Source of the DNA: Takakia lepidozioides
Taxonomy: Eukaryota > Plantae > Bryophyta
NCBI GenBank assembly: GCA_030704615.1
Contig: CM060734.1
Location: 32,054,001-32,118,000 of the forward strand
Direction of reading: 5' to 3'
DNA length: 64,000 bases
Part shown: positions 1 through 64,000 of the stretch, in pieces
Layout: the number at the start of each line of letters is the position of its first letter
How positions within the stretch are numbered: position 1 is the stretch's first letter
Translations under genes and position numbers: made by a program
Notes under the pieces: model-generated
Told to the model about the DNA's origin: nothing
Database searches by the model: none
The model's input: only the letters and a program-made list of their open reading frames with translations

Positions 1-1638
1 CTCCTCTTTAACCTTATCTGGAAGACTGAAATGATCCCCTTTCGCTGGCGACAGGGGGTCATTGTCAATCTATACAAGAAGGGTGACAGAGAAGAACCGG
101 GGAACTACCGTGGCATCACGCTCCTCAATGCTGTTGGCAAGACATTCTGCAGAGTTATAAGTACTCGTCTCGAGGTTGATCTGGAGTCTAGAGGTTGTTT
201 CCACGAAGGCCAAGCTGGCTTTTGGCGCAACAGGGGCTGTGTGGATCATATCTTCACTCTAAGCCAGATTATCCAGGGAAGGAAAAAAGAAGGGAAACCC
301 ACTTATGTCTTTTTCCTGGATGTCAAAAAGGCTTATGACACAGTGTGGAGAGATGGCCTATGGTTCCGCCTCTGGTCTTGTGGGATCAAGGGAAAGATGT
401 GGAGAGTTGTCCACAACTTGTATGCTCACACCAAAAGCTGTGTCACTGTTAACGGACAGAAGTCCAACTTCTCTGACATAGACCAAGGTGTAGCTCAAGG
501 ATGTACTCTCTCCCCTCTGCTCTTCAATGTTTTCATCAATCAACTCCTCGAGGATGTGGAAAGTGAGGGATTTGGGTTAAGGGTGGGTGATACCACCATA
601 CCAGCCCTTATGTTTGCGGATGACTTCGCAGGCATAGGGAGACTCCAACCAATCTCCAGGAGTTGATTGATTGCGCGAAGAGATACTTTGATCTTTGGGG
701 GCTAGAGGCTAATGTCAGCAAATGTGCAGTGGTAGCATTCAACGACAGAGGAGAGGGAGGAAGTGATCTTAAGTGGCAGTGGGGTAGCCAAGAGATCCCG
801 GTCCTCCCTTCCTACACTTACCTGGGCGTTGAGTTTTCCTCCAATTGTAATTGGGATGCACATATCCGGAAAGTTGTTCAAACTGGCAAGGGCAAAGCTC
901 TGGGGCTCACTAAATTTTTCCACTGCAGAGGGGTCAACTCTGAGTAGAAGAGATCCTCAAGGACCTGGACCTGGATCCGCAAGTCTTGACCCTGCTGGAT
1001 AAATCTGACTTAGAGGCTGTAGTGTCCTCAGCCATGTCTGTTGCCATGAGATTGTCTGATGAAAATGAAGTTAGGCAGAAAACTTCCCTGAACTTGTTTC
1101 CAGTCTGTGACATGGGGGAGGACATCTTGGATGACCTCAAGGGTCTACCCACACTCGGCACTAGACTGAAATTTAAACTCAGGGCAGGAAGCCTACCTTT
1201 GAACAGCAAACAGAAGCAGAGAGGAAAGGGAGAGTGCAATTGCCCGTTGTGTGGGCAATCTGAAGACAGTATTCACTTTCTGATACACTGTCCGGGGTTC
1301 TCTTACCAAAGAGACGCTCTCTTCAAATCTATTAAGGGAATTGTGCCTGTACCCCTGTTTACCAACTTTGAAAGTCTCGAGGCTGAGCCAAAAGCCCAGG
1401 CCCTCCTGAGGCCTAGTTTTTGGGCAAATCACACACAGCAGATTGATGCTTGTGTGAAGGGATTTCTAGAGGATATCTGGAAAACCCGGATTAATTCTTT
1501 ATATGGAGGTAAGTCTTACTACCAACATCAGCCCCTGACAGAGGTAGGTTCTGTCCCTTTTGTTCCCGCTCAAACTGAGGAGGGGTCAATGGCCACAAGG
1601 CTACGGCAAACAACGTCTTATGAGTACAATCTCTCTCT
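1..1638 (+). mobile_element. Non-LTR retrotransposon (LINE, RTE/RTEX-like family A), 3' part: RT domain, C-terminal CCHC finger and 3' tail; disrupted
   Basis: ORF 31-666 has LINE RT motifs (LYKKGD..PGNYRGITLL, FLDVKKAYDTV, GVAQGCTLSPLLF, FADD). Frameshift near 650 into 663-947 (YTYLGV). ORF 986-1828 has LKFKLRAG and CPLC..EDSIHFLIHC. 3' tail GGCCACAAGGCTACGGCAAACAACGTCTTATGAGTACAA(TC)n at 1591-1638. The 5' end lies outside the window. Confidence 0.9.
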
Positions 1639-1883
1639 GTGGCTATTTTCTGTCCAAACTGGGCGTGGGGTCTATGGTCACTATTATGAGTACATTCACT
1701 CTCTGGCTATCTTTCTCTCCAGTGCATTCTCCAAAACGTTTCCTCCGTATCTCCGGCACCAATGTGAATATTTCCTTCTTTCCCTTCATACTTCAATCCT
1801 GAACTTCATTCAGCACTCAAACTTGTAAAGCATATTATTCACACTGAGTTAAGCAGATCAACAACGGAAATAAGGACAGGACC

Positions 1884-4800
1884 TCATATTCTAGACTTTG
1901 ATTTTCTAGCTTTTCCGAGAACTGAGTTTCCATGTTCTCCATTTGCCTCTGAGTCGTCAGTCTTTGCTGTTCCATCTCCTGCCTCTTTTCTACCAACTGC
2001 CGCATGAGTTCTGCAAGGTCCTTTCCAGTTATATGAAGGTAGTCCATACGAATTGACCTGACAGAAAATTGTAAGAAAACAAAGAAGAAATAAACCACCT
2101 ACGTGGTGGCCACACATTGTGAGCGAAAGAATGCAGAGAGTAAATACAGGTAACTGTCTTTTATGTAGTCATTTTCCTAAGGAGAATACCAGCACGAGTG
2201 GACTCCAACTCATGTTTCAATTTTGCTTGCAAGTCCTCTTTCGAAGCTTCCATGCTTTTCAACTGCACAAAGAAGAAAAGTGGATCACATCCACTCAGCA
2301 AGAGAAAAGAAAAGAAAATGAAATGGAGCTTTATAATGTCCACGGAGAGCTCAAAGAGCTTATGGGAATAGAGAATGAAAGAAACAAGAAAGAGAGAGCC
2401 CCCCCCACAAGCAGCTCAAAAGCAACTATTGCTCCAGGGATTGTCTCATGCATTTCTGATCCTTGTAATGGAAGACCTCCTGGGGAGATTTGGTATCACG
2501 GAATAGACAATTGAGTCTCCCACGGATCTCATAGTAGAAAGGGCAGTGAAAAGTGAAAGAAGAAATGAACAAAGGAATAAGCTTTAAAATCGACAACATA
2601 CAAGAACAATATAGAAGGAACGAACTGGGAATAAAGGATTGGGTGTTGTTTATTATCGTCTGCGGAAGCTCGAATAGCTTAAGGGAGAAGAGGAAGCAAG
2701 AAACAAGAAAGAGATTGTACTCATACGACGTTGTTTGCCGTAGCCTTGTGGCCAAGAAACAAGAAAGAGAGAAGGCCCACAAGCAGCCCAAAATCAACTA
2801 TTGCTCAATCAATGCCTTATGCACATAAGCTGCCAAGCATTTCTGATCCTCATAATGGAAGACCTCCGTGAGAGATTGGGTATCCCAGAATAGACAATGG
2901 AATCTCCCATGGAGCTCATAGTAGAAAGGGCAGTGGAAGAAGAAATGATCTTCACTTTCGCTTTCCCTGTTGTTCCAGCACAAGTGAGGCACAGGCGGTC
3001 CTCACATTGCAGGTTTTCCCACCTACCAATCTCTATCCGCAGACTGTGGGGGCCCATCATGACCAATGCCCTCGAAGAAAGGGACATAGAGCTGCAGACA
3101 GGTAATTGGGCCACAAGATTCTACCATCATGGAGGACCAAGAATGTCTCCCAATAGAACTGCAGTTTTGTTGTCAGAGTGGCTGGTTTCCATGTCTGCCT
3201 GACGTGAAGTTCCGTAAGTTCTTGTCTGATGTATTGCGGTTCAGTTTGAATGCAATTTCCACCACCTCCATATTTTGTGGCAGTAGGGAAGATACAGAGT
3301 CTCCATTGCACTCACAAAAGTTGGACACCTGAGCATACCAAGGTCTTGAAACCAGCAGTTTTGAGCCTGATAGATGTTGTGAGGGCCCAGGCTGTCAGCC
3401 CTTTGGGTGGAAGGGCTTGTAGCCTTTTAAGAAAGATTGTCAGACGGAAGACGGCCTCGGTTTGAAGTGGGACGCATGCACATCGATGTTGTGATGGTGT
3501 CGTACCTCTAGTTTCAAGCATTCCTTGGAGGAAAGACAATTGCAGTGGTTCCAGATTTTCTTCACACCAGGAAACTGGACACCAGGTGCCCGGAACTCAC
3601 AGCCATAAGTGGCGACAGGGGTGACAAGTGACAACCGAATCTAAGAGCCACTCCTGGGTGGGGGGGGTGGTGCAGGTGTATTTGTTTGCATTTAGCGTGA
3701 AGGCATATGGAGGCAACCTTGCCCTTCGTCAATCTGTTGATAGCAGTCGATGCAAACTGAAATTTGGGGATAACCAGACCCAGGTATGGGTACGATTTCA
3801 CCACCTCATTGTCTTGCTGTTTGAAGAGGAATCTCCCATCTGCCTGGCGATTGAAAACCATGATCTTGGTTTTGCTCAGGTTGCCTTGCGGCCCGTAGTC
3901 CTTGGAGAACTCTTCCAGGATGCGAAGGTGTCGTTGAAGGAAGACTGGAGATTGTGCCAGTAAAACAACATCATCAGCGTAGAGTTGTGTTGGTCCTCGC
4001 ACACCCACTCCATTATTCTTCACAATGAATCCTTCCAAAGCATCTATGTTTATTCCAAATAGGAGAGAAGGCATGGATAGAAGGGTTAAATTTGGACACA
4101 ACAGCCACAATTTGCAGAACCCTCACTAAGATGTTGATATACCTGGATCCTGAAGCTTTCCTTGTGATTCTTAAGTTGATACGGAAACAGAGGGGCAGAT
4201 AGAAAGAGATAAAGAGAGATCACCTCCTTTTCCATATCCAAGATTTCAGCATCCCGCTCACCCAGCAATGAAAGATTATACTGTCCAATAGACACCATCC
4301 ACATTGTTTATGGAGAGGAACAGAAATTGTGGAAACGATGTCTTACCTCCCTGTCCAGTTTTGAGTTCTGCAGCTACTGCATCTATTATTTCTACAATGC
4401 AATGAATCTATGAATACATCACCTTAGGCATCTGTTCTTTCTTTCTTTTCTGCCATGGGTAGTTCTTTAGTCACTCATCGCTATTTATCTGGAAGGTCAA
4501 AAGATGAAAAGGCATGACATGGTGGAAACTCTACAGCATTGATCTGGCCAAGTAGCCATTGACTAATGTAGGCACGGAAGTGGTGCTGTGCAGCTCTCTC
4601 TAACATTCTTTGGCGCCATCTGGGAAAAACCTATGTTCGCACCTAAGTTGCGAATCCGAGGCACTCGAACAGCTCAACCATTGATCAATTCTTAACAAAC
4701 CCCTGCAAGGTGGACTTCCTGCTTTCTTAGTCCCTTTCTTGTATATGAATCTACCCCCCGGTTAGGCTTAATTGGGTGTTTACCTTGAAATCTTCTTGGA

Positions 4801-5318
4801 GCTGGTTAATTTGTGCGCCCAAGTCAGCCACGACGTTGTCGTTATTGCGAATCTGGTATCGTCCATTCCGCACATTATACACTCAAGGAAGAACAATCAA
4901 GCATGTTCGTGTGATGAACCTCTGGCTGCTACAATGTGACTAGTGCAATTAGAGGCACGATGTGACACCTGCGTTCAGTTAGAAGTCTACAATGGTCGTG
5001 CTGGACATCATGCATCGTTGTGTAATAAAAATTCAGCCCGTAGCTTAACACTCATCTCCCCATTACTGAATGGCATCGAAACCAATTGAATAATATATGC
5101 TCTATTCAAAATCCTGCATCCAGCACTTAAGGTTCGTATCCTGCCAAGACAATGCCCTAAAATCCCCAGAGCCAATGCTCGCAAGCACATATTGTATACC
5201 CATCGCATACCTGGGAACGGAGTGATTGGATCTGATCATCACAAAGACTGATGATCTCCCTTTCCTTCTTCTCAAGAAGACCCCGGAACTTCCGAAACTC
5301 AGATGCCTCTGCTGCCAT
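1884..5318 (-). CDS. CCDC57: CCDC57-like coiled-coil (centriolar) protein, 5' exons; probably continues leftward
   Basis: GT-AG exons give MAAEASEFRKFRGLLEKKEREIISLCDDQIQSLRSQ | IRNNDNVVADLGAQINQLQEDFK | YNLSLLGERDAEILDMEKE | ... LKSMEASKEDLQAKLKHELESTRA | ...ELMRQLVEKRQEMEQQRLTTQRQMENMETQFSEKLENQSLEYE. LQEDFKYNLSLLGERDAE matches the CCDC57 signature LQEDFxYNLxxLxERDxE as I recall it. Exon boundaries are approximate. Confidence 0.55.
2310..4110 (-). mobile_element. LINE family B (RTEX-like), 5'-truncated and degenerate, inside a CCDC57-like intron
   Basis: ORF 3562-4110 has LYADDVVL, KTKIMVF and YPYLG. The C-terminus reads HSLRIEIGRWENL..EDRLC..EDHFFFHCPFY. 3' UTR CCCATAAGCTC..GGACATTATAAAGCTCCATTTCATTT at 2310-2370. 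The 3' segment is duplicated internally (2426-2555 vs 2798-2945). Confidence 0.85.
2710..2753 (-). mobile_element. Extremely 5'-truncated copy of the LINE family A 3' tail
   Basis: Near-exact reverse complement of 1591-1632. Confidence 0.8.
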
Positions 5319-6340
5319 AGCTTCAGATTTCCCAGACAAAACCCCAATCACAAGTCTAATTTCGCAGAACCGTTCTGACCTGCGCGCAGACAGACCGCCT
5401 GACGACTCTCTGTTTGCGGGGTGGCCAGAATATTCCTCACCCAACACCCTATCAGGTTCGGACCCATGGCTGTAGCCTCAAGCCGAACCAAACCTGCCCA
5501 CCGTAGGCCTGGATAGACAATCTCGATGAATGTCGTCGGCCGCGTTTGTGGATGTTGGATGAAATTAACAGATGTTAGTTAGATCAAACCGCACCGGGTA
5601 AACGTAAATAAGGGGTCGTGGTAACTATGCTTTAAGTCGCACTTGTGAGACACGTGGCGGAAGTCCAGCTTGGCTGGGTGGCAATCGTAGTTACAGGGAG
5701 AGAGTCTGAGGAGATGTCTTCAGCTTTCCAGATCCCGTTCCTCATCTCCCTCGCTCATTGCTTGCACTCTACAATCTTGAAGCTCTGGCGATCAACATGT
5801 GCGATAATGGACTCTGCAAATCTGTCAGCTTAGAGAAGGTGCTTAGGGCACAGAATCAAGGGAACGGTTGTTGAAGGGAAGCCATGGGGGTGGGGTGGAG
5901 CACCCTCAGATCTGTGCACGCCGAGACTTCCTATGAACAAACACCCGGTAAGATGATTGTTCTGATTCTGCACGGGGGAAACGTCTTGTTTCTCTTGGAA
6001 CATTGGATACTATCATCTTTTTCTTATAATCAGCAGGGGTTGTTTAGAGGGAGATTCAGAAGGGATTCAAGCACGAGTCGGTGAGGTCCAACACCCCACT
6101 CCCGTGTTAATTTACTCTGAGATGGAGTTAGTAAAGAGTGTGCTCACGACGACTTCGATATTTGCGCAGTCGGCAATACAACAAAAGCGTTGTTAGTATT
6201 GTATGGAAAATTCGAATGCAAGCGCAACCGCCTTTTCAGAGGCTGGTCATTCTTGGCAGAGGCATTTCGTTACGAAGACCAGATTCATGTCCGCTTACCG
6301 TCACAGGGCGCTTCATCTTAGCCCGGTTTACCTTTCTTTC

Positions 6341-6395
6341 TTTCTATGAGCTTTCCGCGGACGTTATAAATCACCATTTCATTTCATTTCATTTC
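6341..6395 (+). mobile_element. LINE family B 3'-tail fragment
   Basis: CTATGAGCTTTCCGCGGACGTTATAAATCACCATTTCATTTCATTTC, near-identical to the tails at ~13385 and ~14581. Confidence 0.75.
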
Positions 6396-9300
6396 TTTTG
6401 CTATCTCTCATCGAGGGAATGTTGTTGAACATGTTTGCCTCAGTTTAAATCTCCCCCCATCTCTCCCTTCTACTTTCCTCTCCTCAAGTTCAGAAGAAGG
6501 GGGAAACGGAGGACATGGGCAATAGCCGTAGTCGAATTATTTACAATTAGCTGCACGCTCTCTGCCATTTATGATTCGGAATGATATGGCAGGCCAATTA
6601 AGTGTGACTGTAAGATTTTTGTCTGTACCGCTTGCTATTTCGCTTAAGCTCTTATGCTGCATAACCCCACCGCACTTTTCTTATATCTGTCTTCACATTG
6701 TCTGATGAAGTCTACGTTCAAAGACTCGTGCCTCGAATAGGATCTAAATGGGTCTGGAGTCTGGAGGCCCTTATCTGGGAATTTGGCCACAATTTCTCTT
6801 TCTCTGTCTGAGATAGAGGCCAAGATGAGTAAAAATACAGAGGAACTGTGACTCAAAAGTGAAGGGGCTGAAGTGCGTCACAAGTTCTACTCCGAACTTC
6901 TTCACAACCTTTGATGAACTATTGGGACTGAAGGATTACCAAAAGCATCTTCCACACGAGGCACAACGCTCGAGCTCAAATTTTGCCTGCATCTATAATG
7001 TAGGTTAGTGATACTGGGGAACAGAGTACCCATATGCCCGATCTGTGGCATGAGATAAATATTTTCCTCTGCATTGTAAATGACAGTATCATGAACGAGA
7101 AGCCATCTTCGAAAGAATCAAAGAGGATCTCGAGACAATTCGGGCTGCACTTGGGCCTGAAGTCTAGGCTCAATACTGGCATCAAATTGATTCTATTTTT
7201 AAGAGTTTCTTGAGAAAACCTTGAAAGTCCTCTGCTCTCATCCCTTTCTGCCGTTTTCTGAGCTACAAGCAAAGATGAATGTGTATAATCCGCCAGAAGA
7301 CTATGGGAAACAAAATCTGATGAGGCACTCCTTCCGCAGCGATTTAGACCTTAGCGGGGTCAAAGGCTATGGCAAGCCAACGTTCGCAAGGGAGTACATT
7401 CTCTATTTCTCTTAGCACATAAACTTGAACAGATGTTGTGGTGTGCATGCTAGCAGAAGCAAGCGATTCACCTCAAACGATGCAACGGAGTCAGGCCACA
7501 ACGGAGGCCTCCAGCAGTATGCCAGGCTTGGGGGTTCTCGATAGCTCGACTGCTGGTGGAAAAGTCAGCAGCATTCTTGACTTACGAGGCAATGACAGCT
7601 GGACTCTGGCTGAAAAAGAGGTACGCTTGGGAGCTGACAAACCTATCATTTGTGAAACCCACTTGTCCACCATGGCTTCTAATTTCATTGGGGGCTGCAG
7701 CTCTTGACCCGGTTTTGTTCACCTGTTGAGCCCTTAATTGTTTTACTTAGTTTTTGGTTCCATTCTAACTGCTTCATTCTGTTTTTGTCTCACTCAGTTA
7801 TCAAGTTTCCAATCCCAGCAGCTCGAAGCTTTTGAGTCAGTGCAGAAACCACAGGAGATTCCCTCCCCTTCCAACTCCACAGCTGGTGCAAAAGAGGTAA
7901 TTTTGAAATGACAATACTTATCAGTAGGAGGAAATAGAGTTTGATGTGACTATCATTACTACAGCCTTGCTCCTGGTTAGGATGGAGTAGAAATGGGTGG
8001 AGGGTTCCAGTAGTGGGGTTTAGTTTTTGGTATGGTTGTGTTAACTTACTTTCATAACATTTTACAGAGGGTCACACCGATGTCCCAAAATCGATAATAG
8101 AGGTGCAGTAACAGCATTTTCAAAGTTTGCAGAAAAGGAGAGGAGTTTCACACACAGAGAGAGAGAAAAAAGCCAAATGTAGTGTACCCTGGACCTTTAC
8201 TTCGCTCAGATTTTTGTGTCAGAATGCAGCTATAGAATTTCTCTCTCCAAGTTTCTTAGTCTCTTTGTTTCTAAGACACACCTCCGGAACTGGGTTTGTT
8301 TTTCCTCTCCCTGTCTCCACACAAGTAAATTAATCTTTACTAATCCAATGCCTTCCTGCCTCTCAGTTATCTGCTGTTGAAGACCACCAACTTAAACCCC
8401 TCAAGTCCATTGAGATAGCTCAAGAGAGCCCCTCACCTTCTACATCTCAGTTATCAGCACTCCAAGCTTTCAACCTCAGAGCCCCCGAGCCAGTGGAGGA
8501 ATCTGAAGACAGTCCCTCCCCCATAGCCTGTCACTCTGAGCCCACCAAATTCATGGAAAAAGCTGACGAGACTCCCATTGAGAAAGCTGCAGAGATTCCC
8601 TCTCCTTCCACAGCGGTGAAGTCGGGGGAAAAGACACACAGTCCGGAGACAAGCTCTGCACAAAAGCTGTTGTTCTTTGAGCTAGACCGCAAGCGTAAGG
8701 CTCCGGCAGGCTTGCCCAGTCTTGCTGTTGAGTGTGTGGATGCCTCTCAGAAAAGATCGAAAGCAAAGACATCCCTTGAAAGACCCTGGTCTCTCTCTCT
8801 GACTCTCTGTCTGTGCAAGCGTCTTATGAGTACATTCTCTCTCTCTCTGTCTCGTTGTGTGGCTGGTTCTCTATCCATTTCATTTCATTTCTATTCATCT
8901 CTCGTAGTTTTTAATCCTTGAGAAGGAGGGGTGCTCCTAATAACAAGTTGTGCCACACAGAGTGGGTGGGTGGCATATAAGATGACTTTAATTTTCAATC
9001 TGACTTTCTCCCAGCCCACGAAGGTGCACATTCTGACTCCCACTCTTGTTGGTGTTGGAGGAAAAACAGCCTCAGAGGAAGCACTAAGGTAGGAGTGCCA
9101 GATTCGGGAAGGGGAGGTGCCATGGTGGGCATACGTGTGGAGAAGGCAGTGGGAAACCACAGCAATCACAAAGGATGGATCACTTCATATAACTCCTCAT
9201 TGAGGATATACCAGGTATACCTCCTTATCCTGCTTGATTGATGTCAACCAGGAGAGAGGGGAAGAACTCCACAGAGGATGCACAAAGATGCATTCAATAG

Positions 9301-11259
9301 TCCCTGTTCAAGCAGCATTGCGACCTGGATGACCTTAAAGTTGACATGATGCATGCATGTCCTCAAAGACTTCAATTGTCTTGAATAATTTCTCTAGCAT
9401 CACTGATATACCAACTACAAGTTAATCTTATGTGGAATGGCTATACAGCTCTGACATCTAACTACACATGGCACATACCCGAATATATTCATCCATTGGA
9501 TAAGCTCATCCATCGATGACATGGCATGTAAACTTATGACTACCTCCAGTGACAGGTGAGAACATGAGAGACTTGATGCATAGCAGAGTGACACAATTTA
9601 TGCTGAAACTAACGTCTCAGTTTTGGTTGCTGACTACAGGTTAGATACGATGACGGGAAGGAGGAGGAGTTGGAATGGCTGGATCTAAAGCCATGCCTAG
9701 TTGAGAATGAACAAGTAAAGAAACCTTGTAAAGATCACAAAGGAGCCTCAAAAAGTAAACAGACCCAACGCAACAGACCCAGATGGAAGAAAGTCAATGA
9801 TCTTGTTTACAATACTCGAAAAAGTTACCAAAATAGAGCGAGAAGACGAAAGAAATAATGGTGTGGTTATCACCCCCTCAAAAACAACATCCCTAACTGA
9901 TTTACTAGATGAATACTAGACTCTCCTAGTAACCTTTTTCCTAAGAGCTGGTGCGTGTTCGGTTCTTAAAGAAAGTGGAAAAGTGGTCCCTAATTGCCAT
10001 TTGCTGGCCAATAATAACATTTTTTCTATCACATGACAAGAATTTCAAGCACCCAACCTTTGATGAATCTTCATGACTAATCAGAGTTGGTACAGGGCCT
10101 GCTTTGAGAGCTATAAATAAGGTTTGCAATGGGGGATGCTGGAGCATCTGGTGTGGGGAAAAGTGTCTTATAAGGGCATCAAAAGAGATGGAAGTGGGCA
10201 TGCTTTAGCCAGTTTTGTCGGATGGTGTGAATCAGACCATCCTATACATTTTCAGGCTGATCCTTTTGTGGCATGCGTAAAGAGAGGAGGTGCGCATAAA
10301 AGTCACTTCCAGGATATAGAGATGAGGCTTGTGACAATCACATGGCTTCTTTGCAGGCATCTGCAGGTGGGTTGTCCAGTTGTGAGAAGCTGAGCTGAAA
10401 AACTGCTGGTGGAAGAAAACCGCCTAGCCAAAGCCCTTTTGTACAGGATAGTCTTTTAGCAGCAATAGAATGTAATGACCACATCATCCTCTGGAGGGCT
10501 TGCTTCTCATCACTTTCTAATGCTCTGGACTAATTTGAACAGGAAAACAGTAACCTTCAAATGTGTAAATGCTATTGAAGGAACCTCTAGGGATGCTGTC
10601 AGCACAAAATTGCCAGTTTCCAATTCACTCTGGAAAATCATCTTTCCACATTGTCTTAACTTGATGAGGTCAACATACATTATGCGAAATTTACTTTAAG
10701 CCTCTGCTTAAATAGAGAAAACTCTACAAAAATGCTGTGGCTGGCCGGCACATCAGCTAACCTGGTAAGAGATAACAAAAATGCCAAACCCACTGTTAGG
10801 AAATGAAAACATCAAGGCTAGTATGGTGTGGTAGTTTGTGGTAGTTTGGTCAGTGAGGTATGAATTTCCTTACAAATAACTACTTGCCACCATAAAACAT
10901 AAGCGCGTACAAGCTGGCTGGAAGGCCAGGTAACAAAGCACAAATCAGGTAACTAGTAGCTAAGACGATCCCTCTCTCTTAAATATCCACCCATCTCCCG
11001 CCTCTATTTATCCATGAGCTCTATGGCCTCAAGATCACGTAAAGTTCTTTCTTATGACTCTCTGGGAAAGTCAGTGAAGCAATCAAGAAAAAATTTACCT
11101 CTACCTAAAAATGCCATTTTCGCACTCCATTGAGATGGTAGTATGACACTATCGGCAGCTACCTATGAACGGTGTAGGTTACATTGGCAGTCCTGGAATC
11201 TCATGCCAATACTTTGGTCAACACTCAGATGCTCTATGACTGAAGTGTTTGCCAGTATC

Positions 11260-11968
11260 CATGTGAAGGTTGTGCTTCCCCATGAATGGCTCTGTTAGGA
11301 CTATTACTGCGTGGAACTGTCCTACAAACATATGACACAGCCCCTTTCTGCACGGCCAGGAGGATCAGGAACATCACCACAGATGCGTCACCCTTGCCCA
11401 ATCACTAAAAGGGTGACCTACAGTGAAAACAGCCTCGTGTGCCACATCTATATTCAGTAGCCAGCTGCAGTCCAGTGCTTCAATCCATCTAGTATGATGG
11501 CCAATGTCAGCACCAATAAAACTTGGTCATGTGCAGCTGGCTATGAGAGTTGAGCCTGAGTTTCATACCCTGGTGGCTGAAAACATCATAAGACCAGCAT
11601 TGCCGAAGGATACTACTCCCAGACTCTGCCCTCAAGGGTATATCACAGCCGCTGTAACCGGGCTCAGTCAATGAACACATCCCTCTCTGTCACTGTCTAT
11701 ACAGAAGGTGTGGCTGGTCAATGAAAGCATTAGGGGGAGGGTTAAGAGTCTCAGAACTGGACGATGTGCAAATATATGGAGCCATTTAGGTGCAAAATCA
11801 TGGATATTTTTCCTTCTGTCTACTGTGAAGGACAAGGACCTAAATCATGCCTGCCAAAGCAAGTAGAGATCAGTATCTCCATCAAAGATACTCTCTTTGG
11901 AACACATGAGGATACTCATACCCTCAGGAAAGATGGGATTAAAATGTAGCAGTCTGAGAATCACCTTC
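11260..11968. repeat. ~700-bp direct repeat, copy 1 (paralogue of 15449-16185)
   Basis: Collinear shared blocks, e.g. CATGAATGGCT..GGAACTGTCCTACAA..TCTGCACGGCCAGGAGGATCAGG..GGTGGCTGAAAACATCATAAGACCAGC..CCCTCAGGAAAGATGGGATTAAA. Confidence 0.9.
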
Positions 11969-12186
11969 TATACGAGGGAAAAGTCAGACTAGCTTACCAT
12001 TTCAGGAGACCGAAAACTGCCGAAATCCCTCCTCTGCTGAAGAGCACCGTGGCTGCAACATTTTTCTTCCTCTCTCCAGAAGTTTTATTCGATCCTCCCC
12101 TTCTTCTCCCTCTACATAAATCCATAGATACGAAGCGACAGCAATCAGCCATTGGGTGAAGGGAGGCTCCATCTCTTACACCTTCG

Positions 12187-12492
12187 TCACTTCTTTTTTC
12201 CCTGTTTTCGGCGTATCACTTCTCCATCGTATTGTATCCCTTTCCCAGTATACACCACAGGAGGTTTAATACTTCTGATATGGGAGGCAAAATCCCCCAC
12301 CTTCTGCTTATCAGTGCCCACACAGTATATCAAATTGGGCTTGAGGCAGAAAACCCGCACTGACTTCGGTGCGTGGAGATGGATGTCGTTTGAAAAACCC
12401 AACTTCAGTGACAAGATTGAGCCCTCTGGATTACATGCGGCTTTGAAGCCAACTCCAACAACCTTCAAAAGCCGAAAAAATCGAGCCTCCAT
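12187..12492 (-). CDS. rpl6: Mitochondrial ribosomal protein L6 (short plant-mitochondrial form), intronless nuclear gene
   Basis: 101-aa ORF MEARFFRLLKVVGVGFKA..LKLGFSNDI..VRVFCLKPN..KPPVVYTGKGIQY..KQGKKK, collinear with the ~101-aa plant mitochondrial RPL6. Intact from ATG to TGA. Confidence 0.93.
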   Translation of the reverse strand: MEARFFRLLKVVGVGFKAACNPEGSILSLKLGFSNDIHLHAPKSVRVFCLKPNLIYCVGTDKQKVGDFASHIRSIKPPVVYTGKGIQYDGEVIRRKQGKKK

Positions 12493-13109
12493 AGCGCGCC
12501 TATGTGCGTCCTATGTCTCTCCAAGCCCTGCAATTCCTTGGCTTTGATTGTGATGCTCTACCTCCCTCCCTCTGCAAGACCTGAAATGCGATCAGTGGAC
12601 AATGCGCGTCTCTCACTATTCATACCTCTCTCTACTGTCCACAGACATTCTCTACTCTCACTCACAACAACTGGGTAGAATCTGGGAACCCTAGTCTAAG
12701 ATTCCACCCTTTTTCAAAAGGGTTGGAGCCTGCTCACGGCTACGTTTCTTCTCCATCTTCACATTCAGCTTCCTTGGTTCTCCATTGTAAGAGTCTTCTT
12801 ATTACCAGTGCATTCTTGTCCCGGTCTAATTCCACAGTGATGGTAGAGGCATCTTATGTCAGGAGAGGTAGGGGCAAATTTGGACACAAGCTCAGCGTTT
12901 AGCAGAACAAGCTTAAGAGCTGAAGCCATGTCTTTGCAAATTCTTCATCCTGCTATGGTTTCTACAGTCGAATCAACAGTGACCACGATTATCACTATTA
13001 CTTGCTATCCTGAAACTTGGTTGAAAGACCATTCTGCTCTTAGGTGCATTTTGCGAGGCTCAGATCTTTCTGGAATTTCTGCCAAATTTTAAACCCTTAC
13101 GCTCTTTCT

Positions 13110-13430
13110 CTGTCCAGCTTGCATAGGGCGCAGCCGGGAAATTGAAACTGAAGAACACTTCTTCTTCTACTGCCCTCTATACTACGAGATCCGTGGGAGA
13201 TTCCACTGTTTATTCAGTGGAACCCAATCTCTCACTGAGGTCTTCCACTATGAGGATCAGAAATGCTTGGCAGCTTACCTGCACGAGGCCTTCACCCTTA
13301 GACAATCTCTAGAACATTAGTTCTCATTCTTTGGCTCTGGTTTTGTTTCCTCTCTCATGTTTTCTTCCATTTTGTCCCATAAGCTCTATGAGCTTTCCGC
13401 GGACGTTATAAAGCACCATTTCATTTCTTT
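13110..13430 (+). mobile_element. LINE family B 3' fragment within the SEN2 locus
   Basis: Encodes CPACIGRS..ETEEHFFFYCPLYYEIRGRF..EAFTLRQSLEH* followed by the family B tail; near-identical to 14320-14630. Confidence 0.85.
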
Positions 13431-14034
13431 TCTTTTCTTTCTTCTCGCAACACTTGTTGTCTCGTGCTACTATTTTTTGTTTTTTAGGCTTTCTGTGGAT
13501 GATATGAAGTTCCCTTTCTATGTTTAGTTCTTTCTTTCTTCTCAAACAGATATGTTCACTTACGTCTGAAGGGGCGGTGATAGTCCTTAGCTACATAGAA
13601 TTTCCTATTGACAGAGATTGAATCACTAGTAAGTACTACATCAAATCGTACTCCCAGCTTCTGGCGATGCTAGTCAACAGAGGTTTTGCAATCCCCTTCT
13701 TAGGTTGTGGAGGGTGGCACTTGCATAATGCGAACAGTGGCATATGTGAAGGTTCACCAGAGATCTAAACTTGGACCATTCGGGGAGGCATAAATGTTTC
13801 AACTGGGTTTCGAAGAGGCATTATTTCTTGTGTTTGAGTTGAAGTGCATTTGCATCTACCAAAAGATCCCCCAGACTATGTAGCCTTTCAGGGTGCCATG
13901 TGGTGAATGCACTAGCTGCCCTTCTCACACTTTTGCTCTGGTCAATGGACTTCATTGGCTTCCTTTTTTCATTTCTCCAATCCACCAATGCTCTGGAGAA
14001 TCGCTTTCTTTCCTATTACCAATGAATCCAGATG

Positions 14035-14630
14035 AGGTGGACATCACGTCCAGACATGACCGCAACAGACTCATTAGGAGAGAGCTTATGGAATTACATG
14101 TCCAGAGAACTTGGAAGCTACCCAATCTCACAACAAAGCTCCACTTCTATCGAGAGACATTCTTGGTGCTCCGCGACAATAGAATCTTGAGACCAAATTA
14201 CCTTTCAGCATCCTTATCTCCTTCCCTCCTGAGGGCATTGGGGCGGTTCAGGGTGGGTTCCCACAACCTACGGATAGAGAGTGGCAGATGGGAAAACCTG
14301 CAACGGGAGGACCGCCTATGTCCAGCTTGCATAGGGCGCAGCCAGGAAATCGAAACTGAAGAACACTTCTTCTTCTACTGCCCTCTATACTACGAGATCC
14401 GTGGGAGATTCCACTGTTTATTCAGTGGAACCCAAACTCTCACTGATGTCTTCCACTATGAGGACCAAAAATGCTTGGCAGCCTACCTGCACGAGGCCTT
14501 CACCCTTCGACATTCGCTAGAACATTAATTGTGGTTTCTGGACTTGTTCCTCTCTCATGTTTCCATTTTGTCCCATAAGCTCTATGAGCTTTCCGCGGAC
14601 GTTATAAAGTACCATTTCATTTCATTTCCA
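14035..14630 (+). mobile_element. LINE family B 3' fragment in a SEN2 intron
   Basis: The 3' part of ORF 13893-14528 reads TKLHFYRETF..RPNYLS..ALGRFRVGSHNLRIESGRWENLQREDRLCPAC..EHFFFYCPLY, followed by a (CATTT)n tail. Confidence 0.88.
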
Positions 14631-15448
14631 CTTCTGTCAATTTTTGTCTATTCCTCCCAGTCCCAAGACTTTGAGGGCTCTCCCATGACCCTGCCAAGGC
14701 TGAACTCAATTGTTAACTGGGCAGGGGCATGAGGTGTTTGTGGAGGAGGTAAGGAAGAGCATGGAAAGCAGCAAGCAGGAGTTTGTGCAGCTGTACAGCG
14801 CCTGTTGCCAATTACGCGCCAAGAAATGGGTGGCTCACCCAGGCCTTCAGTATGGGGCTGATTTCATGGCCTATCGCCATCACCCAGCCCTCGTCCATTC
14901 AGAGTGGCAAATGGCAAACAATGTCTTATGTGTACATGATGTGCATAGCCTGTAGACTCCTGACAACTATTGCTGCTCTTGAAGAGGTGGCACCAACACA
15001 GCAAATCGTGATTAGTACAGTCAGGTTCTCTTTGCTAGGAATTCTTACATAATTCTGTGGTTGTGCAGACATTGTTGCTACTGCACATCATCCCAGAGAG
15101 GGATGGCATAGATACATTGACTCCAAAGTACTTAGGGGAGTTTGCTGTAGAGTCTGTGGAAGTCCAACGTTGGTTCCCAGAGAAACATTATGGGGAGATT
15201 GAACATGTTGTCACTCGACATCAAGAGAGAGGTAGAGAGACAGAGGAGGCCAGGCCAGGGTACTCCGTTCTGTTTCATGTCATGTATACACAGTCAATAC
15301 TCGAAGCCACGTTGTACCAAGTTCTCAAGAATTCCAATGCCTTCAGACCAGTAGAGTTGTAAACTGAGTTTTTACGAGCTCTAGTCTCGAATTCGTTTAT
15401 CAATGCCACAATGACAGTCCTTATATTGTCTTTGTGTTCAGTAGGGGG

Positions 15449-16185
15449 CATATGAAGGCTGTTCTTCCCCATGAATGGCTTTTTTAGATACAATTGCTAC
15501 ATGGGAACTGTCCTACAACCATATGAAACAGCCCTTTTCTGCACGGCCAGGAGGATCAGGTACATCATCATCAGAGATATGTCATCCTCGCCCAATCCTC
15601 AATAGGTAACTCTACAGTGAAAACAGCCCCCCGTGTGCCACATCTGTATTCAGCAGCCAGCTGCAGCCCAGTGCTTCAATCCATCTAGTATGATGCCAAT
15701 GTCAGCACCAATAGAATGAAGTGTAATCAGATGGTCATGTGCAGCTGGCTAGGAGAGTTCAGCCTGAGTTTGCATACCCTGGTGGCTGAAAACATCATAA
15801 GACCAGCCATGCGGAAGGATACTACTACCAGACTCTGTCCTCAAGGGTATGTCACAGCTGCTGTTACCGCGCTCAGTCAATGAACACATCCCTCTCCATC
15901 ACTGTCCATACAGCATATGTGTCTGGTCAATGACAGCATTACGGGGAGGGTTGAGAGTCTCAAGAACTGGACGATATGCAAATCTTTGGAGACATTTAGC
16001 TGCAATGAAAACCATGGTTGATACTCCTGTCCACTATGAAGGATGAAATCCTAAATCATGCCTAACAAAGGAAGCAGACATGAGTAGCTCCATCAAAGAT
16101 CCCATTAGACTCTCTTTGCAACACTGAGGAGACTCACACCCTCAGGAAAGATGGGATTAAATGAAGTGGTCAGAAAATAACCTTC
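15449..16185. repeat. ~700-bp direct repeat, copy 2; overlaps the stop codon and 3' region of the gene at 16170-16715
   Basis: Collinear with 11260-11968. Confidence 0.9.
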
Positions 16186-16715
16186 TGTGTCTCACCTTGG
16201 TATCCAGGCTTTCCTGTCTCCCTATCAGCTTCTTCCGATTGATAACTTTCTTTGCCAGCAAATTCACTTGGCATCCTTCTCCCTACGGGCTTCTGCCCAT
16301 TGATAGCTTTCTTCTTTGGCGCCAAATTCGCCTGTTTCGTTGCATCCTTGAAAGCTTCTAAGCCATCGCTGATCATCTCAGCAATGAACTTTCGTTGTAG
16401 AGGAGTGGTCATCATGTGAATAGGACCTGTCATAGGACAGAAAATTCAGATGCATCAGCTACATTGAACTTAGGTAAAGAAAGGAGATAAAGGAAAGAAT
16501 CTAGAGAGAAAAAAAGGAAGAGCATCACAGAAGTATTGGAATTTAGCTTAGTGATATGGTCTCTCACCTGGATTGCACCTTGAAACTCTTGAAGAAGATG
16601 AAAGAGCCGTCTCCTGAAGCACCAAGCAAGCTGAAAAAAACAAGAACAAAGAGCGCCCACATCAACTACTCTCTATGAAAATACCCACAATCAACTCCAA
16701 CGATGCACTCTCCAT
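16170..16715 (-). CDS. Small three-exon protein (~116 aa) of unknown function with a hydrophobic N-terminus
   Basis: Exons 16715-16685, 16630-16568 and 16426-16170 join through GT-AG introns in phase (31+63+257=351 nt): MESASLELIVACLVLQETALSSSSRVSRCNPGPIHMMTTPLQRKFIAEMISDGLEAFKDATKQ...QKVIF*. Confidence 0.45.
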
Positions 16716-17461
16716 GTGTGGCATCCTACTTATACACCACTGAGCCTGCTGCTCATAGAACCTCGTGGGAAGAGAGAGGAAATTAATAGGGCATTGGAAC
16801 TAGGTAACAGAAAGCACTGAGCACGCTACAGGATGTAGGTTCTCGGGAGAGGAGATCCAAGCAGAAACTAGTAAGACCTCGGTAGAAGAGACACTTGAAA
16901 CACGCTGCAGCTTGTGGGGAGGAGAGATAAACAGGGTAGACGGCCGAGAAGAGAAAAGATTGAGCAGCATGCACCGTCCGATGACACTATCTGACGGACT
17001 TTATTCTAAGGGGTTTGATGCGTTAGATTTGAGTGAATCGTGAAGCTCCACGGCTGAGATTAGACAACGATAATCCGATCATTCTACGTTAATAGTTATT
17101 CATTTTTCAGATTCTGGATAAAAGGGTGACATCGCAGTGAATTGTCTTATGTTTCGTTTCTGTGTCAGAGCAGAGGCCACAGGGCAGAGTGATGACGACG
17201 TGTATGCGTGCGGTGCGGCTTCCCTCTCTCCTGATCATTTGAGCACCTCTGTCTTATTTTGTCTGGTTGCTCTTGTTGGGGGGCTAATTTGGGACAACTG
17301 TGCGAGGATCTAATGACTGCCTGGATCTTCATAGCTCTGGCACATTGCGGAGACCATATGAAGCTGCACCGTTCCTGATAAGAATCATTTGATAGAAACG
17401 TGAAGAAACATCGACGCTGCAGTGCGGAGAGCGCGGAAGAAAGTCAGGAGGATTTTGTGCA

Positions 17462-20213
17462 ATGAACATCTTTGGGCTCGGCAGGTTGGTTGCGTTTCTC
17501 TGCCCCCTCCCAACCCGCTCTTTAATTGGAATAAATGGATTTAGATGCAATTTCGACATGGAAAGAGTCCAAGTTTAGTGGTCATTGGTTCTCTCCAGTC
17601 ATAGATCTTGGCCAGCAGTAGTTCTGGAAAGTTTACATCTTCAACCGCAATACCTGTCGAAATTTCTCGTCTTGTGTGAGATCCACAATGGCACAGTTTC
17701 AGATTGAGAGCCTTAAGTTTGCTGGCAATTGGAATACCGCCCTTTTTATTCAAGATGAGAGGTGGGGAAGAGCATGCAAGCCAACCACCAACGGGCAACA
17801 GTGTTATATAATGCTTTCTTTGTTTCTTGCCGTGGGGATGCTTCAGGTATGTAACCCTGGTGGGAGCCTGTATGTGGGGTTTTGGGGCAGGAATCAGAGG
17901 ACATTTCGGCCTAAAAAGAGTTCCCCTTCTGGTAGTAAGGTACAACTATATATCTGTCATGGCTTATCATATATGAAGTGAGTTTCATAGGCCTCTCAGC
18001 TTCACAATGGGGTTGTTTCCTGTGACAGGCTTCTGCACACAGACAGCCGATTGAAAGAGTTGGTGAGCTGCTTAGGATTTACATGAACGTTGAAAAGTGG
18101 ATGAGACTTTTTTTTCTGAAAATACAGAGAGTTTATGCTAGACTGATTGTTTTTGTGTAAGAATTGATTTGGGTGGGGGAAAGCAGGGGGCACAGCTGCG
18201 CAAGCACATTGATGCCACGCTAGGAAGTGGCAATTTGAGAGAGGCTGTTCGTCATCCCCCAGGGGAGTCTTTCTGTCCTTGACCCCTTACTCTCCTTGAC
18301 CTCTCTCATTTCTGTTCAGGTTTAGCACTGACCCTCTTGTTGGGGTAAAAGTTTCCTGCCTTATTAAGCATTGGAAGCCATCATGCAATCTGGAAATTCT
18401 TGTAGCTGAATTGCTTCGGGCTGCTTGTTGAGCCCCACATTCTTTCTTGTATCCTGCTTTCTTTGGTCCAATACTCTCCTTGAGCTTCCGGATGTTACCA
18501 AGTTTATTTCTTTCTTCTTATTGCCTTTCTTAGATACTGCTGCTCTCTTTTCCCTCCCTTCCTTGCTCCCTCCTTGAATAGTTTCTGTCCATCTTGGTGC
18601 AAATCACAGCTAGTATACGTTTGGAATTTTTGCTCAATATACTCGGGTGCACCAGGGGGGAGGACGGGGTGGTGTAACAGGCAAGTTCTGCACCAGGCAT
18701 GACATCTATATTCTAATATGAAAATGCTCTGGAGGGTGTTGCAGCGGTGGACTTTTTCAACCAGGTGAACTTACTGTATGGAACGCTGACTGAGTTTTGC
18801 ACTTCAGAGATTTGCACAAGCATGTCAGCTGGACCAAAGTATGTACCTTCATTCTTTCTACCACTTTTGGTTCAATTTTCCCCCTTGATGAGGTGGGGAG
18901 TGTGACATTTCTATAGCTCTCTGTGGGTTGAAGGATTCACGCTGATAGTGCAACTGTCCCTCCTTCGTAGAGCTAGCCGTTAAGCACAGCAAAACATAAC
19001 AAATGAGGGACACTATTAGTTTATTGTTCAAGTTTTTGGACAGAGGACAGGGACAAGACCTGATATGAAATTTTATTGCAAAACCTCTTCACAAAACATC
19101 GGCAAAGCAAAGAATTACCTTATAGATCAAGAAGCCACAAGACAGCAAAACTAGCCAGTACCTCAAAACAAAGGCAGAAGCCCTCAGAAAACAAGAAGCC
19201 TGGATTTCTCTGGCGGACAAGCTTACTCCAAAACAAAATGCCAAACATGCCACCAAGGAAAACAATGAAGGTTGTGGCAAGTAGTGACTTGAACAATATG
19301 ATGAGAAGTGAAAACAGACTGAAGGAAGGCGGACTGCCACTTACTCCATTAGCAGCAACTGTACATTGAACCAGCCAGTCCGCTAAAGAGCAGTGAAAAC
19401 CAAATGGATACTGACAAAAGACTCCTAACCTTCCTTCCTGGGGTGAGGAGCCCAGGATCCCCCTGGAGACTTGGTGCAGGGTTCCCAATTACCAGATCCC
19501 TCGCTCTCTCTCTCAATCAGGAGTGTTAGAATAAATACTCATTGGAGTAGCTCAGTGAAGCAGAGTAAAATGGTTCAGTGGTGGCCTACAGAAAATACCT
19601 GATGGTCACCTTGTTACGCTTAAGCTCTCTCCTCAGAGATGTAGGTACGAATACAGATGGGCAGATGGCATACAAATCAAAAAGCCCTTGGAAGTCTCTG
19701 CGCCCAAGTATGTGGAGTATTTGATGGACTGGATTGAAGGACAGCTTGATGATGAAGCCATCTTTCGCCAGAAACTGGGTAGGCCAGTTTGTGCACATTC
19801 TCGGCAGGTTATTTTCTTGTTTTGCTAATCTTTTTTTTTCCATCTGACTTGATCTTGGGATCTGCCTCCAGTTCAACTGCTGTACTCTCTACTATCTGTA
19901 CTCTCTACTCTCTGCTGTACTCTCTACTAGCAGGGGTTGATGGATCCTATGTAGTAGAGGGCAGTGTTGTATTTTCATGGTCAGTTGGTTCCTGGGGTTG
20001 AGAACCTAGCCACACTTTGCAGCCAAGTAGGTTCTGTTGTTCTGCCTCTCCCTACCTCTCAAACCCCTACAGTGGGTAATCTGTGTGTCTCCGGCAAATG
20101 CAGGAGCACCATTTCCACAAAACTTCAGAGAGGTGGTGAAGACAATATTCAAGCGCCTCTTCTGGGTGTATGCGCACATTTACCACTCCCACTTTCAGAA
20201 GATTGTGAGCCTC
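17462..20213 (+). pseudogene. MOB1: MOB kinase activator 1 (MOB1) gene, deleted/truncated
   Basis: Exons read MNIFGLGR | NQRTFRPKKSSPSGSK | GAQLRKHIDATLGSGNLREAVRHPPGE (cut; EWLAVN and the splice donor are missing) | VDFFNQVNLLYGTLTEFCTSEICTSMSAGPK | YEYRWADGIQIKKPLEVSAPKYVEYLMDWIEGQLDDEAIFRQKL | GAPFPQNFREVVKTIFKRLFWVYAHIYHSHFQKIVSL. Similarity then stops (no EEAHLNTCFKHF). Confidence 0.88.
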
Positions 20214-21603
20214 TCTCACAGCAGCCCAATACTTTTTCAAAAGGATGACAAGGCCAGCCATAGAATGAACAGGATCAACCCTTTAGGTGCAATGTCATCC
20301 AGAGCACTACAGTAATTCCCACTGCTGAAGACCCTCAACTAGCTCTGGGAGGGCTAGAAACCTGCAAGCAGTACACCCTTGAGGGTAGGGCTTTGCCACT
20401 GTTTTTAAGAACCATTTTTATCTGCCTGTCCAGATTGCAACAGCAGATGTCTTAACATCTTAACATCCTCCCTGAGGGTAGAATGTGGCCAGCTTACACA
20501 TGGAGATGGAACATCAATTCTTTTTCTCCTGGGCTGTGTATTATGAGATTGGAGAGACATACTGTCTCTTTGGAGGCTGCTTATCCTTCGTAATTCATTC
20601 AGTAGAAAAATTGTCGATAGCTACCTATGCACCCTGTCTCAAGCAGCTATTCGGGCACTACTAGCGACGAATCCTGAGAACTACGTTCAATTGGTACAAA
20701 AAGGGGTGGATCATCCCCACGGCACGAGATGAATTGTCAATTTGTTGATGGGGTCTATTCAAGTCTTATGGAAAGATGCACTGCATGATTATGTTCCATA
20801 CATGATGCAATTTTGGATTGTGAATGTTCAAGTTTTATTAAAAGGTATATTACATTTTTTCTCCTTCAATATTCCCAATAAAGCTCTCAACGGCTTCCTC
20901 CCCTTTTCCTTTTTTAAAAATAAAGTTGCATAAAAGATTTGGATTCATCAAGCAATTTTGGATTATGAATGTCATTAAGGAAACTTTTGTCTAATTCAAG
21001 CATCATCGAAAGGAAGCAGTTGCCTGAAGTGACCCCATAGGTTGCACAAGAGTTGTTTTTTTTTTGTTTTTTTATTTTATTTACTTTTTTCTTCTCTGAC
21101 AGCCAAAAAAATCCAAAGGCGTAGTCCTTACTGACCATCAATGTATTCGCCGCAATGTTAGCATTGAATTTTAGTTGGGATAATTGGAGGGAAAATAAAA
21201 AATTAAAATGCTCATTCGAGCCATGAGTCATTTACACTGAAACCGTGAAGGATGGATCCCCGCAATCGAGCCAAGCAAAGAGCATGACATCAATAGCAGC
21301 ACTGTGAAATGGAGTTCCAAACAGAGACCCAAAAACAATATACTTAGTAGGAAAGCTCCAACACTCTCAATGTGTGTACTTTCAGCTGAGAACATGATGG
21401 GAGCCCTTGTTGATCTTCCTCAAGGATCAAATTCCATCTCATAGTTGTGGGTTGATGGTGGTTAGGTATTCGCATCCCTACCAACACATGTACAATGATG
21501 CAACAGACTGTCTTCCGACCAGTACAAGAGATGTCACCATCTGACAATGTGGTGGGGAGAACACCCCTTTGACTTCTTCCCGTCCGAGGTTTTTACAGTG
21601 TCT

Positions 21604-21951
21604 TGTAATGGTTTTGTTTGTGATTAGTTAGAAATAGTTATTTCTAGCTAATTAGGACATTATACATTTATATTTGTATTTTGTTGGCATTAGGACTTCA
21701 TTTGGTTCCATGTGCCAAGTGAGGTGGCGAACCTCACTTGGGACGTGAAGAGGTTATCTCCACGTAAGACGTAGGCAGGCTCGTCTTCTTCTAGTCGAGC
21801 CTCCCGAGGCCTCTCTCGCCGCCCTAGCTCTAGTACTTGAGATGGAGAGTGGGTGAGGTCTCTATGGTGGAGTCATTTCGCAAAGGTGCCATTGGCTTGA
21901 CTTATATAACGTGATAGAGTTGTTTTTCATCTTTTCACCATTTCCGTATCA
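21604..21951 (+). repeat. LTR-like segment (TG...CA), inverted copy at 31886-32233
   Basis: TGTAATGG...CCGTATCA is the reverse complement of 31886-32233 with scattered mismatches; a TATA-like TATATAA lies near 21903. Confidence 0.8.
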
Positions 21952-22774
21952 CTAGAAGAAGACCTGCTTACATCTATGAGTGCAAGGTGTTAGCATAGTT
22001 AGCACTTGTGTGTGGAAGAGAGCTTGATAGATAGCTCTTAATATACAAGGTGTTGCAGGGTTTGCAAAAAGAAAATTTTGTGGTATTTATGTACAAGAGG
22101 AGGTCTTCAAGGAGAGCCCCATTGAAAAGTTTGAGAGCTTGTAAATCTTGTTTTGTAAGTGTTGCAGGGTTTGAGGAGTTCAAGAAGAGCTCGGGTGTTA
22201 AGGACGTAAGCGGTGCATGTGTGGAGCATGGTTTCAGCTTGTGGGAGTCTTCAACTTCAAGCTTAGGAGAGCTATGAATGGAGGTAGACATCTGATTTTT
22301 TTTTGGGGCAGAATAGTGTATTTGTAGAGCATGCTTTGAATTGGGGTTTCAATCCCAAGCTTGGGAAGAGCATGTCTATGGAAGTAGCAAGTGCAGGGCT
22401 GGATTAGGAGCTCTAAGATATACACTATGGCCATGGAAGGAAGCACTATGAGTGCATGCGATGGCTAGAAGAGGGTATGCCATAGAAAGCTCAATAGCTT
22501 GTTCTATATTTGTTTCAATAAGTTTCATAGAGAAAGAGAGCTTGTTGTGTGGCAAATACATTGCTCAGGGAGTTAGAGGCACTCTTGGTGGCCTATTGAT
22601 TCTCAAGAAACCAAGAACAGTACCTCTGGTTGCTCCATATAAGCCATAGCTCGTTGCAGCAATCGTAGAGGCAAAGCGGCACAAACCCTAGCTTGAGCAC
22701 GCATGGGAACGCTTGGGAACGCATAGGAACGCGTGGGAACATTGCCCAATAGTTTGGAGCACCACCATTGTCCA

Positions 22775-23185
22775 ATCGGATGAACTATTGAGCCAGTGAA
22801 AATTGGCGCTCCTGGATGAGAATCGGTTGCAGTGGATGAAACTGCGCCAGAGGATGAAATCTCATCAGCGGATGAACTATCGCACTATCGGATGAAAAAT
22901 CACGGCGACGGATGAAATCTCGTCAGCGGATGAACTATCGCAATCAGATGAAAAATCGCGGCGACGGATGAAACTGCGTCAGCGGATGAAATCGTGGCAG
23001 CGGATGAACTATCGTGCCATCGGATGAAAAATCGCGGCGACGGATGAAACTGCGCCAGCGGATGAAATCGCGCCAGTGGCTGAAATATCGCACCGACGGA
23101 TGAACTATCGTGGCGGATGAAGTATTGGACCTGCAGATGAGAAATCGCGGTTTTGGATGAAATTTGGTCAGTGACGGATGAAAAA
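22775..23185 (+). repeat. Degenerate tandem array built on a CGGATGAA(A) core, in the retroelement leader
   Basis: About 20 GGATGAA-like cores at roughly 18-22-nt spacing. Confidence 0.85.
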
Positions 23186-23204
23186 TCGATTGTCTATGGA
23201 TATT

Positions 23205-23410
23205 TTTGGAGCCTTATGGGGCCTGCTTTGAGGACTATTTGGGGTCTATTGAGGCCAATATCTTGCAGGTATTGGGGCATGCTCGAGGACTGTTTGGGGT
23301 CTATTGAGGCCAATATTTTGCAGGTATTGGGGCCTGCTTGAGGACTATTTGGAGTCTATTGAAGCCAATATCTTGCAGGTTTGTGGAGCCTGCTTGGGGC
23401 TGTTTGAAGG
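23205..23410 (+). repeat. ~58-bp tandem repeat, about 3.5 copies
   Basis: GGGCCTGCTTGAGGACTATTTGGGGTCTATTGAGGCCAATATCTTGCAGGTATT repeated. Confidence 0.85.
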
Positions 23411-23581
23411 ACTATAGGAGTGTCTGCGGTGGATGCAGGTGCAGGTGCAGGTGTAGGTTCAGAATAGGAACCTAGTATTCCAAACCATAAGCCGCAACAG
23501 GTTCTCTACCCGGTTACCTTGTGGAAAGGGGGATTAGAGACAAACTGATAGCCGGTTTGAGTGTGAGTTTTCATCACGGAG

Positions 23582-25653
23582 GTGCCACCAGTTGCTGAGG
23601 AGAGTGCCGGTACGAACACCAGCGATACTAGTGGATATACAAGACGAGGTGTGCGGTTTAGGCCACCTTCACCTTCAGTGTCTTCTGAGGAAGGTTCAGA
23701 CTCAGAGTTAGGAGGATTCTCGCCGAGGGTGCAAGCCATTTCCGTGCCATTGTTGTGGGATACGATGGAGGAAATGTATGGAGCTACCAAGGGGCCACGT
23801 CGGTACTCGGGAACTGTGGGCACCATCGAGCTTGATGATTTCATACATGAGTTTGATAGTTGGTGTGATTTGCAGCAGATGCGCAATCCACAACTGTTTA
23901 TGCATTTTATGGCGTGGAAGGGGATGTTTCAGCACCTTGAAGGGCCGCCTATGGATGACTACCATGAGTTTAGGCGGGGAAATGAGGTGGAGAGGAGTGG
24001 CCACAATATTGGTCATCTGATTTTGTCTCCATCACTAGAGGCACAAGGGCAGCGGCGATACCAGCAGCTACACCAACATCCCCAACTGCAAGCACTATTA
24101 GTGGGACAAGTAAAGATGGAGCTGGGAAATCCATTCAAGCTCCTGCTGCAGCACCAACACCCGTGCCTGCCTTTAACCCAGTTGTGGAGTTCTTCGAGGA
24201 GTTGAGGAGAAAACTACCAGGGGATAAGGACGGAGAAATTGCGGAGCTTGCAAGAGTTCCAGCGCAAGCCTACTGAGAGTTTGAGGGAGGCTTACACGCG
24301 CATGAGGCGATTGATAAATGTAACCCAAGGGATTACGGAAGCTCAAGCAGTCCAATTCTGGTATAGGATATTGGACAAGGAGCTGAGGAGAAAGGTGCGG
24401 GATGCAACTCTCCTACAAGTGGACCAACCCACCTTAGCAAACGTGTTTTTGCTGGCAGAGCGGATAGAGCTCAATATGGTGGAGGAGCGAGTGGTCATGG
24501 TGGGGTTTGATAAGGAGACCCAACGAAGTGGGGCTCCTAGCCAACAACAACCACTACCCCAACATGCTCAAGGCAACAAGGGGCTCAAGCGAAACCCAAG
24601 GAAGGACAGAAAGGATCTCAATTGCAGAGGTCACTTCCTTCATTCTCAGGCCAACAACAGTCGGGTGTGACATGTTGGGATTGTGGAAGACCCCATGTTA
24701 AGAGAGATTGCCTGGAGAGAGGCAAAGGGCCGGCAAAGGCACAGCCTACACAACTACAGTGTGGACATTGTGGCAAGTATGGGCATGAAGAGGCCCATTG
24801 TTATGACTTGCATCCTGAGCTACGGCCAGGCCAGTTCCAAGGGAACAATGGTGGCCGAGGACAAGGCAATGTAGTCCAGAGAGGTAGAGGAGACAGAGGT
24901 CGTGGTGGAGGTCGTAACCAAAACCAAGGAGCACAAGGTCAAGATCAAGGTCATGACCAAGGCATGGTGGATAGGCTTGCCCAGCTAGAGCAACGTCTTA
25001 CTGCCATGGCCACTACTAATGTGGCGTCAGCTCCAAGGCCTGAGGTTCAAGCCCCACCTACACAACCTCCTATGCCTAGGGAAGACCAGATTGGTATGGG
25101 CTTCATGTGTAGAGCCGCACTTGCTGGACCATTGCATGTGGACTCTGCAGCTGCTGTCACTCGAGCAGCAACGTGTACTCCTGAGCCAAGAGGAGCAGAT
25201 ATGGATTTTGATCCACAAAGGGGGGAAGCAAGTCGACAGACAAGGCTTCCACAGTCTTTCACATTGGCTGAGACAATGCCAACTATGCCATCGATGACAC
25301 CCGCTCGCCCAAGTGTGTCAGAGGTAGAGCCACGAGTGCCAGTGGGGAGAGTTGGTGTGGCTCGAGAAATACCAGTGGGTGGTGCTGCAAAGCAAGGTGC
25401 AGCCAATACATTGTTGGGGGCGGCTACGGCTGTTTGCCAAACTCTATTGTTTTCTGCAATGACCATTGCAATGTCGGGGATTCGACCAGCTGTTGTGTTC
25501 AGACTAGCAGCTAGACTCTGTGAGAGTGGTGATGCATCGGCACTATCTGCGGGGATAGCGGATAATGTGCAGTGCATGGATGCCCTGGACTCAAGGGTGA
25601 AGACAGCCACAGGTGCACCAAGTATGGCAGCAGGCCTTTCTATTGATGAGTGA
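23582..25653 (+). pseudogene. Retrotransposon Gag (frameshifted)
   Basis: Capsid-like LQEFQRKPTESLREAYTRMRRL; zinc knuckles CWDCGRPHVKRDC and CGHCGKYGHEEAHC; RG-rich stretch; several frame changes. Confidence 0.85.
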
Positions 25654-25720
25654 GGGGAGTTCAGTGACATCACCTGGACCTCCTGAGTTAGCTCATTTGG
25701 ACACGGTGCCCATTACCTGG

Positions 25721-26690
25721 CAACCACCTGACTCAGGGATTTGTTTGCTAGACCTGTTTGGAGGCATGAGCACTGGGCTTGCAGGAGTGTTGCAAGCAGG
25801 GATTAAAGTACGCAAGTACTTGTATGTGGAGAATGATGAGATAACTCGGCGTATTTCTATGCGCCACATCGCCTTGCTCACACACCGGTATCCTGAGTTG
25901 TTGCCTCTCTTAGCAATTCAAGGGTATCAAAAGGCCTTGCCAGCAGACATTATCTTGCTGGGGGCGGATGATTTGGAGCGGCATGGTTCCATTGACTTGG
26001 TGATAGCCGGATGACCTTGCCAAGGACACTCTCCCGTAGGTCATGGGAATGGCTTACATGATGCACGATCGCATTTATTTTGGGAGATGTTGCGAGTGTT
26101 GCGGGACTTGCAGACGAGGAAAGTGCAACCTCTAGGCTATATCTTGGAGAATGTTCCTCTTATGGGGGATTCTCGGGCCAGGGTTATGGCCAGTGTGCAT
26201 CAGGTGCGGTCTTGGATTGGATCGGCGGTGCTATTGGATGCAACAACGGTGGGATCACGCGCGCATCGACCTCGATTGTGGTGGACCAATCTTGCACCAC
26301 CAGAGCTGCTCAAGAGAGCATACGATTCCATTCATCGGCCACCCAATCTCACGGTTGAGGGCATTTTAGACCAAGGGAGACAACCACAGAGGGTGCGACA
26401 TGATGACCGTCCACCTCTAGCAGTGGTCAATCGAGTAGGGCAGCCATGTGCGGCCTTGCCTACGCTCATGAGCTTTCTCTCGTCTCATGCTTTTCGAGAC
26501 AATGGTCCTGGATTGATTTGGGAAAGTGTGCTACAGCAATTGGTGGAGCCCAATGCGGATGAGCGAGAGCGGGCAATGGGATTTGCCACCGGCACTACAG
26601 ATGTGACAGCTCTGTCAGAGGCATCATGCCGCCAGGTGTTGGGTCAAGCAATGGATCTAAATTGCTTGACATGGATAATTGGCTTGTGCA
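25721..26690 (+). pseudogene. DNMT3-like C5 cytosine DNA methyltransferase domain within the retrotransposon polyprotein
   Basis: Motif I LLDLFGGMSTG; II YLYVEND; IV IDLVIAG*PCQGHS (TGA at 26012-26014 just before the catalytic PC); V GLHDARSHLFWEMLRVL; VI YILENV; VIII LDATTVGSRAHRPRLWWTNL; IX ERERAMGF; X TDVTALSEASCRQVLGQAM. Same frame as the RT ORF at 27221. Confidence 0.92.
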
Positions 26691-27220
26691 TGGCTGAGCA
26701 ACGGAGATTGCAAGCATTGATGGCTACTTCTGCACTCCCATTGGATGGTGCATCCTCCTTGCCAACCGGGACGGTTGAGGCAGTGAGTGGGGGTGAGCAC
26801 AGGATCGTGGGTTGCAAACACCCATGGCAGATGTGGGATGAGATGCGCAAAGAGAGAGTCATTGGATCTCTCAAGCAGCAGTATGAGGAATAGGGAGAGC
26901 CATGGACTGAGGATCAATTGGAGGCCAAGGTGACCAAGGTTTTTGAAGAGGTTGAGGATGGTTCTTGCGCGGAGGATGTTCACAAGGTGGCTATGGTGGA
27001 GCAAGTGGAGGCTACGCCACAGTCAGATTGGGCGGACAAGGCCCAAGAGGTTGTTATCTAGCAACCAAAGGATTCGTCTCCTACCTCCAAGCCTGGTGTA
27101 TCCAAGGTTGCAGTCACTGAGGACAATTGGGAACCAGATGTTGGATCTACAGTCACCGGAGGAGAGAGACGGAGGATCAAGCGATTTCTAAGGGCTTATA
27201 GAAATTGTTTTGCCTTCAGT

Positions 27221-29488
27221 TTGAAGGATTTGGGGAGTTTGAAAGGTCAGGAGATTCGTATTCATTTGGCAAGTGACACGCCAATCTTTCGAAGGCCCTA
27301 CCGGTATAGTGACATGGAGAGGTCATTGATCCAGTCATGGACTATGGAGTTGTTCGAAGCTGGATTGGTGGAGTTGTCAGGCGGGGAGTATGCCTCGGCA
27401 ACGATGATGCCAGCTAAGAATGATATCTATGGCAGTTGGACAGAAAGAAGGATGTGTCGGGACTATCGTCATGTGAACCGTCAGACGAAGTCCGATAGAT
27501 ATGTCATGCCAACTCCAGAGGAGATCTTTGATGCCATTGGGCATGCAAAGGTGTTTAGCACATTGGACTTGCGATCCGGTTACCACCAGTTGCCAATCAA
27601 AGAGGCTGACAAGCAAAAGACGACATTATGGGGGATTGACCAACATGGGAAGGATTGTTTGTACCAATGGCGGTTCTTACCGTTTGGGTTGAAGAATGCT
27701 CCTGCAGAGATTCAGAGGGTCATGGATAGGATTCTCGCGGGGCTAGACTTCGTCCGGTGCTATATTGATGACATCATCGTCTTTAGTGCTATGGCTGAGG
27801 AGCATGAGAGACACCTTCAGGTGGTGTTTAAGCGCTTGAGAGCGCACGGGTTGAAACTGCACCCCGGAAAGTGCAAGTTCTTCCACAATCAGATTGAGTA
27901 TTTGGGCCACATGATATACCCTGGAGGATTGGGTGTTCAACAGACAAAGATGGAGGCCATTGCATGCATTCCACGCCCCATGGATGTGAGTAGAGTTCGT
28001 GCTTTCATGGGATTGGCAAACTACTATCGACGGTTTGTCAAGGGATTTAGCAGCATTGCAAAGGCTCTTACCAAGTTGACCAAGGTGGATCGGGAGTGGC
28101 AGTGGGAGGAAGAGCAGGAGGAAGCCTTTGAGGAGCTCAAGGCTCGATTGACTTCTGCACCTATTCTGAGGCGGCCTATTCGGGGGCGGCCTTTCCAGCT
28201 ACATACGGATTGCTGGAGTATGCTGGGGATTGGAGAAGTGCTCACACAGGTAGATGATGAGGGAAGAGAGTTCGTAGTGCTATATACTAGCCGCTCGAAC
28301 AATGATGCCGAGACGAAGTATAGTTCCTATGAAGGGGAGTGTCTAGCTGCGGTATGGGCAGTGGCACATTTCAGATGTTACCTCTATGGCAATCTCTTCA
28401 CCCTTGTCACAGATCACCAACCATTGAAGTGGTTGATGGAGTCAGACAAGCTTACAGGGAAGCTTGCACGGTGGGCACTTATGCTTCAAGAGTACGACTT
28501 CCAGGTGGTGTATCAAGCCGGTATTGTCAATCGAGATGCAGATGGATTGAGTCGTAATCTATGCACGAGCGAGCATGATGATACTGGAGCTCGGTGGCAT
28601 GGTGAGACGGATGAGGAGATGGTGCCAGGATGGCATGCATCGGTCTTTTTGTGCATTCTAGCAATGGGAGCTCAAGCTGGTTCATCCCATGCGATTGGTC
28701 ATATAGATAGCGTGCATGACGATCCACAGACTAGTGAGGAGTTTGGTGGTGCTAAGGATGTGCATGAAGATGCAGCAGTGTTGGCATACCTTCGTACCGG
28801 AGAGACAGCAGCCAGTGTGACTGCTAAGGAGAGGGATCGGGTCCTACAACGAGCCAAGAGGTTCAAGTGGGAGGGGACTCACCTACTCCAGGTATGGGAG
28901 GATGGACGAGTGAGGATTGTGCCTCATCCAACACAACGAGCGCGATTGGTACGTCATGCCTATGAGGAGTTGGGACATTTTGGGGTGCGGCGCACTCATA
29001 GTTTGCTACAAGGGCAGTATTGGTGGTGGGGCATGCACACGGATATACAACAGTTAGTGGCAAGGTGCATGGTGTGTGATAGAGTGCGGGCTTCTTTCAA
29101 CGCCCCTACTCCACAATTGCATCATTTACCCATTATGGGTTTGGGCTATCGTTGGAGTCTTGACTTCGCAGGCCCATTGTCATTGACGATTCGCCACAAC
29201 AAGTATGTGCTGGTGATGGTGGAATACTTCTCCAAATGGATTGAACTGGTGGCATTGCCTGACAAGGCAAGTGAGGGGGCTGCGTATGCATTCTTAGATC
29301 GAGTGCTTAGTCATTTTGGTGCTCCAGCCGAGGTACTCACGGACCAGGGGAGAGAGTTCTTGGGGGAGTTTCAGGCTTTGTGTGAGCAAACCTTGATAGA
29401 TCACCACACTACTTCTCGGGATCATCCCGAGGCTGATGGCTTGGCGGAGAGAGTTATTCAGACAGTCAAGAGAGGTTTGCGCAAGTAC
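27221..29488 (+). CDS. Pol: reverse transcriptase, RNase H and integrase (zinc finger plus core)
   Basis: RT: FSTLDLRSGYHQ, LPFGLKNAP, YIDDII. RNaseH: LHTD..GIGEVLTQ, YEGECLA, TDHQPLKWL, DADGLSR. Integrase: ELGHFG..CMVC, SLDFAGPL, LTDQGREF, GLAERVIQTVKRGLRKY. Breaks at 29488. Confidence 0.95.
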
Positions 29489-31192
29489 CACGTCGCATCC
29501 ACGTCATACTGTGCTGTCTACACGTCACCCCCTAGGTTTTACTGTCACATTTCACTGTCAGAACCTGGCATCTGGATTCGACTGCTTGACTGAAACGACT
29601 TGACCTTTGTCACGCATGTTCGACTATGGAGGCTGGGAGTAAAAATGTCGCAAACGACTCAAAAATGAGTCAAATACAAAGTCGAAAAGCCCAGCTTGTA
29701 TTGTAGTGTTCGCCGCCATAGCGAGGCTTTGTAGCTGTCTGCCTACGATGAGGATCCGCTGCACGGGTCTCCACAGCGAGGCGCACTGATGCAGCTGTTC
29801 AACATACTTACCGGCCCACCACAACGAATGGCGATTCTAAGAGCAAAATCGGGCTGATTTTGGAACCCTCGCTCCCCCATGGTGGCACTAAGACTACCTC
29901 TTGCTGGCAGGCCTCCCACCCTCCACAATGCTCCCCACGGACAGGTATTCTTCTGCTAGCATCTACACTCCCGCAAAGCATCATATATGGTTGGGGCGAG
30001 ATTGCAGGAGGCTCGCAGATCAGCGTCATTGTCTTAGGTATACTTCAGCTAGCAAGTACATTCCAGAGAGACATCTTCTATGGCGAGTGCATTCACCCCC
30101 GCTTTGAGATGACCCCTGATCTCCTGCAAATGAACACTGATTTGGCAGGCGTCTCCACGAGAGCATCAGTGAAGTCATCGAACGCATTAGTGTAGAGGAC
30201 TAGATACAAGGAACACTCGTAAGGTGAGGAGGGGTGAACTGTAGGGCATGTTGACAGTAAATATTTTCGCCACAATGCGTGTAAAAGTAGAGGAGCAATC
30301 TTGTTACGTTCTTTTCGTTATTTGTTTTTCCTGTGCTGAGGCCTTCTCCTGTGTACATCAAACCCTCTGTCACGCTCTGAAACAAAAAAAAAAAAAAACT
30401 ATTTGTTGGCACCCACTTGAGTGTTGCTACAAGGTATTACTTGTCTTCCCTGATGCACAACACACACTCAGGCTGTGTATTTGTGGTGTACAAAGACACC
30501 CATCATTATCAAGTCGTGATCTTTGGAATCAAACCCAGTGAAATAAATGAGTTGTTCATGCCCTGTATGTTGTTTGAGGAGGATCTTGATGTTTGGTAAG
30601 TGTTACACTGATAACACTTAGTTCTGCATTTTCTTTGCCACCCGTGCAGCAGTATGAATAATTATTCAGGAGTGGTCAAATCGTTTGAAATTAACAAGTC
30701 TTGTGCCCAAAGTCACTCTTCTGGAAGCGTCTCTGACAGATTGATTTTATCTCCGTAGGGTGCAGGCCCTCTCCTTCAAAGAGCTAGTGGATTGTATCGT
30801 GTTCAAGTTTGGCAACACTGTGGCTATATATGGATATACAGCAGACGAGTCTCTGAACGCCTCCTTGCATTTGGAAAGGATATGGATGGACCAGTGTGCA
30901 TTAACTTGGGAACTGCTGTTACAGATGCCAATAGTCATGTGGAGTGTGATGGACACGAGTCTCTTGAAGGTTTACATGGTGGCGGTTTGTGAGTATGTGA
31001 AGTCCACTGAATAGACTTCATGCAAGCACTGGCAACGAAGGTGACCTTTGAGCATATTTTTGTACAAACATTTGTTGTTTGAGGTTCTGCTGTAGGGGCT
31101 TCATCTTGCATTTTGCTGTGAGCCCAAACACCAGCCACAGTGCAGCTAGGTTGAACTGGCAAAAACCTAGTTAAGTTCAGGTAGATCCATAA

Positions 31193-31370
31193 AGTAAAAA
31201 GTAAAAGTATGACGTCTCCCGAAGGGAGCGAAACTTATGGTGTCTCTTCACCACAAGGGCTACTGCCTTCCAGCTGAAAGGTGGACACCTTCATGACACA
31301 CCAGACCGTGGTTTGAACCCACAACCACATCCAACGTGGTATGTGTCCATTACCACTAGGCTACACTGTC
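31193..31370 (-). mobile_element. tRNA-derived SINE with a 12-bp TSD
   Basis: Minus strand has A-box TAGCCTAGTGG, B-box GGTTCAAACC and a (TTTTAC)n tail. Perfect TSD GTAGATCCATAA at 31181-31192 and 31371-31382. Confidence 0.85.
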
Positions 31371-31457
31371 GTAGATCCATAACAAGGGCCTTGTGCTCAC
31401 AACTCTCTCACATCCAACCACTCTGACATATAATTTTGCTGTTGGTAGGAATAGCAA

Positions 31458-32334
31458 TGTGGTGACTGACGTGGTTGATGAAGTGGACCCTATTGAAGAA
31501 TTCAGTGAAGGGGGTGAAGCCCATAACGTCATGGATGAATTCAGTGGGCTTAATTCATCCACTTAATTCATCCATAATTAGTCCCCAACACACTGTATCA
31601 ACAGATTTCTATCTTCCCCCCACCCAAAACCCAGGATTTTCTTTCAAGTTGGCACCCAGAGACAGTACTAGTTGTGCTGCTTCTGAAAATGTGCAGTTTT
31701 GGATACAAGCACCCACTGTGGTAGCCTCAGTTCCTTTAGTGTCACCTTCACATGAGGTATCTCTTGACTCTCCTGGGAGATTTCTAGTTGATGGAGGCTG
31801 TCGTGCACCTAAGCATCGTGTCACAACATACATCGTTGTCCAACCACACTTCCTAGCATACAGTCCTAGAAAGCCACACCACAATGGCTTACGGAAATGG
31901 TGAAAAGAGGAGAAACCACTCTATCACATTATATAAGTCAAGCCAATGGCACCTTTGCTAAAGGACTCCACCATACAGACCTCACCCACTCTCCATCTCA
32001 AGTACTAGAGCTATGGCGGCGAGAGAGGCCTCGGGAGGCTCGACTAGAAGAAGACGAACCTGCTTACGTCTCACGTGGAGATAACCTCCCCACGTCCCAA
32101 GTAAGGTTCGCCACCTCACTTGGCACATGGAACCAAATGAAGTTCCAATGCCAACAAAATACAAATATAAATGTATAATGTCCTAATTAGCTAGAAATAA
32201 CTATTTCTAACTAATCACAAACAAAACCATGACAGCTGTCGTGCACCTAAGCATCGTGCCACAACATACATCGTTGTCCAACCACACTTCCTAGCATATA
32301 GTCCTAGAAAGCCACACCACAATCGCCCCCCTAG
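31458..32334 (-). repeat. Polypurine tract plus 3' LTR (TGTGGTG...CACCACA) with an internal ~90-bp duplication
   Basis: Minus-strand PPT AGGGGGGCGAT immediately precedes TGTGGTG (32321). The far end is CACCACA at 31458. 31797-31885 is duplicated at 32234-32323. Confidence 0.7.
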
Positions 32335-32546
32335 CTGGTGATTAGGTCCCTCTAACACCGGATAGCTTGCAAGTATCCACCCAAGTCCCAACACCTGAAG
32401 TCGATAGATCAAGAGGCCGGGTGCAAACGTAGCCCCATCATTAGTCGCCTTCATGCAATCCATGATCTTCAGTTGAGTATCCATGACATTGAAGCCCCAC
32501 TAGCTAGACCTTGGATCACTTGTCCGCCTCACCATTGTCATGCCCA

Positions 32547-32929
32547 CTACCTCTGTCCAAGGCATCGTGGACACAACCATTCTCCGATAGGAACCTCCTC
32601 GAGTCGCGGTGTCAAGCATCCTATGTGCCACCCCCTTAAGCATTTGTCACACACCAACATGGTTGCGGCGCTACCAGCATGCAACGCAACCCTACAGGTA
32701 CCACTGCAAGGTTGGGATATATCCTCCTATCCACATGTGGAAGGTGACATGGCGCACAATTGCGCACATGGTCCTTCCATATCATGCCCTCTCGACCCTC
32801 CAAAATCAACACTCCTGAAGTCAACACCTCCTGACCCTTAGAATCACACGTCCTGCTGTGACACCCCAGGTCGTAGGTGCTGTCTGCTGTAGATACACAT
32901 AGTCCCCAGGATGGAAACGCCGAACACTT
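32547..32929 (-). pseudogene. Integrase C-terminus ending in a PHD finger (inverted segment)
   Basis: PSVRRFHPGDYVYLQQ...LILEGREG..HVRNCAPCHLPHVD..GLRCML(small deletion)AATMLVCDKCLRGWHIGCLTPRLEEVPIGEWLCPRC*. This is the C4HC3 pattern with the diagnostic W; the second Cys is lost to the deletion. Confidence 0.85.
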
Positions 32930-33232
32930 GGGCAGAAGGGACACCTAGGAGATTGGGACCTTCAACTGCCTTTTGCTAGCTATGGGCTATAGGTTCAGTA
33001 AACAAGCTTCACTTGCCTCCTTCTCCTCTTCGGCCGAGAGCCGGATTTGCCTGCATCTATTCGCAAGGAGGCTGCAATAGTTCTCAACCTTGATGATCTG
33101 GATGTGTGGACACAAGCATGTGCCCAACGGGCAGAGTTGTTCAAGAGAGTTATGCCTATGGCTTTTGAGAACCTTGCTATTGCCCAACACCGAGACACAT
33201 TGAGGTACGCCACTATACGTGGAGGCGGATAT
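32930..33232 (+). pseudogene. Displaced integrase segment that directly continues the Pol ORF broken at 29488
   Basis: QKGHLGDWDLQLP..LAMGYRFSKQASLASFS..FGREPDLPASIR...FENLAIAQHRDTLRYATIRGGGY, the usual post-core integrase sequence (W...LP....YR....S...P...FGR). Confidence 0.85.
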
Positions 33233-33914
33233 GACGTGTAGTAAAATGGTTTAACTGAATTATAAGGTGGATGCATGACGTGTAGCGAGTGGCTCAAGGG
33301 CAGAGTGATGTGGATGCATGACGTGTAGTAAAGTGGTTCAACTGAAGTGGAACATATTGACTACGTTCCATGATGTTTAGTATATGGTTTGACTGTAAAT
33401 CGGTGATAGTGAGTTTGCTTGACTTTGTATAGTGTAATATTCTACTGTGAAGCAGTAAAAGAGGACACATTTTAGTAAATATGTTTCACGGGGGTGTATA
33501 TACATAGATACATATAAAAATAAAAATACATATATATATAATATAATATAAATATGAATTGGGAGGCTTTTATTTAATATTTGGTTTTTTTATTACTGTT
33601 ATTTCTTTTTTTATTTACTTTTAGTTTATATCTGTACGTATGTGAATTCGTGGATATTGTATTTAAATCTTTTGATTCGCTGCACTGCATTGAAAATATA
33701 TTACAAATACAACAAAACATAGAATACAAATACAGGTCGGAACGCAGAACATTTGGATGGCTCAAAACTGGTTTATATCAAGAGTGTTTTGCTAAACAAG
33801 TTTTGGCCACATTCTACAAATGACCAACATGAGGGCCATGTTGCCATATCCATAGATCACTGCCCAACTGAAGTCATTGAGTAAGGATAATCTGCTGTGC
33901 AGCTAGGTCCAGCA

Positions 33915-36900
33915 CTATCGTGGACATGTCAAGAGAACATCAGAAATCATTTTGAGAATGAGCTCCAGAGAATGGTAGTGCCAGCTACCTAAAGTGACAT
34001 CCACTTCCAGGGCTGCCTTGACATACATATCCACCAAGGCAGTGTTTAGAGTGACAACTCCAGCTTTGACGATGTCATCATGGACCTTTGTGCCCTTTTG
34101 AGGGCTGCCAGGCTCACATTTGACGTAGATGTACACCAGGGGAATGTTCAGATTGACATCTGGTACAATTCCAGCTTGGATAATGTCACCATAAACCTCT
34201 TTGCCCCTTCCCAGGGCTGCTAGGCTCGCATATGCATATTACAAAAACAAATGAACATGACGGCCTGGTCTGGCTTCATCCCTTCCCACATCATTTGCTC
34301 TTATATTTCCAAAGCCTTAATCCCATACCCATGCTGCACATACCTTGCAATCATGGCACTCCAAAATACCACATCTCGTTCAGCCATATTGTCAAACTCT
34401 CCATTCACATCAGGCTTGCTGCACCCACATTTGGCATACATGTCCACCAAGGCAGAGTTCAGAATGACAATTTCCCCTTTAACGATCGGCATAAGCAAGG
34501 GGAAGGAGACAGCAGAGCTGCTGCTCTCTCCCAGCGCCAAAAAAACCAAAAGAAAAAAAAATGGAGGGGTTGAGAGAGCCGCCATGGCTGTGAAGTACCA
34601 GTATGCTGCAACGTGATGTGGTTGGGCTTCACCCCTTCCCCCATCAATATTTGATCATAGGTCTCCAAAGCCTCCATACCATGTCCCTGCTGTGCATACC
34701 CTGCAAGCATCACATTCCCCCCACATTCCATGACACCACATCTCGTTCAGCCATAGTGTTGAAAACTCCCTTCGCATCCTTGCACCCACATTTGGCATAC
34801 ATGTCCACCAGGGCAGTGTTCAGAATGACATCTCGTACAAATCCAACTTTGACGATGTCACCATGGACCTCTTTCCCCTTTTCCAGAGCTCCCAGCCTTG
34901 CACACGCATGGCAAACACAAACAAATGTGATGTGGTTGGGTTTCACCCTTCGCGCAGCAGTTGCTCATAGGTTTCCAAAGCAATCCTACCACACCCATAC
35001 TTGGTAAATCCTGCCAACATTATATTCCACGTGATCAAGATCGTTGAGGCACGCTGTGGAAAACCTGGTGAGCATCCATGATGCTCCCACACTTAACATA
35101 CATGTTGACAAGGGTGTTGAGTAGAAAAACATTTGGCGTTAATCCACTTTGGATAATGTGAGTGTGCACCTGTTTCCAGCTTCCAGACCTTTCATCTTGA
35201 TGCACTTGAGCAAGAGACAGACAGACGAATCTGAATCTGCTGAAATGCCTTGTTGGTTTAAAGTTGTAGAGCCTCTGTCAGTCTGCCTGCCTCACAAAGC
35301 ATCTTCACATGCCCGGTAGAAGAGGCATTGTGGACTCCCTCTCTTGATCCTCTTTCAGAAGCTGTGGTCATGGTTGAGGTGCCTGATTTTATCAACTGTG
35401 CCGCTGCAGTTGCTACCTTTACTTGACCATCTACCCATGCAGCAGGTTTCTTGTAGCTATTGATCCACATGGAATCATAGGTAATCTGGAGCTTGAAATC
35501 CAGCCCTCTGGATGAATCTGGACCCACACTCTATCCCTGCCCCTTCAGCTATCCATACCTCTGCACAAATCATGCATACATCATTGCCTTGCTGCTAGCA
35601 GCTGACAATGACAGCCTAGAATTGTTCCAGCAAACACCCCAACCCTACTTATCACACTAGTTCAAAGTCACTCCAAACCACCACAGATCCACCCAATGAG
35701 CTAACTTACAGAATTCAATATGCATCTCAGGGCCAAGTCTGATGAGGGGGCAAAACAGGCTGCAACAGGTCAAAGAAGAAGGTGCCCTCACCACAGTGTC
35801 CTTGACCCATGGAGGATTTGACCGAGCATCAACCCAAAATGACCTCTTGTGTGTGATGTTTGTGTATGTAGTCAGGTAATGTTGGATTGGTCTGTGAGAA
35901 CCACCACGGTGCAGCTGAGCAGGCAGAGATTGAAACACGGCCTACTAAGACCAAACTGACTCTCCCAAGAACCTTGTAAACATCAGGAAGAACACCAAAT
36001 CATGGTACTAACAGGAGCCAAGAGCCCACCTTTGCAGGATGGACAAACTTCTTCACATCGTACATTAAGAAAAGCCACACCTTGTGATTGCGGTTGTCCC
36101 ACCATCGTGAAGGATCTTTATAAAACTCATGCCAGCTCACATCATGAACGAGCTAACTTGCAGAATTCTACATGAAATTTAGGGACGACTCTGATAACAT
36201 GGCAAAACAGGGTGAAATGTATTGAAGAAGGTACCTTCATTAGCAGCGAATTGTTCTATCAATAGGGCTGCTGCCGCTTCTGTTTCCAGGATGACATCTG
36301 GTACAATTCCAGCTTTGACAATGTCACTATGGACCTCTTCCCTCTTTTCCAGAGCTCCCAGGCTTGCACACGCATTGCAAACACAAACAAACGCGATGTG
36401 GTTGGGCTTCACCCCTTCACGCAACATTTGCTCATAGGTCTCCTAAGCATTCCTACCACACCTACGCTTGGTAAATCCTGCCAACATAATATTCCACATG
36501 ATCAAAGATCATTGAGGCATTCTGTTGAACACTTGGTGAGCATCCATGATGCTCCCGCACTTAACATACATGTTGACAAGGGTGTTGAGTAGAAAAACAC
36601 TTGGTGTGAATCCACTTCGGATAATGTGAGTGTGCACCTGCTTTCCAGCTTCCAGACCATCCATCTTGATGCACTTAAGCAACAGACAGACATATCTGAA
36701 TCTGCTGAAATGCCTCCTTGGTTTAGAGTCTGTAGAGCCTCTGTCAGTCTGCCTGCAGCACAAAGTATCTTCACATGCCCAGAAGTGCCAGAAGAGGCAT
36801 TGTGGACTCCCTCTCTTGATCCTCTAATTTCAACAGCTGTGGTCATGGTTGAGGTGCCTGATTTTATCAACTGTGCCACTGCAGCTGCTGCCTTTAGTTG

Positions 36901-39735
36901 ACCATCTACACATGCAGGTTTCTTGTAGCTACTGATCCACCTGAAATCAAGGTAATCTGGAGCTTGAAGTCCAGCCCTCTTGGATGAATCTGGACCCACA
37001 CTCTATCCCCGCTCCTTCAGCTATCCATGCCTCTGCACAAATGATGCATACATCCTTGCCTTGCAGCTGATAATGACAGCCTAGATTTGTTCTAGGAAAC
37101 ACCCAACTCAGCTTATTACACTAGTTCCTATACTGAATTGCGTCTGCTACTCTCCTGTAATCTAACAAGCATTATCATTTTTGCCTGGTGTCCCACCATT
37201 GACTGGGGTCAGAAAAGTATTCATTCCACAGCTTCTCCTCATCTCTGTTACGTATTTTTGGACACTTTCCTGTTGTCACAGTGGCAGTATCATGTCAAAG
37301 TCACTCCAAACTACATTCAGTCAACCAGCTAACTTGCAGAATTCAACATGGAAATTCAGGGCCGATTCAGATAAGAGGGAAAAACAGGGTGAATGTGAAG
37401 AAGGTGTCTTGATTACCAGTGCATGATTTTATCAGTTGTGCCGCTGCTGCTGCGGCATGACAGTTGACCATCTACCCATGCAGGTTTTTTGTAGCTATTG
37501 ATCTACAGGAAATCATAAGTAATCTTGTGCTTGCAATTTGGCCCTTTTGGATGAATCTAGACCTAGTCTCTATCCCTGCTCCTTCAGCTATCTCTGCCTC
37601 TGCACAAATCATGCACACATCAGGGAGCTAATGACAGGGGAGGAGGGCATGGCAATTCGAACCAGGGTAGGGAAGCTCAAATTTTGTGCTCATGAGGATA
37701 TGGCAGAGGGTCGATCCTCAACTAAAAATTTCTGGCCTTTGTGGAGGATCTCAAGTCTCAGATTGTGCAGACCAAGACTTTGCAGGAAGAATGATTGATT
37801 GTTGACACTGTCTCTCGCATGCCCTAAGATCTGAAAATCAAGTTGAAAAAGTAAACCACGTGACTCTGTTCAACCCATCTAAAGGCCTTAAGAGACATTT
37901 AGGGCCGGTTCTGATAAGAGGAAAAAACAGGGTGAAATGTGTTGAAGAAGGTGAGTAGCAGTACCTGAATTTTATCAATTGTGCCGCCGCTGCTGCTGTT
38001 GCGGCTTCCAGTTGACCATCTACGCATGCAGGTTTCTTGTAGCTATCATTCCACAGGGATTCATAGGTAATCTGGAGCTTGAAATCCGGCCCTCTTGGAT
38101 GAATCTGGACCCACACCTATCCCTGCTCCTTCGGCTATCCATACCTCTGCACAAATCATGCATAGTACCTCCTTGCTTTGCTGCTAGCAGCTGACAATGA
38201 CAACATAGATTTGTTCCAGCAAACACCCTAACCCTACTTCTCACACTAGTTCCTATGCTGACTTGCGCTTCCAACAGGCATTCACCTTTTTGCACCAACG
38301 TCGAGCTAACTTGCAGAATTCAACCTGAAAATTTAGGGATGACTCTGAATCTTGACAACAGGGAAAACAGGCTGAAATATGTTGAAGAAGGTGCTCATAT
38401 GTATGCAAAGCTTCCATCCCGCGCCCGCTGTGCATATCCTGCAATCATCGCACTCCACGACACCACATGTCGTTCAGCCATACTGTTGAACACTCCCTGC
38501 TGTCTCCGCTCTAAAGCTCCCATATAACACACGTCGTGACAATGGCCGACACAACAAGAGCAAACATACAGGTCGATCCCACAAACAGTACACTCGCTGC
38601 GCGGCACTTCTCTCTCTCTATTCTCTCCACCCCCCGCCCACCCGCTCTCTCATGTGCACACAGCAAGATACTAGTCTTTTAGAAACCGCTTATCCTGGTT
38701 CGTGAACCTTAAGAAAACACAGATGGTGGCACAAAGACAAACAAACGCTAAGTCCCTAAGCTTGCGGAGCTCTTGAACCACGCCGACCCAAAAAACACTG
38801 AGTCCCAGCCAGGCTGCACACTGCGACCTAGCAAACCCTAAACTCGAACCAAGTGCATTATCATCCGTCATACGTTCATACAATAGTTGCCAGCAAGGCG
38901 TTTTCTTTATCGTTCGTTCATACGTTCATCCAGTGCACAAAAATTATATTTCATACGTTCATCCAATAGCTGCCAGCAAGGCGTTTGTTTATCACTCATT
39001 CAGGTAATTCAGTTGTTTTTTTTCACTATCCTTTCATACGTTCATCCAATAGCTGCCAGCAAGGCATTTGTTTATCATTCGTTCATATAATTCAGTTGTT
39101 TTGTTTCAGCAGCGGCAGCGGCACAATTGATAGAACGAGCCTCTGCTAATGCAGGCACCTTCTTCAACACATTTCACCCTGGTCGGAAAAGTGTTCACTC
39201 CAAAGTTTCTCCTCATCTCTGCTATGTGTTTTTGGATATTTTCCTGCTGCCACATCGGCAGTAACTTGTCAAAGTCACTCCAAAGCACCACAGATCCACC
39301 CAATGAGCTAACTTACAGAATTCAATATGCATCTCAGAGCCGAGTCTTATGCAAGGGCAAAACAGGCTGAAATAGGTCGAAGAAGAAGGTGCCATCACCA
39401 CATTGTCGATGACCTTGTGTCATCAACCATGCAGAATTTGGCCGACCATCATCCCAAAAAAACCTCTTGTGTGTGCTGCTTGTGTCTGTAGTCAGGTAAT
39501 GTCGGGTTGGTCTGTGAGAACCACCACGGTGCAGCTGAGCAGACAGAGATTGAAAAACGACCTGCTAAGACCAAGCTGAATCTCCCAAGAACCTTGATGT
39601 TTCACAAGAACCTTGTAAACATCAGGAAGAATACCAAATCATGGTACTAAGAGCCCACATTTGCAGGATGGACAAACTTCTTCTCATCGCACATTAAGAA
39701 AAGTGACACCTTCCGATTGTGGTTGTCCCACCATG
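33915..39735 (-). pseudogene. Scrambled array of partial PDF-PPR gene copies (paralogues of 44878-49140)
   Basis: Repeated fragments: ILNTALVDMYAKCG, ITFVCVC.ACA.LGALEK, GHVKMLCEAGRLTEALQ, PDFKLQITY..LW..SYKKP, WWDNR-type exons and shared intron sequence. Many frameshifts and deletions; no E/DYW domain. Confidence 0.88.
38868..39100 (+). repeat. Short degenerate tandem repeat inside a non-PPR insertion (~38540-39105)
   Basis: (TTCATACGTTCATCCAATAGCTGCCAGCAAGGC)-like unit, about three copies. Confidence 0.7.
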
Positions 39736-40848
39736 TGCGAGAGCTCCTGCTGTGTACTCACAATCTATGAACGTCTCCAACGTCTCCATCTGGGAATCAC
39801 GATCGGCCTGTGAAACCCCTCCTGCGGTTCAAGAAATCAAGAAACGGGCAGGTTGGGCAGTTTCGAAAAACTGGCGTGACGAGTTCTATTCGCGTTTCTC
39901 GGGCGGGCAGTTCGGGCAGACTCGACAGAATTTGACGACGAAACGTGGCGATGATGACGTGGTGACGATGATGTGGCGACGAAAACGTGGCACTATGGCA
40001 CCCTATTCCTGCTCTACGCTAAACTAGCTTCCGACCTTCGGTCATCGGTAGAATAAGGATCATCATCATTTCTCCTAATGTCGAGCGGGAGGGCGGAGCT
40101 CTGCTCTCCCGCGTTACTCTATGCTAAATCCTCCGCTATCTTCCCGCTTTAGGTTCCTGCTAATTTCCTATGCAATCTAGTGTCATTTTCTCCTTCTTTG
40201 CAGCAGTCCCGCTATCATAGCTCCTTCTCTATCTTTAGACTTGGCCGCCGCCATAGCTCGGGGCTGTGTTCTCTATGCTTCTTCTCCCCTGTGCTTGCCA
40301 TGCGCTTGTTCTTATGAACTCTAGCTTTGTCATGGGGCTGCGTCTGCCACTTGCGCTACTTCTGATACCTTATTTTCTTACTTTCGTGTTGTTAATGACA
40401 TGCTCGCACTGCTACGGCTCAAGGTTGTTGCTCAGTCGTGATGACTGAGCACTTTCTTATCAAGGCCCAAACAGGACCTCCCCACACTGCATATACACCA
40501 ACCAAGCTATAATGAAGAAGAAAGACAATGCGGGCTATGCACCTTCCCATCTGCAGGCTCTACTCAGCAACAACATGTACATTATATGTCTGTTGGAACA
40601 GAAGTACTTCAGTCTCCTTTCCCATAGAGTTGATCTCTAGCTTCAAAGTCTACCTGCCAGGGACCAGAGGCGGCAGGTTGCCGACGTCGCTCACTCTAGG
40701 TATTCATTGACTAAGAACACGTCTCATCGTTCTTCTACACTATACAATATGTTGCTCACTCAGTCGAACTTCTGCATTCGAACGCAAAGCCAGGCCCCCG
40801 ACCTTGGTCTGCTTCGACCCGACGATCTTGACGATTTTCCAACCTGAA

Positions 40849-41052
40849 TCAATGTACAAATTTCCACCGCTTGCTGTTTGTGGAGGAGTGGAAGTGCACA
40901 TCTCGAGCCATCGCTTGAGTTCTCATGCGCCGCCCACATCGTATGATCGTCAACAACTCCATCTTGTCTGGAGTAAGCCATATGACACGCTCAGTAAGGT
41001 ACCGGCGCTCATCAAGGTGCAACCTGCCGACTATCGTTCCAGCTCTTGGCAC
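40849..41052 (-). mobile_element. Possible hAT transposase C-terminal remnant within an insertion (~39740-41370)
   Basis: SAGTLLS..(frameshift)..LTPDKMELLTIIR resembles the hAT dimerisation-domain end (FS.AG....R..L.P...E.L). Weak. Confidence 0.3.
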
Positions 41053-41376
41053 CTTCCACTACAACACACCCTATGTAATTTCGACGATTTAGTTTGACGC
41101 TGGCGTTGACTGTTGTCACTTTCGACTGTTCCAACCATTTTGCAGTTAAAATTTATATTAAAATATTTGAGGTGCTAGACAACTGCGAAAATTTTGACTG
41201 TAGTGAGAGACTTTGACTACCTAAAATGAGCTGACTGAGACAACCAGTTAAACAATGGCACGTGTAATCACAATATATAGATTATATAGCAATATATATG
41301 TGGATAATAAGAAGTAAAAAAAAAAAACTATTCTTTCACTGACCCACCACATTAATAGTAAACTAATCGTGTGCTG

Positions 41377-42563
41377 GTTTCCCTCTTATCAAAATCGGCC
41401 CTAAATTTTCATGTTGAATTCTGCAAATTAGCTGGTTGAGTGAACCTTTGATAGTTTGGAGTGACATTGACATGATACTGCCAATGTGACAACAAGAAAG
41501 TATCTAGAAACAGGTAACAGAGACGAGGAGAAGCTGGGGAATGAATACTTTTCCGACCCCCGTCAATGGTGGGACAATCGAGGCAAAAAGGTGAATGCCT
41601 GTTGGAGGTAACAGAGACGAGGAGAAGCCACAATATTCAGTAGCAGTTCCATAAAATTCTTTGCAGCTTCCAGACCCAATGTACATGACTACTTGTTCCT
41701 CTCCTAGATTGAAATAGGCTACTCAAGCTTTCGGTTACCAAAAGGTTGGTTCAAAATGGAGATAGTAATCTCGTGAGCTTGGAACAACATTAGGCGACTG
41801 CTCACTGTCAGTTCCCTGAGCACCACAACTTGAGAATTTCGAGAGCTCTATTCCAGAGTTTGTTGAGCAGGCTGTCATTGTCAGCTGCTAGCAGCAAGGC
41901 AAGGATTTATGCATGATTTGTGCAGAGGCATGGATAGCTGAAGGAGCAGGGATAGAGTGTGGGTCCAGATTTATCCAAGGGGACCGGACTTCAAGCTCTA
42001 GATTACCTATGATTCCCTGTGGATCAATAGCTACAAGAAACCTGCATGGGTAGATGGTCAACTAAAGACACGTTTGTTTGCATTTGTAGTGGGTGTGCAA
42101 GCCTGGCAGCCCTGGAAAAGTGGACAGAGGCCCATGGTGACATCGTCAAATCTGGAATTGTACCAGATGTCATTCTGAACATTGCCCAACGTAGGGTGGG
42201 TATGCACAGGAGGGGCGCGGGATGGAGGCTTTGGAGACCTATGAGCAAATGATGTACGAAGGGGTGAAGCCTGACTACATCACGTTTGTGTGTGTTTGCA
42301 GTGCGTGTGCAAGCCTGGCAGCTCTAGAAAAGGGCAAAGAGGTCCATGCTTGCATCGTCAAAGTTGGAATTGTACCAGATGTCATCTTGAACACCACCCT
42401 GGTGGACATGTATGCCAAATGTGGGAGCATTGAGGATGTGGAGGGAGTTTTCCACACTATGGCTGAACGAGATTTGGTGTCGTGGAACGCCATACTTGCA
42501 GGGTATGCACAGCAGGGGCGCGGGATGGAGGCCTTGGAGATCTATGATTGGGCATGTGTATAA
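41377..42563 (+). pseudogene. Inverted partial PDF-PPR copy
   Basis: Exon EKLGNEYFSDPRQWWDNRGKK|gt (to 41590); exon IYPRGPDFKL*ITYDSLWINSYKKPAWV (from ~41970); then L-S-P motifs (42066-42548). Confidence 0.85.
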
Positions 42564-43202
42564 CTTCAAATAATATGGAAAAAAAATGTTAATGCGGAGA
42601 GCCGGATAAAATATGTTTTAATTAAAGACAAAATACATGATGAACGCTGGAACAAATATGCATTAACTAGAAAACAACAAAGTTTTTTCATGAAACCGTG
42701 ACATTAAGTCAAAGTCCAAACAATTTGAAATCTAAACCATCTGAAAATAAAGATGAAAAGATATCATATAAACAACATTCATAATCCAAATTTCCTAACT
42801 TGTTGTATCAAAATGAGTGACATACTTACACCGGTCAAATTAATATCACATGAAATAAATTTTCATTTTTTCATATAAACTTGAATATAGCCCATCTATC
42901 TATTGTTCTCAGAATTCGTCGCTAGTAGTGCGGAGCAAGGCAAAGCCCTAGTTGATGTTTATATTGGTTTTGTATACATACATGTGAATGGTTCTACATT
43001 TGCCAAATCACATGCTTTCGCACATCGGCTGGTAGCAAACATTCCACACACAGGGCAGGGCAGCGGGTTTGAACCCCGAACCACCAGCTGAGCTACCAGC
43101 CGATGTGCAATACTATTATCTTCCTCCTAAAAGCTCCATCCCTCTGCCTTTTATAGTGCCTCTTCAAAACCACTATCTATCTCAGGCAACTCTGACGTAG
43201 AC

Positions 43203-43411
43203 TCCAACAATCAGTAGCTCAGTTGGTTAAGTGCACTCAGTGCCACCCAGATGATTTTGGGGTCAAATCTTGCTATTGACGGGTGTGGTACACTCTTCTC
43301 CTGGGTGGTGTCCTATGTCTTCACGGCGCGGTTCCTATGAAAGAGGTTATTTTCTCCTCTCACTATTAAAGGGCCTGATTAAAGGTGTTTCCCTTCCTTC
43401 CAAAAAAAAAA
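43203..43411 (+). mobile_element. Probable tRNA-derived SINE
   Basis: A-box TAGCTCAGTTGG, degenerate B-box GGGTCAAATC, poly(A) tail, imperfect flanking duplication (TGACGTAGAC / TAACGTGGAC). Confidence 0.55.
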
Positions 43412-43705
43412 TAACGTGGACAGTTTTGTCCCTTCCCTTCCTTGTGATCCTCACGATCAGAGCTGGCCCATTGGCTTCTTTTACGAGGCTGCTCTTCATT
43501 CCCAAACGCAGCTGAAATATGGACTGCAACAGACTTCATCCATTAGATTATCTTCATCTGTTCACCATGTTTCGTGACATTGTGTGAGAGCATTAGTAAC
43601 GAGATTGGTCACTTAGCCAACGAGCTAGGTGAATGGGATCAAGGGTTGTGTGAACATCATGTATTATGAAGCAGTGAGAGAAGTGGAAAACAGTTTGTAC
43701 ACAAT

Positions 43706-44075
43706 AGTTATCCGTAAAGTGAGCCTGAGTTTGGTACCCTGTTTGGACCCGAGTTACGGGTTTCATCCTGAGTTTGAGGTAATCCGTAAAGTGCAGAAAA
43801 CTGAGCACGAAGTCAGAAAAGAGGGCACCAAATCATAAACTGGGGATGAGGGCAACCGTTGCTATGGCGCGAGCTCGTGAGCTCTGACCGCCTCCGCCTC
43901 GACGACTAACAAAACTCGGCACCAAACTCCTTTCACCCCCATTTTCCTAGTCCTGGCAGTTTGGTCCCGTGTTTTTTTCTAGTCCTACCGCTTGATCCTG
44001 AGTTTCGAGTTTCATACCGAGTTTTGGCCAAACTCAGGGTTCTCATGCCGAGTTTGGGACCCTTTACGGATAACT
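43706..44075. mobile_element. MITE-like element
   Basis: Perfect 14-bp terminal inverted repeat AGTTATCCGTAAAG / CTTTACGGATAACT, internal CCGAGTTT/CCTGAGTTT subrepeats, non-coding. Confidence 0.5.
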
Positions 44076-44877
44076 CTAATGTATCTCCTGTCTTTGCGTA
44101 GTCATTGCATGGCATGAAAGCGTAAGTTGTGAGCAAGGTTCAGACAGATCTCAGAGTACTGAATATGTAGAAATAGCTCAGAAATCACGGCCTTGAGAAT
44201 GCATGACAGACTGGTTTAGAACATGATTGAAATCAAATACTACCTAAGGTGTAATGAACGCGAGCATCTAGACAGCAAAAGCGAACTGTGGTTCGTCACA
44301 ATTGGTAGAATACAGTGTCGTGAGGACTGCCTGCCATGAAATCTAGGGAAGCGTTGATCAGATTAACAACGTTGCACATGGTGTAGCTCAGTGAGGGATG
44401 GCAAAGGGCACGTGCTTGGAGGCGTGGCCTGGGATTGTATCTCGCGCAATCATGCACAAATGAGCAGGGAGTCACTTAGGGGATGAAGCATGTGTTAAGT
44501 CAAAGTCGGGTGTGGCTGCCCATGTCATTTTCTCTTCCGCGGCTGCGGCGTGATGGGGTCACATTGGACTGACGGGGTGAGTGGCCCTAATTAGTTCTCG
44601 TGGTGGAAGAGTAGAGCCCCCCAATTTTACCTTGTAAGATCAAGGTCGAGAACTCTGGGGATTCTCAATATATCACTAGCCTTCCATCCAAAACACTAGG
44701 GTAAGTTGGCCTATGACCGAACAGGCGTCTATGACCAATCCTCTATGACTCAACAGTACAGAAATGCACCCACAGTACATCATGGTCAATACTCTCAGGA
44801 AATGGTGGATGGTCTGAGTAGCTACACAGATCAATGAATGAAGCAAGACACTTGCATCTTTCCAAGAAAACATCATT

Positions 44878-47800
44878 TCACCAATAATCCCCACAAGAAC
44901 AAATCCCATCTTCAAAGTGGTGAAAGCGGTTGCCGTCCCGTACAACAATTGCTCGGCCAACAATCTTTGAGATGAATTTCGTGGAGGTGTGGCAGTCACC
45001 ACACACTCGAAGATTCTTGATGAGACGGAGAGGCGTCCTAGGGGTCGTGCTGATCAGCCCAAAACCAATGGCCAGCTTCTCACTGTGGTGGCAAAGAGAA
45101 AATTCCTTTTCCTCCTCCCCCACATCATGCAGTACAAAGCGCGTGTCAGGCACATACCCCGCCTCCTTCATCTGCCCAGACAATCTTCTCAGCTCAGCAT
45201 GGATTTCCTTAATCCTGGGATGCAACTTGTCATCTACAACGAAGGTGTGCACCCTGTTGCCAACCTCAATGCAGCATCGACCTGGCTCCTTTCTAACCCC
45301 TCTGACCTTCATCATTCTTCTCACCTTTGCACTATCATCCCACCTGCCAGCTGCAGCATAGATGTTTGATAGCAACACATAAGTAGCGGCATCCTGTTCA
45401 TCCCACTTGAGGATAAATGTTGCCGCACGTTCAGCCATCTCCACATTGCCATGGATTCTGCAGGCACCAAGCAAGGCCTTCCACACCACCACACCTGGAT
45501 TGATTGGCATTTTATTAATCAGGTCCACTGCCTCATCCAGTTGTCCCGCACGTCCAAGAAGGTCAACCATGCAGCCAAAGTGCTTTACTGTCGGAGTGAC
45601 ACCATGATCTTGACTCAGGGAATCAAAGTAGCGTCTTCCTTCATTCAGTAGGCCACTGTGGCTGCATGCAGAGAGAACACATATAAAGGTGATACTGTCC
45701 GGCTTCAAGCCGTTCTTTTGCATTCCTTCAAATAGTTGCAGGACCTCCCTATGACAACCATGCTGGGCATATCCTGCGATCATCGCGTTCCACGACACCA
45801 CATCTCGTTCAGCCATACTGTCGAACACTCCCTTTGCATCCTCGATGCACCCACATTTTGCATACATGTCCACCAGGGTATTGTTCAGAATGACATTCGG
45901 TACAATTCCAGCTCTGACAATGTCGCCATGGACATCTTTGCCCTTTTCCAGAGCTGCCAGGCTTGCACATGCATTGCAAATGCACACAAACGTGATGGGG
46001 TCGGGCTTCACCCCTTCCCCCATCATTTGCTCATAGGTCTCCAAAGCCTCCACACCGCGCCCCTGCTGTGCATATCCTGCAATCATCGCGCTCCACGACA
46101 CCACATCTCGTTCAGCCATATTGTTGAACACTCCCTTCGCATCCTCAATGCTCCCACATTTGGCATACATGTCCACCAGGGCAGTGTTCAGAATGACATC
46201 GGGTACAATTCCAGATTTGACGATGTCACCATGGACCTCTTTGCCCTTTTCCAGGGCTGCCAGGCTTGCACACGCATTGCAAACGCACACATACGTTATG
46301 TGGTCGGGCTTCACCCCTTCGCACATCATTTGCCCATAGGTCTCCAAAGCCTCCATCCCGCGCCCTTGCTGTGCATATCCTGCAATCATCACACTCCACG
46401 ACGCCACATTTCGTTCAGCCATACTGTCGAACACTCCCTTTGCATCCTCGATGCACCCACATTTGGCATACATGTCCACCAGGGCAGTGTTCAGAATGAC
46501 ATCCGGTGCAATTCCAGATTTGATGATGTCACCATGGATCTCTTTGCCCTTTTCCAGGGCTGCCAGGCTTGCACAAGCATTGCAAACGCACACAAACGTG
46601 ATGTGGTTACACTTCACCCCTTCCCCATCATTTGCTCATAGATCTCCAAGGCCTCCATCCCGTGCCCCTGCTGTGCATATCCTGCAAGCATGGCATTCCA
46701 TGACACCACATCTCGTTCAGCCATACTGTCGAACACTCCCTTTGCATCCTCGATGCACCCGCATTTTGCATACATGTCCACGAGGGTATTGTTCAGAATG
46801 ACACCGGGTTCAATTCCAGCTCTGACAATGTCACCATGGACCTCTTTGCCCTTTTCCAGGGCTGCCAGGCTTGCACATGCATTGCAAAGGCACACAAACG
46901 TGATGTGGTTGGGCTTCACCCCTTCCCCCATCATTTGATCATAGGTCTCCAAAGCCTCCATACCACGTCCCTGCTGTGCAAACCCTGCAAGCATCGCGTT
47001 CCACGACACCACATCTCGTTCAGCTATAGTGTTGAAAACTCCCTTCGCATCCTTAATGCACCCACATTTGGCATACATGTCCACCAGGGCAGTGTTCAGA
47101 ATGACATCTGGTACAATTCCAGCTTTGACGATGTCACCATGGACCTCTTTCCCCTTTTCCAGAGCTCCCAGGCTTGCACATGCATTGCAAACACAAACAA
47201 ATGTGATGTGGTTGGGCTTCACCCCTTCGCACAACATTTGCTCATAGGTCTCCAAAGCATTCCTACCACACCCATGCTTGGTAAATCCTGCCAACATTAT
47301 ATTCCACGTGATCAAAGATCGTTGAGGCATTCTGTTGAACACTTGGTGAGCATCCATGATGCTCCCGCACTTAACATACATGTTGACAAGGGTGTTGAGT
47401 AGAAAAACATTTGGCGTGAATCCACTTTGGATAATGTGAGTGTGCACCTGCTTTCCAGCTTCCAGACCCTTCATCTTGATGCACTTAAGCAAGAGAGAGA
47501 CATACGTATCTGAATCTGCTGAAATGCCTCCTTGGTTTAAAGTCTGTAGAGCCTCTGTCAGTCTGCCTGCCTCACAAAGCATCTTCACATGCCCAGAAGT
47601 GCCAGAAGAGGCATTGTGGACTCCCTCTCTTGATCCTCTTTCAGAAGCTGTGGTCATGGTTGAGGTGCCTGATTTTATCAACTGTGCCGCTGCAGCTGCT
47701 GCCTTTAGGTGACCATCTACCCATGCAGGTTTTTTGTAGCTATTGATCCACAGGGAATCATAGGTAATCTTGTGCTTGAAATCTGGAATTCTTGGATGAA

Positions 47801-49140
47801 CCTGCACCCACTCTCTATCCCTGCTCCTTCAGCTATCCATGCCTCTGCACAATCATGCATTCATCCTTGCCTTGCTGCTAGCAGCTGACAATGACAGCCT
47901 AGATTTGTTCTAGGAAACACCCACTCAGCTTATCACACTAGTTCCTACGCTCAATTGCCTCTGCTACTCTCTGTAATCCAACAGGCATTCACCTTTTTGC
48001 CTCGATTGTCCCACCATTGACTGGGGTCAGAAAAGCATTCTTTCCACAGCTTCTCCTGGTCTCTGTTATCTGTTTTTTGATACTTTCCTGTTGCCACATT
48101 GGCAGTAACATGTCAAAATCACTCCAAAAACCACCATAGATCCACCAACGAGCTAACTTGCAGAATTCAACATGAAAAATTTAGGGACGACCCTGATAAC
48201 AGGGAAAAACAGGCTGAAATGCGTTGAAGAAGGTGCCTTCATTAGCAGTGCCTTGTTCTATCAATTGTGTTGCTGCCGCTGCTGTTTCCAGTTGACCATC
48301 TCCCCGCGCAGGTTTCTTGTAGCTATTAATCCACAGGGAATCAGAAGTAATCTTGTGTTTGAAATCCGGCCCTCTTGGATGAATCTGGACCTCTATCTCT
48401 GGTCCTTCAGCTATCCCTGCCTGTGTACAAATCATGAATACATCCTCAGCCTTGCTGCTAGCAGCTGACACCGACGGCGTGAAGTTCTTCCAGCAAACAC
48501 CCCAACCCTACTTATTACAGTAGTTCCAATTCTGAATTGCCTCTGCTTCTCTCTGTAGTCCAACAGGCATTCACCTTTTTGTCTCCATTGTCCCACCATT
48601 GACTGGGGGTGGAAAAGTGTTCATTCCAAAGCTTCTCCTCATCTCTGGTATCTGTTTTTGGGTACTTTCCTGCTGCCACATCGGCAGTAACTTGTCAAAG
48701 TCACTCCAAACCACCACAGATCCACCCAACGAGCTAACTTACAGAATTCAATATGCAAATTCAGGGCGGAGTCTGGGGAGAGGGCAAAACAGGCTGAAAT
48801 AGGTCAAAGAAGAAGGTGCCCTCACCACATTGTCCTCGACCTTGTGTCATGACCCATGGAGGATTTGACGGACAATGAACCCAAGAGGACCTCTTGTGTG
48901 TGCTGCTTGTGTTTGTAGTCAGGTAATGTCGGATTGGTCTGTGAGAACCACCACGGTGCAGCTGAGCAGGCAGAGATTGAAACACGGCGTGCTAAGACCA
49001 AGCTGACTCTCCCAAGACCCTTGTAAACATCAGGAAAAAAACCAAATCATGGTACGTACATTAAGAAAAAGCCACACCTTGCGATTGCGGTTGTCCCACC
49101 ATCGTGAAGGATGTTTAAAAAACTCATGCCAGCTCTGCTC
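44878..49140 (-). CDS. PLS-class PPR-E-DYW C-to-U RNA-editing factor with N-terminal OSB-type PDF motifs (1-nt frameshift at ~46623)
   Basis: Exons 49140-49078, 48938-48820, 48669-48575, 48384-48237, 48087-47993 and 47801-44878. Twenty PPR motifs (L-S, five P-L-S, P2-L2-S2), E1/E2, PG box KEPG, HSEKLA, CGDCH and terminal CSCGDYW*. One G is missing from a G-run at ~46623. The start codon was not located. Confidence 0.9.
45800..47310 (-). repeat. 303-bp tandem repeat (P-L-S triplet), five copies
   Basis: A 101-aa unit repeated with high DNA identity (CACATCTCGTTCAGC recurs every ~303 bp). Confidence 0.9.
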
Positions 49141-50048
49141 CGTGCTCCAAGGTAGACGTTTGTGCTCGAAAATCCGACAGCATCAACATTTTGACAAGGT
49201 CCTTTACTGAGGGTGCTAGTGAGCTTTCAACAACATTCATGCAAGTCACGTTGGGCTCCATTGGGCTCTACACGATGAGGAACAACGAACATGTCCAGGC
49301 TTACACAGATGCTAACCCAGCTTATGTTTGCAGTCTGGAGATTGTAGAGTGGTCTCTGAAAACCACCAGGGAGGAAGGCGCTGAGCAGCACGAGAGTATT
49401 TTACCCTGGGTCTTGGCATTTTAATTCATTATCAAACATAATTTAGAGCAAACTCTGATCAAGTCACTGCCCTTTAGCCCCATATGGACCTTCTCCTCAA
49501 GGAACCAAAAAGGCGCCCAGTCCCGTCGCGCAGGCAAGGGATGGCGCACTTCTGCCGTGCTCGCATCAATTTTCCTGCGCAGAATGGGCGGCAAGGATTC
49601 TATCACGCAGTCGATTAACGGGACACAGTGTGGAGGTGATATGGGCACCAGACTTGCCCATGCCGGGCCCTGGATCCTTGCCAGTCATCCGTCGCCAGCC
49701 TCCAGGGATTACCCACAAAGGTAGACTCGCAAATCTTCGCATAAAATATTTGGGTCTTTGCTTTGTGGGTCGGGATCAATTCGAGCAGTCACTACATGCA
49801 TCTTGAGCATTTCATACATCTTGGGAATTTGCCCAGAAAGAACAAATAAAAAAATACGTTGCTTCCGTTTGAAGACCTGATGGGACGAAGACAAAGTGCC
49901 AAATGTGATTCCCTGGAGTGGAGAGCGAGCGAGACGAGTTAATTTCATCACATGTCTACACTAGCATTCCTCAGAAAACTCAGACAATGACGGGCTAAAG
50001 ACCTATGTTTATGTGATGCTTTCGTACAGGCCAGAAATGAGTAGAGAT

Positions 50049-53000
50049 CATCTCTGTCAGGAGTTCTTCTCAGATCCTTTACAGTGGTGAACAACAGGTT
50101 GATAAGGTGAATTTAGCTTCAGTGAGGACGTGAGAAAGTCTGTCAGGGAGAGCTTCCGATTAAGAAGTAGCATGATGATATTTCGTGTACTGGGATTGTA
50201 TCTTGAGTTGTTTAGATCAACTGAGAAATGTGCTCGTTTTGGCAAAAACCGGTTCTTCTTATCAGTAGGTTGTCCTTCCTTGTCAGCAGGGCAGAAAGCA
50301 GCTAGGTGTTCCCTGCTATGTAAACGATGCTTCGAGCATGGCGGTTTTAGCATCGTGTATGCGAGGCTGTGGTGGGATCTATGGCTGCACAGCTGCCCCA
50401 AAGGGTTTTCCGCACAGCAGTCCAAGTTCCCCCGACTTCAGTGATAAGCGCACAAACGAGGCGCTTTTGGATGGAGGGTCGGTCAGATCCTCCTTGGGTG
50501 AAAGCGGAGCAAGCTGCCATTATGCAGGGTCAAGCACAATCTGTTGATTTGAGGTCACTGTGTGACAGGACGACTGAAAAAGGTGTCGCGTATTTTGAAC
50601 CAAGGAGGCATTACAACAAACTCCGATACTTATGTCTGTCTCTTGCAGGAGTGCATCAAGAAGGAAAGACCTAGCACAAGGAAAGCAGGTGCATGCCCAC
50701 ATTATCCAAAGTGGAGTGAAGCCAAACATCTTCCTATACAACACCCTTGTCAACGTGTATGCCAAGTTCGGGAGCCTTGTGAATGCACGCCAAGTTTTTG
50801 ACAAGATGCCAGAACGAAGCTAGCTTACATGGAATACTGTGGTGGCAGGATATGCCAAGCATAACTGTGGTAGGCAGGCTTTGGAGATGTATAAACTATT
50901 GCAATGTGAAGGAGTGACACCTGATCGTGTCACGTTCATTTGCTTTCTCCAGGGCTGTGCCAGCGTGGTAGCCCTGGGAAAGGGCAAAGAGGTCCATGCT
51001 GACATAACGAAAGCTGGAATTGCAGCAGATATCATTCTGGAGACTGCTTTTGTCAACATGTGTGCAAAATGCAGGAGCATGAAGGATGCGCATCAATTGT
51101 TCGACAATATGGCTCAGCGAAATGTTGTCTCATGGAGTACAATAATTGCAGGATATGCTCAGAATGGGTTTGGCAGGGAGGCTTTGGAGATGTATGAACA
51201 AATGATAGGGGAGGGGGTCAGGCCCAACAAGGTCACATTCATCTGCCTTCTCAAGGCATGTGCCAGCCTCGGAGCCCTGGAAATGGAAAAGAAGTTCATG
51301 ATGGAATGATAAAACTGGGGATCATGCCAGATATCATTCTCGACTCTGTTCTAGTCAACATGTATGCCAAATGTGGAAGCATGAATGATGCACGCATGGT
51401 ATTTGAGAACATGGCTGAACGAGATGTCGTCTCATCGCATTGCATTGATTGCAGGATATGCTCAGAATGGGTATGGTAGTGAGGCTTTTGAGATACATGC
51501 TCAAATGGTACCGGAAGGAGTGACTCCAGACAAGGTAATGTTTATTTGCACTCTGAATTCGTGTGCCAGCTCGGCAGCTCTGGAAAAGGGCAGAGAGGTC
51601 CATGCAGATATTATTAAAGCTGGAATTGCATCCTACATAAACTTGGAGACTGCCCTTGTGAACATGTATGCCAAATGTGGGAGCCTGAAGGATGTGTCAA
51701 GTATTTGACAATATGGCTCAACAAAATGTTGTCTCATGGAGTGCAATGATGAAAGGATATGGTCAGCATGGGTGTGGTGGGGAGGCTTTGGAGATCTATG
51801 ACGACATGATACGGGAAGGGAGGACACCTGACAAAAACACCTTCATTGTTGTTCTCAATGCTTGTGCCAGCTTGGCAGATCTGGACAAGGGTAAAGCAGT
51901 CCATACTGACATCATGAAAGCGGGAATTGTACTATATATAGATTTAGAGAATACACTTGTCGACATGTATGCCAGATGTGGGAGCTTAAAGGATGCTCGC
52001 TGTTTGCAAATATGGCTCAACGAAATGTGGTCTCATGGAATACGACGATCGCAGGATATGATCAGCATGGGTCACGGCAGGGAGGCATGGGAGATCTATG
52101 AGGAAATGATACGGGCAGACACCTATTAGTGTTACGAATGTATGTGCCAGCCTGGCAGCCCAGGTAAAGGGCAAAGGGGTCCATGCTGACATCATCAAAA
52201 CGGGAATTTCATCCAACAAGAACTTGGAGATTGCCCCTGTGAATATGTATTACAAATGCGGGAGTTTAGAGGATGCACGTCGAGTGTTTGACAATTGTGC
52301 TCAACAAGATGTGGTTTCATTCAACATAATGATCGCAGGATATGGCCAGCATGGGCGTAGGGGGGCTTGGGTGATGTATGTGCTGATATGGAAAAGGGTG
52401 ACACCCAACAAGATTAAATTCATTTGTGTTCTCAGGGCATGTGGCAACCTGGGAGCCCTAGAAGGTAAAGGCAAAGAGGTCCATGCCGACATCATCAAAG
52501 CTGGAATTGTGCTGGATATCATTCTGGAGAACACCCTTGTGAACATGTATGCCCAATGCGGGAGCTTAAAACGATGCAAGCAAGTGTTTGACAGCATGCC
52601 TCAATGAGATGTTGTTTCATGGAATGCAATGATAGCAGGATATGGCCAGCATGGGCATGGTAGAGAAGCTTGGGAGATCTATGAGAAATGATACGGAAAG
52701 GGGTCATGCCTGACAAGGTCACATACGTTTGTGTTCTCGATGCATGTGCCTGCCAGGAAGCCCTGGAAAAGGGTAAAGAGATCCGTGCTGACAGCATCAA
52801 AGCTAGAATTGCGAATTTGGAGAATACCCTTGTGAAAATGCATGCTAGATGTGGGAGCTTAAAGGACGCTCGTAATGTGTTTGACAATTGGGCTGAAAGA
52901 AATGTGGTCTTATGGAGTGGAATGATTGCAGCATATGCTCAGAAAGGATGAGGTAGGGAAGCTTTGGAGATCTATGAACAGATGATGCGCGAAGGTGTGA

Positions 53001-54120
53001 TCACGCCCAACAAAGTCACTTCCATTTGCGTCTTCGATGCATGTGCCAGCCTGACAGCCCTGGAAAAGGGTAAAGAGGCCCATGCTGACTTGATCAAAGC
53101 TGCAATGTTGCTAGCTATCAGTCTGGAGAACACCCTTGTGGATATGTATGCCAAATGTGGGAGTGTCCACGATGCTCGGCAAGTGTTTGACAACATGACT
53201 GAACGCAACGTGGTCTCACGGAATGCGACGATTGCAGCATATGGTCAACATGGGTGCGGTAGGGAGGCCCTCCACAGGACGATCCAATGCAATGGGAATG
53301 CTGGATGCCAGATGGGGCCACCTTTATCTGTCTTCTCCGTGCATGTAGCCATGTGGGTCTAGTGGATGAAGGTTGTCACTACTTTGGAGTCCCTTAGTCA
53401 ATATCATGGCCTGGCCCCTGCAGTGGGGAACATTTTGGCTGCATGGTGGACCTTCTCGGGCGTGCAGGTCGACTGGATGAGGCGGGGAAGTTAATTAACA
53501 ATATGCTGATTGAACCAGACTCTTCGGTGGGGAGGGCCTTGCTTGGTGCCTGCAGACTTCGTGGTAACTTGGAGATAGCAGAACGTGCAGCAAAACGCCT
53601 TCTCAGGGGGGATCCACAGGACGGTGCAATGTATGTGCTGTTATCAAACATGTGTGCTGCGGCTGGCTTGTGGGACAGTATAGCAAAGGTGAGAAAAACA
53701 ATGGACGACAGAGGTGTCAGAAAGGAGCCAGGGCACAGCTATATTGAGGTGGACAATCAAGTGCATACTTTTGTTGCAGACATCAAATTGCATTCACAGA
53801 TTGAGGAAATCCATGTTGAGCTGAAGGAATTGTCCAAGCGGATGAAGGAGGATGGGTATGTGCCTGACAGGTGCTTCGTATTGCATGAGGCTGATGAAGA
53901 GCAAAAGGAATTCTCCTTTCTCACCACAGTGAGAAGGTAGGCACTACTTTTGGGCTGATTAGCGCCTATCCGAGTAAGAACCTTCGGATCTGTGGTGACT
54001 CCCACACTGCCACCAAGTCCATGTCGAAGATTGCTGGGCAGGGATTACTGATAAAGCAAGCAACGTGCATGTAGGAAAATTCGGATGCAGCCACCGGGTA
54101 ATAGATTGTCATGACATGGT
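50049..54120 (+). pseudogene. Second PDF-PLS-PPR-E-DYW gene, head-to-head with the first; heavily pseudogenised
   Basis: PDF halves HLCQEFFSDPLQW*.NR (50049-50106) and PSSPDFSDKRTNEAL/WMEGRSDPPWV (50418-50500). Many PLS motifs with stops and frameshifts. MVDLLGRAG, YVLLSNM, KEPGHSYIEV, HHSEK..KNLRICGDSH; the terminal DYW is decayed. Confidence 0.9.
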
Positions 54121-55047
54121 TAGCAAAGTGTACATTTGAAAGCATAGAATTGTCTTCACAGAACGTGGCAAACAGTACTACAGTTTGTGTGAGCTGCCAA
54201 TGAATTAGGCAGGGCCGCACCATTGTCAATAGGTATGTGATTTATGTATTGGATTTTCCAATGTACAATGTTTATTGCTTTCCTTCTTATCTGTTGGTAG
54301 GGCGGCACTAGCCCTGACATTGTACTAGCACACCGTTACAGTTGCCAAGCCACATCCTCCCCCATCTTGCGAATGAGAAACACAAATCTCCACACGCGCG
54401 CTTCTTGGAGCCATATGGAGAAATTTTGTAACAGATAACTGACTGTTTTGGTGGACGATTTGACTTGCTTGGCAAATCCCGGTTGGGTGAAATGACAATC
54501 CAGTCATCAGGACCCTGCTGTTGTAGTGACGTTGAAGGTATTTGCACGTTGTAACTGTCGCCGTTTGATAACGAAGAACCGCAGCGAGGCCCAATGGGTT
54601 GGTTTCTTTGCACCCGCTCCTGCAGGCACGGTGGACTCGAGTGTGTGTCTCTCTTTGAATCCTTCTCCTCTCACTGTATCTCTACGGGCAATTCTGTAAG
54701 AAGGAGGTCTCTCTATCTCCATCGCGCTCTTGTTGTGAGGGTCTAGGAATATATGTTGGGCCGCACTCTAATTTCTATCCCGTTCTAGATCAGTCGGTGT
54801 AACTTTGTCTGCATCTACCTGATCTCTCTCCAATTTCTGTGGCTCTCTCCGCCTTTAAGTCTTTCTGGATCAGGTTGCGGGTGTCCAGTAGAATCTCATG
54901 GCTCTCACTAGCTCTGTTCTATCGTGATATTTCTAGATGACTTCTCTCACTCTCTCTCTCACCCACACACACACGCGTTTCTCGATAAGCTCTTTGGCCT
55001 TTGAGTTGTAAAGTTCCCTTCTTGTCTCAGTTTGTCATACTAACGGT

Positions 55048-56788
55048 ATGGCTGAGGCTGCAGCTCTCCAGGCACCAATGTTGGCAGTGAGCTCTCGGCT
55101 AGAAGGGGCTGCAAGTACTGCAGCTTCTTTCCGTCGCCCTCTTCCTCCAGTTAAGGTGAAAAGATCAGTTAAAAACACGGCCTCATCAGGATTCAGAACA
55201 CCAGTCTCTCCAAGGACCTTCAATGACATGATAGGCTCACAGACAGATATGGCTACAGGTCTCACAAACCCTTACAACACATGGGGGCCCACATCGAGGT
55301 ATGGCTACCTTGAGGACGTTTCCCCAACATGGACTCAGAAAAGACACTTCGGAGGCAACCATGTATAGCCCCTCCTTCTCCATACCTTTCCCTTAAGCTC
55401 AGGTTTTATCTCCTGGTATGAAGGAAATTACAGAGCACCACATCTGTAGAAATAGATACTTGCTATCAAGGCCCATTAGTCAAACGCCCTAAAGCTGTGT
55501 AGTAACATGTGAGTACGTGCAAGTGAAGCCAGCTAGATTGGGTTGTGGAGATCACATCCGGTTGGTTTGGCCCAGTAAAATGAGGTCGCAAGCTGATCCC
55601 AAACCGATCTCATCGTTGGTAGTTGACACCGTGAGTGCCGAGCTTGGCACATACTCAAGGGGTTTGAGGATCTGCCATATACACGTTTTGCTGTCATGAC
55701 CGTAGCAGCTGCTCTTTGATTGTACGGGTCCAAAAGGTCAGATCACTAGTCAGGCATCAAGATACCACAGGCTCAACAACAGTAAGATTACGAGTGCTGT
55801 CAAGCCGGGATGGGACCACTGGCTCACATTCTGCACTCGTGTCCATTAGTGTCAAAAGCAGCCATGCGGTTGATGGCCTCGTACGCGGTCAATACTTAGC
55901 TGATATGCGAGGCCTTTGGTTTTCTATGAGGTGCACAAGAAACGAAGCAGCATAGCATCCAACGTCTAACGATCGTAACCTGCAGGATGCATTGATAAAG
56001 CAAAGGCTAGTAGCCAGGAAATTTGGGCACGTACGCCACACAGCTTACCCGAGCGCCCTCGTTGAGCCTACAGAAAAGACCTCGGCCTGGCTGGATACAA
56101 ACAGACGGGAGTTCTGGAGGACCGATGTGGAGAAGGTTTTGCGCAAGGAGGAAGACCGACGCAGGGCTAGGGAAAAGGTGAGCCTCTGTTCTGCCTCTCT
56201 CTCTTTCTTCAACTAATAGAAAAGAGTGAAGCGAGGAAGATCTCTTCTCTCTATACATTATAAACGTTTCTTCTTTGAGGGCTGCTTGTGGAGGGCCCCT
56301 CTCTCTTTCTTATTTCATGCTTTCTCGTGTCACCCATGCCACTGGCAAGAAAGTGGTGACGGGAGGGATAAACAAAAAATAGCATTGGCAGCTGTACTAT
56401 GTAACACCAATCATCCTTGTAAGCTTTCAACATAACCGGGACTTCACAGTCAGGAGAGGGACTAGAGAAAAAGCCAGTTCGCAGCACATCACAATTTTAA
56501 AGAGAGAACTCAATTACCAGGATAATACAGTAATAGGAAGTGGCTGTTCGATCTTTCAATGGGCAGGAGCTTGTGGAGATTTGGGCTAATGAGAAAGCCC
56601 ACAGAAATCAGAGAGCTACAAACTTGAGGGACGTGAAATTCCAAGCATACCGGGATTTGACAGCTGCAATACGCAAGGACCCAGGCTTTCGCAACAACAA
56701 GAGTGGTGCACCCACCATAAACATCATAACCCGAGAACGAATAGGCGAGGAAGAAGCACCCTCATACAAGACTCAGATGGCTGCGTAA
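55048..56788 (+). CDS. Three-exon protein of unknown function (~242 aa)
   Basis: Exons 55048-55362, 55986-56177 and 56567-56788 join through phase-0 GT-AG introns without stops. CT-rich 5' leader upstream. Charged helical C-terminal half. Confidence 0.6.
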
Positions 56789-59700
56789 TTCCTCTTAACA
56801 TCACACCAAAACTTGGAGTGGGTGCATTTCAGTTTGCTCAGAATCTAAAGAAAGCCCACATCAGTCCAATGAACGGAATCTCCATTACAATTGAGAGCTG
56901 TATTGATTGATTAACGTCTTCCCAAGTACATTTCAAACATCAGGAGCTGGGGAATGTGAAAAGTATCTGATGGCAGTAGAGTTTTGATCCTCCACTGTGG
57001 AAGGATGTGGCGCAAGCGATTGACATGTTCATGCCCACGAAACCTTAATAAGGTCACTTCAATTTCGGAGATATGTCTCACTTATGTACAACTGTAGCAA
57101 AGTACACGCCCTACGATTAGGACTGAGCTTTCCTCTTTGCCGGCATGCAGGTGGAGGGCAGCATCAAGGGCGTTACTTCTACAAGAAAAATCCAGTGGAG
57201 CTCGTATGTACAATGTCATCAACTGGCTCAAATGCCCGCCATGCCGGGAATTACCTCCCAAACCAGAAGCCCCACCACCTCCACCTCCCCCCCTTGTGGA
57301 GGTCAAGAAAACCCCCCTCAACACTTCCAAGGGCGCCCTGTCTTATGGACCTTTGTATGGCCCCTATGCCTCCTTGGACTAGCCACCCTCCTTCCCCCCC
57401 CCTTGTACATATCCTTTCCCTCCTTTCTGCCTCTCAAACAATCTCACATCTTCAAGTCTTCTGCTCACAAATTCCCTCTCGTCTCCCTGTAATCCCTCAC
57501 CTTCCCCCCTCTCCCTCTCCTAGAGTTTCCTCCAAAACATCCCTCTTTGCTTCCTCCGAGAGGAAGCCCAGGAGAGAGAAGCTCTCCTGAAGTAAAGAGA
57601 CGAGGATTTTCTGTCCATCGGACGAATATCATTCATTCTACATCTACACGGGAACGTCTCCAGAACAGGGGGCCCACCCCTGGGAACATCCCGAGAACCG
57701 CGACCCGGAACCCGACACTCACAGTTCGGCTTTTAGCGGCTCGCTTCCCGGAATTAGGTCGCCATTATTTCCCACGGCCCAGATTCCCTTCTTGGGAGAT
57801 CCAACGGCAAAGATGTGCTTTCAATTATAGGAGCCGTCTCGTACATGAAGATTAATTATGCCATTGCCGGCTCTTACCCCCCCTTCCGAGAAAACCTTAC
57901 CCCATCCTACTAACTACCCTCCTTTGTAGCGACCATCCCATCACTAATCATCCTCGTTAAATATTTAATAAATACTAATAAAAAACAGATAATAAAAACT
58001 ATTTAATGGTACTAAGAAGCACATTGGGAATTGTGTAGCAGACGGCTAATAATAGATAGATAGATCATTACTACACATAAAAATAAATTCAAAAAATAAA
58101 AATAAAAGCAGCATGATGAGGAATTAACCTGGGGTTGAAGGACGGCTGAACACGGACAACTCAGTAAAAACGTGAGGCGGTGATTATGGGATGATAATAA
58201 TTAGCTTACTTACGCCTTGTTACGTCTGTTGGTTGCCCATTTATTTGCGATGGTCCAGCGGCCGGGTGTGCCTGGGTTCAACTCCCCGTCCTGCACGCAA
58301 GTGCATGTGTCCTGCTGCCAAGATCGACAGTGATTTTGCGAGTACCCAGGAGCTGCGATTTGAACGCAAACGGTATGGGATAATTCAAAATCACGCGGGC
58401 CACTGCAGCCCCAATTTTCAAAAACCCATCTGTCCGCTAACTTCCCGGCCACTGTTGTCGGCCGTCGTTCTCGGATCCGCGGCGCTGGGGCCCACTAGCC
58501 GGTCGCCACAGGGGGGCAGGCGACCGACGGTACCGGTTGCAGCGACCGGGTGTTACCTGCAGTTGGAGTGTAATGTAATCCGAAGTTGACACGCGTGAAA
58601 GTTAAACCGTAGTTAAGGGCGGGCGGGTACAGCGCTTTAAGAACCACGTTTGAAATAGAGCGCAGTTAAATGGGGATTCACACGTGCGGGGCTACTTGGA
58701 TTCACGAATACCGTGCCTCGCTCATTTACTCGTCTTGTCTCATTCGCCCAACCGCTTTGTGCTCTCACTAACCCCACCCCTCCCTCGTTTACTTTTCACC
58801 TACCATTACTAAGTGGGACCATAATCACGTGCTGCCCTCGTAAACCCTAGTCCGAATATACTGCGCAGTACTGACTAATGCGTTTAGAGGAATCTGAGGT
58901 TAGTGTTAAACTCGCGCACCAAGTTACTAAATGCGCGGTCGGTGTTACTAAGTGGGCAGCTGACCGGCAGTAAGGCCGGGCGGGGTTTAGAAGGGATCTG
59001 CGGGGAAGATCCGGGTGGGGGTCGCAGCGATCGCGGCAGGATTTGGTGCTGATCACTGGCGGCAGCCTGCGCGGCGCAAGCTGCCCGCCCGCGTGGCTGG
59101 GATTTCGTCGACGAGATGTGGACGATAAGTGTCCACATCGTTGGCCTGGCCCCCGAAGAAAGGGTGGGCCAGCTCGGGTCGGGCCGGGCCCACAGTAGCT
59201 GGGCCCGGTGGCCCGGGTATCGAGGCACAGATTGCAACGGAAAACGGATTCCGAGTCAGCTGACCTGACGGCACCTCGATTGGCGTGCCGGTTCTGTTGT
59301 GCTGTTCACGCTGCCTCGCTTGTCTCCGTTCACTTTCTGACTGCATGTCACTCTTTAAATGTGGAAAAGGAAACTGAAAACTGTCAGTTTAATAGACTTT
59401 CGTTGCCACGTTTAAATTGGGTCGACTTATCTTGCTTCCGTTTGTATTACTATTTCTGAAACCTCCAAAAACATAGAAAAAAAAGTTTAAAAAATAATAA
59501 TTAATTGCTAGAAACAATATAAAACTCCATCTGCATCCTTTTCTATGATTGAAGGTGTTAGGATTTTTCTCGGCCAAAGCAACATTTAAGCAGGGCTGAC
59601 TATATTAAGAGTAGGCGATAGTACAGCGTTTAAAATGGGCAGATGATTATGAATAAAGGAGGGGAAGGAGGAGGGCAGAGATGAGGCAGTACGATGCTGT

Positions 59701-62700
59701 GGCGCAGACTCGAACACATTGCCGCAATTATTTGCACACTCTCCCAGTCAACCAAACTTGTCAACAAACACTTTGCCTGACCGTCGCAGGCACGGGCAGC
59801 GGGCAGGCGTCTGCGTTAGGGTGTGCATTGGCGGACGCCGTCGGTGGCACTGGCCGTCGTCCCAAAACTGACGTCAGGCCAAATCCGGTGACACGGGCTG
59901 TGGGAAGTTGCGAACGGATCCTGTTGTTGGGAACAACCGGTGATTCAACAGTGGAATTGACCGTGGGAGCGTGCCCACGTGCCCGTATGAAACGACGGGG
60001 ACGTGGCCCGGAATTATATGAACACTTTAGCGCCGGCCCCATGGGAACACGTCATTGAGGAGGTGCATTATTGGGTTGACAACCATCTCTCCGTCCACAT
60101 GCGAATGAATGTGGATGGACCTTCTCATCCACTAACGGAGCTTTACACATAGTAAAGGTGACCGCTTGCATTATTGAGGGGATCCGTAAGACCCGACTAG
60201 TGATTCTTGCAATTTTCAGCTTTCCAATATTCCACAAACCGGTCGACAAAGCCTTTTTGGGCCACTTGGCCCTTCCGTTCACTTGTCCGGAAGATTGATT
60301 GATGGATCGATCAATACGCTCATATTCCCACCTTTTCGCACATGGATGAACTAGAAATGAAAGCCAGGCTCCTGGATGGATACCATCCCATCCAGTGTAG
60401 AACCCAACCCAGTCAATGGATGGTCGGTCTACTGCAGAAGTTTCCTCACTCTCTCAGGTGTGCAGTCGGACAACATTCAGGTGCGGACTAAACTGGACGG
60501 TGGACAAAATTCATTCAGTTACTCCGGACGGCCGCTTCTTTGCACAATTACACACAAACATTATGGGACTCTCGCATGCATTTATATACGTGTTGAAGCT
60601 CCTTCGGAACGAAGATACACCATATTTAATTTACACTCTCACTTCGACCCTCATCAATCAAAAAAAGAAAAAAGCAGTGGCAGGGCGAATGACTGCTGCA
60701 ACAAAGCAAATGAACGTGGGAAAAGTTTGTTCTGTGGTTAATGACCCAAGACAAAACTTACACTGCTTTCCGTCCGTGCTCACCGAGGCCAGCCGTTGAC
60801 AGCTACGAACCGTCCGGAACGACCGTCTGACTGGTCCTGCCCCCCATTCACTCCCTCGCTCGCTGAGACTGTGTCAGCAACAGAATTCGTCCGTCAGGCT
60901 GCCGTCCGTCCACAGATCCCGTCTGCCGTCCAATCCGCCACAAAGCTGCACCGGCCCCGTCAAGTCAACTGCTCTGTCACTTCGTGTGCGCTGATTGCAA
61001 CGACGGACTCAACCATCCACTGTACTTGGATGAAGAATTTGAAGCTGCCCCGTTCTCCCTCGCCGAATGGATGGATGAGTACCGTGGGTGGAGAGTAATC
61101 GGATTTTGAATTTGAATGGGGTGGATGAACGGAATGGAAGTGAGCGGCAGACGCCGTAGACTGGTGGTGCGGGACGAGAAATCGCAGTACAAATCGAGAG
61201 TGGCAGGAATGAGCGCAGAGTGAATGTCACGTATGAATGCGCTCATCATGCCCTTCTCGATTATTCTCGCTGCCCGTTATTCTGCTCCAGGCTTTCTTTA
61301 CTTACCTTCTGAATCATTTCCCGCATCATTCCTCTCTGCATCTTCCTTCTTTCTTTCCTTTCTGTTTTCTCGCAAAGGAATGCAAGGGCTTCGTATGGGC
61401 ACGCGACAAAGAGAGCAAGTGACTCGAGTCACGAGTAATGAAATGATAAGCTTCCCCAAGTTTGGCGGCACTTCCGATGGGGGCCGCTAAATTTGGGGTT
61501 CCGACATTATCCAGTAGCAATAAAGAGAAGGCCGAGGAATGTTGACTGCAGTTACCAGTTACCAGTTACCACCCGCCTGGGGTTCGGTAACTGCAGTTGA
61601 ATTTAATTTTTTTTTGGGGGGGGGAGGAGGAAGCCCGATGAAATGGGGGGTGAGCCGGGGTGGGGCCCGGGCTCGGACAGAGTTGGGAGGAAAGCGTGGT
61701 GGTGAGTTGGGGGTGTGAGTGTGGGAGGTCTGTCTGGCACAGAGCGTGGTTTACCGGCTTGTTCTTCACTCTACTCTGCTCGTCTTCCCCCCTTTTCTCT
61801 GCTATCTCTGCTTTGTATCCTTGCTGACTGTTTGTTTTGCAGCTCACTTTACCTTCTTCCTGTTTGCATCCAGTGCTTTTATGGTAATCGGAGTGATTGC
61901 GTTGTTGTCTTACTGGGTTCCTCCAGTTGGTCTTTTCAGCTCGGCCATGAGCTGACTTTGGTCCTGCTGTTTTGTTCTGCTCCATCAACTGCGTTCCTTC
62001 TCTCCACTTTACCTGGCCTAGTTTTCGTCTGATGTTTCCATCAACTTAGAACTTTCGAGTTTGTCCCACAGTCTTATCCGATTGACGGGTGTTTTGGGAT
62101 TGCCTTGTCTCTTGTCAGCTGCACACAGCAAGTATCCTATAGTGGAGCTTGGACCTCTCCTTGCAACCTCTGTTTCTCTCTGATCACTCTATCCCTGCCG
62201 CTTCAGCTGTTCCTTCTCCGTATTGTATCTTAGTATGTATATGTCAAGCTAGAGTGCCTTATCCAACTGTTTCACTCGTGTGGGCGTTACGGAGTGTCTT
62301 TCTTTGAATAGAGTCTTGTGGAGAATCGCTCGTTGGACCATTCTTGAGCACTCCCTTTTCTCAGCTCAGCCCAGCAGTCAATCCAGAATTTTCTACCATT
62401 CTGTTTATCTTCCCTCTTATTTCCTGGTTTTCTCAGAGGTTTGAATTTTCAGTTCTCCAACTCTAGTATTTTGTTCTGAAAGCGCCTGCCCTTGTTTTTG
62501 GAGAATTTGTATCCTCCCCGTGCACAAGTACGAAGCAGACACTGTCGTGTACGCAAGATCGACAGCTTTAGCCCTCCTACAAACTGAGTTCGGCACACAA
62601 CACTACGCTTGAATTCTCGAGCGCTAGTAGTGATCATCTCGTTCTCACCAACTGACCAACAAGAGATAGTTTCTGGGCCTTCTGGCGTCAACATTCTACA

Positions 62701-62799
62701 CGACTCCGACTGTTTCAAGGAAGTCCTCAAAGTCTCGTAGGCTGTCTTTCTGGATGACTGTGCGAGCACTGCATCACGTGAAATTTTTCTCTCTCATCC

Positions 62800-63800
62800 C
62801 TCACTCTCCATATGTTGAGTTCATCGGCAAGATTGCGCTTTTGATTGGAGGGTGAGCTGCCAAGCCTACATTTGCAAGTATGCTGCATTTCGTCACAGTG
62901 GATTTTTTGGCACTCAAGTCTCCAGGGAACGACCCTCCTAGTACATTGCAGCTGTCTCACAACGCCTCCTTACAGGCTGATAAAATTTCTGCCACGAGCT
63001 CACTGAGTTCAGGTAGATATTTGGGCTGGCTCCAACCAAGTTCCCGCAGGAGTTGTTCGGCAGTTTGAAGAGATATTTGCTTGGCCTCCTGCCAACTGTT
63101 ATCTCTCTGTCGGTCCATCTTTACCCTGAGTATATTGAACGACAGTCTATGTTGTCATACAACCAATCTCAATGTGCTCCCAGTATTCTCTTAATGTTGT
63201 CTCTCTGTGAGACCCTACGTGTATCCTTCAAACGCTCTTTCAGCACGTTTCCTTCTGATACACCATTGTGAAGTTTCGGGGGTGGAAAAGCTTCCCTTTC
63301 CGTTCTTTGACCTGGCGTTCGACTGGCAAGGAGTCTCTGCTCTGCGACACATGAAGGCAATGGATGAGATGATAGAGCCTAGAACTCCCTCTTACTATCA
63401 CAGTGCACAATCTCCCAGGGTGGGGGGTTGTGTGGGTGCCTTCTTCCATTTATTCGATTGGAATTCCGGCAAGCGATTCTTCGCCACCAAGCGCCTCCCT
63501 GCAGGTAAGGCTGTCCCTGCTCAAAAGTCGATTCTATTCTGTTGGCGCATGTCTTGATTTCCTGGTTGCACGATGGAAGTAGGTGGTAGTGTATTGAAGA
63601 AGGCTGATAGGAAGGGGGAAATGGTACCGTGACATTCGAGCTCTTGGACCCACTGGTCGTGAAAAGTCTTCACAAGTCAGACTTCGTCTTTGCTTGTCAG
63701 TTCACTAGCAGCAATGTTAGCAGATGGGAGAGTTCTAAAGCTTCTTGGAGAGGGCACTACCGATCCAGCATCGTAATCTGGAGTTGTTTAGAAGGCAAGG
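62800..63800 (+). pseudogene. Probable highly decayed LRR receptor-like kinase
   Basis: LRR-like remnants (LEGELP, FASMLHFVTVDF..PG..PPS, LQLSHN) are followed by kinase I-IV-like remnants LIGRG/NGTV..LVVKSL and E..LPIQHRNL, across shifting frames. Confidence 0.35.
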
Positions 63801-64000
63801 CTGGCCCAGAAATTTGCTGAAGGATTTTTGGGGTATCCGATGTTGTATTGGCCACCGGGTCATTTTTAAATGTTCCTCTTCAACCTACCATAATTTCCCA
63901 GACTCCAACCAAGCGCTCCTGAACGAGTAGGCATTGCGGTTAGGATCTCAACGTAGTGCTGTGTAGTTCCCTGGTCTCTTGATTCTGACCCGGTATGAGG

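Follow-up and report, generated by a model that had tools for sequence, protein, structure and literature searches.

Organization of the element

The window, a stretch of 64,000 nucleotides from contig CM060734.1 of the moss Takakia lepidozioides, contains a decayed copy of a high-copy Ty3 element in which an intronless DNMT3-like C5 cytosine methyltransferase domain lies in frame ahead of reverse transcriptase (RT), RNase H (RH), and integrase (IN) (Table 1). The frame extends from 25601 to 29503 and is interrupted only by TGA 26012, TAG 26891, and TAG 27059. The copy is dead, as its protease is deleted, two of its stops are damaging and its 3' end is rearranged. A reading as two separate elements in opposite orientation was rejected, because in sister contigs the pieces follow one another in order. 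Contigs from two sequencing runs presumed to be of RNA cover parts of the element, which is no proof of transcription. Within the viral contigs searched no related element was found, and one search gave just weak matches of bacterial type. PLS-E+-DYW PPR genes are a sign of a land-plant host.

Table 1. Features of the element copy (positions within the window)
Feature	Position	Strand	Evidence or remark
Target-site duplication, left	21600..21603	+	4 bp; one mismatch to right copy
Repeat A1, element 5' end (TG...CA)	21604..21951	+	95% identity over 345 nt to 32234-31890
12 nt in A1 complementary to primer site	21783..21794	+	predicted RNA 5' end and self-primer
Primer-binding site, immediately downstream of A1	21952..21963	+	complementarity with A sequence of the same element
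Degenerate tandem repeats, 5' leader	22830..23190	+	
gag and zinc-knuckle region, disrupted (frameshifts, stops)	23567..25569	+	weak Retrotrans_gag match; tblastn to Marchantia Mp_4g09160 residues 1-569
Deletion junction, about 0.75 kb lost including aspartic protease	25570..25612	+	P0123 residues 570-835 and P0210 residues 621-888 unmatched
DNMT3-like C5 cytosine methyltransferase, intronless	25718..26731	+	damaging TGA 26012-26014 in motif IV
TAG in linker, read as decay	26891..26893	+	relatives lack it
Conserved amber stop, ORF1 end	27059..27067	+	CAR-YYA context (TAG CAA CCA)
Reverse transcriptase	27191..27970	+	RVT_1 E=8e-32
RNase H	27971..28555	+	RT_RNaseH E=3.5e-32
Integrase zinc finger and catalytic core	28778..29488	+	cut at 29488
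Foreign DNA splitting the halves (repeat end, single-copy DNA, other repeats)	29489..31794		contig depth profile and joints
Target-site duplication, right	31795..31798	-	
Repeat B2, element 3' end	31799..31883	-	
Repeat A2	31890..32234	-	
Palindromic B/A junction	32230..32241	-	halves are the sequences at the integrated ends; also in L059, L087
Repeat B1 (TG...CA)	32237..32321	-	96.7% identity to B2
Polypurine tract ahead of B1	32323..32332	-	kept in relatives
Inverted integrase tail, frameshifted, with PHD finger 32553-32672	32553..32931	-	PHD E=5.5e-10; sister contigs join 33232 to 32931, opposite strands
Displaced next integrase piece	32932..33232	+	29488 and 32932 directly adjoin in sister contigs

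The methyltransferase domain

The methyltransferase motifs occur in the unpermuted order I to X, namely DLFGG (motif I, 25751), YVEND (motif II, 25823), PC (motif IV, 26015, with TGA 26012 directly ahead of it), ENV (26147), RPRLWWTNL (26267), ERERAMGF (26561), and LGQAMD (26639), and are followed in the same frame by the RT motif YIDD (27761), RNase H, and integrase. This confirms a preliminary description made from the DNA letters, which had reported ordered C5 methyltransferase motifs, without introns, in the RT-RH-IN frame and between gag and RT; relatives add a protease between gag and the methyltransferase. The Pfam DNA_methylase profile matched the domain (E=1.7e-11), and the closeness to DNMT3 claimed earlier was borne out by sequence, with DNMT3A as closest solved relative (E=3.5e-14), by profile scores against solved C5 enzymes (DNMT3A 74.9 bits, DRM 41, HhaI/HaeIII 29, DNMT2 23), and by the predicted fold of P0003, an intact natural relative (pTM 0.75), whose top structural match was again DNMT3A (E=3.9e-16). 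DNMT3 is thus the nearest among the solved C5 enzymes; a Pelagibacter phage enzyme reached 65.5 bits with the same profile, so that the domain may descend either from a eukaryotic host DNMT3 or from a prokaryotic DNMT3-like enzyme. The ESM Atlas match names just the DNA_methylase family.

The catalytic motifs PC, ENV, and RxR are kept across the family. Between lineages, dN/dS of the methyltransferase is 0.08-0.17, indicating purifying selection, with several dS values near saturation or undefined; among decayed sister copies the ratios are 0.38-0.66 for the methyltransferase and 0.27-0.73 for RT. Contig depth over the methyltransferase is about half of that over RT. Taken together, the sequence comparisons support the view that the DNMT3-like methyltransferase is an integral and selected part of the element and that it is present in land plants.

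A conserved amber stop between methyltransferase and RT

The preliminary description had noted the three single-codon stops as the only interruptions of the frame. This stands for TGA 26012 and TAG 26891, which are damage, whereas TAG 27059 is conserved within the family; a reading of all three stops as decay was therefore rejected. The position of this stop is shared by 61 of the 67 loci carrying both domains, many of which represent the same insertions assembled more than once, and a context CAR-YYA of the tobacco mosaic virus (TMV) type is kept in five divergent lineages. The exact context is present in the window, L029, L058, L059/L061, L070/L071, and L087, where each of the four YYA codons (for Pro, Ser, or Leu) is used and the flanking residues differ, and it occurs at just 5 of the 1429 TAGs of the window. 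In locus L059 a single TAG separates two unbroken ORFs of 1369 and 1047 aa, and the first downstream Met lies inside RT; in the window the first Met is 84 codons past the stop. Many database relatives end 98-149 aa past motif X, and the window stop is found at 140. RNA folding past the stop gave no consistent or conserved structure (z +0.7 to -4.2).

From the shared stop and the CAR-YYA context in five lineages, the methyltransferase is judged to end a Gag-protease-DNMT protein (ORF1) at the amber codon, and RT-RH-IN-PHD would very probably be made by its readthrough. The methyltransferase is therefore not the simple domain of an RT polyprotein proposed earlier, as it would join RT just in the readthrough product. 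A large moss subfamily (48/67 loci) has CAA CCC followed by ATG, one base off the consensus, which allows for reinitiation. In L077-L079, Closterium proteins, and the Klebsormidium gene model, the methyltransferase runs into RT with no conserved stop, so that expression at Gag level is not needed across the lineage. Readthrough is known from SIRE1, where it concerns env. The consulted part of PMC2754532 gives the TMV-type (type I) readthrough motif as UAG-CAR-YYA and cites suppression of the gag-pol stop in rice RIRE2.

Terminal repeats and integrase

A primer site, a polypurine tract, TG...CA ends, and 4-bp target duplications, all features of Ty3/gypsy elements, are present, and the duplications are perfect in 6 of the 9 loci with both ends and carry one mismatch in the other 3. 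The LTR (B+A) is permuted, giving A-internal-B-A-B or A-internal-B, and no two identical complete LTRs stand at both ends. The arrangement A-coding-B-A-B is found in the window (3' part inverted), L037, L063, L069, L073, and L076, and L076 has the same self-priming arrangement with 14 nt. Within an element, B1 and B2 share private variants (7/57 variant sites) with no fixed difference between them, and both the window and L063 retain polypurine-tract remnants at the A2/B2 junction. Upstream context was available for 19 loci, and none of them showed the mirror form A-B-A-internal, an absence for which a simple symmetric two-LTR-circle model offers no explanation. CG and CHG sites lie within the attachment palindrome, and attachment sites are used asymmetrically. 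That the integrated ends lie at a palindrome within the LTR suggests integration via permuted or circular cDNA, and an internal attachment site at this B/A palindrome is probable. In the literature covered, which took in few subscription papers, no report of such an integration route was found.

At the integrase C-terminus a PHD finger of the CHD4/BHC80/KDM5A-PHD1 kind takes the place of a chromodomain. DNMT3 carries an ADD module. The methyltransferase itself has no chromatin-reading domain, the PHD finger being on the other side of the stop.

Relatives and distribution

Relatives were found in Marchantia, Calypogeia, Riccia, Sphagnum, Closterium, and chlorophytes, and many annotated loci of Marchantia polymorpha belong to the lineage; the names Physcomitrium and Selaginella are not among the matches listed. 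The domain order is Gag-PR-RT-RH-IN with a DDE integrase, and the protease missing in the window copy is present in relatives. In chlorophyte-type relatives the methyltransferase is shifted to between RNase H and integrase. In a quick, midpoint-rooted RT tree, which does not resolve inner order, all methyltransferase-bearing rows, including the Klebsormidium element, fall into one 55-row group (SH-aLRT 99), apart from the chromovirus-like outgroups used; quick trees of RT and methyltransferase recover the same main groups. The land-plant lineage of DNMT elements postulated earlier does occur in land plants but is no separate land-plant invention, since its methyltransferase is homologous to that of the Klebsormidium element (42% identity over 266 aa) and the lineage reaches Zygnematophyceae and chlorophytes. 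The window copy is almost certainly a Ty3 element of the KnitGypsy-Dnmt3 type, a kind described in print, as far as the literature was covered, just from algae; neither land-plant copies nor readthrough were found reported in that literature, which took in few subscription papers.

Proposed function and alternatives

We favor, with modest confidence, a reading of the window as a dead copy of a KnitGypsy-Dnmt3-type element whose methyltransferase is packed at Gag-like abundance by way of readthrough and methylates new cDNA before integration. Observed here are the domain order, the conserved stop with its context, purifying selection, the repeat anatomy, and the target duplications. ORF1 would encode Gag-protease-DNMT, and RT-RNaseH-integrase-PHD would be reached by amber readthrough, which by analogy with what is established for Ty3 and TMV would run at a few to ten percent. 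By the same analogy the protease would free the methyltransferase within the particle, reverse transcription primed by the element itself would yield a linear cDNA B-A-internal-B-A, and integrase would cut the palindromic B/A site inside the LTR and not the cDNA ends. A-internal-B insertions may then derive from linear or one-LTR molecules and A-internal-B-A-B insertions from end-joined two-LTR circles, with the PHD finger likely steering integrase to chromatin with unmethylated H3K4. The most likely benefit would be for new copies to resemble host DNA in their methylation on arrival. That cDNA is the substrate is about an even bet. More tentatively, and with considerable doubt, an ancient green-plant Ty3 clade, from chlorophytes to mosses and liverworts, may package a DNMT3-like enzyme at Gag stoichiometry through TMV-type readthrough and cut a palindrome within the LTR on circular cDNA, self-methylation disguising the cDNA or selecting which of two identical attachment sites serves the integrase; if true, this would be a DDE-integrase retroelement with the two-LTR circle, normally a dead end, as productive intermediate.

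It is unlikely that the enzyme, once released into the nucleus, instead targets chromosomal DNA (the insertion site or existing copies) and so shapes or limits the element's own expression. This option is raised in the consulted part of PMC5890265, Gag-level expression would leave free enzyme, and the PHD finger on the integrase parallels the ADD module; however, that finger lies beyond the stop from a methyltransferase that has no chromatin-reading domain of its own, and the chlorophyte-type enzyme, by its position, stays with the cDNA machinery. A low probability likewise attaches to the idea that what keeps the domain in the element is not bulk cDNA methylation but a task within the particle, either nucleic-acid binding or RNA methylation, or else the marking of the B/A palindrome so that just one site is cut: the asymmetric use of a palindrome with CG and CHG sites fits this, as does the Klebsormidium enzyme, which gave no methylation in yeast, a result that its authors call inconclusive (PMC5890265, in the part consulted), but the catalytic motifs are conserved and DNMT2 shows the weakest similarity among solved C5 enzymes.

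The stop might be a true terminator, with RT made by reinitiation or from another RNA. The ATG three codons past the stop in the moss subfamily and an early Met in some relatives would permit this, yet the window, L059, and L087 have no early ATG and CAR-YYA is conserved at the nucleotide level despite saturated synonymous distance, making termination quite improbable. The chance that the window copy alone picked up the methyltransferase from its host, as a gene fragment or a retrocopy, is virtually nil: no support for it was found, and it is refuted by intronless homologues, 60-79% identical, that occupy this place in elements of liverworts and mosses, by purifying selection, and by the Klebsormidium homologue, so that the preliminary description rightly held that the domain is no passenger gene fragment. 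Sister copies that lack the methyltransferase may exist beyond the 15 of 152 joints listed.

The conserved readthrough signal predicts the amount and location of the enzyme, whose role is directly testable in the genetic model M. polymorpha with its many loci. Among bryophyte gene models, many that carry a DNA_methylase domain are transposon proteins. Permuted LTRs together with 4-bp duplications point to a DDE integrase that works by an unusual route, and structure-based LTR finders likely miss such elements because these lack the ordinary pairing of terminal repeats.

Comparison with known systems

Retrotransposons with an enzyme of the silencing class were known from dinoflagellates and one charophyte. 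According to the consulted part of PMC5890265 (de Mendoza et al. 2018), KnitGypsy-Dnmt3 of Klebsormidium nitens is also a Ty3 element with an intronless Dnmt3-like domain under purifying selection and with A-coding-B-A-B repeats like those of the window element. Its order protease-DNMT-RT-RH-IN (KFL_009030040) is that of the window family. The window element differs in its land-plant host and in the amber readthrough junction between DNMT and RT, the Klebsormidium gene model being one ORF; that part makes no mention of a PHD finger, self-priming site, 4-bp duplication, or internal attachment palindrome for KnitGypsy-Dnmt3.

The SymbioDIRS-Dnmt3 and PAT-type split-direct-repeat elements described there share a Dnmt3 domain in a retroelement and the A-coding-B-A-B layout, and the related SymbioDIRS Dnmt3 domains perform de novo CG methylation. 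SymbioDIRS and PAT use a tyrosine recombinase. In its place the window element carries a DDE integrase (rve), along with a polypurine tract and target duplications of 4 bp, and because of the integrase and the duplications DIRS/PAT membership was rejected. Tf1/sushi and plant Tcn1 chromoviruses, as described in the part of PMC6317226 consulted, share self-priming from a site complementary to the own LTR and a chromatin-reading domain at the integrase C-terminus, but in the window element a PHD finger replaces the chromodomain, for which reason chromovirus (Tcn1, Chlamyvir) membership was rejected, and the terminal repeats are permuted. As in TMV-type readthrough (PMC2754532, in the part consulted), an in-frame amber codon with CAR-YYA gates a polymerase behind an abundant upstream protein. 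In contrast to the TMV-type, RIRE2, and SIRE1 cases, the stop here comes after protease and methyltransferase and not directly after gag, and readthrough is predicted from the sequence.

A methyltransferase domain in the frame of a Ty3 polyprotein

The frame of the element is a single line of domains interrupted by three stops, in which C5 methyltransferase motifs appear in canonical order and RT, RNase H, and integrase come afterwards, confirming the preliminary description of motifs in order and in frame with RT-RH-IN. The proposed search with the Pfam DNA_methylase profile returned a match (E=1.7e-11), and the best solved-structure match was DNMT3A (E=3.5e-14), the TGA being read as X in both cases. 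With a profile from 20 relatives, DNMT3A/B/C scored 58–75 bits, DRM 33–41, HhaI/HaeIII 24–29, and DNMT2 22–23; a Pelagibacter phage enzyme reached 65.5 bits. DNMT3A was also the top fold match for the structure model of a natural relative (P0003; mean pLDDT 70, pTM 0.75), in agreement with the motif wording described as closest to DNMT3.

Coordinates of features in the window
Feature	Position	Strand	Remark
Other reverse transcriptase fragment	3562–4122	-	RVT_1 E=2.5e-8
Spliced gene	18690–20200	+	presumably MOB1 kinase activator, from its exons
Repeat A1	21604–21951	+	
Stretch matched by a run X9 contig	25232–25620		spans the protease-deletion junction
Frame of the element	25601–29503		
Methyltransferase motifs	25751–26656		
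High-depth repeat end	29489–29640		repeated CACGTC-containing motifs
Repeat B2	31799–31883	-	
Repeat A2	31890–32234	-	
Repeat B1	32237–32321	-	
PHD finger	32553–32672	-	domain search
High-depth repeat end	33233–33400		repeated CACGTC-containing motifs
PPR genes and pseudogenes	34000–54100	both	clustered; genes intronless, PLS-class
PPR gene	44878–46635	-	E, E+ and complete DYW domain at end

The presence of PLS-E+-DYW PPR genes indicates that the host is a land plant.

The third stop as a putative readthrough signal

All three stops had been described as single-codon interruptions of the frame; TGA 26012 and TAG 26891 are found in this copy alone, whereas at TAG 27059 a stop is kept in most of the loci compared. 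Among 67 loci with both domains, a set that includes the window and has many entries that assemble the same insertions over again, the stop site is TAG or TAA in 61 and TAC in two, and there is none in four. Database relatives often terminate 98–149 residues past motif X, and TAG 27059 lies at 140. Judged from sequence, this third stop is most likely a signal, with amber readthrough to RT-RH-IN-PHD. It is followed by CAA CCA, as in metagenome locus L029, whereas CAA CTA (L070/L071), CAA TCA (L058 and L087), and CAG TTA (L059/L061) occur elsewhere; this CAR-YYA context is present at just 5 of the 1429 TAGs in the window. The hexamer is essential for TMV readthrough, which reached 6–10% in stable plant lines (PMC2754532). 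In L059, this one stop codon is all that divides two uninterrupted ORFs (1369 and 1047 aa), and no Met precedes the RT body. Against readthrough, the moss subfamily, a large group of metagenome loci, reads CAA CCC ATG (48 of 67 loci), and the stop is absent from deeper branches.

With readthrough, the main product would most likely be Gag-PR-DNMT, RT-RH-IN-PHD being most likely made across the amber codon. The methyltransferase would meet the cDNA within the particle and new copies might arrive already methylated, as was proposed for the DIRS-type element SymbioDIRS-Dnmt3 (PMC5890265). The PHD finger of L059 is closest to those of CHD4, PHF12, KDM5-PHD1, and BHC80. These are mostly readers of unmethylated H3K4.

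Terminal repeats and integration

Directly 3' of A1 lie 12 nt complementary to 21783–21794 within A1, and L076 has an equivalent stretch of 14 nt; Tf1/sushi and Tcn1 elements have the same self-priming layout (PMC6317226). Because a polypurine tract lies before B1, the LTR must be replicated as B+A. The B|A junction is itself a palindrome whose two halves form the integrated ends; it is conserved in L059, L087, and moss-type loci as well as in the window, and we infer that integrase uses this internal palindrome. The 4-bp duplication is perfect in six of nine loci with both ends and has one mismatch in three; that of the window has one mismatch. The internal region is followed by B-A(-B) in 8 loci and by B alone in 13, and a further one is cut by the contig end; B-only forms could alternatively result from B-B recombination or assembly collapse. 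Upstream context was available for 19 loci, and the mirror form, B before the 5' A, was never found there; a plain symmetric two-LTR-circle model does not explain its absence. Private variants common to B1 and B2 within elements, with no fixed difference across six elements, indicate that in each cycle a single template gives rise to both. Most A2|B2 junctions are exact, but polypurine-tract remnants are kept in the window and L063, as in end-joined two-LTR circles.

Relatives and selection

The methyltransferase domain has 202 relatives of like length and 60 longer ones; those with a name come from Marchantia polymorpha (many loci, main matches to the domain at 56–69%), M. paleacea, Calypogeia fissa, Riccia sorocarpa, Sphagnum, and Closterium. 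The best 120 of 2180 RT-RNaseH matches add Klebsormidium, Tetraselmis, Haematococcus, and Volvox. Ferns, lycophytes, hornworts, and Physcomitrium are missing from the names among the matches listed, and seed-plant matches were at 36–38%. The order Gag-protease-DNMT-RT-RH-IN-PHD was found in metagenome loci wherever length suffices (best 80 of 272, plus L087), these loci having been picked by methyltransferase, so that sisters without it lie outside their reach. L087 (1–9285) and protein P0024 represent a eukaryotic element of the family filed in a cyanobacterial metagenome-assembled genome, likely through binning contamination; the L087 contig has a 127-nt terminal overlap, either a collapsed repeat or a circle.

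In quick trees with hand-picked representatives and midpoint root, every methyltransferase-bearing RT fell into one group (55 of 65 rows, SH-aLRT 99), and the window grouped with Calypogeia, Marchantia, and moss-type sequences by RT (9 rows, support 98) and by methyltransferase (10 rows, support 99). Nine pairs were compared between lineages for methyltransferase dN/dS, which was undefined in two and 0.08–0.17 in the other seven, most of these with dS >1; the L059/L061 pair gave 0.14 at dS 0.25. The same metagenomes hold a divergent second methyltransferase-bearing lineage (~40%; L077–L079, Calypogeia P0302), with no stop before RT in L077 and L078 and an altered motif IV reading in two aligned rows. 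A second architecture, RT-RH-DNMT-IN-PHD, occurs in P0158–P0175 and P0287–P0328, including Haematococcus P0295 and Volvox P0323; since these proteins group together in the RT and the methyltransferase tree alike, the domain must have moved within the lineage. In Tetraselmis it has the upstream placement, and P0305 also carries a G-patch. In Ty3 polyproteins P0314, P0318, and P0329, the domain between protease and RT is instead an adenine methyltransferase of the Dam type, and a PHD finger is also present (domain content checked in P0314 and P0318); by RT, these three branch outside the cytosine-methyltransferase clade. Dam domains are described in DIRS elements (PMC5890265).

State and abundance of the window copy

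The window copy lacks ~266 residues, protease among them, its gag is broken, and its 3' part has been moved out of place, with some of it inverted. Position 29487/29488 is joined to 32932 in contigs of all four runs compared and 33232 to 32931, on opposite strands, in contigs of two, so that normal order is restored in sister copies. The two high-depth repeat ends face each other at the integrase breakpoints and probably represent a DNA transposon involved in the inversion. A ~93% identical contig from run X9 crosses the protease-deletion junction, and a protease-less subfamily retaining the methyltransferase may exist. Summed contig depth in run X1, which is not copy number, was ~9e4–5e5 in the coding region versus 140–240 in adjacent single-copy DNA, marking the family as very abundant. 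The methyltransferase was covered about half as deeply as RT, and either faster divergence or methyltransferase-less sisters could explain this. Between A1 and A2, 17 of 345 sites have diverged, which would correspond to a few million years if each site is substituted at around 1e-8 per year.

Comparison with known elements

Our literature search found no published account of land-plant copies, the readthrough junction, or the integration route; PMC12344493, as far as its accessible text goes, merely restates the 2018 result, to which the accessible parts of PMC9033089 and PMC11194755 add nothing further. This kind of element is already known from Klebsormidium, in which KFL_009030040 shares the domain order and its methyltransferase matches at 42% identity across 266 aa. 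The Klebsormidium nitens Ty3 element KnitGypsy-Dnmt3, whose enzyme showed no activity in yeast, has A-coding-B-A-B repeats and Ka/Ks <0.2 (PMC5890265).
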